The position numbers and the translations under genes are program-made. A stretch of 23,022 nucleotides of DNA. Source: a virus (lineage: Duplodnaviria; Heunggongvirae; Uroviricota; Caudoviricetes). The stretch lies in IMG/VR virus record IMGVR_UViG_2698536506_000009; one strand, written 5' to 3'. Positions 1 through 23,022 of the stretch are shown piece after piece. The notes beneath the pieces were generated by a model that saw nothing but the letters and a program-made list of their open reading frames with translations, was not told the origin of the DNA and made no database searches. Positions within the stretch are counted from its first letter, which is position 1; each line of letters begins with the position of its first letter.

Positions 1-19
1 CTATTTGATAAATATTAAA

Positions 20-1315
20 TTAATTTTTCATTGCTTCGTTATGGGGCATGGTTGGGGCAAACTCGCTTAACTGTGTATTTAACAAAGCTACCTGTGCATT
101 ATTGTTTTCAGACATCCATTTTCCGTATACCTGAAATACCATTTGCGCATCTGCATGGCCCATCTGGTTTGCTATAAATGCCGGGTTAGCACCAGCTGTC
201 AGCGACCAGCAGGCATAAGTATGTCTCGACTGATATGATTTTCGATGGCGGAGTCCGGCACGTTTTATCGCTGCGTCCCACATCTGCCTTATTGAGTCAA
301 CGGTAAAATGGTCACCATAATTTTTTACTCTCGCTGACACTTCAGGTTGAAAAACAAAGGTGCATTTTTGTTTTTCTGTTCTGCCATACTCTCTGAGGTG
401 AACATCAATGATATGCTCTTTGCTCAGTCTCGTTAATGTCATCTGACTCCGGAGAGCGTCGATTGCTGGCTTAATAAGATGAATGACCCGATTGGTTCCC
501 GCCTGTGTTTTTGGTACCGTGAAACGGTCTTTTGCTAAATTTCTCCTGATCATCATTGTTCCATTTTTCAGATCTATGTCCTCCCATCCAAGTGCACACA
601 GCTCACCAGGGCGAACTCCAGTATAAACAGAAACACACCATAAATTTTTTGCTTGCTGATTTCTGCACGCATCGATAAGACGGATAAATTCTTCCCGCGA
701 AAGAGGATCCGGAATGGTTCTTGATTCCTTTAATGGCGAGATCCCCTTAAACGGATTATCTGCCAGGTAACCGTTATCAACACCAAACTGGAACACGGCG
801 TTAAGATTTGTCATGTAATTATTTACAGTTACAGCCGATCTCCCTGGTTGTGTAACAATATAGTTACTTTTGGGGATCTGGTATCCAGTCAGTAACTCTT
901 TACGAACCTCCAGTAATTTTTCTTTATTAATCGATGAGGCAAGATTTTTTTCACCGATTATGCTCAGGATATTTTTGATGACGGCACGGTATGTGTTGAG
1001 TGATGTTTTGGCGACTTCAGTTTCTTTCAGTGCCAGAAATTTTTCAGCCAGTTCTTTTATGGTTAAATCTTGTCGGGCCTCACCAAATTTTTCCAGATTG
1101 CGTGAGGAGGGAAACTGTTTTGCATAGTCGAAAACACCAGTTTTTATTGCGTAACAAACAGAGGAGCGTAGTTCACCTGCAACGCGCCTGTTTTTTGCTG
1201 TGTCAGGAACCCCCAGATTTTCCCTGACTCTTACGTCTTTATAAACAAACCAGATACGTAATTTCCCTCCATGGTTTTCCACGCCTGTCGGATATTTCAT
1301 TTCAACTTCTCTCAT
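20..1315 (-). CDS. int: Tyrosine integrase, lambda family (Rac IntR-like)
   Basis: 431-aa ORF whose C-terminal region carries ...RKSYQSRHTYACWSLTAGANP...QMGHA..., which I recognise as the catalytic region of lambda-family integrases. Start may be the second Met (1300). It sits at the prophage end beside an excisionase-like gene. Confidence 0.85.
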   Translation of the reverse strand: MREVEMKYPTGVENHGGKLRIWFVYKDVRVRENLGVPDTAKNRRVAGELRSSVCYAIKTGVFDYAKQFPSSRNLEKFGEARQDLTIKELAEKFLALKETEVAKTSLNTYRAVIKNILSIIGEKNLASSINKEKLLEVRKELLTGYQIPKSNYIVTQPGRSAVTVNNYMTNLNAVFQFGVDNGYLADNPFKGISPLKESRTIPDPLSREEFIRLIDACRNQQAKNLWCVSVYTGVRPGELCALGWEDIDLKNGTMMIRRNLAKDRFTVPKTQAGTNRVIHLIKPAIDALRSQMTLTRLSKEHIIDVHLREYGRTEKQKCTFVFQPEVSARVKNYGDHFTVDSIRQMWDAAIKRAGLRHRKSYQSRHTYACWSLTAGANPAFIANQMGHADAQMVFQVYGKWMSENNNAQVALLNTQLSEFAPTMPHNEAMKN

Positions 1316-1334
1316 TAGTTAGTGTGGCTTTTAG

Positions 1335-1586
1335 TCAAGTAAGATGACGTCTTGGTCTCGCTGATGCCTGGCGCTCAATCCAGCGATCAATTTCTTCCAG
1401 GTTGTAAAAGCATGGACTGTTATCCCATGGCATACCGTCATGAGCGACATGCTTATATTCCCTTTCTTCCATAAACGATTTTTCCCGGGCCTTTTTTAAC
1501 GTACCTTTTTTTATTCCTTTCAGCGCAATTAACTGCTCTTCGGATACCCATTTGCCGGGAGAGACAATCATGATTACTTCGCTCAT
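1335..1586 (-). CDS. xis: Excisionase-like small DNA-binding protein
   Basis: 83-aa basic ORF immediately upstream of and co-oriented with int, the usual xis position. The family call is from memory, not a search. Confidence 0.55.
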   Translation of the reverse strand: MSEVIMIVSPGKWVSEEQLIALKGIKKGTLKKAREKSFMEEREYKHVAHDGMPWDNSPCFYNLEEIDRWIERQASARPRRHLT

Positions 1587-1658
1587 CGATTTCTTTATCT
1601 CTTACATCAGACGAGCGCCGGTTGCAGAATACCAGTCACAACCGGCGACAGTTGAACA

Positions 1659-3680
1659 TTAAGAATCAGCCTGACTCGGGATCAGTTTTTGCCAGATAAC
1701 TGAAACGTATTTTGCCTGGTAACGGGCGTCATCAAGTGCATTATGGCGCTCACCTTCGAATGGAATAGCCGTTCTGGCATCGAAGTCTATGGCTTTCCCC
1801 AGCTCAACGATTGTGCGTACATCGCGATCGTTGTAGTAACGCCACGGGCAGGGGATCCCCTGCCGTTCGTATGAACGGCGCAAAATCGTGTTGTCGAAGT
1901 TGGCTCCATTTCCCCAAACCTGAACAAAAAATTCACCGGAGTTTTCGTCGATAAATTCTCGCAATTGTAACAGTGCATCATCTAACGGGATTTCATCGGT
2001 CATAATGGCAGATTGCGCTTCGCGTGATTGCTTAAGCCACCATTTAATGGTGTCCCGATCAATGACTCCGCCAGCAGTTTCCAGATCGATAGTCTTACTA
2101 AATTCCGGTCCCATATCTCCGGTTTGCGGATCGAAAAATATTGCACCTATTGAGATGATCGGGGCATCAGGATTTTTTCCCATGGTTTCAAGGTCGATCA
2201 TTAGATGGTCACACGTCCTGCTGGTGGATGTGATTTCGTGATGACCGTTCACCTTAATTGGGTGATCTGCCGTCTCGCCAGTTTCATTATCGCTATTGTG
2301 ATGCTGATTGCCGCCAGTGTTCTCCTTGTGTGGATGTTCAGCGCCTTCCATTTCCTCCGGATCATCTTCCTGAACTTCAACCTGATACTCTTCATCGAAT
2401 GTTTCTTGGTATGTTGCGTCGCCCATCACCGCGCCACAATCAGGGCAGTTGCCGCCGCCGGTCTGACCGCAGGCGGTGCAGACTTTTTCCACTTCCTGTT
2501 GCGCTACTGGTTCAGGCTGTTTCGTTTCTGGCTCGTTTTGTAACGCATTTGGACTGTTTTGTTCCGCTTTTTGGTAGTTCCGTTCCGATTCATGCTGGTT
2601 CTGGTTCACAGAATCGCGGGTCTGGAGCCCCTTAACCCATTTCGGATCATTCGGGTCACTAATCCCTTCAACAAATTCACCACGTGATGCAGCAAGCAAC
2701 TTATCGGCGTCAGGCTGGCTGATATTGGCTGCCTGCATAATTTTGTTTACTTCGTCAGCGGTAACTTTTATCGGCTCTGGTTGTTCTGAATCTTCAGCGG
2801 TATCTACATTTTGCGGTAAGCCCGTGTATGTGCCATTTTTTCGGGCAAAATATTCTTCTTTTGTGATTTCAGTGGCGCCAGCAGCCAGTGCCTTATCCAG
2901 ACCAGAGAGTTTGTTTGCGCGACCGTATTTTTCTCCGTCCTTATCTGCGAAGAGGAAATAGAACGGCCCCTCACGCTCTACAGATGGTTCAGCTTCCGGC
3001 GCGGTTTCATTTTTTGGGATATCAGATACCTCAGTTTCCACTGCATCAGTTTGTGTTTCTGATGACTGGAGAACATCAACAGTGCCCAGGTCTGTTTCTT
3101 CATTCTCAAACACGCCCTTTGTCGTCAGGTATTCGCAGATATATTTGTTCAGTGCTACGGGATCTTTGTGAATGTCGATCGGACGCTCACGGACAAGGCC
3201 AAAAATAGTTTGGCGGTCGTAGCGAAGGGCATCAGGCTGTTTGCGCATTGATGCCGAGATACGCTTCCAGTCTTCGCGGTCGTTGTCGATAACTTCTTTT
3301 TTTGCCCAGCGATGGATGCTGCCGTCAATGTTTCCGGCATCCACATCACTAGGCCAGAGAGCGTAGGCCAGTTCGTCATCCAGTGTTTTCCATGTCTGCT
3401 TGTATTCGCGATGAATGGCAGCAATGACCGGGCTGATTTTTCCTGTTGAATTTTCAGTGTACTGTTGATTGGCTCTGGCGCGGGCGAGATCAACAACAGA
3501 CGTGTATTTTCCGGTTTCCTTGCGTTCACCTTCGCGACGTTTTTTCCAGATGCGCATCTCTGCCTGAATTTCGGGCCATTTAGCACCAGGAATACATTTA
3601 TGCTTAACCCACCCAATGGCGTGCAACTTAAGCTCCGGATATTCGAAGTGGACGATGACGCAACACCTGAGGAAATTCAT
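1659..3680 (-). CDS. Multidomain putative 3'-5' exonuclease (DnaQ-like DEDDh C-terminal domain)
   Basis: 673-aa ORF. C-terminus has MIDLETMG, VWGNGANFDNTIL and HNALDDARYQA, consistent with DEDDh exonuclease motifs. The middle is an acidic low-complexity linker with a CxxC-x8-CxxC pair (CTACGQTGGGNCPDCG). The annotated start codon overlaps a plus-strand ATG (CATG at 3678-3681), so the true start may lie downstream, e.g. the Met at 3557. Confidence 0.7.
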   Translation of the reverse strand: MNFLRCCVIVHFEYPELKLHAIGWVKHKCIPGAKWPEIQAEMRIWKKRREGERKETGKYTSVVDLARARANQQYTENSTGKISPVIAAIHREYKQTWKTLDDELAYALWPSDVDAGNIDGSIHRWAKKEVIDNDREDWKRISASMRKQPDALRYDRQTIFGLVRERPIDIHKDPVALNKYICEYLTTKGVFENEETDLGTVDVLQSSETQTDAVETEVSDIPKNETAPEAEPSVEREGPFYFLFADKDGEKYGRANKLSGLDKALAAGATEITKEEYFARKNGTYTGLPQNVDTAEDSEQPEPIKVTADEVNKIMQAANISQPDADKLLAASRGEFVEGISDPNDPKWVKGLQTRDSVNQNQHESERNYQKAEQNSPNALQNEPETKQPEPVAQQEVEKVCTACGQTGGGNCPDCGAVMGDATYQETFDEEYQVEVQEDDPEEMEGAEHPHKENTGGNQHHNSDNETGETADHPIKVNGHHEITSTSRTCDHLMIDLETMGKNPDAPIISIGAIFFDPQTGDMGPEFSKTIDLETAGGVIDRDTIKWWLKQSREAQSAIMTDEIPLDDALLQLREFIDENSGEFFVQVWGNGANFDNTILRRSYERQGIPCPWRYYNDRDVRTIVELGKAIDFDARTAIPFEGERHNALDDARYQAKYVSVIWQKLIPSQADS

Positions 3681-3741
3681 GACGGAGCATAAGAAATTTT
3701 CTTTAACTACTGCAATTACTCATACCACGAAATAAAAGACG

Positions 3742-3933
3742 ATGAGGAAGAACAAAGTGGCTGATTTTTGTTCAGCTAAATATAACATCAGTTTTGAAGA
3801 GCGGGATGAACTATTAATGGACTATGGTGAGTTACGCGGTGGAAGTGCTGCTGATGTCGAATCCTAGCGTGATGACTATGAAGCGGGAAAAACTCCGGTC
3901 GAAGCATATTGTGATGAGTGGGGCGATGAATGA
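3742..3933 (+). pseudogene. Short ORF interrupted by an in-frame TAG (41 codons, TAG at 3865-3867, 21 more codons)
   Basis: Purine-rich sense-like codon usage on the plus strand. The reading frame continues in phase across the TAG to a TGA that overlaps the next ORF start (ATGA). No convincing SD. Function unknown. Confidence 0.3.
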
Positions 3934-4217
3934 GCGAGATTAATTATCAGGAAGGGCATGAAACGGCGGGGCAAGCAAAACCAGTGGCATGGCGATATCG
4001 CTACGTGAAAAAAGGCGTTACGGACTTTCAGGGGAAGTAGTGGTCTGGTGACTGGAAATATGTACCGAAAAAAGAGGATTGTAACGACAGGCCGAACTAT
4101 CAAATTCAGGCCTTATTCACTGCCTCACCAGTCCCAGTTACATCAGAAGAACTGGTTAAAGCTGTGCACTTTTATGAACAACTAAAACGCGAAAATCCAC
4201 CAACATCCGGCAACTAG
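3930..4217 (+). pseudogene. Short ORF interrupted by an in-frame TAG (36 codons, TAG at 4038-4040, 58 more codons)
   Basis: Translation MSEINYQEGHETAGQAKPVAWRYRYVKKGVTDFQGK, stop, WSGDWKYVPKKEDCNDRPNYQIQALFTASPVPVTSEELVKAVHFYEQLKRENPPTSGN. Protein-like composition on both sides of the TAG; the antisense frame is compositionally implausible. Confidence 0.35.
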
Positions 4218-4471
4218 ATTAATGGATTAACTATGTCGGTTAAACGACCAGCCAACTGAAAAAGCGGAAACCTGATTACAGGTTGCCAGATAAGGCAATG
4301 AGCTACCTGGCGCGGAACGGACTGATAAGTATGGGGAATGTTTTACGATGAACCTTTAGACTAAAGAGTTTGTAACGCTATGTAAGTGATTTTTTCTGGT
4401 TTAGATATTTATATGTCCGGCCAAATTGAGGTGTGTTTAAATGTAATTGCACATTGATTGTAGGAGGAATA

Positions 4472-4651
4472 ATGAAAAACGCATTGCAGTTTTTGTTTGT
4501 TGCGTTCTGGTTGTTCGCATCATGTATGCCCATCATCTTCACAGCAAGGTATATGGAAAAAGTTGATGTTTTGATATTAATATTTGGATATATAAATGCC
4601 CTTTTTTTAGGGGTGTTCATGGCGGTCATGTGCATTGAATACTGGCGGTAA
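4472..4651 (+). CDS. Small hydrophobic protein, two predicted transmembrane helices (59 aa)
   Basis: AGGAGG at 4462-4467, 4 nt before the ATG. Sequence MKNALQFLFVAFWLFASCMPIIFTARYMEKVDVLILIFGYINALFLGVFMAVMCIEYWR has two hydrophobic segments separated by a short polar loop. Confidence 0.5.
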   Translation: MKNALQFLFVAFWLFASCMPIIFTARYMEKVDVLILIFGYINALFLGVFMAVMCIEYWR

Positions 4652-4899
4652 ATACAGCGAACTCCATTGGTTTAGTTGGATATTTACTGTGCTGGACAAA
4701 AACGGTTTGCGGGGAAATCTTAGTTAAGTAGAATGACTGCGGGTGCTTGAGGCTATCTGCCTCGGGCATGGACACCAACGGCAGATAGAGAAAAGCCCCA
4801 GTTAACATTACGCGTCCTGCAAGACGCTTAACATTAATCTGAGGCCAATTTCATGCTAGACACATGTAGGTTAGCCTCTTACGTGCCGAAAGGCACGGA

Positions 4900-6450
4900 G
4901 AAGCAGGCTATTGTTAACACCAAGCTGTAATGTCCCCTTTGAACCATTCTAAAATGTCCCCAGACAATTCTCTGGGGGATTTTTCATGATCAAAGAGACT
5001 GTTACGATGAGTCATAAGGAACTCCACCGACTTCAGATTATTCAGGAACAAGCTGCGGCACGCATTGGCATTTCTATTCGGCAGGTTAAACGTCTGGTGC
5101 AACGGTATAGAAATGAAGGGCCTTCTGGTCTGGTTTCCCACCGACGTGGAAAGCGTCCTAATAATTCCTTTTCTACTGAATTCAGAGCAACAGTAATTTC
5201 ACTCCTCAAAGGCCGTTACGCTGATTTTGGACCTACGTTTGCGTGCGAAAAATTGCGCGAGATACACGGTTTATCTTTATCCGTTGAAACTCTCAGAAAG
5301 TGGATGATAGAAGAGGGGTTATGGCGTGAACGCCGTCGTAAAATTGCCCGTATATATCAACGCCGCATGCGACGACCATCTTACGGTGAACTGATCCAGA
5401 TTGATGGCTCACCTCATGACTGGTTTGAAAATCGAGGCCCCAGATGTACACTGATCGTTTTCATTGATGATGCCACCAGTGCGTTGATGGCGTTGCGTTT
5501 TGTGCCTGCTGAAACAACCCGGGCTTACATGGAAACCCTCCGGGGTTACCTTAATGATCATGGCGTACCGCTCGCTCTCTACTCTGATAGACACAGTATA
5601 TTCAGGGTAAATAACCCAGAGCGGGAAGGTGAGCTGACCCAGTTCACTCGTGCGATAAAGACACTGGGCATCGAGCCAATCCATGCCAACAGCCCGCAGG
5701 CAAAAGGGCGGGTAGAGCGCGCCAATCAGACACTACAGGACAGGCTGGTCAAAGAAATGCGGCTTCAGAATATCAGTGATATTGAAACAGCAAATGCATG
5801 GTTGCCGACCTTTATTGAAGCCTATAACAACCGGTTCGCTACGTCGCCTCGTACTACTGATAATGCTCATCTTGATGTGCACCATTCTGAAGAGGAACTG
5901 GGTTATATCTTCAGCCTACAGGCGAAGCGCGTTCTGTCTAAAAATCTCACTTTCCAGTACAAAAGCAGTGCGTTTCAGGTACGCAGTGAGGGCCGGGGAT
6001 ATCGACTTAGGCATTCGGTTGTTACTGTATGCGAGAACTTTGACGGTGAAATTAACGTTCTGTATGACGGGAAAGCGCTGGGCTGGGAAAAGTATGTTGA
6101 TGGCCCGGAGCCTATACCACTGGATGATGAAAAGAGTGTCCATGAACGAGTGGATAATGCCCGTATTGATTTACGCTCAAAATACTATGTTAAACCTAAA
6201 GCTGACCATCCCTGGCTTACGCGCCGAACGCAAAGTCATCAGCAAGTTAAGCCCCCGAAGTTACCTAAAAAGAAGCCTGATCCCGATAAAAAAGATTGAA
6301 ACCAAGATCGATTCGGTTGAGTGCATATCCATTCATAGGGTAGATTCTTAAGTCGCGTTTCTGGTGTTCATTTTCGGGTGGTTTGTTACTTGTTTTACCG
6401 GGGATATGCCAGAAACGCGCTGAGTCAGTCTGGGCGGTGCGCGTAATGAG
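4900..6450 (+). mobile_element. Insertion sequence carrying the rve transposase (boundaries approximate)
   Basis: Single transposase ORF flanked by non-coding sequence. I could not identify terminal inverted repeats or a target duplication by eye; only an 8-bp AGGCTATT / AATAGCCT pair (about 4903 and 6462), which could be chance. Confidence 0.3.
4986..6299 (+). CDS. DDE transposase with retroviral-integrase-like (rve) core and N-terminal HTH
   Basis: 437-aa ORF with an N-terminal HTH-like region (RIGISIRQVKRLVQRY), candidate catalytic D in IQIDGS, D in LYSDRHSIF, and the rve hallmark NSPQAKGRVERANQTLQ. Family (IS481-like or ISNCY-like) not resolved. Confidence 0.85.
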   Translation: MIKETVTMSHKELHRLQIIQEQAAARIGISIRQVKRLVQRYRNEGPSGLVSHRRGKRPNNSFSTEFRATVISLLKGRYADFGPTFACEKLREIHGLSLSVETLRKWMIEEGLWRERRRKIARIYQRRMRRPSYGELIQIDGSPHDWFENRGPRCTLIVFIDDATSALMALRFVPAETTRAYMETLRGYLNDHGVPLALYSDRHSIFRVNNPEREGELTQFTRAIKTLGIEPIHANSPQAKGRVERANQTLQDRLVKEMRLQNISDIETANAWLPTFIEAYNNRFATSPRTTDNAHLDVHHSEEELGYIFSLQAKRVLSKNLTFQYKSSAFQVRSEGRGYRLRHSVVTVCENFDGEINVLYDGKALGWEKYVDGPEPIPLDDEKSVHERVDNARIDLRSKYYVKPKADHPWLTRRTQSHQQVKPPKLPKKKPDPDKKD

Positions 6451-6735
6451 GCGTTATGGTAAATAGCCTATGCTAATGTCCGCTAAGAGCAAGAAGCGGA
6501 AGTTGGCAGTTTTGTGGACTGTCCCCACAAAAGTGACTACAGAAATAGTTGCAATTCATAATTGATCATGGGTTGTCAGTTAAACTCGTGGCGATTTAAA
6601 TAGACTAATTGGGAGTGCGTCCATTACTTATATCTTGTAATGTTAACTATCAGAAATGATACAAAGATAATATGTCTTTAAAGAAAAGGCTGATGGCGAA
6701 AAGTGGCCCGATGAGGGCCACAATACGGCTGTCAC

Positions 6736-7068
6736 TTAGACGTAAATATCAATGGTGCCAGCGGTATTTGTATCGTCTTTTTTCTCTTCTTTTTTATCAG
6801 GCTGAACTGTCGCGTCTTCATTCTTTTTCTCTGCCTGCTGCCTTAACAACTGCTCCAGTTGAGCCCAGAGGCTTTCAATTTGCTTCTGTACCAATGCAGC
6901 CATTTCTTTTTTCTGCTGTGTCGTCATCCCCTCTTCCGATGAGATTTTCCCAAGCTTTTCAGTCAGCACCTGAATTTGTCTTGTGATTTTGGCTATTTCT
7001 GATGTTCCTTCCGGGGCGGAGTTGTTTGAAATAACGGTTGAGGTATTTCCCTGAATTGTGACAGACAT
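6736..7068 (-). CDS. flxA: FlxA-like protein
   Basis: 110-aa ORF MSVTIQGNTSTVISNN...TAGTIDIYV matching my recollection of FlxA in length and sequence, preceded by a near-consensus sigma-28 promoter. Confidence 0.8.
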   Translation of the reverse strand: MSVTIQGNTSTVISNNSAPEGTSEIAKITRQIQVLTEKLGKISSEEGMTTQQKKEMAALVQKQIESLWAQLEQLLRQQAEKKNEDATVQPDKKEEKKDDTNTAGTIDIYV

Positions 7069-7091
7069 AGATTTCTCCTTTTAAAAAAGCA

Positions 7092-7118
7092 CTATCGGCA
7101 TGCACAAAAAAATCTTTA
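7092..7118 (-). promoter_or_regulatory. Sigma-28 (FliA) type promoter for flxA
   Basis: Minus strand reads TAAAGATT, 11 nt, GCCGATAG against consensus TAAAGTTT-N11-GCCGATAA. The -10 complement is at 7092-7099 and the -35 at 7111-7118. GGAG sits 6 nt before the flxA ATG. Confidence 0.6.
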
Positions 7119-7270
7119 ATCGTATTTCTTGTGTCATTAATTGTTTGATGTTCAGATTGTTTTCCTCGCGGGCTGGCGCGCCTCAGAAAGTAAAGCTTGT
7201 TGACAGGGGTAAACGTTCGGCAATAATTTTCTGCCGCATGCGGGTGTTGCATAAAACGTGTTACGTTCCT

Positions 7271-7576
7271 TTATCGACAGGTCAGGTCACCGCTCACCCG
7301 CCGACGAGAAAGCAACACTGACATGCTAAAGCAAAAAATAGATGAATAAGTTGAGTTGTGCATATGTAGCCTGACCGTCACAAAGTATATGGTGTCTGTA
7401 CCAGTAAGATGATGGCCGGACTCTTTAAAAACGAGCTGACCTGCACAATACAGGATGGACTTAGCAATGGCTGCTCCTGGCACAAAGCGGACAGTGATCA
7501 CCGTTCTTACGACTACTTTCTGACTTCCTTCGTGACTTGCCCTAAGCATGTTGTAGTGCGATACTTGTAATGACAT
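7271..7576 (-). CDS. ydfV: Hypothetical protein (YdfV-like)
   Basis: 101-aa ORF between flxA and relB, divergent from relB, matching the K-12 Qin position and length of ydfV as I recall them. Confidence 0.55.
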   Translation of the reverse strand: MSLQVSHYNMLRASHEGSQKVVVRTVITVRFVPGAAIAKSILYCAGQLVFKESGHHLTGTDTIYFVTVRLHMHNSTYSSIFCFSMSVLLSRRRVSGDLTCR

Positions 7577-7589
7577 TTGTAATTACAAG
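7564..7589 (+). promoter_or_regulatory. relBE operator/promoter palindrome
   Basis: CTTGTAATGACATTTGTAATTACAAG lies immediately upstream of relB, with repeated TTGTAAT hexads and inverted arms CTTGTAAT / ATTACAAG, consistent with RelB-RelE autoregulation. Confidence 0.5.
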
Positions 7590-7600
7590 AGGTGTAAGAC

Positions 7601-7840
7601 ATGGGTAGCATTAACCTGCGTATTGACGATGAACTTAAAGCGCGTTCTTACGCCGCGCTTGAAAAAATGGGTGTAACTCCTTCTGAAGCGCTTCGTCTCA
7701 TGCTCGAGTATATCGCTGACAATGAACGCTTGCCGTTCAAACAGACACTCCTGAGTGATGAAGATGCTGAACTTGTGGAGATAGTGAAAGAACGGCTTCG
7801 TAATCCTAAGCCAGTACGTGTGACGCTGGATGAACTCTGA
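7601..7840 (+). CDS. relB: RelB antitoxin
   Basis: 79-aa ORF MGSINLRIDDELKARSYA...RVTLDEL. Its stop overlaps the relE start (ATGA). Confidence 0.9.
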   Translation: MGSINLRIDDELKARSYAALEKMGVTPSEALRLMLEYIADNERLPFKQTLLSDEDAELVEIVKERLRNPKPVRVTLDEL

Positions 7841-8127
7841 TGGCGTATTTTCTGGATTTTGACGAGCGGGCACTAAAGGAATGGCGAAAGCTGGGCTCGA
7901 CGGTACGTGAACAGTTGAAAAAGAAGCTGGTTGAAGTACTTGAGTCACCCCGGATTGAAGCAAACAAGCTCCGTGGTATGCCTGATTGTTACAAGATTAA
8001 GCTCCGGTCTTCAGGCTATCGCCTTGTATACCAGGTTATAGACGAGAAAGTTGTCGTTTTCGTGATTTCTGTTGGGAAAAGAGAACGCTCGGAAGTATAT
8101 AGCGAGGCGGTCAAACGCATTCTCTGA
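7840..8127 (+). CDS. relE: RelE mRNA interferase toxin
   Basis: 95-aa ORF MAYFLDFDERALKEWRKLG...SEAVKRIL, translationally coupled to relB. Confidence 0.9.
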   Translation: MAYFLDFDERALKEWRKLGSTVREQLKKKLVEVLESPRIEANKLRGMPDCYKIKLRSSGYRLVYQVIDEKVVVFVISVGKRERSEVYSEAVKRIL

Positions 8128-8198
8128 ACCAAAGCATGACATCTCTGTTTCGCACCGAAGGTGACACTTCTGCTTTGCGTTGACAGGAGAAGCAGGCT

Positions 8199-8354
8199 AT
8201 GAAGCAGCAAAAGGCGATGTTAATCGCCCTGATCGTCATCTGTTTAACCGTCATAGTGACGGCACTGGTAACGAGGAAAGACCTCTGCGAGGTACGAATC
8301 CGAACCGGCCAGACGGAGGTCGCTGTCTTCACAGCTTACGAACCTGAGGAGTAA
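8199..8354 (+). CDS. hokD: Hok-family small membrane toxin (HokD/RelF)
   Basis: 51-codon ORF, too short for the supplied track: MKQQKAMLIALIVICLTVIVTALVTRKDLCEVRIRTGQTEVAVFTAYEPEE. One TM helix and conserved Hok C-terminus, directly downstream of relE. Confidence 0.85.
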   Translation: MKQQKAMLIALIVICLTVIVTALVTRKDLCEVRIRTGQTEVAVFTAYEPEE

Positions 8355-8422
8355 GAGACCCGGCGGGGGAGAAATCCCTCGCCACCTCTGATGTGGCAGG
8401 CATCCTCAACGCACCCGCACTT

Positions 8423-8455
8423 AACCCGCTTCGGCGGGTTTTTGTTTTTATTTTC
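8423..8455 (+). terminator. Rho-independent terminator after relBE-hokD
   Basis: AACCCGC, loop TTCG, GCGGGTT followed by TTTTTGTTTTTATTTT. Confidence 0.6.

Positions 8456-23022: not shown

What the first reader, a model, noticed from the sequence alone, without database searches (positions are those of the whole stretch)
1659..3680. Large exonuclease with DEDDh domain, zinc ribbon and acidic linker next to int-xis
This is not a RecE/lambda-Exo type nuclease but a DnaQ-like 3'-5' exonuclease fused to an about 200-aa N-terminal domain, a long acidic linker and a CxxC-x8-CxxC motif. It may be the intact form of a gene that is only a fragment in K-12. Its function in a prophage is unclear.
Basis: partly seen in the sequence, partly recalled or inferred. 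Interest (0 to 1): 0.5.

Follow-up and report, generated by a model that had tools for sequence, protein, structure and literature searches.

The report
Truncated prophage DEDDh exonuclease gene remnant
The open reading frame is real and does end in an intact 3'-5' exonuclease domain, but it is the beheaded remnant (first 163 codons and promoter deleted) of a very common, already annotated E. coli prophage gene that combines the non-catalytic body of RecE with a T4-DexA-type nuclease.

Summary
The ORF at 1659-3680 (-), 673 aa, exists and lies next to xis and int in a Qin-type defective prophage at the rspB/ydfJ site. Its C-terminus is a clear Rv2179c/DexA-type DEDDh domain (Pfam E 1.9e-67) with all five catalytic residues: D496, E498, D596, H646, D651. 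The Cys motif is real but is CxxC-x7-CxxC, not x8. The linker is acidic (net -16).

First, this is not the intact form. The intact gene encodes 823 aa. Here a 5.5-kb deletion (junction 3640/3641) removed the immunity region, the operon's promoter and codons 1-163. The ATG at 3680 and the first 13 residues come from unrelated DNA. PGAP calls the same remnant a pseudogene. K-12 ydfE is the complementary N-terminal fragment.

Second, it is related to RecE. Residues 112-475 match RecE 278-591, about 80% identical over the zinc motif and linker. Only the nuclease cassette differs, and the DEDDh form never has a RecT neighbour.

The gene region is present in 4767 of 5426 complete E. coli genomes. 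It is ordinary and already annotated. The modular RecE-scaffold swap is a modestly interesting side result.

The parts
1659..3641 (-). Remnant of the ydfE-family exonuclease gene, covering codons 164-823 of the intact 823-codon gene plus the stop. This equals residues 14-673 of the window ORF.
   Evidence: It is identical residue for residue to aa 164-823 of the phage PhiR42_1 protein. DNA homology with intact copies ends at 3641. PGAP marks the same stretch as a pseudogene 'missing N-terminus'.
3642..3680 (-). Fortuitous ATG plus 13 codons (MNFLRCCVIVHFE) read from DNA on the far side of the deletion. This is not part of the gene family.
   Evidence: There is no similarity to the intact protein. 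This DNA is colinear with a region about 5.5 kb away in phage PhiR42_1. No Shine-Dalgarno sequence is visible upstream.
3640..3641 (.). Deletion junction with TA microhomology. About 5.5 kb is missing compared with the intact phage, and a further 915 bp is missing compared with the commoner exo::DUF977 allele.
   Evidence: define the junction. None of 5426 complete genomes has this junction and 90 have the exo::DUF977 junction. The exact ORF is present in at least 4 draft assemblies.
3516..3641 (-). The surviving C-terminal third (ORF aa 14-55) of a helical domain that spans aa 101-205 of the intact protein. The deletion cut through this domain.
   Evidence: AF2 model of the intact protein gives pLDDT above 90 for aa 101-205. 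AF2 of the window fragment agrees.
3111..3410 (-). Complete about 100-aa helical domain (ORF aa 91-190, Pfam YdfE_C region), homologous to RecE from about aa 278 to 350.
2835..2966 (-). Small beta-hairpin and helix domain (ORF aa 239-282, FYFLFADKDGEKYGR...). It falls in a gap of the RecE alignment, so K-12 RecE lacks it.
   Evidence: AF2 pLDDT is about 90. The RecE alignment has a gap here.
2264..2706 (-). Module shared with Rac recE at the DNA level: the DPNDPKWVKG helices, the Cys motif and the acidic linker. It is the likely crossover zone for exchange of the 3' nuclease cassette.
   Evidence: blastn to K-12 recE gives 78% identity over 443 bp, and megablast pieces give 86%. The protein is about 80% identical over this stretch.
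2436..2480 (-). CxxC-x7-CxxC motif (C401, C404, C412, C415), a possible zinc knuckle inside the linker.
   Evidence: locates the motif. It is conserved in K-12 RecE but present in only 4 of 29 diverse long homologues. AF2 confidence is low, pLDDT about 46-68.
2211..2435 (-). Acidic, His-rich disordered linker (ORF aa 416-490, net charge -16).
   Evidence: Composition. AF2 pLDDT is below 50.
1692..2207 (-). DEDDh 3'-5' exonuclease domain (ORF aa 492-663) with catalytic residues D496, E498, D596, H646 and D651.
   Evidence: Pfam PF16473 E 1.9e-67. Alignment with T4 DexA. AF2 pLDDT above 95 and Foldseek to DexA 8KEN with E 3e-10, followed by RNase T, Orn and Cap18.
1335..1586 (-). Excisionase gene directly downstream.
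   Evidence: Pfam PF06806.
20..1315 (-). Tyrosine integrase gene at the prophage end next to rspB.
   Evidence: Pfam Phage_integrase.

Best explanation
SHOWN: The ORF is the 3' four-fifths of a ydfE-family gene. This is the last early-left-operon gene before xis-int in Qin-type and other lambdoid prophages of E. coli. The intact product is 823 aa. It has a RecE-like non-catalytic body: YdfE_N, helical YdfE_C domains, long acidic disordered linkers and, in the Escherichia lineage, a four-Cys knuckle. That body carries a C-terminal DEDDh exonuclease of the Rv2179c/T4-DexA family in place of RecE's PD-(D/E)XK domain.

SHOWN: In this window a deletion with a junction at 3640/3641 removed the repressor and replication region, dicB, ydfD, the operon's promoter and codons 1-163. 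It cut a folded helical domain in half. The apparent ATG at 3680 is accidental.

INFERRED: The remnant is most likely silent. It has no promoter-like site and no ribosome-binding site. The nuclease domain is undamaged, so it would probably be active if it were ever made.

INFERRED from homology, for the intact protein: The C-terminal domain removes nucleotides from free 3'-OH ends by two-metal catalysis. The substrate is most likely DNA, as for T4 DexA. The RecE-type body does the same still-unknown targeting or assembly job as in RecE. The DEDDh cassette travels with xis-int and has been exchanged for the 'RecE nuclease + recT' cassette by recombination inside the shared zinc-motif and linker module. 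It therefore works without an annealase and is not a two-component recombinase. Among the possible roles, I favour DNA-end degradation, meaning scavenging or attack on incoming or competing DNA, over recombination initiation.
For: Identity and truncation:
- The ORF is identical to aa 164-823 of the 823-aa protein of inducible phage PhiR42_1, and the gene is intact in strain DLI.5a.
- The PHROG 2082 profile (823 positions) is matched only from position 163 onward.
- DNA colinearity breaks at 3641 and resumes 5.5 kb away in the phage.
- PGAP annotates the remnant as a pseudogene.
- The precomputed Pfam record for the exact ORF shows YdfE_C and Rv2179c-like but no YdfE_N.
- K-12 ydfE equals aa 1-256 of the same gene, cut by IS2E.

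Silence:
- There are 0 sigma-70-like sites in 1300-4900, against 4.7 expected.
- No SD precedes the ATG at 3680 or M494.

Nuclease:
- Pfam E 1.9e-67.
- The catalytic pentad is conserved.
- T4 DexA belongs to the same Pfam family.
- Foldseek's best hits are DexA 8KEN/8KEL, followed by RNase T, Orn/REXO2 and Cap18.
- The domain is 39% identical (E 2e-38) to the EcD-like prophage enzyme. PMC12153337 reports DNA exonuclease activity for DexA and EcD.

RecE body and cassette swap:
- The NCBIfam RecE profile is matched at positions 271-600, and BLASTP to K-12 RecE gives E 4e-63.
- Natural chimeras exist. P0123 is RecE 1-270 at 99.6% identity plus a DEDDh domain 98% identical to this one. P0141 and P0162 have a YdfE-type body with a RecE-type nuclease.

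Neighbour pattern:
- The DEDDh form abuts xis-int with no annealase in the window, PhiR42_1, DLI.5a, L006, L035/L036 and L038.
- ST64B sb30 has the stand-alone domain in the same position.
- The PD-(D/E)XK form P0141 is followed by a RecT-family gene, E 2e-36.
Against: - The 660 homologous codons carry no stop or frameshift and are identical to those of a functional phage. Decay has not begun, and read-through transcription from upstream cannot be excluded. No expression data were available.
- Substrate choice is not settled. The family's founding member Rv2179c is described as an exoribonuclease and a divergent RNase T orthologue (cited in PMC8628891; I could not read the primary paper).
- The role of the RecE-type body is unknown even for RecE (PMC11611040). 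Fold search of that region found nothing.
- The neighbour pattern rests on seven loci, not a census.
- I identified the published EcD from its primer sequences and the reported A78, not from its accession.
Confidence: 0.85

Rival explanations
1. The ORF is an intact, full-length gene that starts at ATG 3680. It encodes a novel exonuclease with its own 200-aa N-terminal domain and represents the complete version of a K-12 fragment.
For: The 673-codon frame is uninterrupted. Gene callers in some draft assemblies report exactly this 673-aa product.
Against: - The first 13 residues have no counterpart in any homologue, and homology starts at residue 14, which is residue 164 of the 823-aa protein.
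- The DNA upstream of 3641 belongs to a different part of the phage.
- 3790 of 5426 complete genomes carry a copy that is continuous across this point.
- PGAP annotates the remnant as a pseudogene.
- The truncation cuts a confidently predicted domain in half.
Confidence: 0.02
2. The truncated gene is still expressed and useful. An N-terminally shortened protein, or the nuclease domain alone, would be made by read-through or from a weak promoter. It would act as a prophage-encoded 3'-5' DNA exonuclease that protects the host against phages with modified DNA, as reported for the DexA homologue EcD (the 'HREX' strategy).
For: - The catalytic domain is fully intact.
- Stand-alone homologues of only about 190 aa exist and begin at the position of M494.
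- EcD on a plasmid was reported to protect against T4 and to digest 5hmC-containing DNA (PMC12153337, sections 26-27).
- The truncated allele family is kept in at least 90 complete genomes without further damage to the frame.
- The RecE nuclease domain alone can substitute genetically for full-length RecE (PMC11611040).
Against: - No promoter-like site or SD was found.
- There is no hit to any PADLOC defence model.
- Identity to the EcD-like protein is only 39%.
- Of the two residues reported to read 5hmC, DexA W152 aligns with Y616 and D169 aligns with A630, in a poorly aligned loop.
- DexA D90, whose loss is said to make EcD 5hmC-specific, aligns with D568 here.
- The defence claim itself rests on a single study that used plasmid expression.
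Confidence: 0.1
3. The intact protein is a recombination or repair exonuclease that resects or trims 3' ends for the phage. It would be a RecE analogue of opposite polarity that uses host or distant phage annealases.
For: - It occupies the exo/recE slot of the early-left operon next to xis-int.
- It shares the RecE body.
- The same body is also found fused to a third C-terminal module that gives sub-threshold Rad52/Rad22 annealase hits in 4 proteins, E 0.017-0.12. This hints that the body is a recombination scaffold.
- Full-length RecE is better than the nuclease domain alone in linear-linear recombination (PMC11611040).
Against: - No annealase gene lies beside any DEDDh-type member examined.
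- 3'-5' digestion destroys the 3' tails that single-strand annealing needs.
- The Rad52 hits are below threshold, and a profile search of the PDB did not support them.
Confidence: 0.2
4. The domain is an exoribonuclease, like Rv2179c, RNase T or Orn, that trims RNA 3' ends or degrades short oligoribonucleotides during phage development.
For: - The Pfam family is named for the Rv2179c exoribonuclease.
- Structural neighbours after DexA are RNase T, oligoribonuclease/REXO2, ERI and 3'hExo.
- PGAP names it '3'-5' exoribonuclease domain-containing protein'.
Against: - The closest solved relative by sequence and by fold is the DNA exonuclease DexA.
- The characterised phage and E. coli relatives act on DNA (PMC12153337).
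- It is fused to the body of a DNA exonuclease.
- DEDDh enzymes such as RNase T cut both nucleic acids, so the family name carries little weight.
Confidence: 0.15

Closest known systems
E. coli K-12 ydfE (b1577, Qin prophage pseudogene) and its intact 823-aa alleles. RefSeq annotates these as '3'-5' exonuclease', 'exonuclease' or '3'-5' exoribonuclease domain-containing protein'. Their Pfam architecture is YdfE_N + YdfE_C + Rv2179c-like.
   Same: It is the same gene at the same chromosomal site (rspB side of Qin) and in the same operon position before xis-int. The window copy is 100% identical to PhiR42_1 over aa 164-823. K-12 ydfE is identical over the stretch it shares with the intact gene.
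   Different: The window copy lacks codons 1-163 and YdfE_N. K-12 lacks everything after codon 256 because of IS2E. The window's deletion junction is not found in any of 5426 complete genomes.
RecE (exodeoxyribonuclease VIII) of the Rac prophage.
   Same: The central body is homologous: RecE 278-591 against intact-protein aa 262-625, E 4e-63. This includes an about 80% identical stretch with the DPNDPKWVKG helices, the CxxC-x7-CxxC motif and the acidic linker. The join to the nuclease lies at the same place where the RecE nuclease domain begins. The operon slot is the same.
   Different: The catalytic domain is DEDDh (3'-5') instead of PD-(D/E)XK (5'-3'). There is no Exonuc_VIII N-terminal domain (PF06630), and YdfE_N takes its place. 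There is no adjacent recT. The score is far below the RecE equivalog cutoff, 283 against 1269 bits.
Bacteriophage T4 DexA (PDB 8KEL/8KEN) and the E. coli DexA homologue EcD ('HREX', PMC12153337).
   Same: They share Pfam family PF16473, the same catalytic pentad and the best fold match. The window domain is 39% identical to the EcD-like 189-aa prophage protein.
   Different: DexA and EcD are stand-alone proteins of about 190-227 aa, whereas here the domain is the C-terminus of a large RecE-like protein. The residues reported for 5hmC recognition and for tetramer control are not clearly conserved. The EcD-like gene sits in a P2-like prophage and is rare, in 31 of 5426 genomes.
Salmonella phage ST64B Sb30 and similar stand-alone Rv2179c-like exonucleases of temperate phages.
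   Same: Sb30 is 57-58% identical to the window's C-terminal domain. It lies in the same position, directly upstream of xis and int.
   Different: It has no RecE/YdfE body, no linker and no Cys motif.
Mycobacterium tuberculosis Rv2179c, the founding member of PF16473.
   Same: It shares the Pfam family and the DEDDh chemistry.
   Different: It is a chromosomal stand-alone protein described as an exoribonuclease and RNase T-like (PMC8628891, citing Abendroth et al. 2014). It did not appear among the top sequence or fold matches here.

Membership tests
Pfam PF16473 Rv2179c-like / DEDDh (DnaQ-like) 3'-5' exonucleases | Profile match above the curated gathering score | tested here: met
   226.8 bits against a cutoff of 27, E 1.9e-67, covering profile positions 2-177 of 177.
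Pfam PF16473 Rv2179c-like / DEDDh (DnaQ-like) 3'-5' exonucleases | Catalytic residues of motifs I (DxE), II (D) and III (H-x4-D) | tested here: met
   D496, E498, D596, H646 and D651 align with DexA D7, E9, D119, H186 and D191. They are conserved in 85-90 of 106 aligned sequences.
Pfam PF16473 Rv2179c-like / DEDDh (DnaQ-like) 3'-5' exonucleases | RNase H-like exonuclease fold | tested here: met
   AF2 pLDDT is above 95 for the domain. Foldseek gives DexA 8KEN E 3e-10, TM (target) 0.65-0.72, followed by RNase T and Orn.
Pfam PF16473 Rv2179c-like / DEDDh (DnaQ-like) 3'-5' exonucleases | Metal-dependent 3'-5' exonuclease activity, and its substrate (DNA or RNA) | not testable with these tools
   This needs an enzyme assay.
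RecE / exodeoxyribonuclease VIII (NCBIfam NF007259 equivalog) | Whole-protein score above the equivalog cutoff | tested here: not met
   282.9 bits against a cutoff of 1269. Only profile positions 271-600 are matched.
RecE / exodeoxyribonuclease VIII (NCBIfam NF007259 equivalog) | C-terminal PD-(D/E)XK nuclease domain (PF12684) | tested here: not met
   The domain is absent from the window protein and present in K-12 RecE.
RecE / exodeoxyribonuclease VIII (NCBIfam NF007259 equivalog) | N-terminal Exonuc_VIII domain (PF06630) | tested here: not met
   There is no hit in the window protein. Precomputed Pfam domains of the intact P0001 list YdfE_N (PF27430) and no PF06630.
RecE / exodeoxyribonuclease VIII (NCBIfam NF007259 equivalog) | Central non-catalytic region with the Cys motif and acidic linker | tested here: met
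   BLASTP E 4e-63 overall, and about 80% identity over RecE 455-591.
RecE / exodeoxyribonuclease VIII (NCBIfam NF007259 equivalog) | Partner annealase gene (recT) immediately downstream | tested here: not met
   xis follows directly in the window and in six related loci. Rac has recT in this position.
YdfE family (YdfE_N + YdfE_C + nuclease) | YdfE_C domain (PF27432) | tested here: met
   The precomputed Pfam record for the exact window ORF lists it. This family is not in the local Pfam copy that I could scan myself.
YdfE family (YdfE_N + YdfE_C + nuclease) | YdfE_N domain (PF27430) and the native start codon | tested here: not met
   It is missing from the window ORF but present in 823-aa members. 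The alignment shows aa 1-163 absent. The window copy is therefore a fragment of a member, not a complete member.
HREX (5hmC-DNA-specific DexA-like exonucleases, PMC12153337) | Homology to DexA and EcD with catalytic residues intact | tested here: met
   The identity of the EcD sequence was inferred from the primer sequences and A78.
HREX (5hmC-DNA-specific DexA-like exonucleases, PMC12153337) | Residues reported to read 5hmC (DexA W152, D169), and loss of the tetramer residue D90 | tested here: inconclusive
   W152 aligns with Y616. D169 aligns with A630 in a variable loop. D90 aligns with D568. The alignment is weak in these regions.
HREX (5hmC-DNA-specific DexA-like exonucleases, PMC12153337) | Selective digestion of modified DNA and protection from T-even phages | not testable with these tools
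   This needs enzyme and plaque assays.
Known anti-phage defence systems (PADLOC-DB 2.0) | Match to any defence protein model | tested here: not met
   0 families at E up to 0.01.

The most novel reading that the evidence does not exclude
The RecE/YdfE non-catalytic body could be a general, exchangeable 'carrier' that lambdoid prophages load with alternative DNA-end modules. The modules seen here are a 5'-3' PD-(D/E)XK nuclease (always with RecT), a 3'-5' DexA-type nuclease (never with an annealase) and at least one further module that may be a Rad52-like annealase. The DEDDh-loaded version would then be a widespread prophage weapon against incoming or modified DNA, not a recombinase. If so, the long-unknown function of the RecE N-terminal 600 residues would be independent of resection polarity and of RecT loading. 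It could be studied through these natural chimeras.
Probability: 0.15. Interest if true: 0.55.

Novelty: already known. Interest (0 to 1): 0.22.

Why it matters
For this window it matters mainly as a correction. The ORF should be annotated as a 5'-truncated pseudogene of the ydfE-family exonuclease, not as an intact novel enzyme.

The family itself is uncharacterised experimentally despite its abundance. It is present in 4767 of 5426 complete E. coli genomes, often in several copies.

The side result is more useful. The RecE body occurs in nature with nucleases of opposite polarity, with and without RecT. This gives a ready-made set of chimeras for asking what the RecE N-terminal region does. 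It also raises the testable possibility that a very common prophage gene is a DexA-like DNA-degrading or defence function.

Tried and rejected
- **Assembly artefact.** I asked whether the junction was an assembly or window artefact. I rejected this because the exact 673-aa ORF with the same neighbours occurs in at least 4 independent draft assemblies.
- **Defence models.** PADLOC gave no hits.
- **Rad52-like third module.** I tested whether the third C-terminal module found on YdfE-type bodies is a Rad52-like annealase. Pfam hits are sub-threshold. A PDB profile search found nothing. tblastn shows only stand-alone phage homologues with vague names. The question is left open.
- **Literature.** Nothing functional was found on ydfE. 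The Rv2179c primary paper is not held. One literature search was wasted on 'RecE' matching 'receptor'.
- **Internal start at M494.** This is where stand-alone homologues begin. The nearest AGGA is 14 nt upstream, too far to serve as an SD.
- **Zinc ribbon as a defining feature.** I rejected this because the motif is present in only 4 of 29 diverse long homologues and is modelled with low confidence.
Full report
**Where the window comes from**

The window is a Qin-type defective lambdoid prophage of E. coli, inserted between rspB and ydfJ. Megablast of the whole window, and of its first 6.5 kb, finds near-identical DNA in hundreds of complete E. coli genomes. The annotated neighbours are those of Qin: integrase, excisionase, relBE, hokD, rem, ydfU, cspB/F/I, rrrQ, nohA, pinQ and ydfK.

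**Checking the observation**

- An uninterrupted ORF of 673 codons lies at 1659..3680 on the minus strand.
- Excisionase (1335..1586) and integrase (20..1315) follow directly on the same strand.
- Residues 492-663 match Pfam PF16473 (Rv2179c-like 3'-5' exonuclease) at 226.8 bits against a cutoff of 27, E 1.9e-67. A weak match to RNase_T is also present.
- In an alignment with T4 DexA, Salmonella phage ST64B Sb30 and five diverse stand-alone relatives, D496, E498, D596, H646 and D651 are invariant. They correspond to DexA D7, E9, D119, H186 and D191.
- In a 106-sequence alignment these residues are kept in 85-90 sequences. The remaining sequences lack the domain.
- The Cys motif is CTACGQTGGGNCPDC at residues 401-415.
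- Residues 416-490 contain 19 D/E, 3 K/R and 7 His, giving a net charge of -16.

The listed features are therefore real.

**The ORF is not a complete gene**

- PHROG 2082, an 823-position 'exonuclease' profile, is matched only from position 163 onward.
- The inducible phage PhiR42_1 from ECOR13, and strain DLI.5a, carry an 823-aa protein at the same place.
- The window ORF is identical to residues 164-823 of the PhiR42_1 protein. Its first 13 residues (MNFLRCCVIVHFE) match nothing.
- At the DNA level, homology with the gene stops at 3641. From 3640 the window continues with DNA that lies about 5.5 kb away in the phage.
- The deletion removed the DUF977 and methyltransferase genes, the O-like replication gene, the cII/cro/cI-type regulators, ydfA-C, dicB, ydfD and the first 489 nt of the exonuclease gene.
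- PGAP annotates the same remnant in strains with identical DNA as a pseudogene, 'incomplete; missing N-terminus'.
- No sigma-70-like promoter is found between 1300 and 4900 on either strand, 0 against 4.7 expected.
- No Shine-Dalgarno sequence precedes the ATG at 3680 or the internal Met494, where stand-alone homologues begin.
- The exact 673-aa ORF with the same neighbours is present in at least four draft assemblies, so the junction is natural.

**Relation to K-12**

The K-12 pseudogene ydfE (b1577) is the same gene. It is identical over its first 256 codons and is then cut by IS2E. K-12 keeps the head and this window keeps the body and tail. Neither copy is intact.

**Census in 5426 complete E. 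coli genomes**

| Feature | Genomes |
|---|---|
| Any match to the gene region | 4767 (median 2 places, up to 9) |
| At least one copy continuous across the breakpoint | 3790 |
| Related exo::DUF977 deletion junction | 90 |
| The window's own junction | 0 |

**What the protein is**

The non-catalytic part is RecE-like.

- ORF residues 96-473 hit the NCBIfam RecE equivalog profile at positions 271-600 of 877. The score of 283 bits is far below the cutoff of 1269.
- BLASTP of the intact protein against K-12 RecE aligns residues 262-625 with RecE 278-591, E 4e-63. About 80% of residues are identical from DADKLLAASRGEFV through the Cys motif and the acidic linker.
- The similarity ends just where RecE's nuclease domain begins.
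- The shared module is also similar at the DNA level: window 2264-2706 against K-12 recE, 78% over 443 bp by blastn and 86% in megablast pieces.

The 'zinc ribbon and acidic linker' are therefore RecE features, not distinguishing ones.

**Evidence for cassette exchange**

I searched 1.84 billion representative proteins with the intact protein and then dissected the hits by module.

- P0123 (805 aa) is RecE 1-270 at 99.6% identity, joined to a DEDDh domain 98% identical to this one.
- P0141 and P0162 have the YdfE-type body joined to a RecE-type PD-(D/E)XK domain.

Both kinds of N-terminus thus occur with both kinds of nuclease.

The neighbours differ in a consistent way.

- In the window, PhiR42_1, DLI.5a, the P0123 locus and two further enterobacterial loci, the DEDDh form is followed directly by xis and int.
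- In ST64B the stand-alone domain Sb30 occupies the same position.
- In Rac, recE is followed by recT.
- The YdfE-type protein with a PD-(D/E)XK domain is followed by a RecT-family gene, Pfam E 2e-36.

I infer that the DEDDh domain travels as a cassette with xis-int. I also infer that it has replaced 'RecE nuclease + recT' by recombination within the shared linker module.

**Structure**

AlphaFold2 of the intact protein with 106 aligned sequences gives the following.

| Intact residues | Prediction |
|---|---|
| 101-205 | Helical domain, confidently folded |
| 241-340 | Helical domain, pLDDT 94-98 |
| 389-432 | Small beta-hairpin and helix unit |
| 641-820 | Exonuclease domain, pLDDT above 95 |
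| 65-98, 349-384, 438-456, 502-547, 568-636 | Long disordered stretches |
| Cys motif (551-565) | Modelled with low confidence |

- The window's deletion endpoint, at intact residue 164, cuts the first helical domain in half.
- Foldseek against the PDB places the C-terminal domain next to T4 DexA (8KEN, E 3e-10). RNase T, oligoribonuclease/REXO2 and the CBASS exonuclease Cap18 follow.
- The Cys motif occurs in only 4 of 29 diverse long homologues. It is a lineage-specific insert in the linker, not a hallmark of the family.

**Function**

- T4 DexA is a member of the same Pfam family and is the only solved relative detectable by sequence.
- A 2025 paper (PMC12153337) reports that DexA is a 3'-5' DNA exonuclease. 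It also reports that an E. coli homologue, EcD, digests 5hmC-containing T4 DNA and protects cells from T4 when expressed from a plasmid.
- Using the EcD primer sequences from that paper's supplement, I recovered a 189-aa protein with Ala at position 78, as the paper reports for EcD.
- That protein is 39% identical to the window's domain, E 2e-38.
- It lies in the early operon of a P2-like prophage in 31 of 5426 genomes.
- The residues said to read 5hmC are not clearly conserved here: W152 aligns with Y616, and D169 aligns with A630 in a variable loop.
- DexA D90, whose loss is said to make EcD selective, aligns with D568.
- PADLOC finds no defence model.
- The family's founding member Rv2179c is described as an RNase T-like exoribonuclease (PMC8628891). 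I could not read the primary paper.
- The role of the RecE N-terminal region is unknown. A 2023 review states only that full-length RecE improves linear-linear recombination (PMC11611040).

**Most likely mechanism**

For the intact protein, I commit to a two-metal DEDDh exonuclease that removes nucleotides from free 3' ends, most probably of DNA. It is tethered by flexible acidic linkers to a RecE-type body that provides targeting or assembly. It works without a dedicated annealase, so it is a DNA-degrading function and not a two-component recombinase.

I put about 0.95 on 'truncated remnant of a ydfE-family gene'. The figure is about 0.85 for '3'-5' exonuclease chemistry', about 0.6 for 'DNA is the main substrate', and about 0.7 for 'silent in this window'. 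The biological role (scavenging or defence against end processing for recombination) is inferred, not shown.

**Comparison with what is known, and novelty**

- The gene is annotated in RefSeq as '3'-5' exonuclease', 'exonuclease' or '3'-5' exoribonuclease domain-containing protein'.
- It has its own Pfam domain families, YdfE_N and YdfE_C.
- It fails the membership tests for RecE: no PD-(D/E)XK domain, no Exonuc_VIII domain, a score below the cutoff and no recT neighbour.
- It passes the tests for the DEDDh/PF16473 family.
- As a fragment, it is an incomplete YdfE-family member.

Nothing here is new as an entity. I did not find the combinatorial use of the RecE/YdfE body described in the searchable literature, and it is a modestly interesting lead.

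**Verdict**

The sequence features are real. The ORF is an ordinary, already annotated prophage pseudogene. Interest is low.

Noticed in passing
window 3640-3641; L001:6641-7556: The window's deletion shares its left endpoint, to the nucleotide, with the commoner exo::DUF977 deletion allele found in 90 complete genomes. It removes a further 915 bp (DUF977 remnant, a SAM methyltransferase gene and part of a DUF7167 pseudogene) immediately to the right of that old junction. A short imperfect repeat (GGATA / GGATGTA) lies at the two ends of the missing piece. Two nested deletions with the same endpoint are unlikely by chance, and the cause is unexplained.
   Followed up: partly
related proteins P0137, P0151, P0156, P0179, P0222 (C-terminal about 280 aa); phage hits H95-H124: The YdfE-type body also occurs fused to a third C-terminal module that is neither DEDDh nor PD-(D/E)XK. 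Four of these proteins give sub-threshold Pfam Rad52_Rad22 (annealase) hits at the same profile region, E 0.017-0.12. A PDB profile search found nothing. Stand-alone homologues of about 190 aa are common in Pseudomonas and Vibrio phages, where they are annotated as hypothetical protein, DNA binding protein, DNA repair protein or 'exonuclease'. P0129 carries yet another unknown C-terminus (PHROG 26058).
   Followed up: partly
L041:5989-6570 (E. coli S1-CAM-02-A); L029:5679-6248: I take this gene to be the published anti-T4 exonuclease EcD (PMC12153337). The match to the forward primer is exact, the reverse primer is one base off, and residue 78 is Ala. It lies in the early operon of a P2-like prophage, between the repressor/cox-like genes and a Dam methylase and replication endonuclease. 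It is present in only 31 of 5426 complete E. coli genomes. The paper does not describe it as prophage-borne.
   Followed up: partly
window 4741-4912 (+) and 4986-6299 (+): An Rfam sok antitoxin RNA match (104 bits against a gathering score of 59) lies just upstream of an ISNCY-family transposase ORF of 437 aa. In strains with identical DNA, PGAP calls the adjacent coding region frameshifted and the transposase C-terminally incomplete. This suggests a degraded hok/sok locus next to an IS remnant.
   Followed up: no
window 11758-12150 (+), 14660-15045 (+), 19482-19680 (+): There are two cspA-type thermoregulator leaders, presumably those of the Qin cold-shock genes cspB and cspI. There is also the small RNA family IS009. 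All three score above the Rfam gathering thresholds.
   Followed up: no
window 1300-4900, both strands: The consensus scan finds no sigma-70-like promoter at all in 3.6 kb, against 4.7 +/- 2.2 expected from shuffles. This fits loss of the early promoters with the deleted immunity region.
   Followed up: no
[not shown]
   Followed up: partly

What the first reader, a model, noticed from the sequence alone, without database searches (positions are those of the whole stretch)
3681..6735. The dicA/dicC-dicF-dicB segment expected here is absent
From memory of K-12 Qin, the interval between flxA and the integrase should hold dicC, dicA, ydfABC, the DicF sRNA, dicB and ydfD. I found no DicF-like sequence and minus-strand translation upstream of the exonuclease is not protein-like. 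Instead there is an IS and a 1.3 kb segment of unrelated small plus-strand ORFs, so the immunity and division-inhibitor module has been replaced.
Basis: partly seen in the sequence, partly recalled or inferred. Interest (0 to 1): 0.5.

Follow-up and report, generated by a model that had tools for sequence, protein, structure and literature searches.

The report
Deleted dic module in Qin prophage
The cell-division-inhibitor (dic) module of this E. coli Qin-type cryptic prophage was removed by one clean 5.5-kb deletion, not replaced. The deletion is joined at a TA dinucleotide at a breakpoint reused by many other strains, and that pattern is the only unusual thing here.

Summary
The window has no dicF, dicB, dicA, dicC, ydfA/B/C or ydfD: Rfam finds nothing even at E<=1, and tblastn/blastn give best E 0.46.

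Against the intact relative, phage PhiR42_1, the window carries a single 5,536-bp deletion. It runs from inside the exonuclease gene to inside a DUF7167 pseudogene, with the joint at window 3640-3641.

The IS-type transposase gene and the 1.3-kb stretch are native Qin DNA. They are present in PhiR42_1 and in 511 of 5,426 complete E. coli genomes. K-12 lost them through its own 4.8-kb deletion.

This exact joint occurs in none of the 5,426 genomes, but other dic-less Qin variants are common; one type is in 90 genomes.

The unexpected part is the joint itself. Its left end (…CTCCGGATA^) is shared with at least seven other independent deletions. At least 38 of 63 IS-free deletion joints surveyed in related prophages cross over at a TA present in both parents. 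They share no other homology, and the TA sits in a weak GGNTAYC context. No known enzyme I could test fits this.

As a gene-content finding it is ordinary. The TA rule deserves follow-up.

The parts
20..1315 (-). Intact Qin-type tyrosine integrase (a pseudogene in K-12). attL lies just left of the window start.
   Evidence: ORF. Annotated 'site-specific integrase' WP_000876958.1 in identical loci. att core TTATGGATTTC.
1335..1586 (-). Excisionase.
1659..3641 (-). 3' 1,983 bp of the exonuclease gene (C-terminal Rv2179c-like 3'-5' exonuclease domain). The first 163 codons of the 823-codon gene are deleted.
   Evidence: Pfam. The full gene is 2,472 bp in L001 and PhiR42_1. Alignment ends at window 3641.
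3622..3641 (+). Left half of recurrent deletion site A (CAACTTAAGCTCCGGATA^). It survives the deletion.
   Evidence: The same left end occurs in CFS3292, 52F4, GmM062, L102, L141/L146 and L144, each with a different right partner.
3640..3641 (.). Deletion joint: the TA shared by both parents. 5,536 bp (PhiR42_1 4687-10222) are missing.
   Evidence: Joint absent from 5,426 E. coli genomes, the GTDB representatives and JGI metagenomes.
3642..3764 (+). 3' remnant of a DUF7167 pseudogene. Its antisense strand supplies the new ATG (3680) and 13 N-terminal codons of the truncated exonuclease ORF.
   Evidence: RefSeq annotation mapped from L001 19902-20084. Sequence.
3930..4351 (+). Frameshifted hypothetical gene (pseudogene).
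   Evidence: L001 20250-20671, 'frameshifted; internal stop'.
4741..4912 (+). 5' part of a hok/sok-type toxin-antitoxin locus (sok RNA model). Its similarity to other phages ends where the IS-related DNA begins.
   Evidence: Rfam RF01794, 104 bits, E 5e-23. Phage matches annotated hok/mok end at query base 2248, which is window 4911.
4986..6299 (+). ISNCY-family transposase ORF (437 aa). K-12 keeps only its last 49 codons, as ydfW. No terminal inverted repeats were found, so the element's limits are undefined.
   Evidence: Pfam HTH_32/HTH_29/rve_3. Annotation. K-12 homology resumes at window 6115. Inverted-repeat search negative.
6736..7068 (-). flxA, the right-hand landmark of the interval.
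   Evidence: Pfam FlxA. Annotation.
18184..18185 (.). Second private deletion joint of this prophage (terminase large subunit to side tail fibre; 20,588 bp missing). It is also a TA, at a right-hand site reused by K-12 and four other variants.
   Evidence: Joint absent from 5,426 genomes.

Best explanation
The window is a Qin-type cryptic lambdoid prophage that lost its immunity and division-inhibitor region in one 5,536-bp deletion.

Shown:
- The deletion removes the first 163 codons of the exonuclease gene, ydfD, dicB, dicF, ydfC/B/A, dicA, dicC, the cII/YdaT-like gene, the replication gene O, lygF (DUF977), a small methyltransferase and the 5' end of a DUF7167 pseudogene.
- The two ends are joined at a TA that both parental sites carry. 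They share no other homology.
- The DNA to the right (pseudogenes, a hok/sok remnant, the ISNCY transposase gene) is the ancestral continuation of the prophage.
- The left end is a site reused by many independent deletions. Most IS-free deletions in this prophage family cross over at a TA in a GGNTAYC-like context. I found only deletions, no inversions or duplications.

Inferred:
- The deletion was made by a break-and-join process that cuts at or within TA at preferred sites and reseals the outer ends. A 2-nt palindromic overlap would explain why TA alone suffices.
- Because the left half-site CCGGATA survives each event, it can fire again, which gives nested deletions with one fixed end.
- The window may therefore descend from a shorter deletion such as the CFS3292 type.

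The enzyme is unknown. Selection against the toxic dicB/ydfD genes probably helps such deletions persist, but it cannot fix breakpoints to the nucleotide.
For: Deletion, not replacement:
- Window 1-3641 matches PhiR42_1 1046-4686 and window 3640-18185 matches 10221-24766, both at >=99.97% identity.
- The gene content of the gap comes from the PhiR42_1 and K-12 annotations.
- The right-hand DNA occurs in one piece at 100% identity in many genomes; 511 have >=80% coverage.

Fixed left end:
- Site A has seven other right partners, at PhiR42_1 5728, 9306, 9313, 10415, 10601 and 20330, and in 52F4.

TA rule:
- 31 mapped events all have TA in both parents. Mean flanking identity is 2.2/6 on the left and 1.4/6 on the right, close to the 1.5/6 expected by chance.
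- Pooled automated tally: 38 TA joints, 25 other, 13 IS insertions.
- TA is 4.4% of dinucleotides, and a random identical 2-bp pair is TA 3% of the time.
- Site context: G at -2 in 25/38 sites (p=8e-6), Y at +1 in 32/38 (p=8e-4), C at +2 in 18/38 (p=0.005).
- Internal control: only 1 of the 13 IS target duplications found by the same pipeline contains TA.
- The rule also holds in sets anchored on racR and on the terminase gene.
- No inversions and no duplications.
Against: - The enzyme is unidentified, and the site motif is weak (about 1-2 bits beyond TA).
- 25 of 63 IS-free joints in the automated tally lack TA, so the rule is a strong bias, not a law. At least 3 of those 25 are mis-scored TA events.
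- Five of the eight IMG/VR pattern scans and one metagenome scan were aimed at sites A, B and S, which inflates their partner counts. Reuse of other sites (PhiR42_1 7896 x4, 6776 x3, a terminase-gene site x3-4) was seen without targeting.
- Only prophage DNA was sampled, so I cannot say whether this is a prophage property or a general E. coli property.
- The order of events (one step, or via a CFS3292-like intermediate) cannot be decided.
Confidence: 0.8

Rival explanations
1. Replacement: an IS brought in foreign DNA that displaced the dic module.
For: A transposase ORF lies in the interval. K-12 has no counterpart for window 3642-6114.
Against: The IS gene and the 1.3 kb lie in the same order and at 99.97% identity in PhiR42_1, downstream of an intact dic module, and likewise in 52F4 and CFSAN061772. 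The joint is 1.3 kb away from the IS gene and carries no IS end. K-12's lack of this DNA is its own TA-joined deletion.
Confidence: 0.02
2. Ordinary microhomology-mediated deletion (replication slippage or alternative end-joining) with no site-specific component. On this view the TA and the shared end are coincidence or ascertainment.
For: The microhomology is short, as in RecA-independent deletions. Two events use longer repeats: CCGGATACA in 52F4 and CTCCGG.TAC in CFS3292. Only deletions are seen, as slippage predicts. About a third of the joints surveyed are not TA.
Against: Annealing of 2 nt cannot explain why the 2 nt are TA in every 2-bp case (3% expected by chance). It also cannot explain reuse of the same nucleotide positions by up to 8-12 partners. 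Homology beside the TA is at chance level. IS target duplications scored by the same pipeline show no TA bias.
Confidence: 0.12
3. A serine recombinase resident in these prophages (PinQ here, at 19812-20402; PinR in Rac) recombines pseudo-sites that have a central TA.
For: A 2-bp crossover is the hallmark of serine recombinases. pinQ is intact (Resolvase + HTH_7) and is retained by every variant seen. Site A is roughly dyad-symmetric (TTAAG..GGA TA CATGG..TTAAC). The tail-fibre site S lies upstream of pin.
Against: From memory, Hin/Gin/Cin/Pin sites have an AAACC-NN-GGTTT core with AA- or GA-type centres, and these enzymes make inversions, not deletions. No such core occurs at the sites. No inverted copy of S lies near pinQ. 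No inversions were found. No extended shared half-site is enriched.
Confidence: 0.08
4. Illegitimate recombination by a type IIA topoisomerase (gyrase or Topo IV) through subunit exchange at strong cleavage sites.
For: The published gyrase consensus has GGTAT^NNNN^ATACC at its centre (PMC6379681 supplement). The shared type IIA determinants are -4G/-2A/-1T (PMC10117906). This resembles GGNTAY. The sites lie in GC-richer flanks than average TA sites.
Against: A 4-bp stagger predicts joints at the cut after TAY or 4 nt further on, and both daughter types. Observed joints always keep the base before TA from the left parent and the base after TA from the right parent. The predicted right arm (A/T at +5/+6) is not seen.
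Confidence: 0.05
5. The joints are assembly or construction artefacts of this particular sequence.
For: Both private joints of the window (3640/1 and 18184/5) are absent from 5,426 complete genomes and from two other collections.
Against: Both obey the TA rule and use sites (A and S) that independent natural genomes from many laboratories also use. An artefact would not do that. The flanks are otherwise 99.97% identical to natural loci.
Confidence: 0.02

Closest known systems
Cryptic prophage Qin (Kim) of E. coli K-12 MG1655
   Same: Same insertion site (rspB / ydfJ') and the same att core. The same flxA-ydfV-relBE-hokD-rem-ydfU-ydfT-cspF/B-lysis-cspI-gnsB-ydfO-tfaQ-pinQ backbone at about 99.9% identity.
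   Different: K-12 keeps dicC-dicA-ydfABC-dicF-dicB-ydfD-ydfE' but has lost most of the transposase gene, the hok/sok remnant, lygF, the methyltransferase and O. Its integrase and exonuclease genes are broken by an IS2 remnant. The window keeps intact int and xis and the opposite set of genes.
Escherichia phage PhiR42_1 (PV340562.1, from ECOR13)
   Same: Collinear with the window at >=99.97% identity on both sides of both joints. It serves as the undeleted reference.
   Different: It is 48.7 kb with a complete early region and complete head and tail genes. The window lacks 5.5 kb and 20.6 kb of it.
CFS3292-type Qin derivative (90 complete genomes)
   Same: Also lacks the whole dic module. Identical left breakpoint in the exonuclease gene.
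   Different: Its right end lies 916 bp further left (in lygF), so it keeps the lygF stump and the methyltransferase. Its joint microhomology is TAC, within CTCCGG.TAC.
TA-targeting cut-and-paste systems (IS630/Tc1-mariner insertion at TA; precise TA-bounded excision of ciliate IESs). From general knowledge.
   Same: A DNA segment bounded by two TAs is removed, leaving one TA. Little other sequence is needed.
   Different: No transposon ends, no terminal inverted repeats in the lost segments, and no such transposase in the window. The flanking preference here (R-TA-Y with GG/CC) is not the CTAG of IS630. Membership was not established.
Fixed-end deletion hot spots in E. coli (replication-arrest sites such as Ter; Int-promoted lambda deletions from att; gyrase-mediated illegitimate recombination). 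From general knowledge, not checked in papers here.
   Same: One endpoint recurs at a defined nucleotide while the other varies.
   Different: No Ter or att sequence occurs at the sites. Both flanks of a site can be the retained one. The crossover dinucleotide is constant.

Membership tests
Qin-type cryptic lambdoid prophage | Integrated between rspB and the 5'-truncated ydfJ, with an 11-bp att core | tested here: met
   Window 21739-23022 is ydfJ'. The left end matches the DNA next to rspB in L001 and K-12. Core TTATGGATTTC.
Qin-type cryptic lambdoid prophage | Qin backbone genes (flxA, ydfV, relBE, hokD, rem, ydfU, Q, cspB/F/I, lysis genes, tfaQ, pinQ) | tested here: met
   99.86-99.98% identity to K-12 and CFSAN061772 over window 6115-17635 and 18183-23022. 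Annotation.
Qin-type cryptic lambdoid prophage | dicA/dicC immunity region with the dicBF operon | tested here: not met
   Absent. This is a deletion derivative, so membership of the prophage lineage stands but the module does not.
DicF sRNA (Rfam RF00039) | Match to the covariance model | tested here: not met
   No match at gathering score in the whole window, nor at E<=1 in 3000-9000. blastn-short finds only 9-11-nt chance matches.
IS-mediated rearrangement | An IS end or a target-site duplication at the joint | tested here: not met
   The joint is exonuclease-gene DNA fused directly to DUF7167 DNA. The nearest transposase ORF starts 1,345 bp away. True IS insertions in related loci show 3-6-bp duplications, only one of which contains TA.
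Conservative site-specific recombination with a 2-bp overlap (serine-recombinase type) | Constant crossover dinucleotide present in both partners | tested here: met
   TA in all 31 mapped events, with the crossover confined to it.
Conservative site-specific recombination with a 2-bp overlap (serine-recombinase type) | Extended (about 12-bp) dyad-symmetric half-sites shared by the sites | tested here: not met
   Only G-2/G-3, Y+1 and C+2 are enriched. No k-mer survives correction for multiple tests.
Conservative site-specific recombination with a 2-bp overlap (serine-recombinase type) | Reciprocal product (excised circle), or inversions between inverted sites | tested here: inconclusive
   No inversions in about 430 loci. 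Excised circles cannot be seen in assemblies.
Type IIA topoisomerase-mediated illegitimate recombination | Joints at cuts staggered by 4 bp, with -4G/-2A/-1T and +5A/+6T/+8C | tested here: not met
   The crossover lies inside TA and only one joint type is seen. The right-arm preferences are absent.
E. coli topoisomerase I cleavage site | Cleavage at T^A with an obligatory C at -4 in an AT-rich context (PMC9352719) | tested here: not met
   Position -4 relative to T^A is G or C without preference on either strand, and the flanks are GC-rich.

The most novel reading that the evidence does not exclude
Decay of lambdoid prophages in E. coli may be driven largely by an undescribed TA-specific break-and-join activity. 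It would prefer GGNTAYC-like sites, need no homology between partners, produce only deletions, and reuse hot spots such as CTCCGGATA^C in the exonuclease gene. A surviving half-site could then fire repeatedly, whittling the prophage from fixed points. The enzyme could be host-encoded or phage-encoded; the Orf-HNH fusion YdfU and the Pin recombinases are the only local candidates.
Probability: 0.4. Interest if true: 0.75.

Novelty: new member of a known kind. Interest (0 to 1): 0.45.

Why it matters
As gene content, this is one more decayed Qin variant. The strain lacks DicB, DicF and YdfD, which are toxic when expressed, and DicA, which also regulates host genes. Phenotypes attributed to Qin in K-12 should therefore not be assumed for it. 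K-12 is also a poor template for what Qin 'should' contain.

The wider point is mechanistic. Prophage domestication is usually described as random deletion filtered by selection. Here the breakpoints are not random to the nucleotide: TA joints, a weak shared context, and sites reused across unrelated strains. If an enzyme is responsible, prophage decay would be partly programmed and experimentally tractable. The rule would also help to reconstruct the order of deletions in prophage phylogenies.

Tried and rejected
- I searched for the exact joint in 5,426 complete E. coli genomes, the GTDB species representatives and JGI metagenomes and found none. The source strain remains unidentified.
- Integrase-mediated secondary-site recombination: the att core (GAAT[T]TATGGATTTC) and its putative core-type arms do not resemble the sites.
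- Pin-site hypothesis for the tail-fibre site S: no inverted partner near pinQ.
- Terminal inverted repeats of the ISNCY element: none found, so its ends are undefined.
- A TTAA motif 8-12 bp from the TA looked striking in sites A, B, 6776 and 7896, but it is not enriched overall (16% vs 23% background).
- Truncated host flank genes (rspA, rspB) in two strains turned out to be IS insertions, not deletions.
- Literature searches for a TA rule in prophage deletions, for Qin deletion hot spots, and on Rpn nucleases and YdfU/DUF968 found nothing that explains the pattern.
- Gyrase, Topo IV and Topo I motifs were read from papers and do not fit.
- Searches for inversions and duplications with the same joints found none.
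Full report
**What the window is.**
The 23-kb window is a Qin-type cryptic lambdoid prophage of E. coli. Its left end (integrase 20-1315, excisionase 1335-1586, both on the minus strand) abuts the rspB side of the insertion site. Its right end (21739-23022) is the 5'-truncated ydfJ gene. From flxA (6736-7068) rightward it is 99.86-99.98% identical to K-12 Qin and to the same locus in other strains. The attachment core is TTATGGATTTC.

**Checking the observation.**
The dic module is absent.
- Rfam finds four RNAs in the window (IS009, two cspA-type elements, a sok-type element) but no DicF.
- A permissive Rfam search of 3000-9000 (E<=1) again finds none.
- tblastn with the eight K-12 proteins YdfX, DicC, DicA, YdfA, YdfB, YdfC, DicB and YdfD, and a short-word blastn with dicF, give only chance matches.
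- K-12 bases 19360-22567 of locus L004 (ydfX through the 5' part of ydfE) have no counterpart in the window.
- The interval does contain a 437-aa transposase ORF (4986-6299; HTH domains plus rve_3). RefSeq annotates it as 'ISNCY family transposase' plus ydfW.
- A 1.3-kb stretch of broken small ORFs precedes it.

**Why 'replaced' is wrong.**
A phage record from strain ECOR13, PhiR42_1 (48.7 kb), carries the complete arrangement. In order it holds int, xis, exonuclease, ydfD, dicB, dicF, ydfC/B/A, cI(dicA), cro(dicC), cII, O, lygF(DUF977), a methyltransferase, the DUF7167 pseudogene, a hok/sok remnant, the ISNCY gene, flxA and so on.
- Window 1-3641 equals PhiR42_1 1046-4686, and window 3640-18185 equals 10221-24766, both at >=99.97% identity.
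- The window therefore differs by a single 5,536-bp deletion, and the 'IS and unrelated ORFs' are the ancestral right-hand neighbours of the lost genes.
- That DNA (3681-6735) occurs in one piece at 100% identity in many genomes, and at >=80% coverage in 511 of 5,426.
- K-12 lacks window 3642-6114 because of its own, different deletion (PhiR42_1 7897-12695). This turned the cII-like gene into 'ydfX' and the transposase gene into 'ydfW'.

**How common the arrangement is.**
| Feature | Complete genomes (of 5,426) |
|---|---|
| Window's exact joint | 0 (also absent from GTDB representatives and JGI metagenomes) |
| Undeleted exonuclease site, in any prophage | 3,790 |
| dicF-to-dicC block, >=80% covered | 725 |
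| CFS3292-type dic-less joint | 90 |
| 52F4-type joint | 1 |

The literature agrees that Qin content varies widely. Qin sizes range from 11 to 97 kb in 189 strains (PMC6379469). DicF was found in 17 of 27 genomes (PMC5069750). Loss of the module is therefore ordinary; this particular joint is private.

**The joint.**
The left parent reads …AACTTAAGCTCCGGATA|CATGG and the right parent …GAGGATGTA|TTCGAAG. The window reads …CTCCGGATATTCGAAG. The only shared bases are TA. The truncated exonuclease ORF acquires an ATG and 13 codons from the antisense strand of the DUF7167 remnant.

**The unexpected regularity.**
The same left end, to the nucleotide, is used by deletions in CFS3292, 52F4 and GmM062 and by four further variants from IMG/VR and metagenomes. 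Each has a different right partner ending in TA.
- A second site, between dicF and dicB (…AACGCCGGATA^C), is an endpoint of about twelve different deletions and can keep either flank.
- The window's second private deletion runs from the terminase gene to the tail-fibre gene (20,588 bp; joint at 18184/5) and is absent from all 5,426 genomes. It ends at a tail-fibre site (…GGTCGGGTA^A) that K-12 and four other variants also use, each with a different left partner.
- In all 31 events for which both parents could be mapped on PhiR42_1, both parents carry TA at the crossover. Identity beside the TA is at chance level (2.2/6 left, 1.4/6 right).
- A pooled automated comparison of about 430 loci gave 76 junction classes. 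Of these, 13 were IS insertions, of whose target duplications only one contains TA. Another 38 had TA in the exact microhomology. The remaining 25 were 'other', at least three of which are mis-scored TA events.
- TA is 4.4% of dinucleotides in this DNA, and a random identical 2-bp pair is TA 3% of the time.
- The sites share a weak context: G at -2 in 25/38 (p=8e-6), G at -3, a pyrimidine at +1 in 32/38, and C at +2 in 18/38.
- The bias is also seen in loci anchored on racR (2 of 3 deletions) and on the terminase small-subunit gene (8 new TA joints against about 6 others).
- No inversions or duplications with such joints were found.

**Mechanism.**
What is shown: a single deletion joined at TA; a fixed, reused left end; and a family-wide TA bias without partner homology.

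What I infer: a break-and-join process that cuts at or within TA at preferred sites and reseals the outer ends. A 2-nt palindromic overlap would make any two sites compatible. Loss of the middle fragment would explain why only deletions are seen. The left half-site CCGGATA survives each event and can act again, which explains nested deletions with one fixed end.

The tests I could make against known enzymes all failed.
- **Type IIA topoisomerases.** The consensus is GGTAT^NNNN^ATACC with determinants -4G/-2A/-1T (PMC6379681 supplement and PMC10117906). This predicts joints at cuts staggered by 4 bp, not inside TA.
- **Topoisomerase I.** It cuts T^A but needs a C at -4 in AT-rich DNA (PMC9352719), which is not seen here.
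- **The prophage integrase.** Its core is unrelated.
- **Pin-type invertases.** They have different sites (from memory) and make inversions.
- **YdfU (9130-10218).** It is DUF968 with weak, sub-threshold similarity to an HNH-nuclease model. [quoted passage not shown] It is a local candidate nuclease with no evidence for or against it.

Plain microhomology-driven slippage remains possible for the minority of joints with longer repeats. It does not explain the constancy of TA or the site reuse.

**Caveats.**
- Several scans were aimed at three sites, so their partner counts are inflated.
- Distinct joints were counted, not events on a phylogeny.
- Only prophage DNA was sampled.
- The motif is weak.
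- About a third of the joints do not follow the rule.

**Verdict.**
The finding as written is a correct observation with a partly wrong interpretation. In gene-content terms it is an ordinary new member of the known family of Qin deletion derivatives. Its junction led to a non-random, apparently undescribed pattern of prophage deletions that merits a proper census and a simple genetic test.

Noticed in passing
window 18184-18185 (context 17627-19139): A second private deletion (20,588 bp, terminase large subunit to side tail fibre) removes all head and tail genes. Its TA joint uses a tail-fibre site shared with K-12 and four other variants that have different left ends. The joint is absent from 5,426 genomes.
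   Followed up: yes
PhiR42_1 (L011) 5728; K-12 L004 21526-21541, between dicF and dicB: A second hot spot, AACGCCGGATA^C, shares CCGGATAC with the exonuclease-gene site. It is an endpoint of about 12 different deletions and can keep either flank. The two sites bracket exactly the toxic genes dicB and ydfD.
   Followed up: yes
window 4741-4912 and 8199-8354: Two hok/sok-type loci lie in one prophage. The upstream one is cut off where the ISNCY-related DNA starts. In six IMG/VR loci the DNA between the two copies (PhiR42_1 11476-14766) is missing, apparently through recombination between them.
   Followed up: partly
window 3642-3680, minus strand: The truncated exonuclease ORF gains a new ATG and 13 codons from antisense pseudogene DNA. 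Whether the 673-aa protein, which keeps its 3'-5' exonuclease domain, is made is unknown.
   Followed up: no
window 9130-10218: YdfU is DUF968 with weak, sub-threshold similarity to an HNH-nuclease model and to P1 Ref-type RecA-dependent nuclease. DUF968 figures in a paper on phage Orf-family recombinases, some of which are fused to an HNH domain. It sits where lambdoid phages carry their junction resolvase.
   Followed up: partly
PhiR42_1 (L011) about 10197-10204, just inside the DNA deleted from the window: A perfect Chi sequence (GCTGGTGG) lies about 15 bp left of the window's right breakpoint in the undeleted parent. This may be coincidence.
   Followed up: no
K-12 locus L004 19175-19637 (ydfW, ydfX): The K-12 'genes' ydfW and ydfX are fragments created by K-12's own TA-joined deletion. 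ydfW is the last 49 codons of the ISNCY transposase; ydfX is the 5' part of a cII/YdaT-like gene.
   Followed up: yes
window 20-1586: Integrase and excisionase are intact here (K-12 intQ is a pseudogene) although the repressor region is gone. The element might still excise, but it has no immunity or replication genes.
   Followed up: no
window 8363-8444: A weak isrK-like match (25 bits, E 0.025, below the gathering score) lies just downstream of hokD.
   Followed up: no
PV340562.1 ends (L011 3-1027 and L012 about 27,888-28,668): The PhiR42_1 record repeats about 780 bp at both ends: window 20722-21502 matches both. This looks like a circular-permutation overlap in the deposit, not a biological repeat.
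   Followed up: no
terminase large-subunit gene of related loci (GGATGAACTGA TA CCGGG; L313, L360, L367, L420): Another TA site reused by three or four different deletions, found without targeting.
   Followed up: partly

Follow-up and report, generated by a model that had tools for sequence, protein, structure and literature searches.

Two amber-interrupted frames in a Qin-type cryptic prophage of Escherichia coli are very probably pseudogenes of a decayed phage accessory module

Two short plus-strand frames that adjoin each other in a 23,022-nucleotide stretch of DNA (hereafter the window, meaning the whole stretch analyzed) each contain one in-frame TAG codon, which raises the question of whether they are inactivated genes or genes that are expressed only when amber codons are suppressed. 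Both possibilities had been put forward in an earlier note, which described a first frame (ORF1) at 3742-3933 with a TAG at 3865-3867 and a second frame (ORF2) at 3930-4217 with a TAG at 4038-4040, and both frames with their TAG codons are present in the sequence. To examine the further claim that coding sequence lies on either side of each TAG, we compared the two reconstructed frames with phage genomes by tblastn, and found homologues that span the TAG positions and in which the two genes are adjacent (best E-values of 5e-34 for ORF1 and 2e-58 for ORF2, with diverged intact copies at 1e-27 and 1e-47, respectively). Intact phage and prophage homologues cover both TAG positions, with TGG (ORF1) and, in the closest alleles, CAG (ORF2) at these codons. 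The ATGA overlap proposed to join the two frames, at 3930-3933, is also the junction in intact gene pairs. The alignments revised two of the proposed limits and brought in a third gene upstream, and the features of the locus are as follows (labels beginning with L are compared loci or contigs, and those beginning with P are compared proteins).

3641-3764, plus strand: remnant of a DUF7167 gene (PF23768, PHROG 1997; 60 aa when intact), 5'-truncated at the ~3640-3641 junction
3690-3692, plus strand: ochre codon (TAA) in the DUF7167 remnant; Lys (AAA) in intact 60-aa copies
3757-3933, plus strand: ORF1, very probable pseudogene of 58 codons, PHROG 519; starts with GTG and overlaps the DUF7167 gene by 8 bp
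3857-3885, plus strand: substitution patch of 29 bp with 7 substitutions, the TAG included, in the window versus L015
3865-3867, plus strand: amber codon 1, TGG (Trp37) to TAG, a G>A transition; next base C
3930-4351, plus strand: ORF2, very probable pseudogene, PHROG 660, starting at the ATGA overlap, with the ancestral stop TGA at 4349-4351
4008-4013, plus strand: A6 run in ORF2; A5, A6, A7 and A8 occur among the TAG-allele strains (L007-L012 and phage 640R1 versus the window)
4038-4040, plus strand: amber codon 2, CAG to TAG, a C>T transition; next base T
4215-4217, plus strand: amber codon 3, the second CAG>TAG change in ORF2; CAG in L020, L021, P0002, P0004 and P0006
4245-4252, plus strand: site of a 4-bp deletion, TGGC or TGGT missing between 4248 and 4249 relative to L020 and L021

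The intact module consists of the DUF7167 gene (60 aa), the PHROG 519 gene (58 aa, overlapping the former by 8 bp), and the PHROG 660 gene (119 to 171 aa), in this order. It is carried by Escherichia phage vB_EcoS-689R5, Actinobacillus phage vB_Apl-pPE4, and contigs L020 and L021, and it resembles the window in gene order, in the 8-bp and ATGA overlaps, in its amino acid sequences (83-88% identity), and in its location between replication or Ea22-type genes on one side and hok-rem-ydfU on the other. The difference is that the three genes are uninterrupted there, whereas the copies in the window contain four nonsense codons and the 4-bp deletion. The statement in the earlier note that neither frame could be assigned to a family was not upheld, as ORF1 belongs to PHROG 519 and ORF2 to PHROG 660, both of which are listed as 'unknown function'. 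Homologues of ORF1 and ORF2 had no match in Pfam or NCBIfam, and PADLOC gave no match to either, so that no known toxin, toxin-antitoxin or defense model was found for them. Against PDB sequence profiles, ORF1 had no match, and ORF2 matched nothing but designed helical repeats, marginally (E = 0.0065 and weaker). AlphaFold2 modeled an ORF1 homologue as a putative three-helix bundle with low confidence (pLDDT 63.5), and the confidence for an ORF2 homologue was also low (pLDDT 56.9). The core of ORF2 (PVAWRYRYVKKG...ENPP) is shared with Ead/Ea22-like proteins (PF13935), where it lies C-terminal to the Ead_Ea22 N-terminus (P0074, P0075). Unlike these, the ORF2-type proteins lack the Ead_Ea22 N-domain and have no PF13935 match; judging from the sequences, they are proteins with a module in common with the Ead/Ea22 family and not members of it.

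For ORF1, the proposed end at 3933 was retained while the proposed start, the ATG at 3742, was not. This ATG sits within the DUF7167 gene, and the intact alleles used for comparison have AAG or GAG at 3742-3744. The ancestral start is at 3757, where the window and intact L015-L017, which have the same N-terminal haplotype, use GTG and the other intact copies use ATG. Phages pPE4, 640R1 and 689R5 carry intact homologues of 58 aa, as do E. coli chromosomes and metagenome contigs, and the closest of these homologues matches the PHROG 519 profile with E = 4.5e-23. More distant relatives were found by tblastn in large virulent phages that infect Escherichia, Salmonella and Klebsiella. The ORF1-type proteins are small and acidic and have an invariant C-terminal motif, DYEAGKTP..AYCDEWG. 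Trp37, the residue replaced by the amber codon, is invariant in the alignment (15 of 15 intact homologues), and the 21 codons downstream of the TAG specify the same residues as in the intact copies. Besides the TAG, the lesion load of ORF1 in the window comprises two replacements at conserved Ala positions, and the evidence for loss of function would be weaker for ORF1 alone than for ORF2. The window differs from L015 at 3857, 3858, 3862, 3864, 3866, 3876 and 3885, so that the intact codons GCT GAA GCA TGG read GTC GAA TCC TAG in the window, with the changes at 3876 and 3885 in addition. Because these seven differences are packed in 29 bp and the rest of L015 is 99.9% identical, they suggest a short recombination patch, although clustered mutation could be the source as well. 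RefSeq records with the identical locus carry no annotation of ORF1.

ORF2 extends beyond the end first proposed for it. The TAG at 4215-4217, taken as the terminator, is a premature stop, and the intact alleles run on past 4215 with the sequence '...SGNQVSELT.WVKRL.SQL.KA.PDCKLPEKAMDYLKRN.LIS.EDVLR'. We set the boundaries of ORF2 by codon-level alignment to intact L020 and L021; they match the span of a PGAP pseudogene in identical loci, labeled 'hypothetical protein; frameshifted; internal stop'. In the closest intact architecture (P0002/L020), the protein has 141 aa, and the closest intact homologue matches the PHROG 660 profile with E = 2.9e-45. At the first amber position, 4038, the codon is CAG in 689R5, L020 and P0026 and varies among the other intact homologues (Pro, Arg, Met, Leu or Trp), while the TAG is common to all of the sampled Qin-type alleles (L007-L012, 640R1, L014, L015 and L018). 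The 4-bp deletion after 4248 shifts the frame of the C-terminal module, and the resulting span, 422 nt, is not divisible by 3. In sister alleles, the length variants of the A run upstream of the TAG add frameshifts, and strains with the ORF2 TAG have other lesions too: 57 bp are deleted in one case, and in L010 ORF1 has lost 8 bp.

The upstream DUF7167 remnant differs from intact copies by 3 to 5 amino acids over 40 shared codons. An intact homologue is a clear Pfam match (E = 7.9e-15; 55.1 bits against a gathering cutoff of 24.4), and PGAP, in identical loci, gives the gene the label 'DUF7167 family protein, internal stop'. The Rfam scan showed no RNA family overlapping 3640-4351, the promoter scan of 3300-5100 showed no sigma-70-like site, and a literature search returned nothing specific to the DUF7167/ORF1/ORF2 locus.

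The window is E. coli DNA of a Qin-like cryptic prophage, running from the rspB-side integrase through ydfJ, with a gene content (rspB-side integrase, relBE, hokD, ydfU, ydfT, cspB, cspF, nohA, pinQ, ydfJ) that is the Qin set. The region of the two frames, from ~3640 rightwards, matches many E. coli chromosomes at 100% identity, those of ATCC 8739 and E. coli W among them. The relevant features of the setting are listed below.

1659-3680, minus strand: exonuclease gene, 5'-truncated; an ORF of 673 aa versus about 823-825 aa in other strains
~3640-3641: strain-specific deletion junction, located by blastn mapping, at which the exonuclease gene (minus strand) is joined to the middle of the DUF7167 gene
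4741-4912: second hok/sok locus, with an Rfam sok antitoxin match of 104 bits
4868-4912: mok/hok leader fragment of 15 residues, RLASYVPKGTEKQAI, part of the second hok/sok locus
4986-6299: ISNCY-family transposase, a single uninterrupted 437-aa ORF in the window
11758-12150 and 14660-15045: two cspA thermoregulator leaders (Rfam), upstream of the cspB-like and cspI-like genes, expected for Qin
19482-19680: IS009 (Rfam, 220.9 bits), expected for Qin

At the 3640-3641 junction, the window lacks ~5.5 kb of the fuller Qin-type locus L001. The missing segment holds ydfD, dicB, ydfC, ydfB, ydfA, dicA, dicC and a ydaT-family gene, followed by an unnamed gene, a DUF977 gene and a methyltransferase gene; the unnamed gene bears the label 'DNA replication protein O' in phage PhiR42_1, and the methyltransferase gene is frameshifted in sister loci. 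As a result of the fusion across the junction, the first ~13 codons of the 673-aa exonuclease ORF are antisense DUF7167 sequence. MG1655 has a deletion of its own, a different one, and lacks window positions 3642-6114. K-12 ydfX, a candidate for the locus, was ruled out, since MG1655 lacks 3642-6114 and its ydfX adjoins dicC. L001 itself is NZ_CP026085.1, a 4.83-Mb record labeled DH5alpha, in which the full ydaT-to-ISNCY segment absent from MG1655 is present. Its Qin region is therefore not K-12-like, and the DH5alpha label may be wrong.

On the other side of the two frames, the second hok/sok locus has lost the hok coding part where the ISNCY element starts (~4912-4986), and the intact relatives 640R1, 689R5, pPE4 and L021 have a hok gene at the equivalent position. 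The ISNCY transposase is elsewhere called by PGAP as a C-terminally incomplete pseudogene followed by 'ydfW'; the 49 aa of ydfW (6150-6299) are in frame with the transposase ORF and form its C-terminal end, and contig L015 has a 27-bp insertion at ~5041 that extends this ORF to 446 aa. Between ORF2 and the hok/sok locus, the GC content is low and two ORFs overlap, one of 72 aa that is hydrophobic (4433-4651, plus strand) and one of 85 aa (4378-4635, minus strand), the latter with an 83-aa version in phage records that is named 'hypothetical protein' or 'hornerin'.

We surveyed the population with 61-bp probes around each TAG, in which the TAG was altered to the sense codon, against 5426 complete E. 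coli genomes. The ORF1 TAG haplotype was found in 506 genomes and the ORF2 TAG haplotype in 1158 (1144 at ≥ 80% coverage). The sense-codon haplotypes (TGG for ORF1, CAG for ORF2) had no full-length exact match in the 5426 genomes, and hence every copy found keeps the mismatch. The ORF1 TAG haplotype is strikingly uniform over the 506 genomes, which fits recent clonal or recombinational spread and is no proof of neutrality. The ORF2 TAG allele also adjoins intact ORF1 and DUF7167 genes, in L009-L012 and phage 640R1, except that ORF1 of L010 has the 8-bp deletion. Roughly 2400 E. coli genomes have a match to the module, and the intact pair itself is common: 140 E. coli genomes are ≥ 95% identical to the pair of 689R5, and many protein clusters have hundreds of members. 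Among intact ORF1 copies, dN/dS was 0 to 0.14 in pairs with synonymous differences (≤ 0.09 in all but one), and it was 0.22 for intact ORF2 copies, while the TAG-bearing ORF2 of the window differs from that of L009 by one synonymous and six nonsynonymous changes; all of these contrasts involve very few substitutions. They suggest that the intact copies are under purifying selection, and the direction seen for the TAG allele fits relaxed constraint after inactivation.

Taken together, we consider it very probable that the DUF7167, PHROG 519 and PHROG 660 genes have decayed to pseudogenes through ordinary point mutations and small deletions in a Qin-type cryptic prophage. The inactivation half of the earlier note is borne out to this extent, as nonsense codons disrupt both frames and intact versions of the genes exist elsewhere, with TGG and CAG at the positions of the stops. 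In the ancestral state, the three genes would have been consecutive, translationally coupled accessory genes in the early region of a lambdoid phage, between the replication genes and hok/rem/ydfU. The ~660 bp of the module carry four nonsense changes (AAA>TAA at 3690, TGG>TAG at 3865, CAG>TAG at 4038 and CAG>TAG at 4215), a frameshifting loss of 4 bp after 4248, and a truncated end, the last produced by a larger deletion that removed all of the immunity and replication region and cut into the DUF7167 gene from its 5' side. ORF2 was probably the first to be lost, since about twice as many genomes carry its TAG allele as carry that of ORF1 and the allele is found beside intact neighbors; the stops in ORF1 and the DUF7167 gene would have followed later in one sub-lineage. 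The predominance of amber codons may be explained by C>T and G>A transitions at CAG and TGG, presumably the commonest routes to a stop. The stops would be read by RF1, and the products, if any, would be truncated peptides of 36 aa each, without function. The defective surroundings (the truncated exonuclease, the missing immunity region and the cut hok/sok locus) support decay. PGAP-flagged Qin-type pseudogenes have the identical sequence and lesions, with ORF2 and the DUF7167 gene already recorded as pseudogenes in RefSeq; the window departs from them in that its DUF7167 remnant is further cut by the strain-specific deletion.

A nonsense codon in each of three neighboring genes, the disruption of ORF2 in every sampled Qin-type chromosomal locus, and the separate damage to ORF1 in L010 would also be expected if the module were harmful to the lysogen, for example through a host-takeover or toxic early function, and its knock-out were positively selected in prophage domestication. 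However, E. coli prophages and phages hold many intact copies, as the 140 genomes with a 689R5-like pair illustrate, the ORF2 TAG goes back to one event shared by its carriers and is not recurrent, flanking genes decay too (the frameshifted methyltransferase gene, the cut hok, the deleted immunity region), and the module matched no toxin, toxin-antitoxin or defense model. Since intact copies are common, the flanking genes have also decayed and there is no toxin- or defense-model match, neutral decay is sufficient and selection against the module is not needed; we regard such selection as unlikely. We would likewise give only a slim chance to the proposal that the module is an early phage function costly to the lysogen and that the row of nonsense codons is silencing that was selected, or, in a weaker variant, that the ORF1 amber permits trace readthrough at a low dose. 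Errors of sequencing or assembly come to mind as well, since such errors account for many of the pseudogenes with internal stops in public assemblies (Cooley and Wright 2024, PMC11017572), but identical TAGs recur in 506 (ORF1) and ~1150 (ORF2) independently sequenced complete genomes, and the same stops are present in the deposited phage genome PhiR42_1 and in the unrelated metagenome contigs L014, L015 and L018. By this recurrence over independent assemblies, the error explanation is refuted, and its probability is practically nil.

The other half of the earlier note, expression only with amber suppression, would require that ORF1 and ORF2 are functional and conditionally made, with readthrough of the ambers due either to a suppressor tRNA, of host or phage origin, or to leaky termination. 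ORF1 with its single lesion and its 21 conserved downstream codons is compatible with readthrough, and two of the three ambers are at Gln positions of the intact copies, Gln being the residue that a supE-type suppressor inserts; at Trp37, however, which is invariant, an inserted Gln is not the native residue. ORF2 has a second amber and the 4-bp deletion, with A-run frameshifts in its sister alleles, and the adjoining DUF7167 gene has an ochre codon and lacks a start. ARAGORN found no tRNA or tmRNA gene in the 23-kb window, and TAG is the normal terminator of the rzpQ-like and tfaQ-like genes (the other 26 checked window genes end in TAA or TGA). The TAGs are also limited to one haplotype family, while all diverged homologues carry sense codons. 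Because suppression is unable to mend the 4-bp deletion, the ochre codon and the truncation, this reading is unsupported, and we consider it very improbable. An element recoded so that TAG specifies Gln, as in some stop-recoded phages, seemed to be favored by proteins P0003, P0022, P0123 and P0124, which show Gln at the TAG positions. We rejected these as revertants, since the DNA of the short contigs behind them (L014, L018) has TAG and the listed proteins are not obtained under the bacterial code. The phantom full-length proteins are artefacts of a gene caller choosing a TAG = Gln code on short contigs, and it seems that short contigs rich in amber pseudogenes trigger this false choice of code. 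With E. coli as the host, TAG terminating the rzpQ-like and tfaQ-like genes and no suppressor tRNA in the window, the likelihood of recoding is negligible. Thus the window resembles suppressor-dependent amber genes and TAG = Gln phages in that phage genes contain in-frame TAGs, of which two stand at Gln positions, and differs from them in lacking a suppressor tRNA, in having TAG terminators nearby and an extra ochre codon and frameshift, and in that its TAGs are confined to one recent haplotype. Pyrrolysine and selenocysteine were rejected on general knowledge, given the E. coli host, the TAG codons, and Trp or Gln in the homologues.

The decay of the module is in large part already annotated, as two of its three genes are flagged as pseudogenes in RefSeq, and its biological weight is small: accessory genes that a cryptic prophage can dispense with have decayed step by step, in textbook manner. 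The phantom 'intact' proteins in large collections could mislead users as evidence of recoding or of intact alleles. For annotation, the gain is an unlisted ORF1 pseudogene and the extent of ORF2 to 4351, in Qin-type prophages that are present in about one fifth of complete E. coli genomes.

Follow-up and report, generated by a model that had tools for sequence, protein, structure and literature searches.

The window analysed here, a 23,022-nucleotide viral stretch (IMG/VR record IMGVR_UViG_2698536506_000009), is a Qin-like lambdoid E. coli prophage without an immunity and replication region. Its decayed early genes are followed on the plus strand by the subject of this analysis, an ORF encoding 59 aa behind a consensus Shine-Dalgarno (SD) sequence, and beyond this ORF the genes come in the order ISNCY-family transposase, flxA, ydfV, relBE, hokD, ydfU, Q, and lysozyme (Table 1). 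Translation and PHROG matches identify positions 3742-4351, directly upstream, as pseudogenised members of phrog_1997, phrog_519, and phrog_660. PGAP flags the matching stretch of ATCC 8739 as a pseudogene, and all three genes are intact in the phage vB_EcoS-640R1. A first-pass annotation of the window had placed the ORF in an otherwise degraded region, which the pseudogenes with their TAG codon and frameshifts bear out, and had suggested that it might be the active partner of the amber-interrupted pair of frames just upstream. That suggestion does not stand: the upstream frames are ordinary early genes that have decayed, nothing marks them as a toxin-antitoxin pair, and the phage vB_EcoS-689R5, which shares both the upstream gene family and hok with the window, has no 59-aa ORF.

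Table 1. Features of the window that bear on the 59-aa gene, in order of position.
Feature	Position	Strand	Basis or remarks
Integrase gene	20-1315	-	Window context
Exonuclease gene	1659-3680	-	Window context; decayed early genes follow directly
Early-gene pseudogene, phrog_660 family	3930-4351	+	TAG at 4038-4040, later frameshifts; the frames first described as amber-interrupted
AT-rich moron-like cassette carrying the 59-aa gene	4352-4693		342 bp; composition, alignments, and blastn boundaries
Palindrome CTTTAG-a-CTAAAG	4354-4366		13 nt, directly after the stop codon of the upstream gene
SD AGGAGG	4462-4467	+	4 nt 5' of the ATG; AGGGGG in 13 of 36 haplotypes
CDS of the predicted two-helix membrane protein	4472-4651	+	59 aa, clade 1 of two; MKNALQFLFVAFWLFASCMPIIFTARYMEKVDVLILIFGYINALFLGVFMAVMCIEYWR
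Putative hok promoter (TTGCGG, 16 nt, TAGAAT)	4707-4734	+	Relaxed scan; assignment based on hok homology
hok mRNA leader, with mok start and sok region	4741-4911	+	Cut at the hok start codon
IS1202-family (ISNCY) transposon-like unit	4912-8185	+	3274 bp; transposase 4986-6299, ydfW, flxA, ydfV, relBE
Right copy of the target duplication (8186-8200) with hokD/relF CDS (8199-8354)	8186-8354	+	Displaced coding half of hok
Lysozyme gene	13416-13949		Lysis cassette at ~13.1-14.4 kb, 9 kb from the 59-aa gene

The stretch around the ORF reads ...tgattgtAGGAGGaataATGaaaaac..., with the ATG at 4472-4474, four bases past the AGGAGG, and the TAA at 4649-4651. The earlier description of a short, very hydrophobic ORF with a consensus AGGAGG agrees with the sequence (GRAVY 1.27), and of the span then assigned to it, 4462-4651, the end is right but the start is that of the SD rather than of the coding sequence. 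The program-made ORF listing takes the frame back to a GTG at 4433, for a product of 72 aa. In the paralogue described below, an in-frame stop lies six codons ahead of the aligned ATG and the GTG extension is not conserved, so we take the ATG at 4472 as the true start. When both strands of the window were scanned, this was the single case of AGGAGG, a start codon, and an ORF of at least 40 aa together. Block shuffles, however, give 0.16 AGGAGG-preceded ORFs of 55 aa or longer per window, so the SD and the ORF by themselves are weakly non-random, suggestive but inconclusive. The plus strand at the ORF is T-rich (AT skew -0.13 to -0.24), and as T-rich DNA automatically encodes hydrophobic residues, the reality of the gene had to be judged by comparison across sequences.

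With the 59-aa protein as query, phmmer was run exhaustively against 1.84 billion representative proteins and retrieved, beyond near-identical copies, one distinct relative (P0037, MRKILVYLCISIWIVISCVPIILTSEYLTEASRMALMFGHANALCIGVFISIIYIECWR), equal in length at 59 aa and 41% identical (E = 1.2e-8). This relative and its common variant P0042, found on at least 1000 contigs, make up clade 2, the window's gene belonging to clade 1. In 1045 of the 5426 complete E. coli genomes (19%), clade 2 sits at the same chromosomal locus, the remnant of a decayed prophage next to ttcA (the Rac attachment site), with an integrase fragment on one side and a frameshifted gene for a sitD-like permease on the other. 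The genes of the two clades align over 60 codons from ATG to TAA without a gap, and their flanks need several indels to align. Identity at codon positions 1, 2, and 3 is 58, 69, and 47%, which is the order expected of coding sequence (2 > 1 > 3). By the Nei-Gojobori method the plus frame gives a pN of 0.35 and a pS of 0.70 (dN/dS ~0.24), and the other five frames give pN/pS ratios of 0.5-1.3 or contain stop codons. In a neutral simulation in which the same 74 substitutions were placed randomly with the observed spectrum, the probability of no stop was 0.036 and that of a pN/pS at or below the observed value 0.008, and both occurred together in 0.015% of trials (joint P ~1.5e-4). Because neutral change so rarely leaves an open frame with the observed pN/pS, these comparisons establish the ORF as a protein-coding gene that has evolved under purifying selection on its protein. 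Residues W13, S17, C18, P20, I21, I22, T24, F38, G39, N42, A43, L44, E56, W58, and R59 are invariant across the clades, and at position 47 both clades have Gly as the consensus residue.

That there might be no such gene, the ORF being a product of chance in T-rich DNA or the true gene being an 85-aa ORF on the minus strand (4378-4635), is in our estimate very improbable. The skewed composition and the rate at which shuffles produce an SD with an ORF would suit a chance frame, as would the neutral-looking substitutions within clades (below) and the blank that PGAP leaves at the locus in about 70-100 sampled RefSeq genomes, but a chance frame would hardly have a paralogue of the same length, start, and stop, free of indels and with a coding pattern of substitution. 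As for the minus-strand ORF, the opposite strand is annotated in two of the three phage records that carry the gene (PV340562 and ON470612), once as 'hornerin', yet in the paralogue this frame contains 2 stops and its pN/pS is ~0.9, and other pipelines call the plus-strand protein on more than 1000 contigs, naming it 'hypothetical' or 'membrane protein'.

The clade-1 region is present in 1556-1568 of 5426 complete E. coli genomes (about 29%; 1568 at 95% identity or more), and clades 1 and 2 together are carried by about a quarter to a half of the genomes, depending on their overlap. Strains ATCC 8739 and ATCC 25922 both have clade 1. In the sampled RefSeq records the clade-2 gene, like the clade-1 ORF, has no annotation. 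The three phage records with the gene include 640R1, in which the neighbour genes and hok are intact. No third lineage was found among the 1.84 billion representatives by phmmer, among 5.8 billion proteins by profile search, or in back-translated DNA scans of GTDB genomes, IMG/VR, and metagenomes. One apparent relative with 53% identity (L006) was excluded, as its scattered single-base indels point to a seemingly error-rich assembly. As far as these tools see, then, the family consists of two clades and is confined to lambdoid prophages of E. coli and Shigella. Searches of Pfam, PHROGs, NCBIfam, and PADLOC at permissive E values (up to 10) returned no match to the protein, a profile search of PDB sequences returned none either, and these searches yielded no homologue with a known function. 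A literature search for peptide strings of the protein found no papers, and the parts consulted of the hokW-sokW paper and of a 2026 Hok survey make no mention of an ORF upstream of hok.

Variation within the clades was examined in 146 full-length clade-1 loci, which fall into 36 haplotypes. The ORF is free of indels and stops in all 146, and it is intact in 11 of 11 clade-2 loci; over its 3' third, 1542 of 1556 complete genomes (99.1%) show no difference at all. Frameshifted variants at the T7 run, seen in short-read assemblies, were not borne out by these complete genomes. Seven of the eight variable sites in the clade-1 ORF are nonsynonymous (A16V, V31I, I37M, Y40H, L44I, M53T, and Y57C), and the variants M37, H40, and C57 each carry the residue that clade 2 has there. 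Clade 2 has 4 nonsynonymous changes and 0 synonymous ones. Pooled over both clades, the 11 nonsynonymous changes to 1 synonymous agree with the 79% nonsynonymous expected under neutrality (p = 0.48), and the lower SNP density in the ORF (8 in 180 bp) than in the flanks of the cassette (21 in 208 bp) is borderline (p = 0.051). With a neutral ratio and a borderline deficit within the clades, constraint is demonstrated for the deep divergence between them and not for the present-day copies in cryptic prophages.

The gene lies in a segment of distinct composition, its GC content being 33-39% from 4350 to 4720 and 45-53% in the DNA to either side. In phage 689R5 the phrog_660 gene ends alike (...NGLISVEDILR*) and hok is preceded by the same promoter and leader, and where the window has 342 AT-rich bp this phage has 73 unrelated GC-rich bp. 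These 73 bp were considered as a deletion remnant of the 59-aa gene, and this was rejected as they show no significant similarity to it. Two properties of a moron, extra DNA between genes that a related phage has side by side and a base composition deviating from the flanks, are thus found here. Because 689R5 lacks the cassette and homology to nearly all other hok-bearing phages starts at the hok promoter, we place the gene in a moron-like add-on, and the genome comparisons show this cassette to be one that related phages lack. That a real gene for a 59-aa two-helix membrane protein sits in an add-on cassette is a reading in which we have high confidence.

The palindrome at the left end of the cassette is kept in the paralogue as CTTCAG-t-CTGAAG, through one compensatory change in the alignment. 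A strict scan for sigma-70 promoters found none in the cassette (the same scan also misses the known hok promoter), a relaxed scan of both clades found none conserved between them, and no convincing terminator was found in the cassette of either clade. An extended -10 candidate, TGtTTAAAT at 4434-4442, is conserved in both clades and was rejected because the A that is essential at position 2 is missing. On the minus strand, promoter-like sites at the locus are weak and none is conserved between clades, and Rfam has no match to an antisense RNA family over 4340-4700. Compared with shuffles, both clade-1 leader stretches and the clade-2 stretch at the start codon have folding z scores of +0.26 to +0.52, and the upstream clade-2 leader has one of -1.4; in these predictions the leader is no more stably folded than its shuffles, and the SD is exposed. 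The SD itself is polymorphic (Table 1, clade-1 haplotypes). An early rightward (pR-type) promoter would be supplied by the immunity and replication region, and as the prophage of the window has lost this region, it may not express the gene.

The most relevant neighbour, missed in the first-pass annotation, is a hok/sok locus that starts 90 nt past the stop of the ORF on the same strand. Its leader is matched by the Rfam model 'sok' (RF01794) at 4741-4912 with 104 bits (E = 7e-24), and 640R1 has an uninterrupted hok leader and locus. In the window, hok is split by a transposon-like unit with 5'-TGT...ACA-3' ends and imperfect terminal inverted repeats (21 of 28 positions), flanked by a 15-bp target duplication, GGAGAAGCAGGCTAT, at 4897-4911 and 8186-8200, and 640R1 shows the same site without the insertion. 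Owing to the duplication, hokD has an SD and an ATG but no mok/sok leader. The features of the unit match the IS1202 subgroup with long duplications (PMC10132070). It was pointed out earlier that relBE had integrated into an ancestral hok/mok (Ramisetty and Santhosh 2016, cited in a passage of PMC6379469), and the passages on relBE and hok that we consulted contain no description of the transposon ends and the duplication.

The position beside hok raises the question of a functional tie, and the gene could be a partner of Hok that modulates the hok/sok module at the protein level, confers immunity to it, or acts as a co-toxin. Such a partnership would agree with the hok promoter adjoining the gene in every one of the 146 full-length clade-1 loci and with both clades lying directly upstream of hok in the same orientation, the downstream hok of clade 2 being a 3' remnant (73% identity over 94 nt, E = 2e-13). 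As clade 2 also precedes a hok, the order phrog_660 gene, 59-aa gene, hok is ancestral, and since both clades share it the linkage counts as one event that common descent explains. Against a partnership, 115 of 118 hok-bearing phage records lack the gene, with homology there beginning at the hok promoter (the Stx phages, for instance, are about 91% identical in nucleotides to the window's hok locus from that promoter on), and the Hok beside the gene in 640R1 has the same initial residues as the window's hokD, to which we take it to be identical. Clade 2, moreover, has kept the gene despite deletion of the promoter, leader, and 5' coding part of its hok, and in the window the gene is untouched although the 3.3-kb transposon splits hok. 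We therefore see no functional dependence on hok and consider the partnership a slim prospect; the comparisons show the gene to be independent both of hok and of the upstream pseudogenes.

AlphaFold2, run on a nine-sequence alignment, predicts helices at residues 2-26 and 28-58 (pLDDT 74), and the hydropathy of the protein (GRAVY 1.27 in clade 1 and 1.37 in clade 2) agrees with this, so that the two hydrophobic helices first proposed from the window alone are supported by both. A Foldseek search of the model against BFVD returned generic helical hairpins alone (best E 0.9). Helix 1 contains the conserved S17-C18-x-P20 and W13, and helix 2 a conserved small-residue face, G39-x3-A43-x3-G47, with N42. 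We propose that the protein would be integral to the inner membrane, with its two hydrophobic helices joined by a loop of 6-8 residues and its gene carried by the 342-bp cassette in an early-right (nin-like) region between the phrog_660 gene and hok/sok. Both termini would be cytoplasmic, given the positive charges at MK/MRK and at the terminal R and the acidic loop of clade 2. A small-residue zipper with a buried Asn typically packs helices tightly, which suggests that the protein may act through helix packing, either by self-association or by docking onto another inner-membrane protein, with W13 and S17-C18-x-P20-I21-I22 of helix 1 and F38-G39-xx-N42-A43-L44-xx-G47 of helix 2 as putative packing faces. 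Its role might be that of a non-essential phage accessory that changes the host membrane or one of its proteins in the early phase or during lysogeny. This explanation as a whole, of a real gene for a two-helix inner-membrane protein in a moron-like cassette with an accessory role, is the best we can offer and seems to us reasonably probable, while any specific role within it, such as superinfection exclusion, is proposed by analogy and is doubtful.

A membrane-damaging toxin of the type I or GhoT/OrtT kind, or a holin-like pore former, which would depolarise the inner membrane, is the obvious alternative for a protein of this build next to the hok/sok killer locus, and we consider it unlikely. 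GhoT and OrtT are two-helix membrane toxins of 57 aa (Pfam Toxin_GhoT_OrtT) that are nearly identical to the protein in length and predicted helical-hairpin topology and comparable in hydrophobicity, but the protein has no match to their Pfam family at E up to 10 and no GhoS-like antitoxin gene nearby, or indeed any adjacent antitoxin gene. It resembles the Hok/Gef family (PF01848) in being a small hydrophobic inner-membrane prophage protein, encoded 90 nt upstream of a hok and in the same orientation. It is not homologous to that family, again without a Pfam match at E up to 10, and has two helices where Hok has one helix and a periplasmic, Cys-containing tail; it also lacks a mok-like overlapping frame and a folded leader, and no Sok-like antisense was found for it, the Rfam sok/hok leader match at 4741-4912 lying outside the ORF. 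At 59 aa and a GRAVY of 1.27 it has the size and character of the hydrophobic membrane peptides below 60 aa that act as type I toxins, but the structured mRNA that hides the SD in such systems is absent, the leader being unstructured (z 0.3-0.5) and the consensus SD exposed; on the antisense strand there was no Rfam family match and no promoter-like site beyond the weak, non-conserved ones. Class II holins and pinholins of the S21 type have two transmembrane helices, and the protein shares with them these helices, a small-residue zipper (here G-x3-A-x3-G in helix 2, together with a polar Asn), and a length near 60-70 aa; its best BFVD fold matches, none of them significant, also include holins and entries named 'membrane protein'. 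Unlike a holin gene, however, the gene lies outside the lysis cassette and not beside an endolysin, and its product has no charged C-terminal tail and no Pfam or PHROG holin match. Finally, the ORF is intact in prophages that lack the repressor region, as it is in 99% of the 1556 genomes, and the persistence of an intact gene with a strong, exposed SD after loss of the immunity region argues weakly against a potent unregulated toxin.

A different reading of helix 1 would make it a cleavable lipoprotein signal peptide, leaving a mature lipoprotein of 42 residues with a lipid on Cys18 and one C-terminal transmembrane helix, similar to the Cor/Llp exclusion proteins, entericidins, or colicin lysis proteins. 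The PROSITE lipobox PS00013 has the form [LVI..][ASTVI..][GAS]C at positions 15-35, after an N-terminus containing K or R. By inspection both clades fit it, with L-F-A-S-C18 in clade 1 and I-V-I-S-C18 in clade 2, K2 or R2K3 within the first 7 residues followed by six non-charged residues, and S17-C18 invariant despite an overall identity of 41%. The rule also matches ordinary transmembrane helices, though, the residues after Cys18 are hydrophobic (MPIIFTA or VPIILTS) and are modelled within the continuous helix 2-26, and the Pfam lipid-attachment models give no match, so that we rate a lipoprotein as rather unlikely. Small membrane proteins of superinfection exclusion include T4 Imm, Rac SieB, and the lipoproteins Cor and Llp. 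The protein shares with these that it is a very small phage membrane accessory persisting in prophages, with a possible lipobox, and it differs in having no sequence similarity to T4 Imm, SieB, Cor, or Llp and no PADLOC match.

Since each of these tests of sequence is negative, the protein lies outside the Hok/Gef, GhoT/OrtT, holin, and known exclusion or defence families. The closest likeness of our preferred two-helix accessory protein is to the morons of lambdoid phages, which reportedly include HK97 gp15 and lambda bor and lom. In both cases an extra short, low-GC segment lies between genes that adjoin each other in a related phage, and the cassette here encodes one small membrane-targeted protein that is retained in prophages; the differences are that no promoter or terminator of its own was identified in the cassette and that the protein has no sequence similarity to known moron products. 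We regard it as a new family of a familiar kind, that of moron-encoded small membrane proteins. A benign or host-beneficial accessory membrane protein would be the most likely class and a stand-alone killer less likely, our confidence in any specific role being low. We think it improbable that the gene encodes a new kind of prophage membrane effector, be it an inner-membrane exclusion or abortive-infection determinant or a protein modulator working with Hok.

Should the protein prove to be an exclusion factor or a toxin, it would found a new family of such proteins, and otherwise it would be one more phage accessory gene; its interest is accordingly modest unless exclusion, toxic, or Hok-related activity emerges. 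If it were true, the Hok modulator reading would mean that a type I toxin-antitoxin locus also has a protein component. That the clade-1 and clade-2 genes were both missed by the RefSeq pipeline in all sampled records reveals a blind spot for small proteins in the best-studied bacterium. Adjoined as it is by hok/sok and relBE, which are textbook toxin-antitoxin loci, the gene adds a third membrane-active candidate to the Qin-like region, and the interpretation of phenotypes of this region should reckon with it.

In the left part of the prophage (window 1-3700), the genes for the integrase and for the protein with an exonuclease domain directly abut decayed nin-like genes, and the prophage lacks the entire region for immunity and replication, with dicA, dicC and an O-like gene, that E. 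coli ATCC 8739 and phage PhiR42_1 have. The early genes that lie upstream of the gene for the 59-aa predicted membrane protein carry an in-frame TAG at 4038-4040 and frameshifts further on, and relative to phage vB_EcoS-640R1 there is a 55-bp insertion near 4210-4265. In that phage, the counterparts of these early genes (L003, the 640R1 sequence, 5198-5803) are intact, except that the third also looks frameshifted.

Features of the prophage and of the paralogue locus
Feature	Position	Strand	Remarks
Integrase	20-1315	minus
673-aa protein	1659-3680	minus	Rv2179c-like 3'-5' exonuclease domain
Three pseudogenised early genes	3742-4351		phrog_1997, phrog_519 and phrog_660 families
Palindrome CTTTAG-a-CTAAAG	4354-4366		directly 3' of the upstream gene's stop codon
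85-aa ORF opposite the membrane protein gene	4378-4635	minus	annotated in two phage records of GenBank, PV340562 and ON470612
hok leader including sok	4741-4911
IS1202-family (ISNCY) transposon-like unit, 3274 bp	4912-8185		cargo: transposase, ydfW, flxA, ydfV, relBE
hokD coding sequence	8199-8354
Paralogue, 59 aa, 41% identity	L087 829-1008; L088 about 7130-7310		L088: E. coli CU37RT-2, beside ttcA

The paralogue, which carries no annotation and was found in 1045 of the 5426 complete E. coli genomes, is located at the Rac attachment site, within what is left of a decayed prophage. Approximately 55 nt downstream of it, hok survives as a remnant of its 3' half, its promoter, leader and 5' coding part having been deleted. 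Near the C-terminus, the two lineages show a swap of residues one helical turn apart at codons 54 and 57 (window 4631-4642), with Cys54/Tyr57 in clade 1, the lineage of our protein, versus Tyr54/Cys57 in clade 2, that of the paralogue; Y57C also occurs as a rare variant within clade 1. The palindrome is found at the paralogue locus as CTTCAG-t-CTGAAG, with one compensatory change; it might bind a protein or form a small hairpin. The minus-strand ORF, named "hornerin" in one of the two phage records, is almost certainly spurious, as stop codons interrupt this frame in the paralogue, and we rejected it as a gene.

Among RNA elements, Rfam matches in the window comprised two cspA-type thermoregulator leaders, which belong to the cspI/cspB-like cold-shock genes of Qin, and one IS009 small RNA (together 11758-12150, 14660-15045 and 19482-19680).

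Integration of relBE into hok has been reported previously, according to a passage of PMC6379469, and the literature passages searched apparently hold no description of the transposon ends or of the 15-bp duplication found here. The unit has TGT...ACA ends with imperfect terminal inverted repeats (21/28) and lies between two copies of GGAGAAGCAGGCTAT (4897-4911 and 8186-8200), its 15-bp target duplication. Its insertion point is the hok start codon, and therefore the hok/sok leader and the hokD coding sequence are the halves of one locus.

Follow-up and report, generated by a model that had tools for sequence, protein, structure and literature searches.

The insertion sequences most closely comparable with the element described here belong to the IS1202 family, in which a second internal Tnp site lies near each end; ISEsa1 has been described as a 1609-bp member with no detectable target duplication, and its transposase falls in a separate third subgroup with ISCARN112 (PMC10132070). 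Site specificity has been attributed only to the 5-bp subgroup, and members of the ISAjo2/ISAba32 subgroup insert next to pdif/xrs sites, on the XerC side and at a distance of 5 bp (PMC10132070; bioRxiv 10.1101/2022.12.17.520857). A class with 15- to 17-bp duplications is formed by the ISTde1 subgroup (bioRxiv 10.1101/2022.12.17.520857). The relBE-relF genes of Escherichia coli K-12 are co-transcribed (PMC3598666), and the relBE-hokD "operon" is a long-used toxin-antitoxin model. A preprint surveying hok loci mentions neighboring IS genes in general terms only. In the literature searched, we found nothing relevant that connected ISEsa1 or IS1202 with hok, relBE, a hairpin, or a promoter, no paper on the true ends, relBE core, or hok targeting of the element, and no report of a Shine-Dalgarno (SD)-masking hairpin or a fixed toxin-antitoxin module in the IS1202 family.

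The window analyzed here is the whole 23,022-nucleotide stretch of a Caudoviricetes virus record (IMGVR_UViG_2698536506_000009). Our analysis indicated, with a probability of about 85%, that positions 4740 to 4985 are a junction where a hok/sok leader meets the left end of an IS1202-family (ISEsa1-type) transposon, both of them elements of a known kind. Hairpins 1 and 2 lie in the hok/sok leader, and hairpin 3 lies in the left end of the transposon, a relBE-carrying unit of ~3.3 kb. The hairpins themselves are of ordinary kinds, typical of hok/sok leaders and of IS left ends, and it is the resolution of the junction that alters the reading of relBE-hokD, ISEsa1, and the IS1202 family.

All three hairpins that a preliminary description had noticed in this region were present, at most 1 nt from where it had placed them, and the RNA folding that it had suggested as a check revealed a strongly structured stretch (4741-4990; -87.4 kcal/mol; z, -5.08). 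Fold significance was assessed against 200 dinucleotide shuffles. Hairpin 1 (CTATCTGCC at 4753-4761 with GGCAGATAG at 4780-4788, plus strand) folded at -13.7 kcal/mol (z, -3.75; 0/200 shuffles as stable). Hairpin 2 (4872-4910, plus strand; TAGCCT 4872-4877, CGTGCC 4882-4887, GAAA, GGCACG 4892-4897, and AGGCTA 4905-4910) folded at -19.8 kcal/mol (z, -4.24; 1/200 as stable). Hairpin 3 (4951-4983, plus strand) has a TCCCCAG (4957-4963)/CTGGGGA core within a 13-bp stem containing one bulge, in which 4951-4955 and 4957-4964 pair with 4971-4978 and 4979-4983, so that the SD GGGGGA (4974-4979) is covered; this extended stem leaves 2 nt up to the ATG at 4986, rather than the 7 nt claimed for the shorter one. 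Its fold reached -14.1 kcal/mol (z, -2.37; 4/200 as stable). The z-scores of the three hairpins and of the whole stretch thus mark these features as real, beyond chance. Hairpin 3 alone is only moderately unusual, and its significance rests on its conservation across relatives.

The left half of the junction (4741-4911, plus strand; Rfam RF01794) is a hok mRNA leader and forms the regulatory 5' half of a hok/sok locus of the hokD type; it begins with the tac element, includes the hok SD, and breaks off after the first two bases ("AT") of the hok start codon. The RF01794 model matched 4741-4912 (plus strand) over its full length (1-157 of 157) with 104.1 bits (E, 5e-23), for a gathering score of 59 bits. 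The model is named "sok", yet the matched strand is hok-sense and the model ends in ...GGAG...AUG. An unoccupied locus (L001) is 96.7% identical to the stretch through 4911, and its intact hokD coding sequence begins at the base aligned with 4910. Positions 4741 to 4911 are not IS DNA but part of a prophage hok/sok locus split by a transposon. In the Rfam consensus structure, the first helix of the hok leader has hairpin 1 as its inner portion, and its outer portion is formed by GGGUGCUU (4741-4748) paired with AAGCCCC (~4792-4798). By its position in a published scheme (PMC9841398), this helix is probably the tac/ucb stem. Hairpin 2, with its outer stem TAGCCU/AGGCUA and inner stem CGUGCC-GAAA-GGCACG, contains the motif TAGCCTCTT (4872-4880), which is kept in at least 12 hok paralogue leaders, as well as the hok SD GGAG (4897-4900).

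Control signals around the leader are assigned tentatively. A putative hok promoter on the plus strand (4706-4734; -35 TTTGCG at 4706-4711, 17-nt spacer, -10 TAGAAT at 4729-4734) was read by hand, and the start of the Rfam match suggests a hok mRNA +1 at about G4741. On the minus strand, we take the Sok antisense RNA gene to lie at 4787-4861, by homology with R1 Sok; it would consist of a segment single-stranded at the 5' end, then a long terminator hairpin and a U-run. On this strand, 4797-4868 folds at -24.3 kcal/mol (z, -3.56) and is followed by GGGGCUUUUCUCU. The presumed Sok promoter (4868-4896, minus strand; -10 TAACCT at 4873-4868, -35 GTGCCT at 4896-4891) would lie inside hairpin 2, and its -35 element reads TTGCCT in intact loci versus GTGCCT here. 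A sigma-70 consensus scan of 4640-5060 called no promoter for hok, Sok, or tnp. A short plus-strand ORF (4853-4930, 25 codons) has its AUG at the mok-start position and crosses the junction into the left inverted repeat (IRL), where it stops at TAA 4928-4930; the name "mok" was dropped for it, since in this hokD-type locus it shares the reading frame of the hok ATG. At the equivalent position, L006 carries an annotated 21-amino-acid "DUF5431 family protein". A match to the ceN48 snoRNA at 4754-4852 (23 bits; gathering score, 70) was dismissed as chance.

Like hok/sok (parB) of plasmid R1 and the chromosomal hok loci of E. coli, the locus has a leader model matched end to end, a tac-containing first helix, a hairpin before the hok SD, a Sok-like antisense terminator hairpin, a HOK_GEF protein (hokD), and a tac-complementary sequence 3' of hokD; as read from the alignment, tac GGGTGCTTGAGG (4741-4752) forms 12 pairs, with one bulge, with the fbi-like CCTCAACGCACCC (8404-8416). 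Unlike those systems, it is split by 3274 bp, with a toxin ORF that is fed by relBE transcription and has neither the Sok target nor the tac/ucb controls. No Hok/Gef ORF follows directly after the leader; the matching HOK_GEF ORF, hokD (relF), lies 3274 bp away behind relBE (8199-8354, plus strand; Pfam HOK_GEF, 1.2e-23) and is the 3' half of the split locus. The locus is thus a disrupted member of the hok/sok family, in which the insertion has left hokD behind relBE and the right inverted repeat (IRR), cut off from its tac and Sok-target controls.

The right half of the junction opens an IS1202-family, ISEsa1-type transposon (4912-8185, 3274 bp) with the order IRL, tnp, flxA, ydfV, relB, relE, IRR. 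The IRL (4912-4937, plus strand; TGTTAACACCAAGCTGTAATGTCCCC) includes the outer transposase box AATGTCCCC and is identical at 19/26 positions to the reverse complement (TGTCAACGCAAAGCAGAAGTGTCACC) of the IRR (8160-8185, minus strand), the termini being TGT...ACA (TGTTAAC.../...GTTGACA). TGTC boxes occur at positions 20-23 and ~44-48 from each end. An inner subterminal repeat, ACCATTCTAAAATGTCCCC (4943-4961, plus strand), is a second transposase box in direct repeat, 24 bp from the outer one, and is conserved in relatives with as little as 31% Tnp identity; near the right end, a second ATGTCA box lies at ~8137-8142. The 15-bp target-site duplication GGAGAAGCAGGCTAT at 4897-4911 is identical to 8186-8200, and a single copy of this sequence is present in the unoccupied locus. 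Because the right copy contains an SD and the first two bases ("AT") of the start codon, the hokD ORF keeps its SD and ATG. The insertion point lies 31 nt downstream of TAGCCTCTT.

The transposase gene tnp (4986-6299, plus strand) encodes 437 amino acids of the IS1202-like ISEsa1 type, with Pfam HTH_32, HTH_29, and HTH_28 above their cut-offs and rve_3 at 24.4 bits, below its cut-off of 26.5; copies with 98% identity carry the RefSeq name "IS1202-like element ISEsa1 family transposase". The intact form has 446 amino acids, and the present copy is without nine of them (QESINRHIT) in the N-terminal HTH region. Behind tnp lies a conserved noncoding block (6300-6504), homology between elements with different cargo stopping at ~6504. 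The cargo genes flxA (6736-7068, minus strand; Pfam FlxA and RefSeq annotation) and ydfV (7271-7576, minus strand; RefSeq annotation) follow, and then the type II antitoxin/toxin pair relB (7601-7840, plus strand; Pfam RelB) and relE (7840-8127, plus strand; Pfam ParE_toxin). This continuation past the transposase to 8185, with flxA, ydfV, and relBE, had been overlooked in the preliminary description. The sole candidate for an internal right repeat near the tnp stop (6641-6650, TGTTAAC) was rejected as a 10-nt near-palindrome with no further IRL match and no duplication, and an Rfam search of 6280-8260 returned nothing at E up to 1.

A transposon landing at the hok start codon explains the relBE-hokD operon of E. 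coli. The K-12 locus (L002), in the Qin prophage, matches the window only from 6115 on, with the IRR, the right duplication copy, and then hokD. Like the element described here, the relBEF operon of K-12 has the same gene order and sequence and the 58-bp relE-hokD spacer; unlike it, K-12 is without the hok leader, the IRL, and the initial 1130 bp of tnp, which were removed by a deletion joining ydfX' to ydfW, the latter being the C-terminus (3' end) of tnp. The transposon origin is hidden in K-12 because these parts were deleted. The relB-relE-hokD (relF) order would accordingly stem from such an insertion, of which K-12 retains the right part of the element only. The toxin-antitoxin model operon is thereby explained as a transposon in a hok locus, its 58-bp spacer being the transposon right end and its hokD SD the target duplication.

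The architecture recurs in related elements. The same IRL/IRR pair bounds elements of 2.6 to 9.1 kb with other cargo (nickel, arsenic, and CDF genes), and the IRR 25-mer closes those in L006, L008-L014, L017-L019, L022, L023, L025, and L078. Exact flanking repeats of 13 to 16 bp were found in the related elements with both ends resolved, except in L022 (10 bp, beside a second element) and L078 (15 bp with two mismatches); L024 and L038 have duplications of 16 and 15 bp, and relatives at 50 to 62% identity have duplications of 15 to 16 bp. A Hahella relative (1449 bp, at least 12 copies) and a Rhabdochlamydiaceae MAG relative (1466 bp) share the end motifs and also have 15- to 16-bp duplications. 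The relE-IRR segment is common to 12/12 aligned right ends whatever the cargo, and in L019, relB and relE show 97% and 93% identity, respectively. The Scandinavium-type elements L024 and L038 are without relBE, so that the module is a constant component of the ISEsa1 clade and L019 only. Within the ISEsa1 clade, the unit bounded by repeats and duplication (3274 bp here, 2.6 to 9.1 kb elsewhere) always carries relBE and usually cargo, and the element thus behaves as a transposon or "transporter IS" rather than a simple, passenger-free IS of ~1.3 to 2.0 kb. Tn3-family transposons reportedly also contain toxin-antitoxin modules, and the likeness lies in a toxin-antitoxin pair as a fixed part of a transposon.

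With the ISAjo2/ISAba32 subgroup, the element shares the family, the TGT...ACA ends, imperfect repeats of ~26 bp, a second internal box near each end, and oriented insertion at a fixed distance from a short conserved sequence common on plasmids. It differs in its target (a hok/sok leader, not a Xer site), in the distance (31 nt), in its 13- to 16-bp rather than 5- to 6-bp duplications, and in carrying relBE and cargo. The ISTde1 subgroup resembles it in the TGT termini and the duplication length class (15 bp here; 15 to 16 bp in the Hahella and chlamydial relatives), whereas ISTde1-type elements are simple 1.3- to 1.7-kb ISs without passenger genes and ISEsa1 is placed in another subgroup. The published length of 1609 bp, together with the remark that no duplication was seen, suggests that the right end of ISEsa1 is mis-set in ISfinder; apparently, no duplication was found because the true right end lies beyond relBE and cargo. 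We lean toward the broader view, which we consider fairly probable, that ISEsa1 is the left part of a 2.6- to 9-kb enterobacterial transposon family with a fixed right-end relBE, variable metal-resistance or other cargo, 13- to 16-bp duplications, and one-orientation homing to hok/sok loci ~31 nt past TAGCCTCTT, between the hok SD and start codon, with K-12 relBE-relF/hokD as a fossil insertion and an SD-masking hairpin on the inner box gating transposase translation. If so, it would be a second site-specific lineage in the IS1202 family, aimed at type I toxin-antitoxin loci, which abound on prophages and conjugative plasmids; in this way nickel, arsenic, and cation-efflux cargo could reach plasmids, and the family would offer a tractable system for target recognition by a one-protein, TnsB-like transposase.

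A bias toward hok leaders was evident in the insertion sites. TAGCC[T/G]CTT ended 29 to 33 nt (mode, 31 to 32) from the IRL junction in 33/51 distinct left flanks, drawn from at least 12 hok paralogues, and of the elements with matched IRL and IRR, eight occupy hok leaders, with six different Hok ORFs downstream. These flanks meet the IRL in the same orientation in all but one apparently reversed case (L021, read by eye). Since about 10/51 left flanks are not hok-like, hok targeting is a strong preference and not absolute. No motif common to hok and non-hok targets was found, except in L018, and no accessory targeting gene was evident among the common genes tnp, relB, and relE. Judged from these flanks, the bias looks like site-specific targeting at a fixed distance and orientation from a recognition sequence, in the manner of targeted transposons such as ISAjo2 at pdif or Tn7 at attTn7.

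A similar hairpin-rich sequence directly upstream in 33/51 flanks might suggest that all of 4740-4985 is the structured left end of an insertion sequence, as the preliminary description had entertained for the region, for which the alternative of a structured RNA proved apt in the case of hairpins 1 and 2. An IS end reaching to 4740 is practically untenable: the upstream sequences come from different hok paralogues with many differences while the element is at least 98% identical, 4740-4911 is missing upstream of the copies in L003, L004, L010, and L018, an absence that the description itself had named as counting against it (L078 likewise has an unrelated flank), and the duplication abuts the TGT at 4912, with an empty site available for comparison. 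Comparing element copies, the way proposed in that description for fixing the left end, placed the start of identity at exactly 4912 in five contexts. A second possibility is that the hok association reflects a single ancient hok insertion that was then distributed by homologous exchange, or selected hok inactivation, rather than target choice. Such a history would fit the toxicity of hok loci, the IS-disrupted hok loci reportedly present in K-12, and the many flanks that are close variants of a few insertions. We nevertheless judge it very improbable, given that the junction positions span just 5 nt, keep a constant distance from TAGCCTCTT also at loci with a differently placed ATG (the L014 junction is 11 nt into the ORF), and meet the IRL in one orientation, bar the apparent reversal in L021. 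Duplication copies of 13 to 15 bp are identical within a locus and differ between loci, with six downstream Hok ORFs; tandem second insertions occurred at the same site (L022 and L156); and insertion leaves the hok ORF and SD undestroyed. These observations argue for target choice.

The proposal that hairpin 3 masks the transposase ribosome-binding site, within the mobile element, was borne out in that an equivalent hairpin was found in 20/20 relatives (31 to 98% identity), whose minimum free energy structures pair the SD with arm sequences that differ. Compared with 37 control genes, which were SD-bearing genes from the same loci, 18 tnp leaders, a phylogenetically non-independent set, were more structured (mean z, -2.15 versus -0.45; Mann-Whitney p, ~1e-5) and had a higher SD pairing probability (0.72 versus 0.52; p, ~1e-4). 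In a MAFFT alignment of 10 tnp leaders, covariation was 0.197 versus 0.096 in shuffles (0/500 as high), and the given register beat all slid ones; this support is modest because indels shift the stem register.

Hairpin 3 might instead act mainly as an intrinsic terminator or attenuator against transcription from the hok promoter. The terminator scan calls it, with its 8-bp stem, five G-C pairs, and tail ATTTTTCATG; its tail AUUUUUC makes it terminator-like, and the element is usually co-directional with, and just downstream of, the hok promoter. This role as the main one is unlikely, as the U-run is short and is missing in Hahella, Chromatiales, chlamydial, and Uhrbacteria MAG relatives that keep the SD-pairing hairpin, and what is conserved family-wide is SD pairing and not the U-tail. 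In the enterobacterial clade, terminator and translational-mask roles are not exclusive. Less likely again is a hairpin without regulatory role, arising as a by-product of a C-rich transposase box (GTCCCC) beside a G-rich SD. The 5' arm does overlap the inner transposase box, whose conservation serves DNA binding, hairpin 3 taken singly reaches a z of no more than -2.4, and part of the complementarity could be incidental because a C-rich box pairs with any G-rich SD. In L054 (CCUUCCGA/UCGGGAGG), however, the anti-SD is adjacent sequence and not the box, and it likewise lies outside the box in L064 (CCUUCUUUG/CAAAGGAGG) and L068 (UACCUCGCUA/UAGUGAGGUA); the excess of structure and SD pairing over same-locus controls, the covarying apical pairs, and the lack of an equivalent hairpin by the right-end boxes also speak against a by-product.

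Under the preferred reading, translational masking, RNA entering from the left, for example, from a co-directional hok promoter, would pair the inner box region (UCCCCAG and flanking A/U) with the tnp SD and spacer, and this pairing would block ribosome loading; the hairpin 3 U-run may also halt some read-through. The left ends of IS10 and IS50 reportedly carry comparable read-through protection hairpins. As in those elements, the left-end inverted repeat could sequester the transposase translation start in transcripts from outside, although their mechanism is defined by a native tnp start site, for which there is here a candidate only. Because the transposase of this copy is without nine amino acids in the HTH region, regulation by hairpin 3 may be moot here. 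The native tnp transcript would presumably escape by beginning inside the 5' arm, which would keep the SD free. The best candidate -10 found by hand, TAAAAT (4950-4955), would place the +1 at ~4962, and when RNA starting at 4962 was folded, the GGGG of the SD was left unpaired.

The stretch 4740-4985, upstream of the transposase gene (tnp, 4986-6299), is the left junction between a relBE-bearing, hok-targeting IS1202-family transposon and the hok/sok leader split by it, and the flagged hairpins themselves are accounted for by ordinary components. Plasmids of Enterobacter, Klebsiella, and Salmonella carry copies of the element (about 98% identity) in different contexts, and the identity among these copies begins exactly at window position 4912 (TGTTAACACC...). 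Alignment of an unoccupied hokD locus to both parts of the window revealed GGAGAAGCAGGCTAT at 4897-4911 and again at 8186-8200, where it overlaps the ATG (8199) of the toxin gene hokD. The right terminal repeat (IRR, 8160-8185; reverse complement of the sequence ending at 8185, TGTCAACGCAAAGCAGAAGTGTCACC) matches the left one (IRL, 4912-4937; TGTTAACACCAAGCTGTAATGTCCCC) at 19 of 26 positions, the right-end repeat of this type being GGTGACACTTCTGCTTTGCGTTGACA. The termini read TGT...ACA, and at each end a second TGTC box lies about 24 bp inward of the first. The unit 4912-8185 (3274 bp) is thus bounded by inverted repeats and by a 15-bp target duplication without mismatches, and an empty site corresponding to it exists. 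To the right of tnp, homology between copies with different neighbors ends near 6504, beyond which some copies carry ncrY-ncrC and others flxA-ydfV-relB, as in the window. The right end of ISEsa1 in ISfinder appears to have been placed where such differently loaded copies stop being alike, which would explain the absence of an observed duplication.

Several minor features lie within these boundaries. About 200 bp of noncoding sequence after the tnp stop (6300-6504) is conserved in all ISEsa1-type copies regardless of cargo, which starts right after it; this block holds a perfect 11-bp inverted repeat (6354-6364/6409-6419) and had no match in an Rfam search. Where the flxA-type cargo begins, a hairpin (TTTTGTGG-ACTGTCC-CCACAAAA, 6502-6540) includes a TGTCCCC box in direct orientation, as in the left-end boxes. 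One 7-mer, TGTAATG, occurs both in the operator region of relBE, ahead of relB (TTGTAATGACATTTGTAATTACAA, 7565-7588), and in the outer transposase box of IRL (GCTGTAATGTCCCC, 4926-4932); this may be fortuitous or may connect RelB binding with the ends of the element.

All three stem-loops of the preliminary description were found within one base of their given positions. Hairpin 1 (CTATCTGCC, 4753-4761/GGCAGATAG, 4780-4788; −13.7 kcal/mol; z, −3.75), hairpin 2 (TAGCCU...CGUGCC-GAAA-GGCACG...AGGCUA, 4872-4910; −19.8 kcal/mol; z, −4.24), and hairpin 3 (4951-4983; −14.1 kcal/mol; z, −2.37) were each compared with 200 dinucleotide shuffles, and the entire stretch 4741-4990 folds at a z of −5.08. 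That description had proposed an IS end or a structured RNA, with the last hairpin covering the ribosome-binding site of the transposase. The structured RNA and the masking hairpin are supported by our data, but 4741-4911 is not an IS end, as the identity among copies begins only beyond it.

The structured RNA is the hok/sok leader. A plus-strand match to the Rfam family RF01794 ("sok") spans 4741-4912, with 104.1 bits against a gathering score of 59 and full coverage of the model, the consensus of which ends in ...GGAG...AUG, so that the matched strand is the hok mRNA sense and extends between the 5′ tac element and the start codon of hok. In this model, hairpin 1 forms the core of the first helix, and hairpin 2 is the stem-loop directly 5′ of the hok Shine-Dalgarno (SD) sequence. 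In BLAST searches of complete E. coli genomes, window 4300-4911 was ~96% identical to loci in which an intact hokD directly follows, and the hokD coding sequence of the unoccupied locus L001 starts at the equivalent of window 4910, indicating that the window leader is cut two bases into the ATG. The tac element GGGTGCTTGAGG (4741-4752) has its complement in CCTCAACGCACCC (8404-8416), on the 3′ side of hokD, a further sign that the split hok halves belong together. The leader is thus of a known family, with the window copy a disrupted member; the hok mRNA mechanism, involving tac/fbi, ucb, dcb, and Sok-triggered RNase III decay, has been described (PMC9841398). On the minus strand, the leader folds into a long hairpin (z, −3.56) and then reads GGGGCUUUUCUCU, as would be expected of a Sok-like antisense RNA. 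Candidate Sok promoter elements, −10 TAACCT (4873-4868) and −35 GTGCCT (4896-4891), would both lie inside hairpin 2; the latter reads TTGCCT in intact loci, and neither element was called by a consensus promoter scan.

Two small reading frames adjoin this leader. An AUG at the mok-start position (4853; also at ~2055 in L001) is in frame with the hok ATG in the hokD-type locus and differs in this respect from mok of plasmid R1; after the insertion, its reading frame runs into IRL and stops at 4928-4930. Directly upstream of the putative hok promoter, 4433-4651 holds a small hydrophobic frame (59 to 72 aa, MKNALQFLFVAFWLFASCMPIIF...) with no Pfam match. Some intact hokD loci have "hypothetical protein" features annotated at the corresponding place, which may or may not be the same frame.

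Hairpin 3 falls entirely inside the element, and its sequence is the same in every close copy. It masks the tnp SD, as had been suggested, but is longer than first described, with 13 pairs and one bulge, and encloses both the SD GGGGGA (4974-4979) and the greater part of the spacer ahead of the ATG. The segment spanning the inner box and the start codon was folded for 20 relatives with 31 to 98% transposase identity; in the minimum free energy structure of all 20, the SD pairs either with the box or with bases immediately following it, through arms that differ among relatives (UCCCCAG/CUGGGGA, UCCCCG/CGGGGA, CCCCUUUUG/CAGGAGGGG, CCUUCCGA/UCGGGAGG, CCUUCUUUG/CAAAGGAGG, and UACCUCGCUA/UAGUGAGGUA). 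Relative to 37 control genes that have an SD and lie in the loci of the tnp leaders, 18 such leaders had a lower mean z (−2.15 versus −0.45; Mann-Whitney P about 1e-5) and a higher SD-window pairing probability (0.72 versus 0.52; P about 1e-4), both P values being generous because the tnp sequences are related. In an alignment of 10 sequences, the hairpin structure paired 77.5% of cells versus 71% in shuffles, its covariation score was 0.197 versus 0.096 (0 of 500 shuffles as high), its register beat all slid registers, and compensatory changes occurred in three apical pairs. The most likely role of hairpin 3 is to block transposase translation from incoming transcripts: those entering from outside, here from the co-directional hok promoter, would be kept from translation into transposase. 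An RNA starting at 4962, downstream of a candidate −10 element (TAAAAT, 4950-4955), leaves the SD open when folded; a native tnp mRNA with a putative start at about this position would escape the mask. Hairpin 3 may also give some termination; a scan called it terminator-like with the tail ATTTTTC, which occurs only in the enterobacterial clade. Left-end hairpins that mask the transposase ribosome-binding site are a known form of IS regulation (IS10 and IS50) and are not mentioned in two papers on the IS1202 family.

Target choice was analyzed with a 26-nt IRL scan of metagenome contigs, which, pooled with earlier loci, yielded 51 distinct 60-nt left flanks. The hok-leader motif TAGCC[T/G]CTT (TAGCCTCTT in the window leader) was present in 33 of the 51, ending 29 to 33 nt (mostly 31 to 32) ahead of the junction, and these 33 flanks derive from at least 12 different hok leaders. 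Further flanks were recognizably hok derived (L016, the L094 group, L116, L136, and L156; also L039), with that of L156 being another element's IRR plus duplication, and the L021 flank is apparently the same site in reverse orientation, as judged by eye. Nine of 16 distinct right flanks lead straight into one of six different Hok frames. The association with hok might alternatively reflect selection for hok inactivation or the spread of one ancient insertion. However, neither the hok frame nor its SD is destroyed by the insertion, and the duplication copies, identical within a locus, differ between loci. Motif and junction keep a constant spacing even when the start codon is at another position (the L014 junction is 11 nt inside the frame). 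The 5-nt window, the single orientation, and the locus-specific duplications argue for site-specific insertion over both alternatives.

About 10 of the 51 flanks were unrelated, and a search among them for a motif shared with hok leaders found none except in L018 (8880-8926), a non-hok site with TAGCC...AAAGGCA in the hok-leader register, offset by 1 nt, and a 16-bp duplication; this site hints at which target bases are recognized. In L022 (5627-10527 onward) and L156 (~11730), two related elements lie head to tail and share one duplication copy (IRR-duplication-IRL), indicating that a hok site already occupied by one copy can still receive another.

A transposase scan of one genome per species recovered loci with the same IRL/IRR pair, which encloses elements of 2575 to 9083 bp. 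Exact flanking repeats were 13 to 16 bp, the two exceptions being L022, where an adjoining element is present and the repeat is 10 bp, and L078, where 2 mismatches occur in 15 bp. Every element closed by a window-type IRR ends in relB-relE-IRR; in L019, identities to the window were 79% for the transposase, 97% for relB, and 93% for relE. The cargo between tnp and relB varies: flxA and ydfV in the window; ncrY/ncrC in L003 to L005 (annotated); a 203-aa membrane protein plus a 307-aa protein resembling, by eye, a cation-diffusion-facilitator transporter in L008, L010, L018, and L023 (some with a nested IS); and, likewise named by eye, apparent arsenic-resistance genes with chloride-channel-like and glycosyltransferase-like proteins in L019, and LysR-like regulators and membrane proteins in L022 and L025. 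Toxin-antitoxin pairs are likewise fixed transposon parts in Tn3-family elements. Two Scandinavium elements (L024, 8927-16878, 8.0 kb; L038, 8927-13201, 4.3 kb) with ~80% identical transposases have a variant right end (AGGCCTTTTCTGCTTTGCGTTGACA) and duplications of 16 and 15 bp, respectively; they lack relBE and their targets are not hok, which confines both traits to the ISEsa1 clade. Relatives further removed are simple IS: a 1449-bp element present at least 12 times in Hahella sp. SMD15-11 (62% transposase identity) and a 1466-bp element with copies in a Rhabdochlamydiaceae MAG, both with the ends TGTTAGCCC.../...TTGACA and duplications of 15 to 16 bp. Duplications of 15 to 17 bp have been reported for the ISTde1 subgroup (bioRxiv 10.1101/2022.12.17.520857). 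The nearest parallel for targeting is the ISAjo2/ISAba32 subgroup, stated to be the sole site-specific one in the family (PMC10132070; bioRxiv 10.1101/2022.12.17.520857), which inserts 5 bp from pdif/xrs sites.

The junction bears on a new target specificity and the true structure of ISEsa1, as well as on relBE-hokD. In E. coli K-12 (L002), the match to the window does not begin until 6115. The K-12 gene ydfW corresponds to the final 49 codons of the window transposase gene (window 6150-6299; L002 2501-2685), and the same deletion joint truncates ydfX, so that no more than the right-hand 2.07 kb of the transposon is left in K-12. There, the IRR 25-mer ends 14 bp before hokD. The co-transcribed relB-relE-relF (hokD) unit of K-12 (PMC3598666) is thus the right end of the transposon joined to the 3′ half of hok, the 5′ half of which survives in the window (4741-4911). 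In our literature search, no paper tied ISEsa1 or IS1202 to hok, relBE, or the ends of the element, and a recent hok survey remarked only on IS genes near hok loci. The window transposase lacks nine residues (QESINRHIT) of the N-terminal helix-turn-helix region (around codon 19) that are present in all plasmid and distant relatives, the intact plasmid form, as on pMS7884B and pEnt261, being 446 aa long; this chromosomal Qin-prophage copy is probably defective and the element copy immobile. Elsewhere in the window, 11758-12150, 14660-15045, and 19482-19680 gave matches at the Rfam gathering score, two to the cspA thermoregulator, which are the 5′ leaders of the Qin-prophage genes cspB and cspI, and one to IS009.

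Follow-up and report, generated by a model that had tools for sequence, protein, structure and literature searches.

The relBEF operon of the Qin-type cryptic prophage of Escherichia coli is textbook knowledge. In the literature, which deals with sequences identical to those described here, the ribosome-dependent mRNA endonuclease RelE is neutralised by RelB, and the two proteins jointly repress their promoter at the operator relO, whose half-sites TTGTAATGACAT and TTGTAATTACAA and hexad [A/T]TGT[A/C]A have been defined experimentally (PMC2812701). The third gene, hokD (relF), belongs to the Hok/Gef family of membrane toxins and its inactivation has been ascribed to ‘genomic rearrangements’ (PMC12214031). 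Also relevant here is the IS1202 family (formerly ISNCY) of insertion sequences, in which the length of the target duplication varies by clade (5-6, 15-17 or 27-28 bp), that of 15-17 bp being found in one subgroup. One of its members, ISEsa1, is described as having no detectable target-site duplication (TSD), and the same survey could assign no target to the group to which it belongs (PMC10132070).

The window (the whole stretch of DNA that was analysed, 23,022 nucleotides of IMG/VR record IMGVR_UViG_2698536506_000009) contains a copy of the relBEF operon. The initial annotation had recognised, at 7564-8455, a Hok-family toxin gene downstream of a type II relBE pair, with an operator and a terminator, and all of these are present at essentially those positions, on the same strand, with one upstream promoter/operator and one downstream terminator. 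The relB gene (7601..7840, + strand, 79 amino acids) matches PF04221 (1e-32) and NCBIfam NF008412 (133 bits, cut-off 96), profiles which identify its product as a RelB/DinJ ribbon-helix-helix antitoxin; the protein is identical to K-12 WP_000534858.1. The relE gene (7840..8127, + strand, 95 amino acids) matches PF05016 (ParE_toxin, 2e-13) and TIGR02385 (RelE/StbE), its product is identical to K-12 WP_000323025.1, and the same protein is encoded by plasmid copies. The relE start and relB stop overlap at 7838-7842, giving a 1-nt gene overlap. hokD (8199..8354, + strand) encodes a 51-amino-acid Hok/Gef membrane toxin (PF01848, HOK_GEF, 1e-23) identical to K-12 WP_000813254.1 and to the Hok of an uninterrupted locus in strain SY3626; it reads through all 51 codons with neither the frameshift nor the stop that had been named as grounds for doubting it. 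Toxicity of hokD alone, suggested earlier as a check, is reported as previously tested (Gerdes 1986 and a 2026 preprint are cited for it). Positions 7500-8520 are 100% identical to E. coli K-12 MG1655, as well as to many other strains, where they are annotated relB, relE and hokD, and K-12 shares with the window the three proteins, relO and the terminator. Judged by this identity, the interval 7564-8455 is the known relBEF operon and there is nothing new in the three genes. RelB and RelE have the same sequences as the K-12 proteins of the published biochemistry, and toxicity and neutralisation are predicted here too.

The operator relO (7565-7588, + strand) is identical to the one that has been mutagenised and footprinted. 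The TTGTAAT repeats seen in the initial annotation occur three times, at 7565, at 7577 and inverted at 7582-7588, and match the experimental half-sites; four hexads of the defined form are present. The promoter PrelBE was assigned on the + strand to a putative -35 TTGCCC (7537-7542) and -10 GATACT (7560-7565). Consensus promoter scans called neither PrelBE nor the hok and sok promoters described below, and the hexamers given for all three come from reading by eye together with the literature. The operon now ends at the native hok terminator (8423..8450, + strand), a hairpin (8423-8440) with a T run behind it, which is part of the hok half of the locus and collinear with SY3626. Weak Rfam matches to isrK, rsmX and P9 within 8339-8444 lie below the gathering score and were dismissed as hok 3′ hairpins. 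hokD itself lacks a promoter, a mok and a sok, and in this strain would be transcribed only by read-through from PrelBE to this terminator.

The relBE genes lie within a larger element. Positions 4912-8185 form a 3,274-bp IS1202-family (ISEsa1-type) transposon; its inverted repeats are of the form TGT...ACA, and 15 bp of target, GGAGAAGCAGGCTAT, are duplicated at its ends. The left copy of the duplication (4897..4911) is an exact direct repeat of the right copy (8186..8200), which provides hokD with its Shine-Dalgarno (SD) sequence (GGAG) and the AT of its ATG. In the left end (4912..4961, + strand), the left inverted repeat (IRL) is TGTTAACACCAAGCTGTAATGTCCCC (4912-4937) and its inner part recurs subterminally at 4943-4961, the IRL boundary being fixed by the differing flanks of three other contigs (L005, L006 and L131). 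The right end (8128..8185, + strand) contains the right inverted repeat (IRR, 8160-8185), ending TTCTGCTTTGCGTTGACA. [quoted passage not shown] In a general repeat search of the element the terminal inverted repeat did not rank in the top 25, since a stretch of 3.3 kb holds many 20-25-nt pairs that match at 70-75%; its significance rests on the exact terminal register. The 18-nt IRR tip is common to the ends of about 125 IS1202-type elements in species-representative genomes.

Inside these ends is the gene for a DDE transposase of 437 amino acids (4986..6299, + strand; NF033594, 456 bits, cut-off 250), whose relatives carry the annotation ‘IS1202-like element ISEsa1 family transposase’. It is identical to the plasmid protein of that name, WP_004196353.1, apart from 9 amino acids deleted in frame in the helix-turn-helix (HTH), and with this deletion the transposase of the window copy may be inactive; 3,301-bp copies that lack the deletion are found in prophage contigs. 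A DDE transposase, imperfect terminal inverted repeats (TIRs) of 24-26 bp (5′-TGT/ACA-3′), a duplication of clade-specific length and evidence of mobility, the features by which IS1202 elements are recognised, are all present. Only 4912-6504 and 7473-8185 are common to other copies. The segment between them differs; here it is a variable cargo (6505..7472) with flxA on the minus strand (6736-7068), and in plasmid copies it carries, for example, ncr/chr metal-resistance genes. The conserved right-end module (7473..8185, + strand, 713 bp) consists of the relBE promoter/operator, relB, relE and the IS right end. It is 98.5-99.6% identical in unrelated plasmids, and where the flank is not hok the homology stops exactly at 8185.

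The empty site is found in strain SY3626 (contig L002), where the two halves of a hok/sok locus are contiguous and the 15-mer occurs once; positions 5826-6016 of that contig correspond to window 4721-4911 and 6001-6671 to window 8185-8855. At the left junction of the window is the orphaned hok mRNA leader (4741..4911, + strand), with tac (4741-4752), a truncated mok′ ORF (4853-4930) and the Sok target. It covers the full Rfam model RF01794, scoring 104 bits (gathering score 59), and shares 97.9% identity with the SY3626 leader. The putative hok promoter (4706..4734, + strand; -35 TTTGCG/TTGCGG, -10 TAGAAT) lies 6 nt upstream of the leader start; it was read by eye and is below the consensus threshold of the scan, and its position fits that of Rfam model position 1 at 4741. 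That this promoter drives the transposase is unsupported, as a terminator-like hairpin (4957-4978) stands between the leader and the transposase ATG. On the minus strand a sok gene is predicted (4796..4896), with a -35 GTGCCT at 4896-4891, a -10 TAACCT at 4873-4868, a 17-nt spacer and an RNA running from about 4861 to 4796; the -35 is GTGCCT here and TTGCCT in the intact locus. The predicted Sok RNA is complementary to its own leader at every position.

The initial annotation saw no obvious Sok-like antisense promoter, and there is indeed no Rfam match at the gathering threshold in 7564-8455. Sok is absent beside hokD because the 3,274-bp insertion separates 4741-4911, holding sok, the hok promoter, tac and the mok start, from hokD; no antisense gene overlaps the leader of the same transcript, sok (about 4796-4896) being 3.3 kb off. 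The possibility that the orphan Sok acts in trans on hokD was rejected, since its duplex energy with the relBEF mRNA (-44.0 kcal/mol) equals that of shuffled controls (-42.7 +/- 3.2 kcal/mol). Of the conserved hok mRNA fold elements, a search for which had been proposed earlier, the fold-back inhibitory element fbi (8404..8416, + strand) and the 3′ hairpin are present, but fbi has lost its tac partner, which is on a different transcript. Pairing of fbi with leader nucleotides 1-12 (tac) is predicted in the minimum free energy fold of the intact SY3626 locus and of the rejoined mRNA only. In the RNA that actually runs from relE to the terminator, fbi is predicted to pair with 8176-8187; with tac at 4741-4752 and fbi at 8404-8416 on different transcripts, the long-range pairing of the two would be lost.

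A 15-codon ORF upstream of hokD was previously suggested to play a mok-like role. Its coordinates are 8136-8183, rather than the 8137-8184 first given, and it lies entirely within the 58-nt transposon right end (8128-8185). Its ATG is 8 nt after the relE stop and it ends 15 nt before the hokD ATG; it has no SD and does not overlap hok. In 4 of 9 right-end sequence variants its start is AGG instead of ATG, and in these variants relBE and the inverted repeat are still present. Position, missing overlap and poor conservation led us to reject it as mok. No frame overlaps hok in a way that would couple translation, the real mok′ (4853-4930) being truncated at the left junction.

The insertion in the window is one of many. 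Counting the window copy, four independent double-ended insertions with duplications were found in different hok loci, in one shared register. The other three are in a Phytobacter plasmid (duplication GGAGAAGTCAGCTAT, element of 12.8 kb), an Enterobacter plasmid (duplication GGAGAAGAAGGCCAT, element of 6,093 bp) and E. hormaechei CP114145.1 (imperfect duplication of 13/15, element of 9,174 bp). The leaders at the left junctions differ among the insertions (68% mean column identity). In a census of one-genome-per-species contigs, about 17 of 27 relBE-IRR ends adjoin a hok start region, next to at least 8 different Hok peptides, one of the 17 ends being in reverse orientation. The census shows that elements with relBE-IRR ends have inserted in one register into many different hok genes, on plasmids and chromosomes of Enterobacterales. 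The hokD site itself is occupied by the 3,274-bp or the 3,301-bp form in 60 prophage contigs. Furthermore, simple 1.6-kb relatives with the same tips have exact duplications of 15-16 bp. Since about 10 of the 27 ends have non-hok flanks and one complete 3,301-bp copy lies outside hok, flanked by a repeat of only 6 bp, the specificity for hok appears strong but not absolute, or else later rearrangements would be common. Plasmid pMS7884B was discarded as a further non-hok double-ended case, its right flank being hok and its left flank rearranged. A likeness between target and inverted repeat (AAGCAG occurs in the IRR and in the hokD target) was likewise discarded as the basis of target choice, the motif being absent from other hok targets.

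K-12 Qin has lost everything left of window position 6115, including the leader with sok, the left duplication, the IRL and most of the transposase, of which the only remnant is ‘ydfW’, the last 49 codons; with the left part lost, the origin of the operon is not visible there. The Hok/Gef peptide, fbi, 3′ hairpin and internal mRNA fold are shared with R1 hok/sok and chromosomal hok loci, and so is the leader at 4741-4911, with tac, the mok start and sok, which matches RF01794. In contrast to those loci, however, the locus is split by 3.3 kb and hokD is unlinked to promoter, mok and Sok, and on this evidence hokD would not count as a functional hok/sok module. The transposon has the same IRL, TGT...ACA ends and inner binding-site copy as ISEsa1 (ISfinder; Harmer, Pong & Hall 2023). 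Whereas the published ISEsa1 entry has 1,609 bp, 15/22 TIRs, no TSD and no target, the unit that has moved here reaches an IRR beyond relBE (3.3-12.8 kb in all), with 15-bp duplications and a preference for hok starts. Elements of the ISAjo2/ISAba32 type, also of the IS1202 family, insert at dif/pdif XerC/D sites and are likewise orientation-biased, use one short conserved plasmid site and form tandem insertions; the target here is the hok SD-ATG rather than a Xer site, the duplication is 15 and not 5 bp, and there is a toxin-antitoxin passenger with variable cargo. IS150 and IS186 in K-12 hokA, hokC and hokE are also mobile elements that disable chromosomal hok genes (PMC12214031), but they are not reported to be register-specific or recurrent across hok families, and do not place hok behind a toxin-antitoxin operon.

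Three other explanations of the arrangement were weighed. That relB-relE-hokD is an original, co-evolved operon, in which the 15-codon ORF couples translation in the manner of mok and Sok never had a part, fits with three co-oriented genes under one operator and one terminator, with the close spacing of that ORF and with the frequency of the arrangement (1,162 of 5,426 E. coli genomes). It is nevertheless extremely improbable. Homology to complete hok/sok loci begins exactly at 8185/8186, the missing leader and sok are found beside the same 15-mer at 4741-4911, the ORF is inside an inverted repeat and often without its ATG, and relBE modules beside highly divergent hok genes are 98-100% identical; this reading is already contradicted by the empty site and by the duplications. 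Alternatively, there may have been one ancient insertion in a single hok gene, which then spread by homologous recombination or gene conversion with no target-specific transposition. The conserved blocks in hok leaders and coding regions could support such exchange, and both a contig whose two flanks come from different hok loci (L190) and the hok flank on the right only of pMS7884B would be accounted for. This too is very unlikely, as in each of the four double-ended cases both copies of the 15-mer have the form of the local hok gene, which differs between loci (GCAGGCT, GTCAGCT, GAAGGCC), and sequence that is about 99% identical becomes unalignable precisely where the repeats end. Hok starts are also occupied by relatives that lack relBE and differ in the IRR interior (L015, L042 and L082), and L073 has an insertion at the same 15-mer that is reversed in orientation.

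A simple 1.6-kb ISEsa1 without its own right end might instead mobilise DNA as far as a surrogate right end past relBE, in which case the unit would not be a natural passenger-carrying IS. All copies share 4912-6504, the plasmid copies have a degenerate IRR-like GGACGTTTGGTTGACG there, the ISfinder entry for ISEsa1 has 1,609 bp and no TSD, and the cargo between the modules is highly variable. Yet the distal end is a better match to the IRL than the internal site is, with the two inner motifs correspondingly placed, many species share the relBE-IRR module as one conserved unit (RelE identity 93-100%), and relBE and both ends are kept in decayed copies (L019 and L034). We regard this reading as rather unlikely, and it is a variant of the main explanation, not a contradiction of it. 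The left module of the plasmid copies still ends in the degenerate site, and the unit may therefore have come about when a simple IS read through to a second right end, instead of having carried passengers from the outset.

The preferred explanation is that relBEF very probably arose when a relBE-bearing IS1202-type transposon landed in a prophage hok/sok locus, related elements having repeatedly targeted hok starts. The transposon would have inserted into a complete locus, between the hok leader and the hok ATG, with a duplication that takes in the SD of hok, the spacer and the first two bases of the start codon. The left junction would have kept the hok promoter, tac, the mok start and sok, while the hok coding region, fbi and terminator were placed directly behind relE; K-12 would later have lost the left junction. 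We infer that the transposase, or a target-capture step, recognises the conserved translation-initiation region of hok, and that the insertion swaps an RNA-controlled addiction module for the relBE of the transposon, hokD being carried along as a downstream gene controlled by RelB and RelE. For this strain, transposition, recognition of the target and transcription that runs on from relBE into hokD are deduced from the sequence. A literature search that did not extend to Gerdes 1986 or Pedersen & Gerdes 1999 gave no account of the origin of relBEF or of hok targeting; an earlier description of the breakpoint is possible.

A bolder and more doubtful reading, offered as speculation, is that the relBE-bearing ISEsa1-type elements are dedicated ‘hok hunters’ and that the resulting fusion is functional, not an accident. 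The transposon would silence the resident RNA-controlled killer, with control passing to RelB/RelE autoregulation; its right tip UGCGUUGACAGG (8176-8187) would mimic and replace tac by pairing with the hok fbi, and this pairing would keep the read-through hok mRNA translationally inert until processed. If this were so, a hybrid type II/type I addiction module would stabilise the transposon and its cargo on plasmids and prophages, and the classical relBE of E. coli would have to be seen as a passenger on a transposon.

The preferred explanation offers a mechanism for the position of hokD behind relBE without mok or sok, where the literature consulted has only ‘genomic rearrangements’. ISEsa1 would gain its missing right end, a duplication length and a target, where the 2023 family survey had neither TSD nor target. 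The relBE genes, among the best studied of all type II systems, would be the terminal module of a transposon, one which on clinical Enterobacterales plasmids also mobilises cargo such as nickel and chromate genes and which appears repeatedly to knock out hok/sok plasmid-stability loci.

In itself the locus is already known: it is the classical relBEF (relB-relE-hokD) operon of the Qin prophage. E. coli K-12 MG1655 and numerous other strains match it over 7500-8520 with 100% identity and have relB, relE and hokD annotated there, and at least 80% of this stretch is present in 1,162 of 5,426 complete E. coli genomes. All parts of the three-gene toxin locus with operator and terminator described in the initial annotation were found. 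The plus strand carries relB (7601-7840, 79 aa; Pfam RelB, 1e-32), relE (7840-8127, 95 aa, overlapping relB by one base; Pfam ParE_toxin, 2e-13) and hokD (8199-8354, 51 aa; Pfam HOK_GEF, 1e-23), NCBIfam being concordant; the 51-codon hokD frame is indeed intact, with no frameshift or nonsense codon. Of the TTGTAAT repeats noted in the operator, two are direct (7565 and 7577) and one is inverted (7582-7588); they coincide with the two half-sites, TTGTAATGACAT and TTGTAATTACAA, of relO, whose four [A/T]TGT[A/C]A hexads are known from mutagenesis and footprinting experiments (PMC2812701). A terminator-like hairpin (8423-8440, plus strand) is followed by a T run. For this identical sequence the literature describes the activities of RelE and RelB and control through relO (PMC2812701), as well as the toxicity of Hok upon overexpression; hokD itself would be expressed solely by read-through from the operon promoter, PrelBE.

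When the whole window was scanned with Rfam, no match was obtained within 7564-8455, which agrees with the earlier failure to see a Sok there. Instead, the full RF01794 model (‘sok’) matched the plus strand at 4741-4912, with 104 bits where the gathering score is 59. Since this model starts with GGGUGCUUGAGG and ends at an AUG, it represents the hok mRNA leader in sense orientation. The match terminates at GGAGAAGCAGGCTAT, and the identical 15-mer recurs at 8186-8200, directly before the G of the hokD ATG; it is the sole similarity between the leader and hokD regions. Elsewhere in the window Rfam reports two cspA-type thermoregulator leaders (at the cspB and cspI homologues) and an IS009 candidate sRNA (11758-12150, 14660-15045 and 19482-19680).

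A BLAST search with the hokD region revealed many E. coli loci annotated ‘hokD’ that are similar from 8185 rightwards only, and many others are similar to the leader only as far as 4911. Strain SY3626 carries an uninterrupted hok/sok locus in a Qin-like prophage, directly upstream of rem. In this locus (L002), positions 5826-6016 correspond to window 4721-4911 (97.9% identity) and 6001-6671 to 8185-8855 (99.7% identity), the 15-mer is present in a single copy and the Hok protein is identical. Because the two halves are contiguous there around a single 15-mer, window 4912-8185 (3,274 bp) is an insertion flanked by a 15-bp duplication.

When the left terminus of the insertion (TGTTAACACCAAGCTGTAATGTCCCC...) is aligned tip to tip with the reverse complement of the right one (...GGTGACACTTCTGCTTTGCGTTGACA), 22 of 30 positions agree (binomial P ~4e-8), a level reached by none of 200,000 random pairs taken from the window. 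Within lies a DDE transposase gene (4986-6299, plus strand, 437 aa; NF033594 ‘ISNCY_2’, 456 bits), whose product differs from the ‘IS1202-like element ISEsa1 family transposase’ of Klebsiella and Enterobacter plasmids only by the in-frame loss of 9 aa from the N-terminal HTH; the plasmid copies retain the missing SINRHITQE (27 bp) at aa 21/22 (5046-5050 region). Published traits of the IS1202 family are TGT...ACA ends, imperfect repeats of 24-26 bp and a second, inner copy of the binding site; having the features published for this family, the insertion is, on sequence grounds, an IS1202-family transposon. A terminator-like hairpin at 4957-4978, followed by ATTTTTC, lies just inside the left inverted repeat (IRL), 8 nt upstream of the transposase ATG, and might shield the gene from an outside hok promoter.

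Comparison with plasmid copies reveals two conserved modules, 4912-6504, comprising IRL and the transposase gene, and 7473-8185, comprising PrelBE/relO, relB, relE and 58 nt ending in the right inverted repeat (IRR). The right boundary is fixed at 8185 since homology stops precisely there in copies whose right flank is not hok. The cargo between the modules varies: it is flxA in the window, ncrABCY, chrBA and others on the Phytobacter plasmid and pMS7884B (12.8 kb in total), and other genes in versions of 6.1 and 9.2 kb. The ydfV ORF (7271-7576, minus strand) spans the boundary between cargo and relBE module at 7473 and overlaps the relBE promoter region; it has no family match and may not be a real gene. 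Prophage contigs hold two length variants at the same site and with the same flanking 15-mer, one of 3,274 bp and one of 3,301 bp in which the 27 bp are not deleted.

Insertion at hok starts is recurrent. On the Phytobacter plasmid the left junction runs from an R1-like hok leader into ...GGAGAAGTCAGCTAT|TGTTAACACC, and after 12.8 kb the sequence behind relE reads ...GCGTTGACA|GGAGAAGTCAGCTAT|GAAACTG..., which is a different hok gene. One double-ended case (GGAGAAGAAGGCCAT; 6,093 bp) has a duplication of 15/15, and another (GGAGAAGAAGGCC; 9,174 bp) one of 13/15, with TG on the left versus AT on the right; the hok leaders at the left junctions clearly differ from one another. A census using the 18-nt IRR tip as query, with one genome per species, yielded 125 ends, 27 of them with relBE immediately upstream (RelE identity 93-100%). 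A hok start region adjoins 17 of these 27, nearly all in the same register and with at least 8 distinct Hok peptides, one end occupying the same 15-mer in reverse orientation. Relatives that lack relBE are likewise found at hok starts. About 10 relBE ends have non-hok flanks, and a complete 3,301-bp unit on an IMG/VR contig (L161, 1344-4645) occupies a non-hok site, where the flanking repeat (CGCCTT) is only 6 bp rather than 15 bp long. Simple 1.6-kb IS with the same tips in Pseudomonadales genomes have exact duplications of 15-16 bp, in agreement with the 15-17 bp published for one IS1202 subgroup, so that duplication length is a property of the clade. At head-to-tail junctions with a hok-type target (L011 1396-1411; L110; L118), 15 bp (10 bp in L118) separate IRR from the IRL of another element of 90% identity; such junctions represent either tandem insertion into a regenerated target or circle-junction-like structures.

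The 15-codon ORF upstream of hokD, which had been proposed to play a mok-like role, does exist; its coordinates, 8136-8183, are shifted leftwards by one base from those first given. The proposed role is rejected on present evidence, because the ORF lies wholly inside the 58-nt transposon end, does not overlap hokD, and has AGG for its ATG in four of nine variants of the end still behind relE, in which length and repeat motifs are kept.

In folds of the intact L002 hok mRNA the 5' element tac (nt 1-12, 4741-4752) pairs with the 3' UTR element fbi (8404-8416), the published hok architecture (PMC9841398), and the same pairing is predicted for a sequence rebuilt from both window halves. The relBEF transcript retains fbi, the internal fold and the 3' hairpin and lacks tac, ucb, mok and the Sok target; the predicted fold from the relE stop to the terminator has z = -3.45. 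The transposon tip with the first duplication bases (8176-8187, UGCGUUGACAGG) is complementary to fbi, and their pairing is predicted in the relE-to-terminator RNA. This looks like a replacement of tac in the folding model; it may also be chance. On the minus strand of the leader, a sok promoter is predicted with -35 GTGCCT at 4896 (4891-4896; TTGCCT in SY3626) and -10 TAACCT at 4873, and a Sok RNA from about 4861 to 4796. The base change is possibly a down-mutation of the orphan sok gene. Complementarity of the predicted Sok to relBEF mRNA is no better than for shuffled sequences.

K-12 is without this hok leader, its similarity to the window beginning at 6115, inside the transposase gene, and continuing rightwards only. 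This is the right breakpoint of a deletion or replacement that removed the leader with sok, IRL and the left duplication copy; K-12 ‘ydfW’ (49 aa; window 6150-6299, L001 7651-7800) is the last 49 codons of an ISEsa1-type transposase. The K-12 Qin prophage contains nothing equivalent to window 1180-3363 and 3642-4911. In none of the complete E. coli genomes of the collection is the 23-kb window collinear throughout; matches to it fall into 3-5 pieces over 26-31 kb.

In the 2023 survey of IS1202-family elements, ISEsa1 is entered with 1,609 bp and without a detectable TSD, and targets were not found outside the short-TSD group (PMC10132070). Unlike this ISfinder entry, the window element has 3,274 bp, a 15-bp duplication, a hok target and a relBE end module. 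In plasmid copies (L004, about 3040-3054, just past the equivalent of window 6504) a degenerate IRR-like GGACGTTTGGTTGACG is seen where the left module stops. This was probably once the right end of a simple IS, which would account for a 1,609-bp entry without target duplication. The only statement found on the origin of relBEF is that hokD lacks canonical components due to ‘genomic rearrangements’ (PMC12214031), an earlier account in Gerdes 1986 or Pedersen & Gerdes 1999 being possible; a search for literature on ISEsa1 or IS1202 together with hok or relBE found nothing relevant. What the window adds to the known relBEF locus is the site-specific IS1202-family transposon, its relBE end module and hok as its target. 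Comparison of loci establishes the anatomy of the transposon, its duplication, empty site, recurrence and register. The transposase would recognise the conserved hok initiation region, and the element may profit by landing, together with an addiction module of its own, in loci that conjugative plasmids and prophages often carry.
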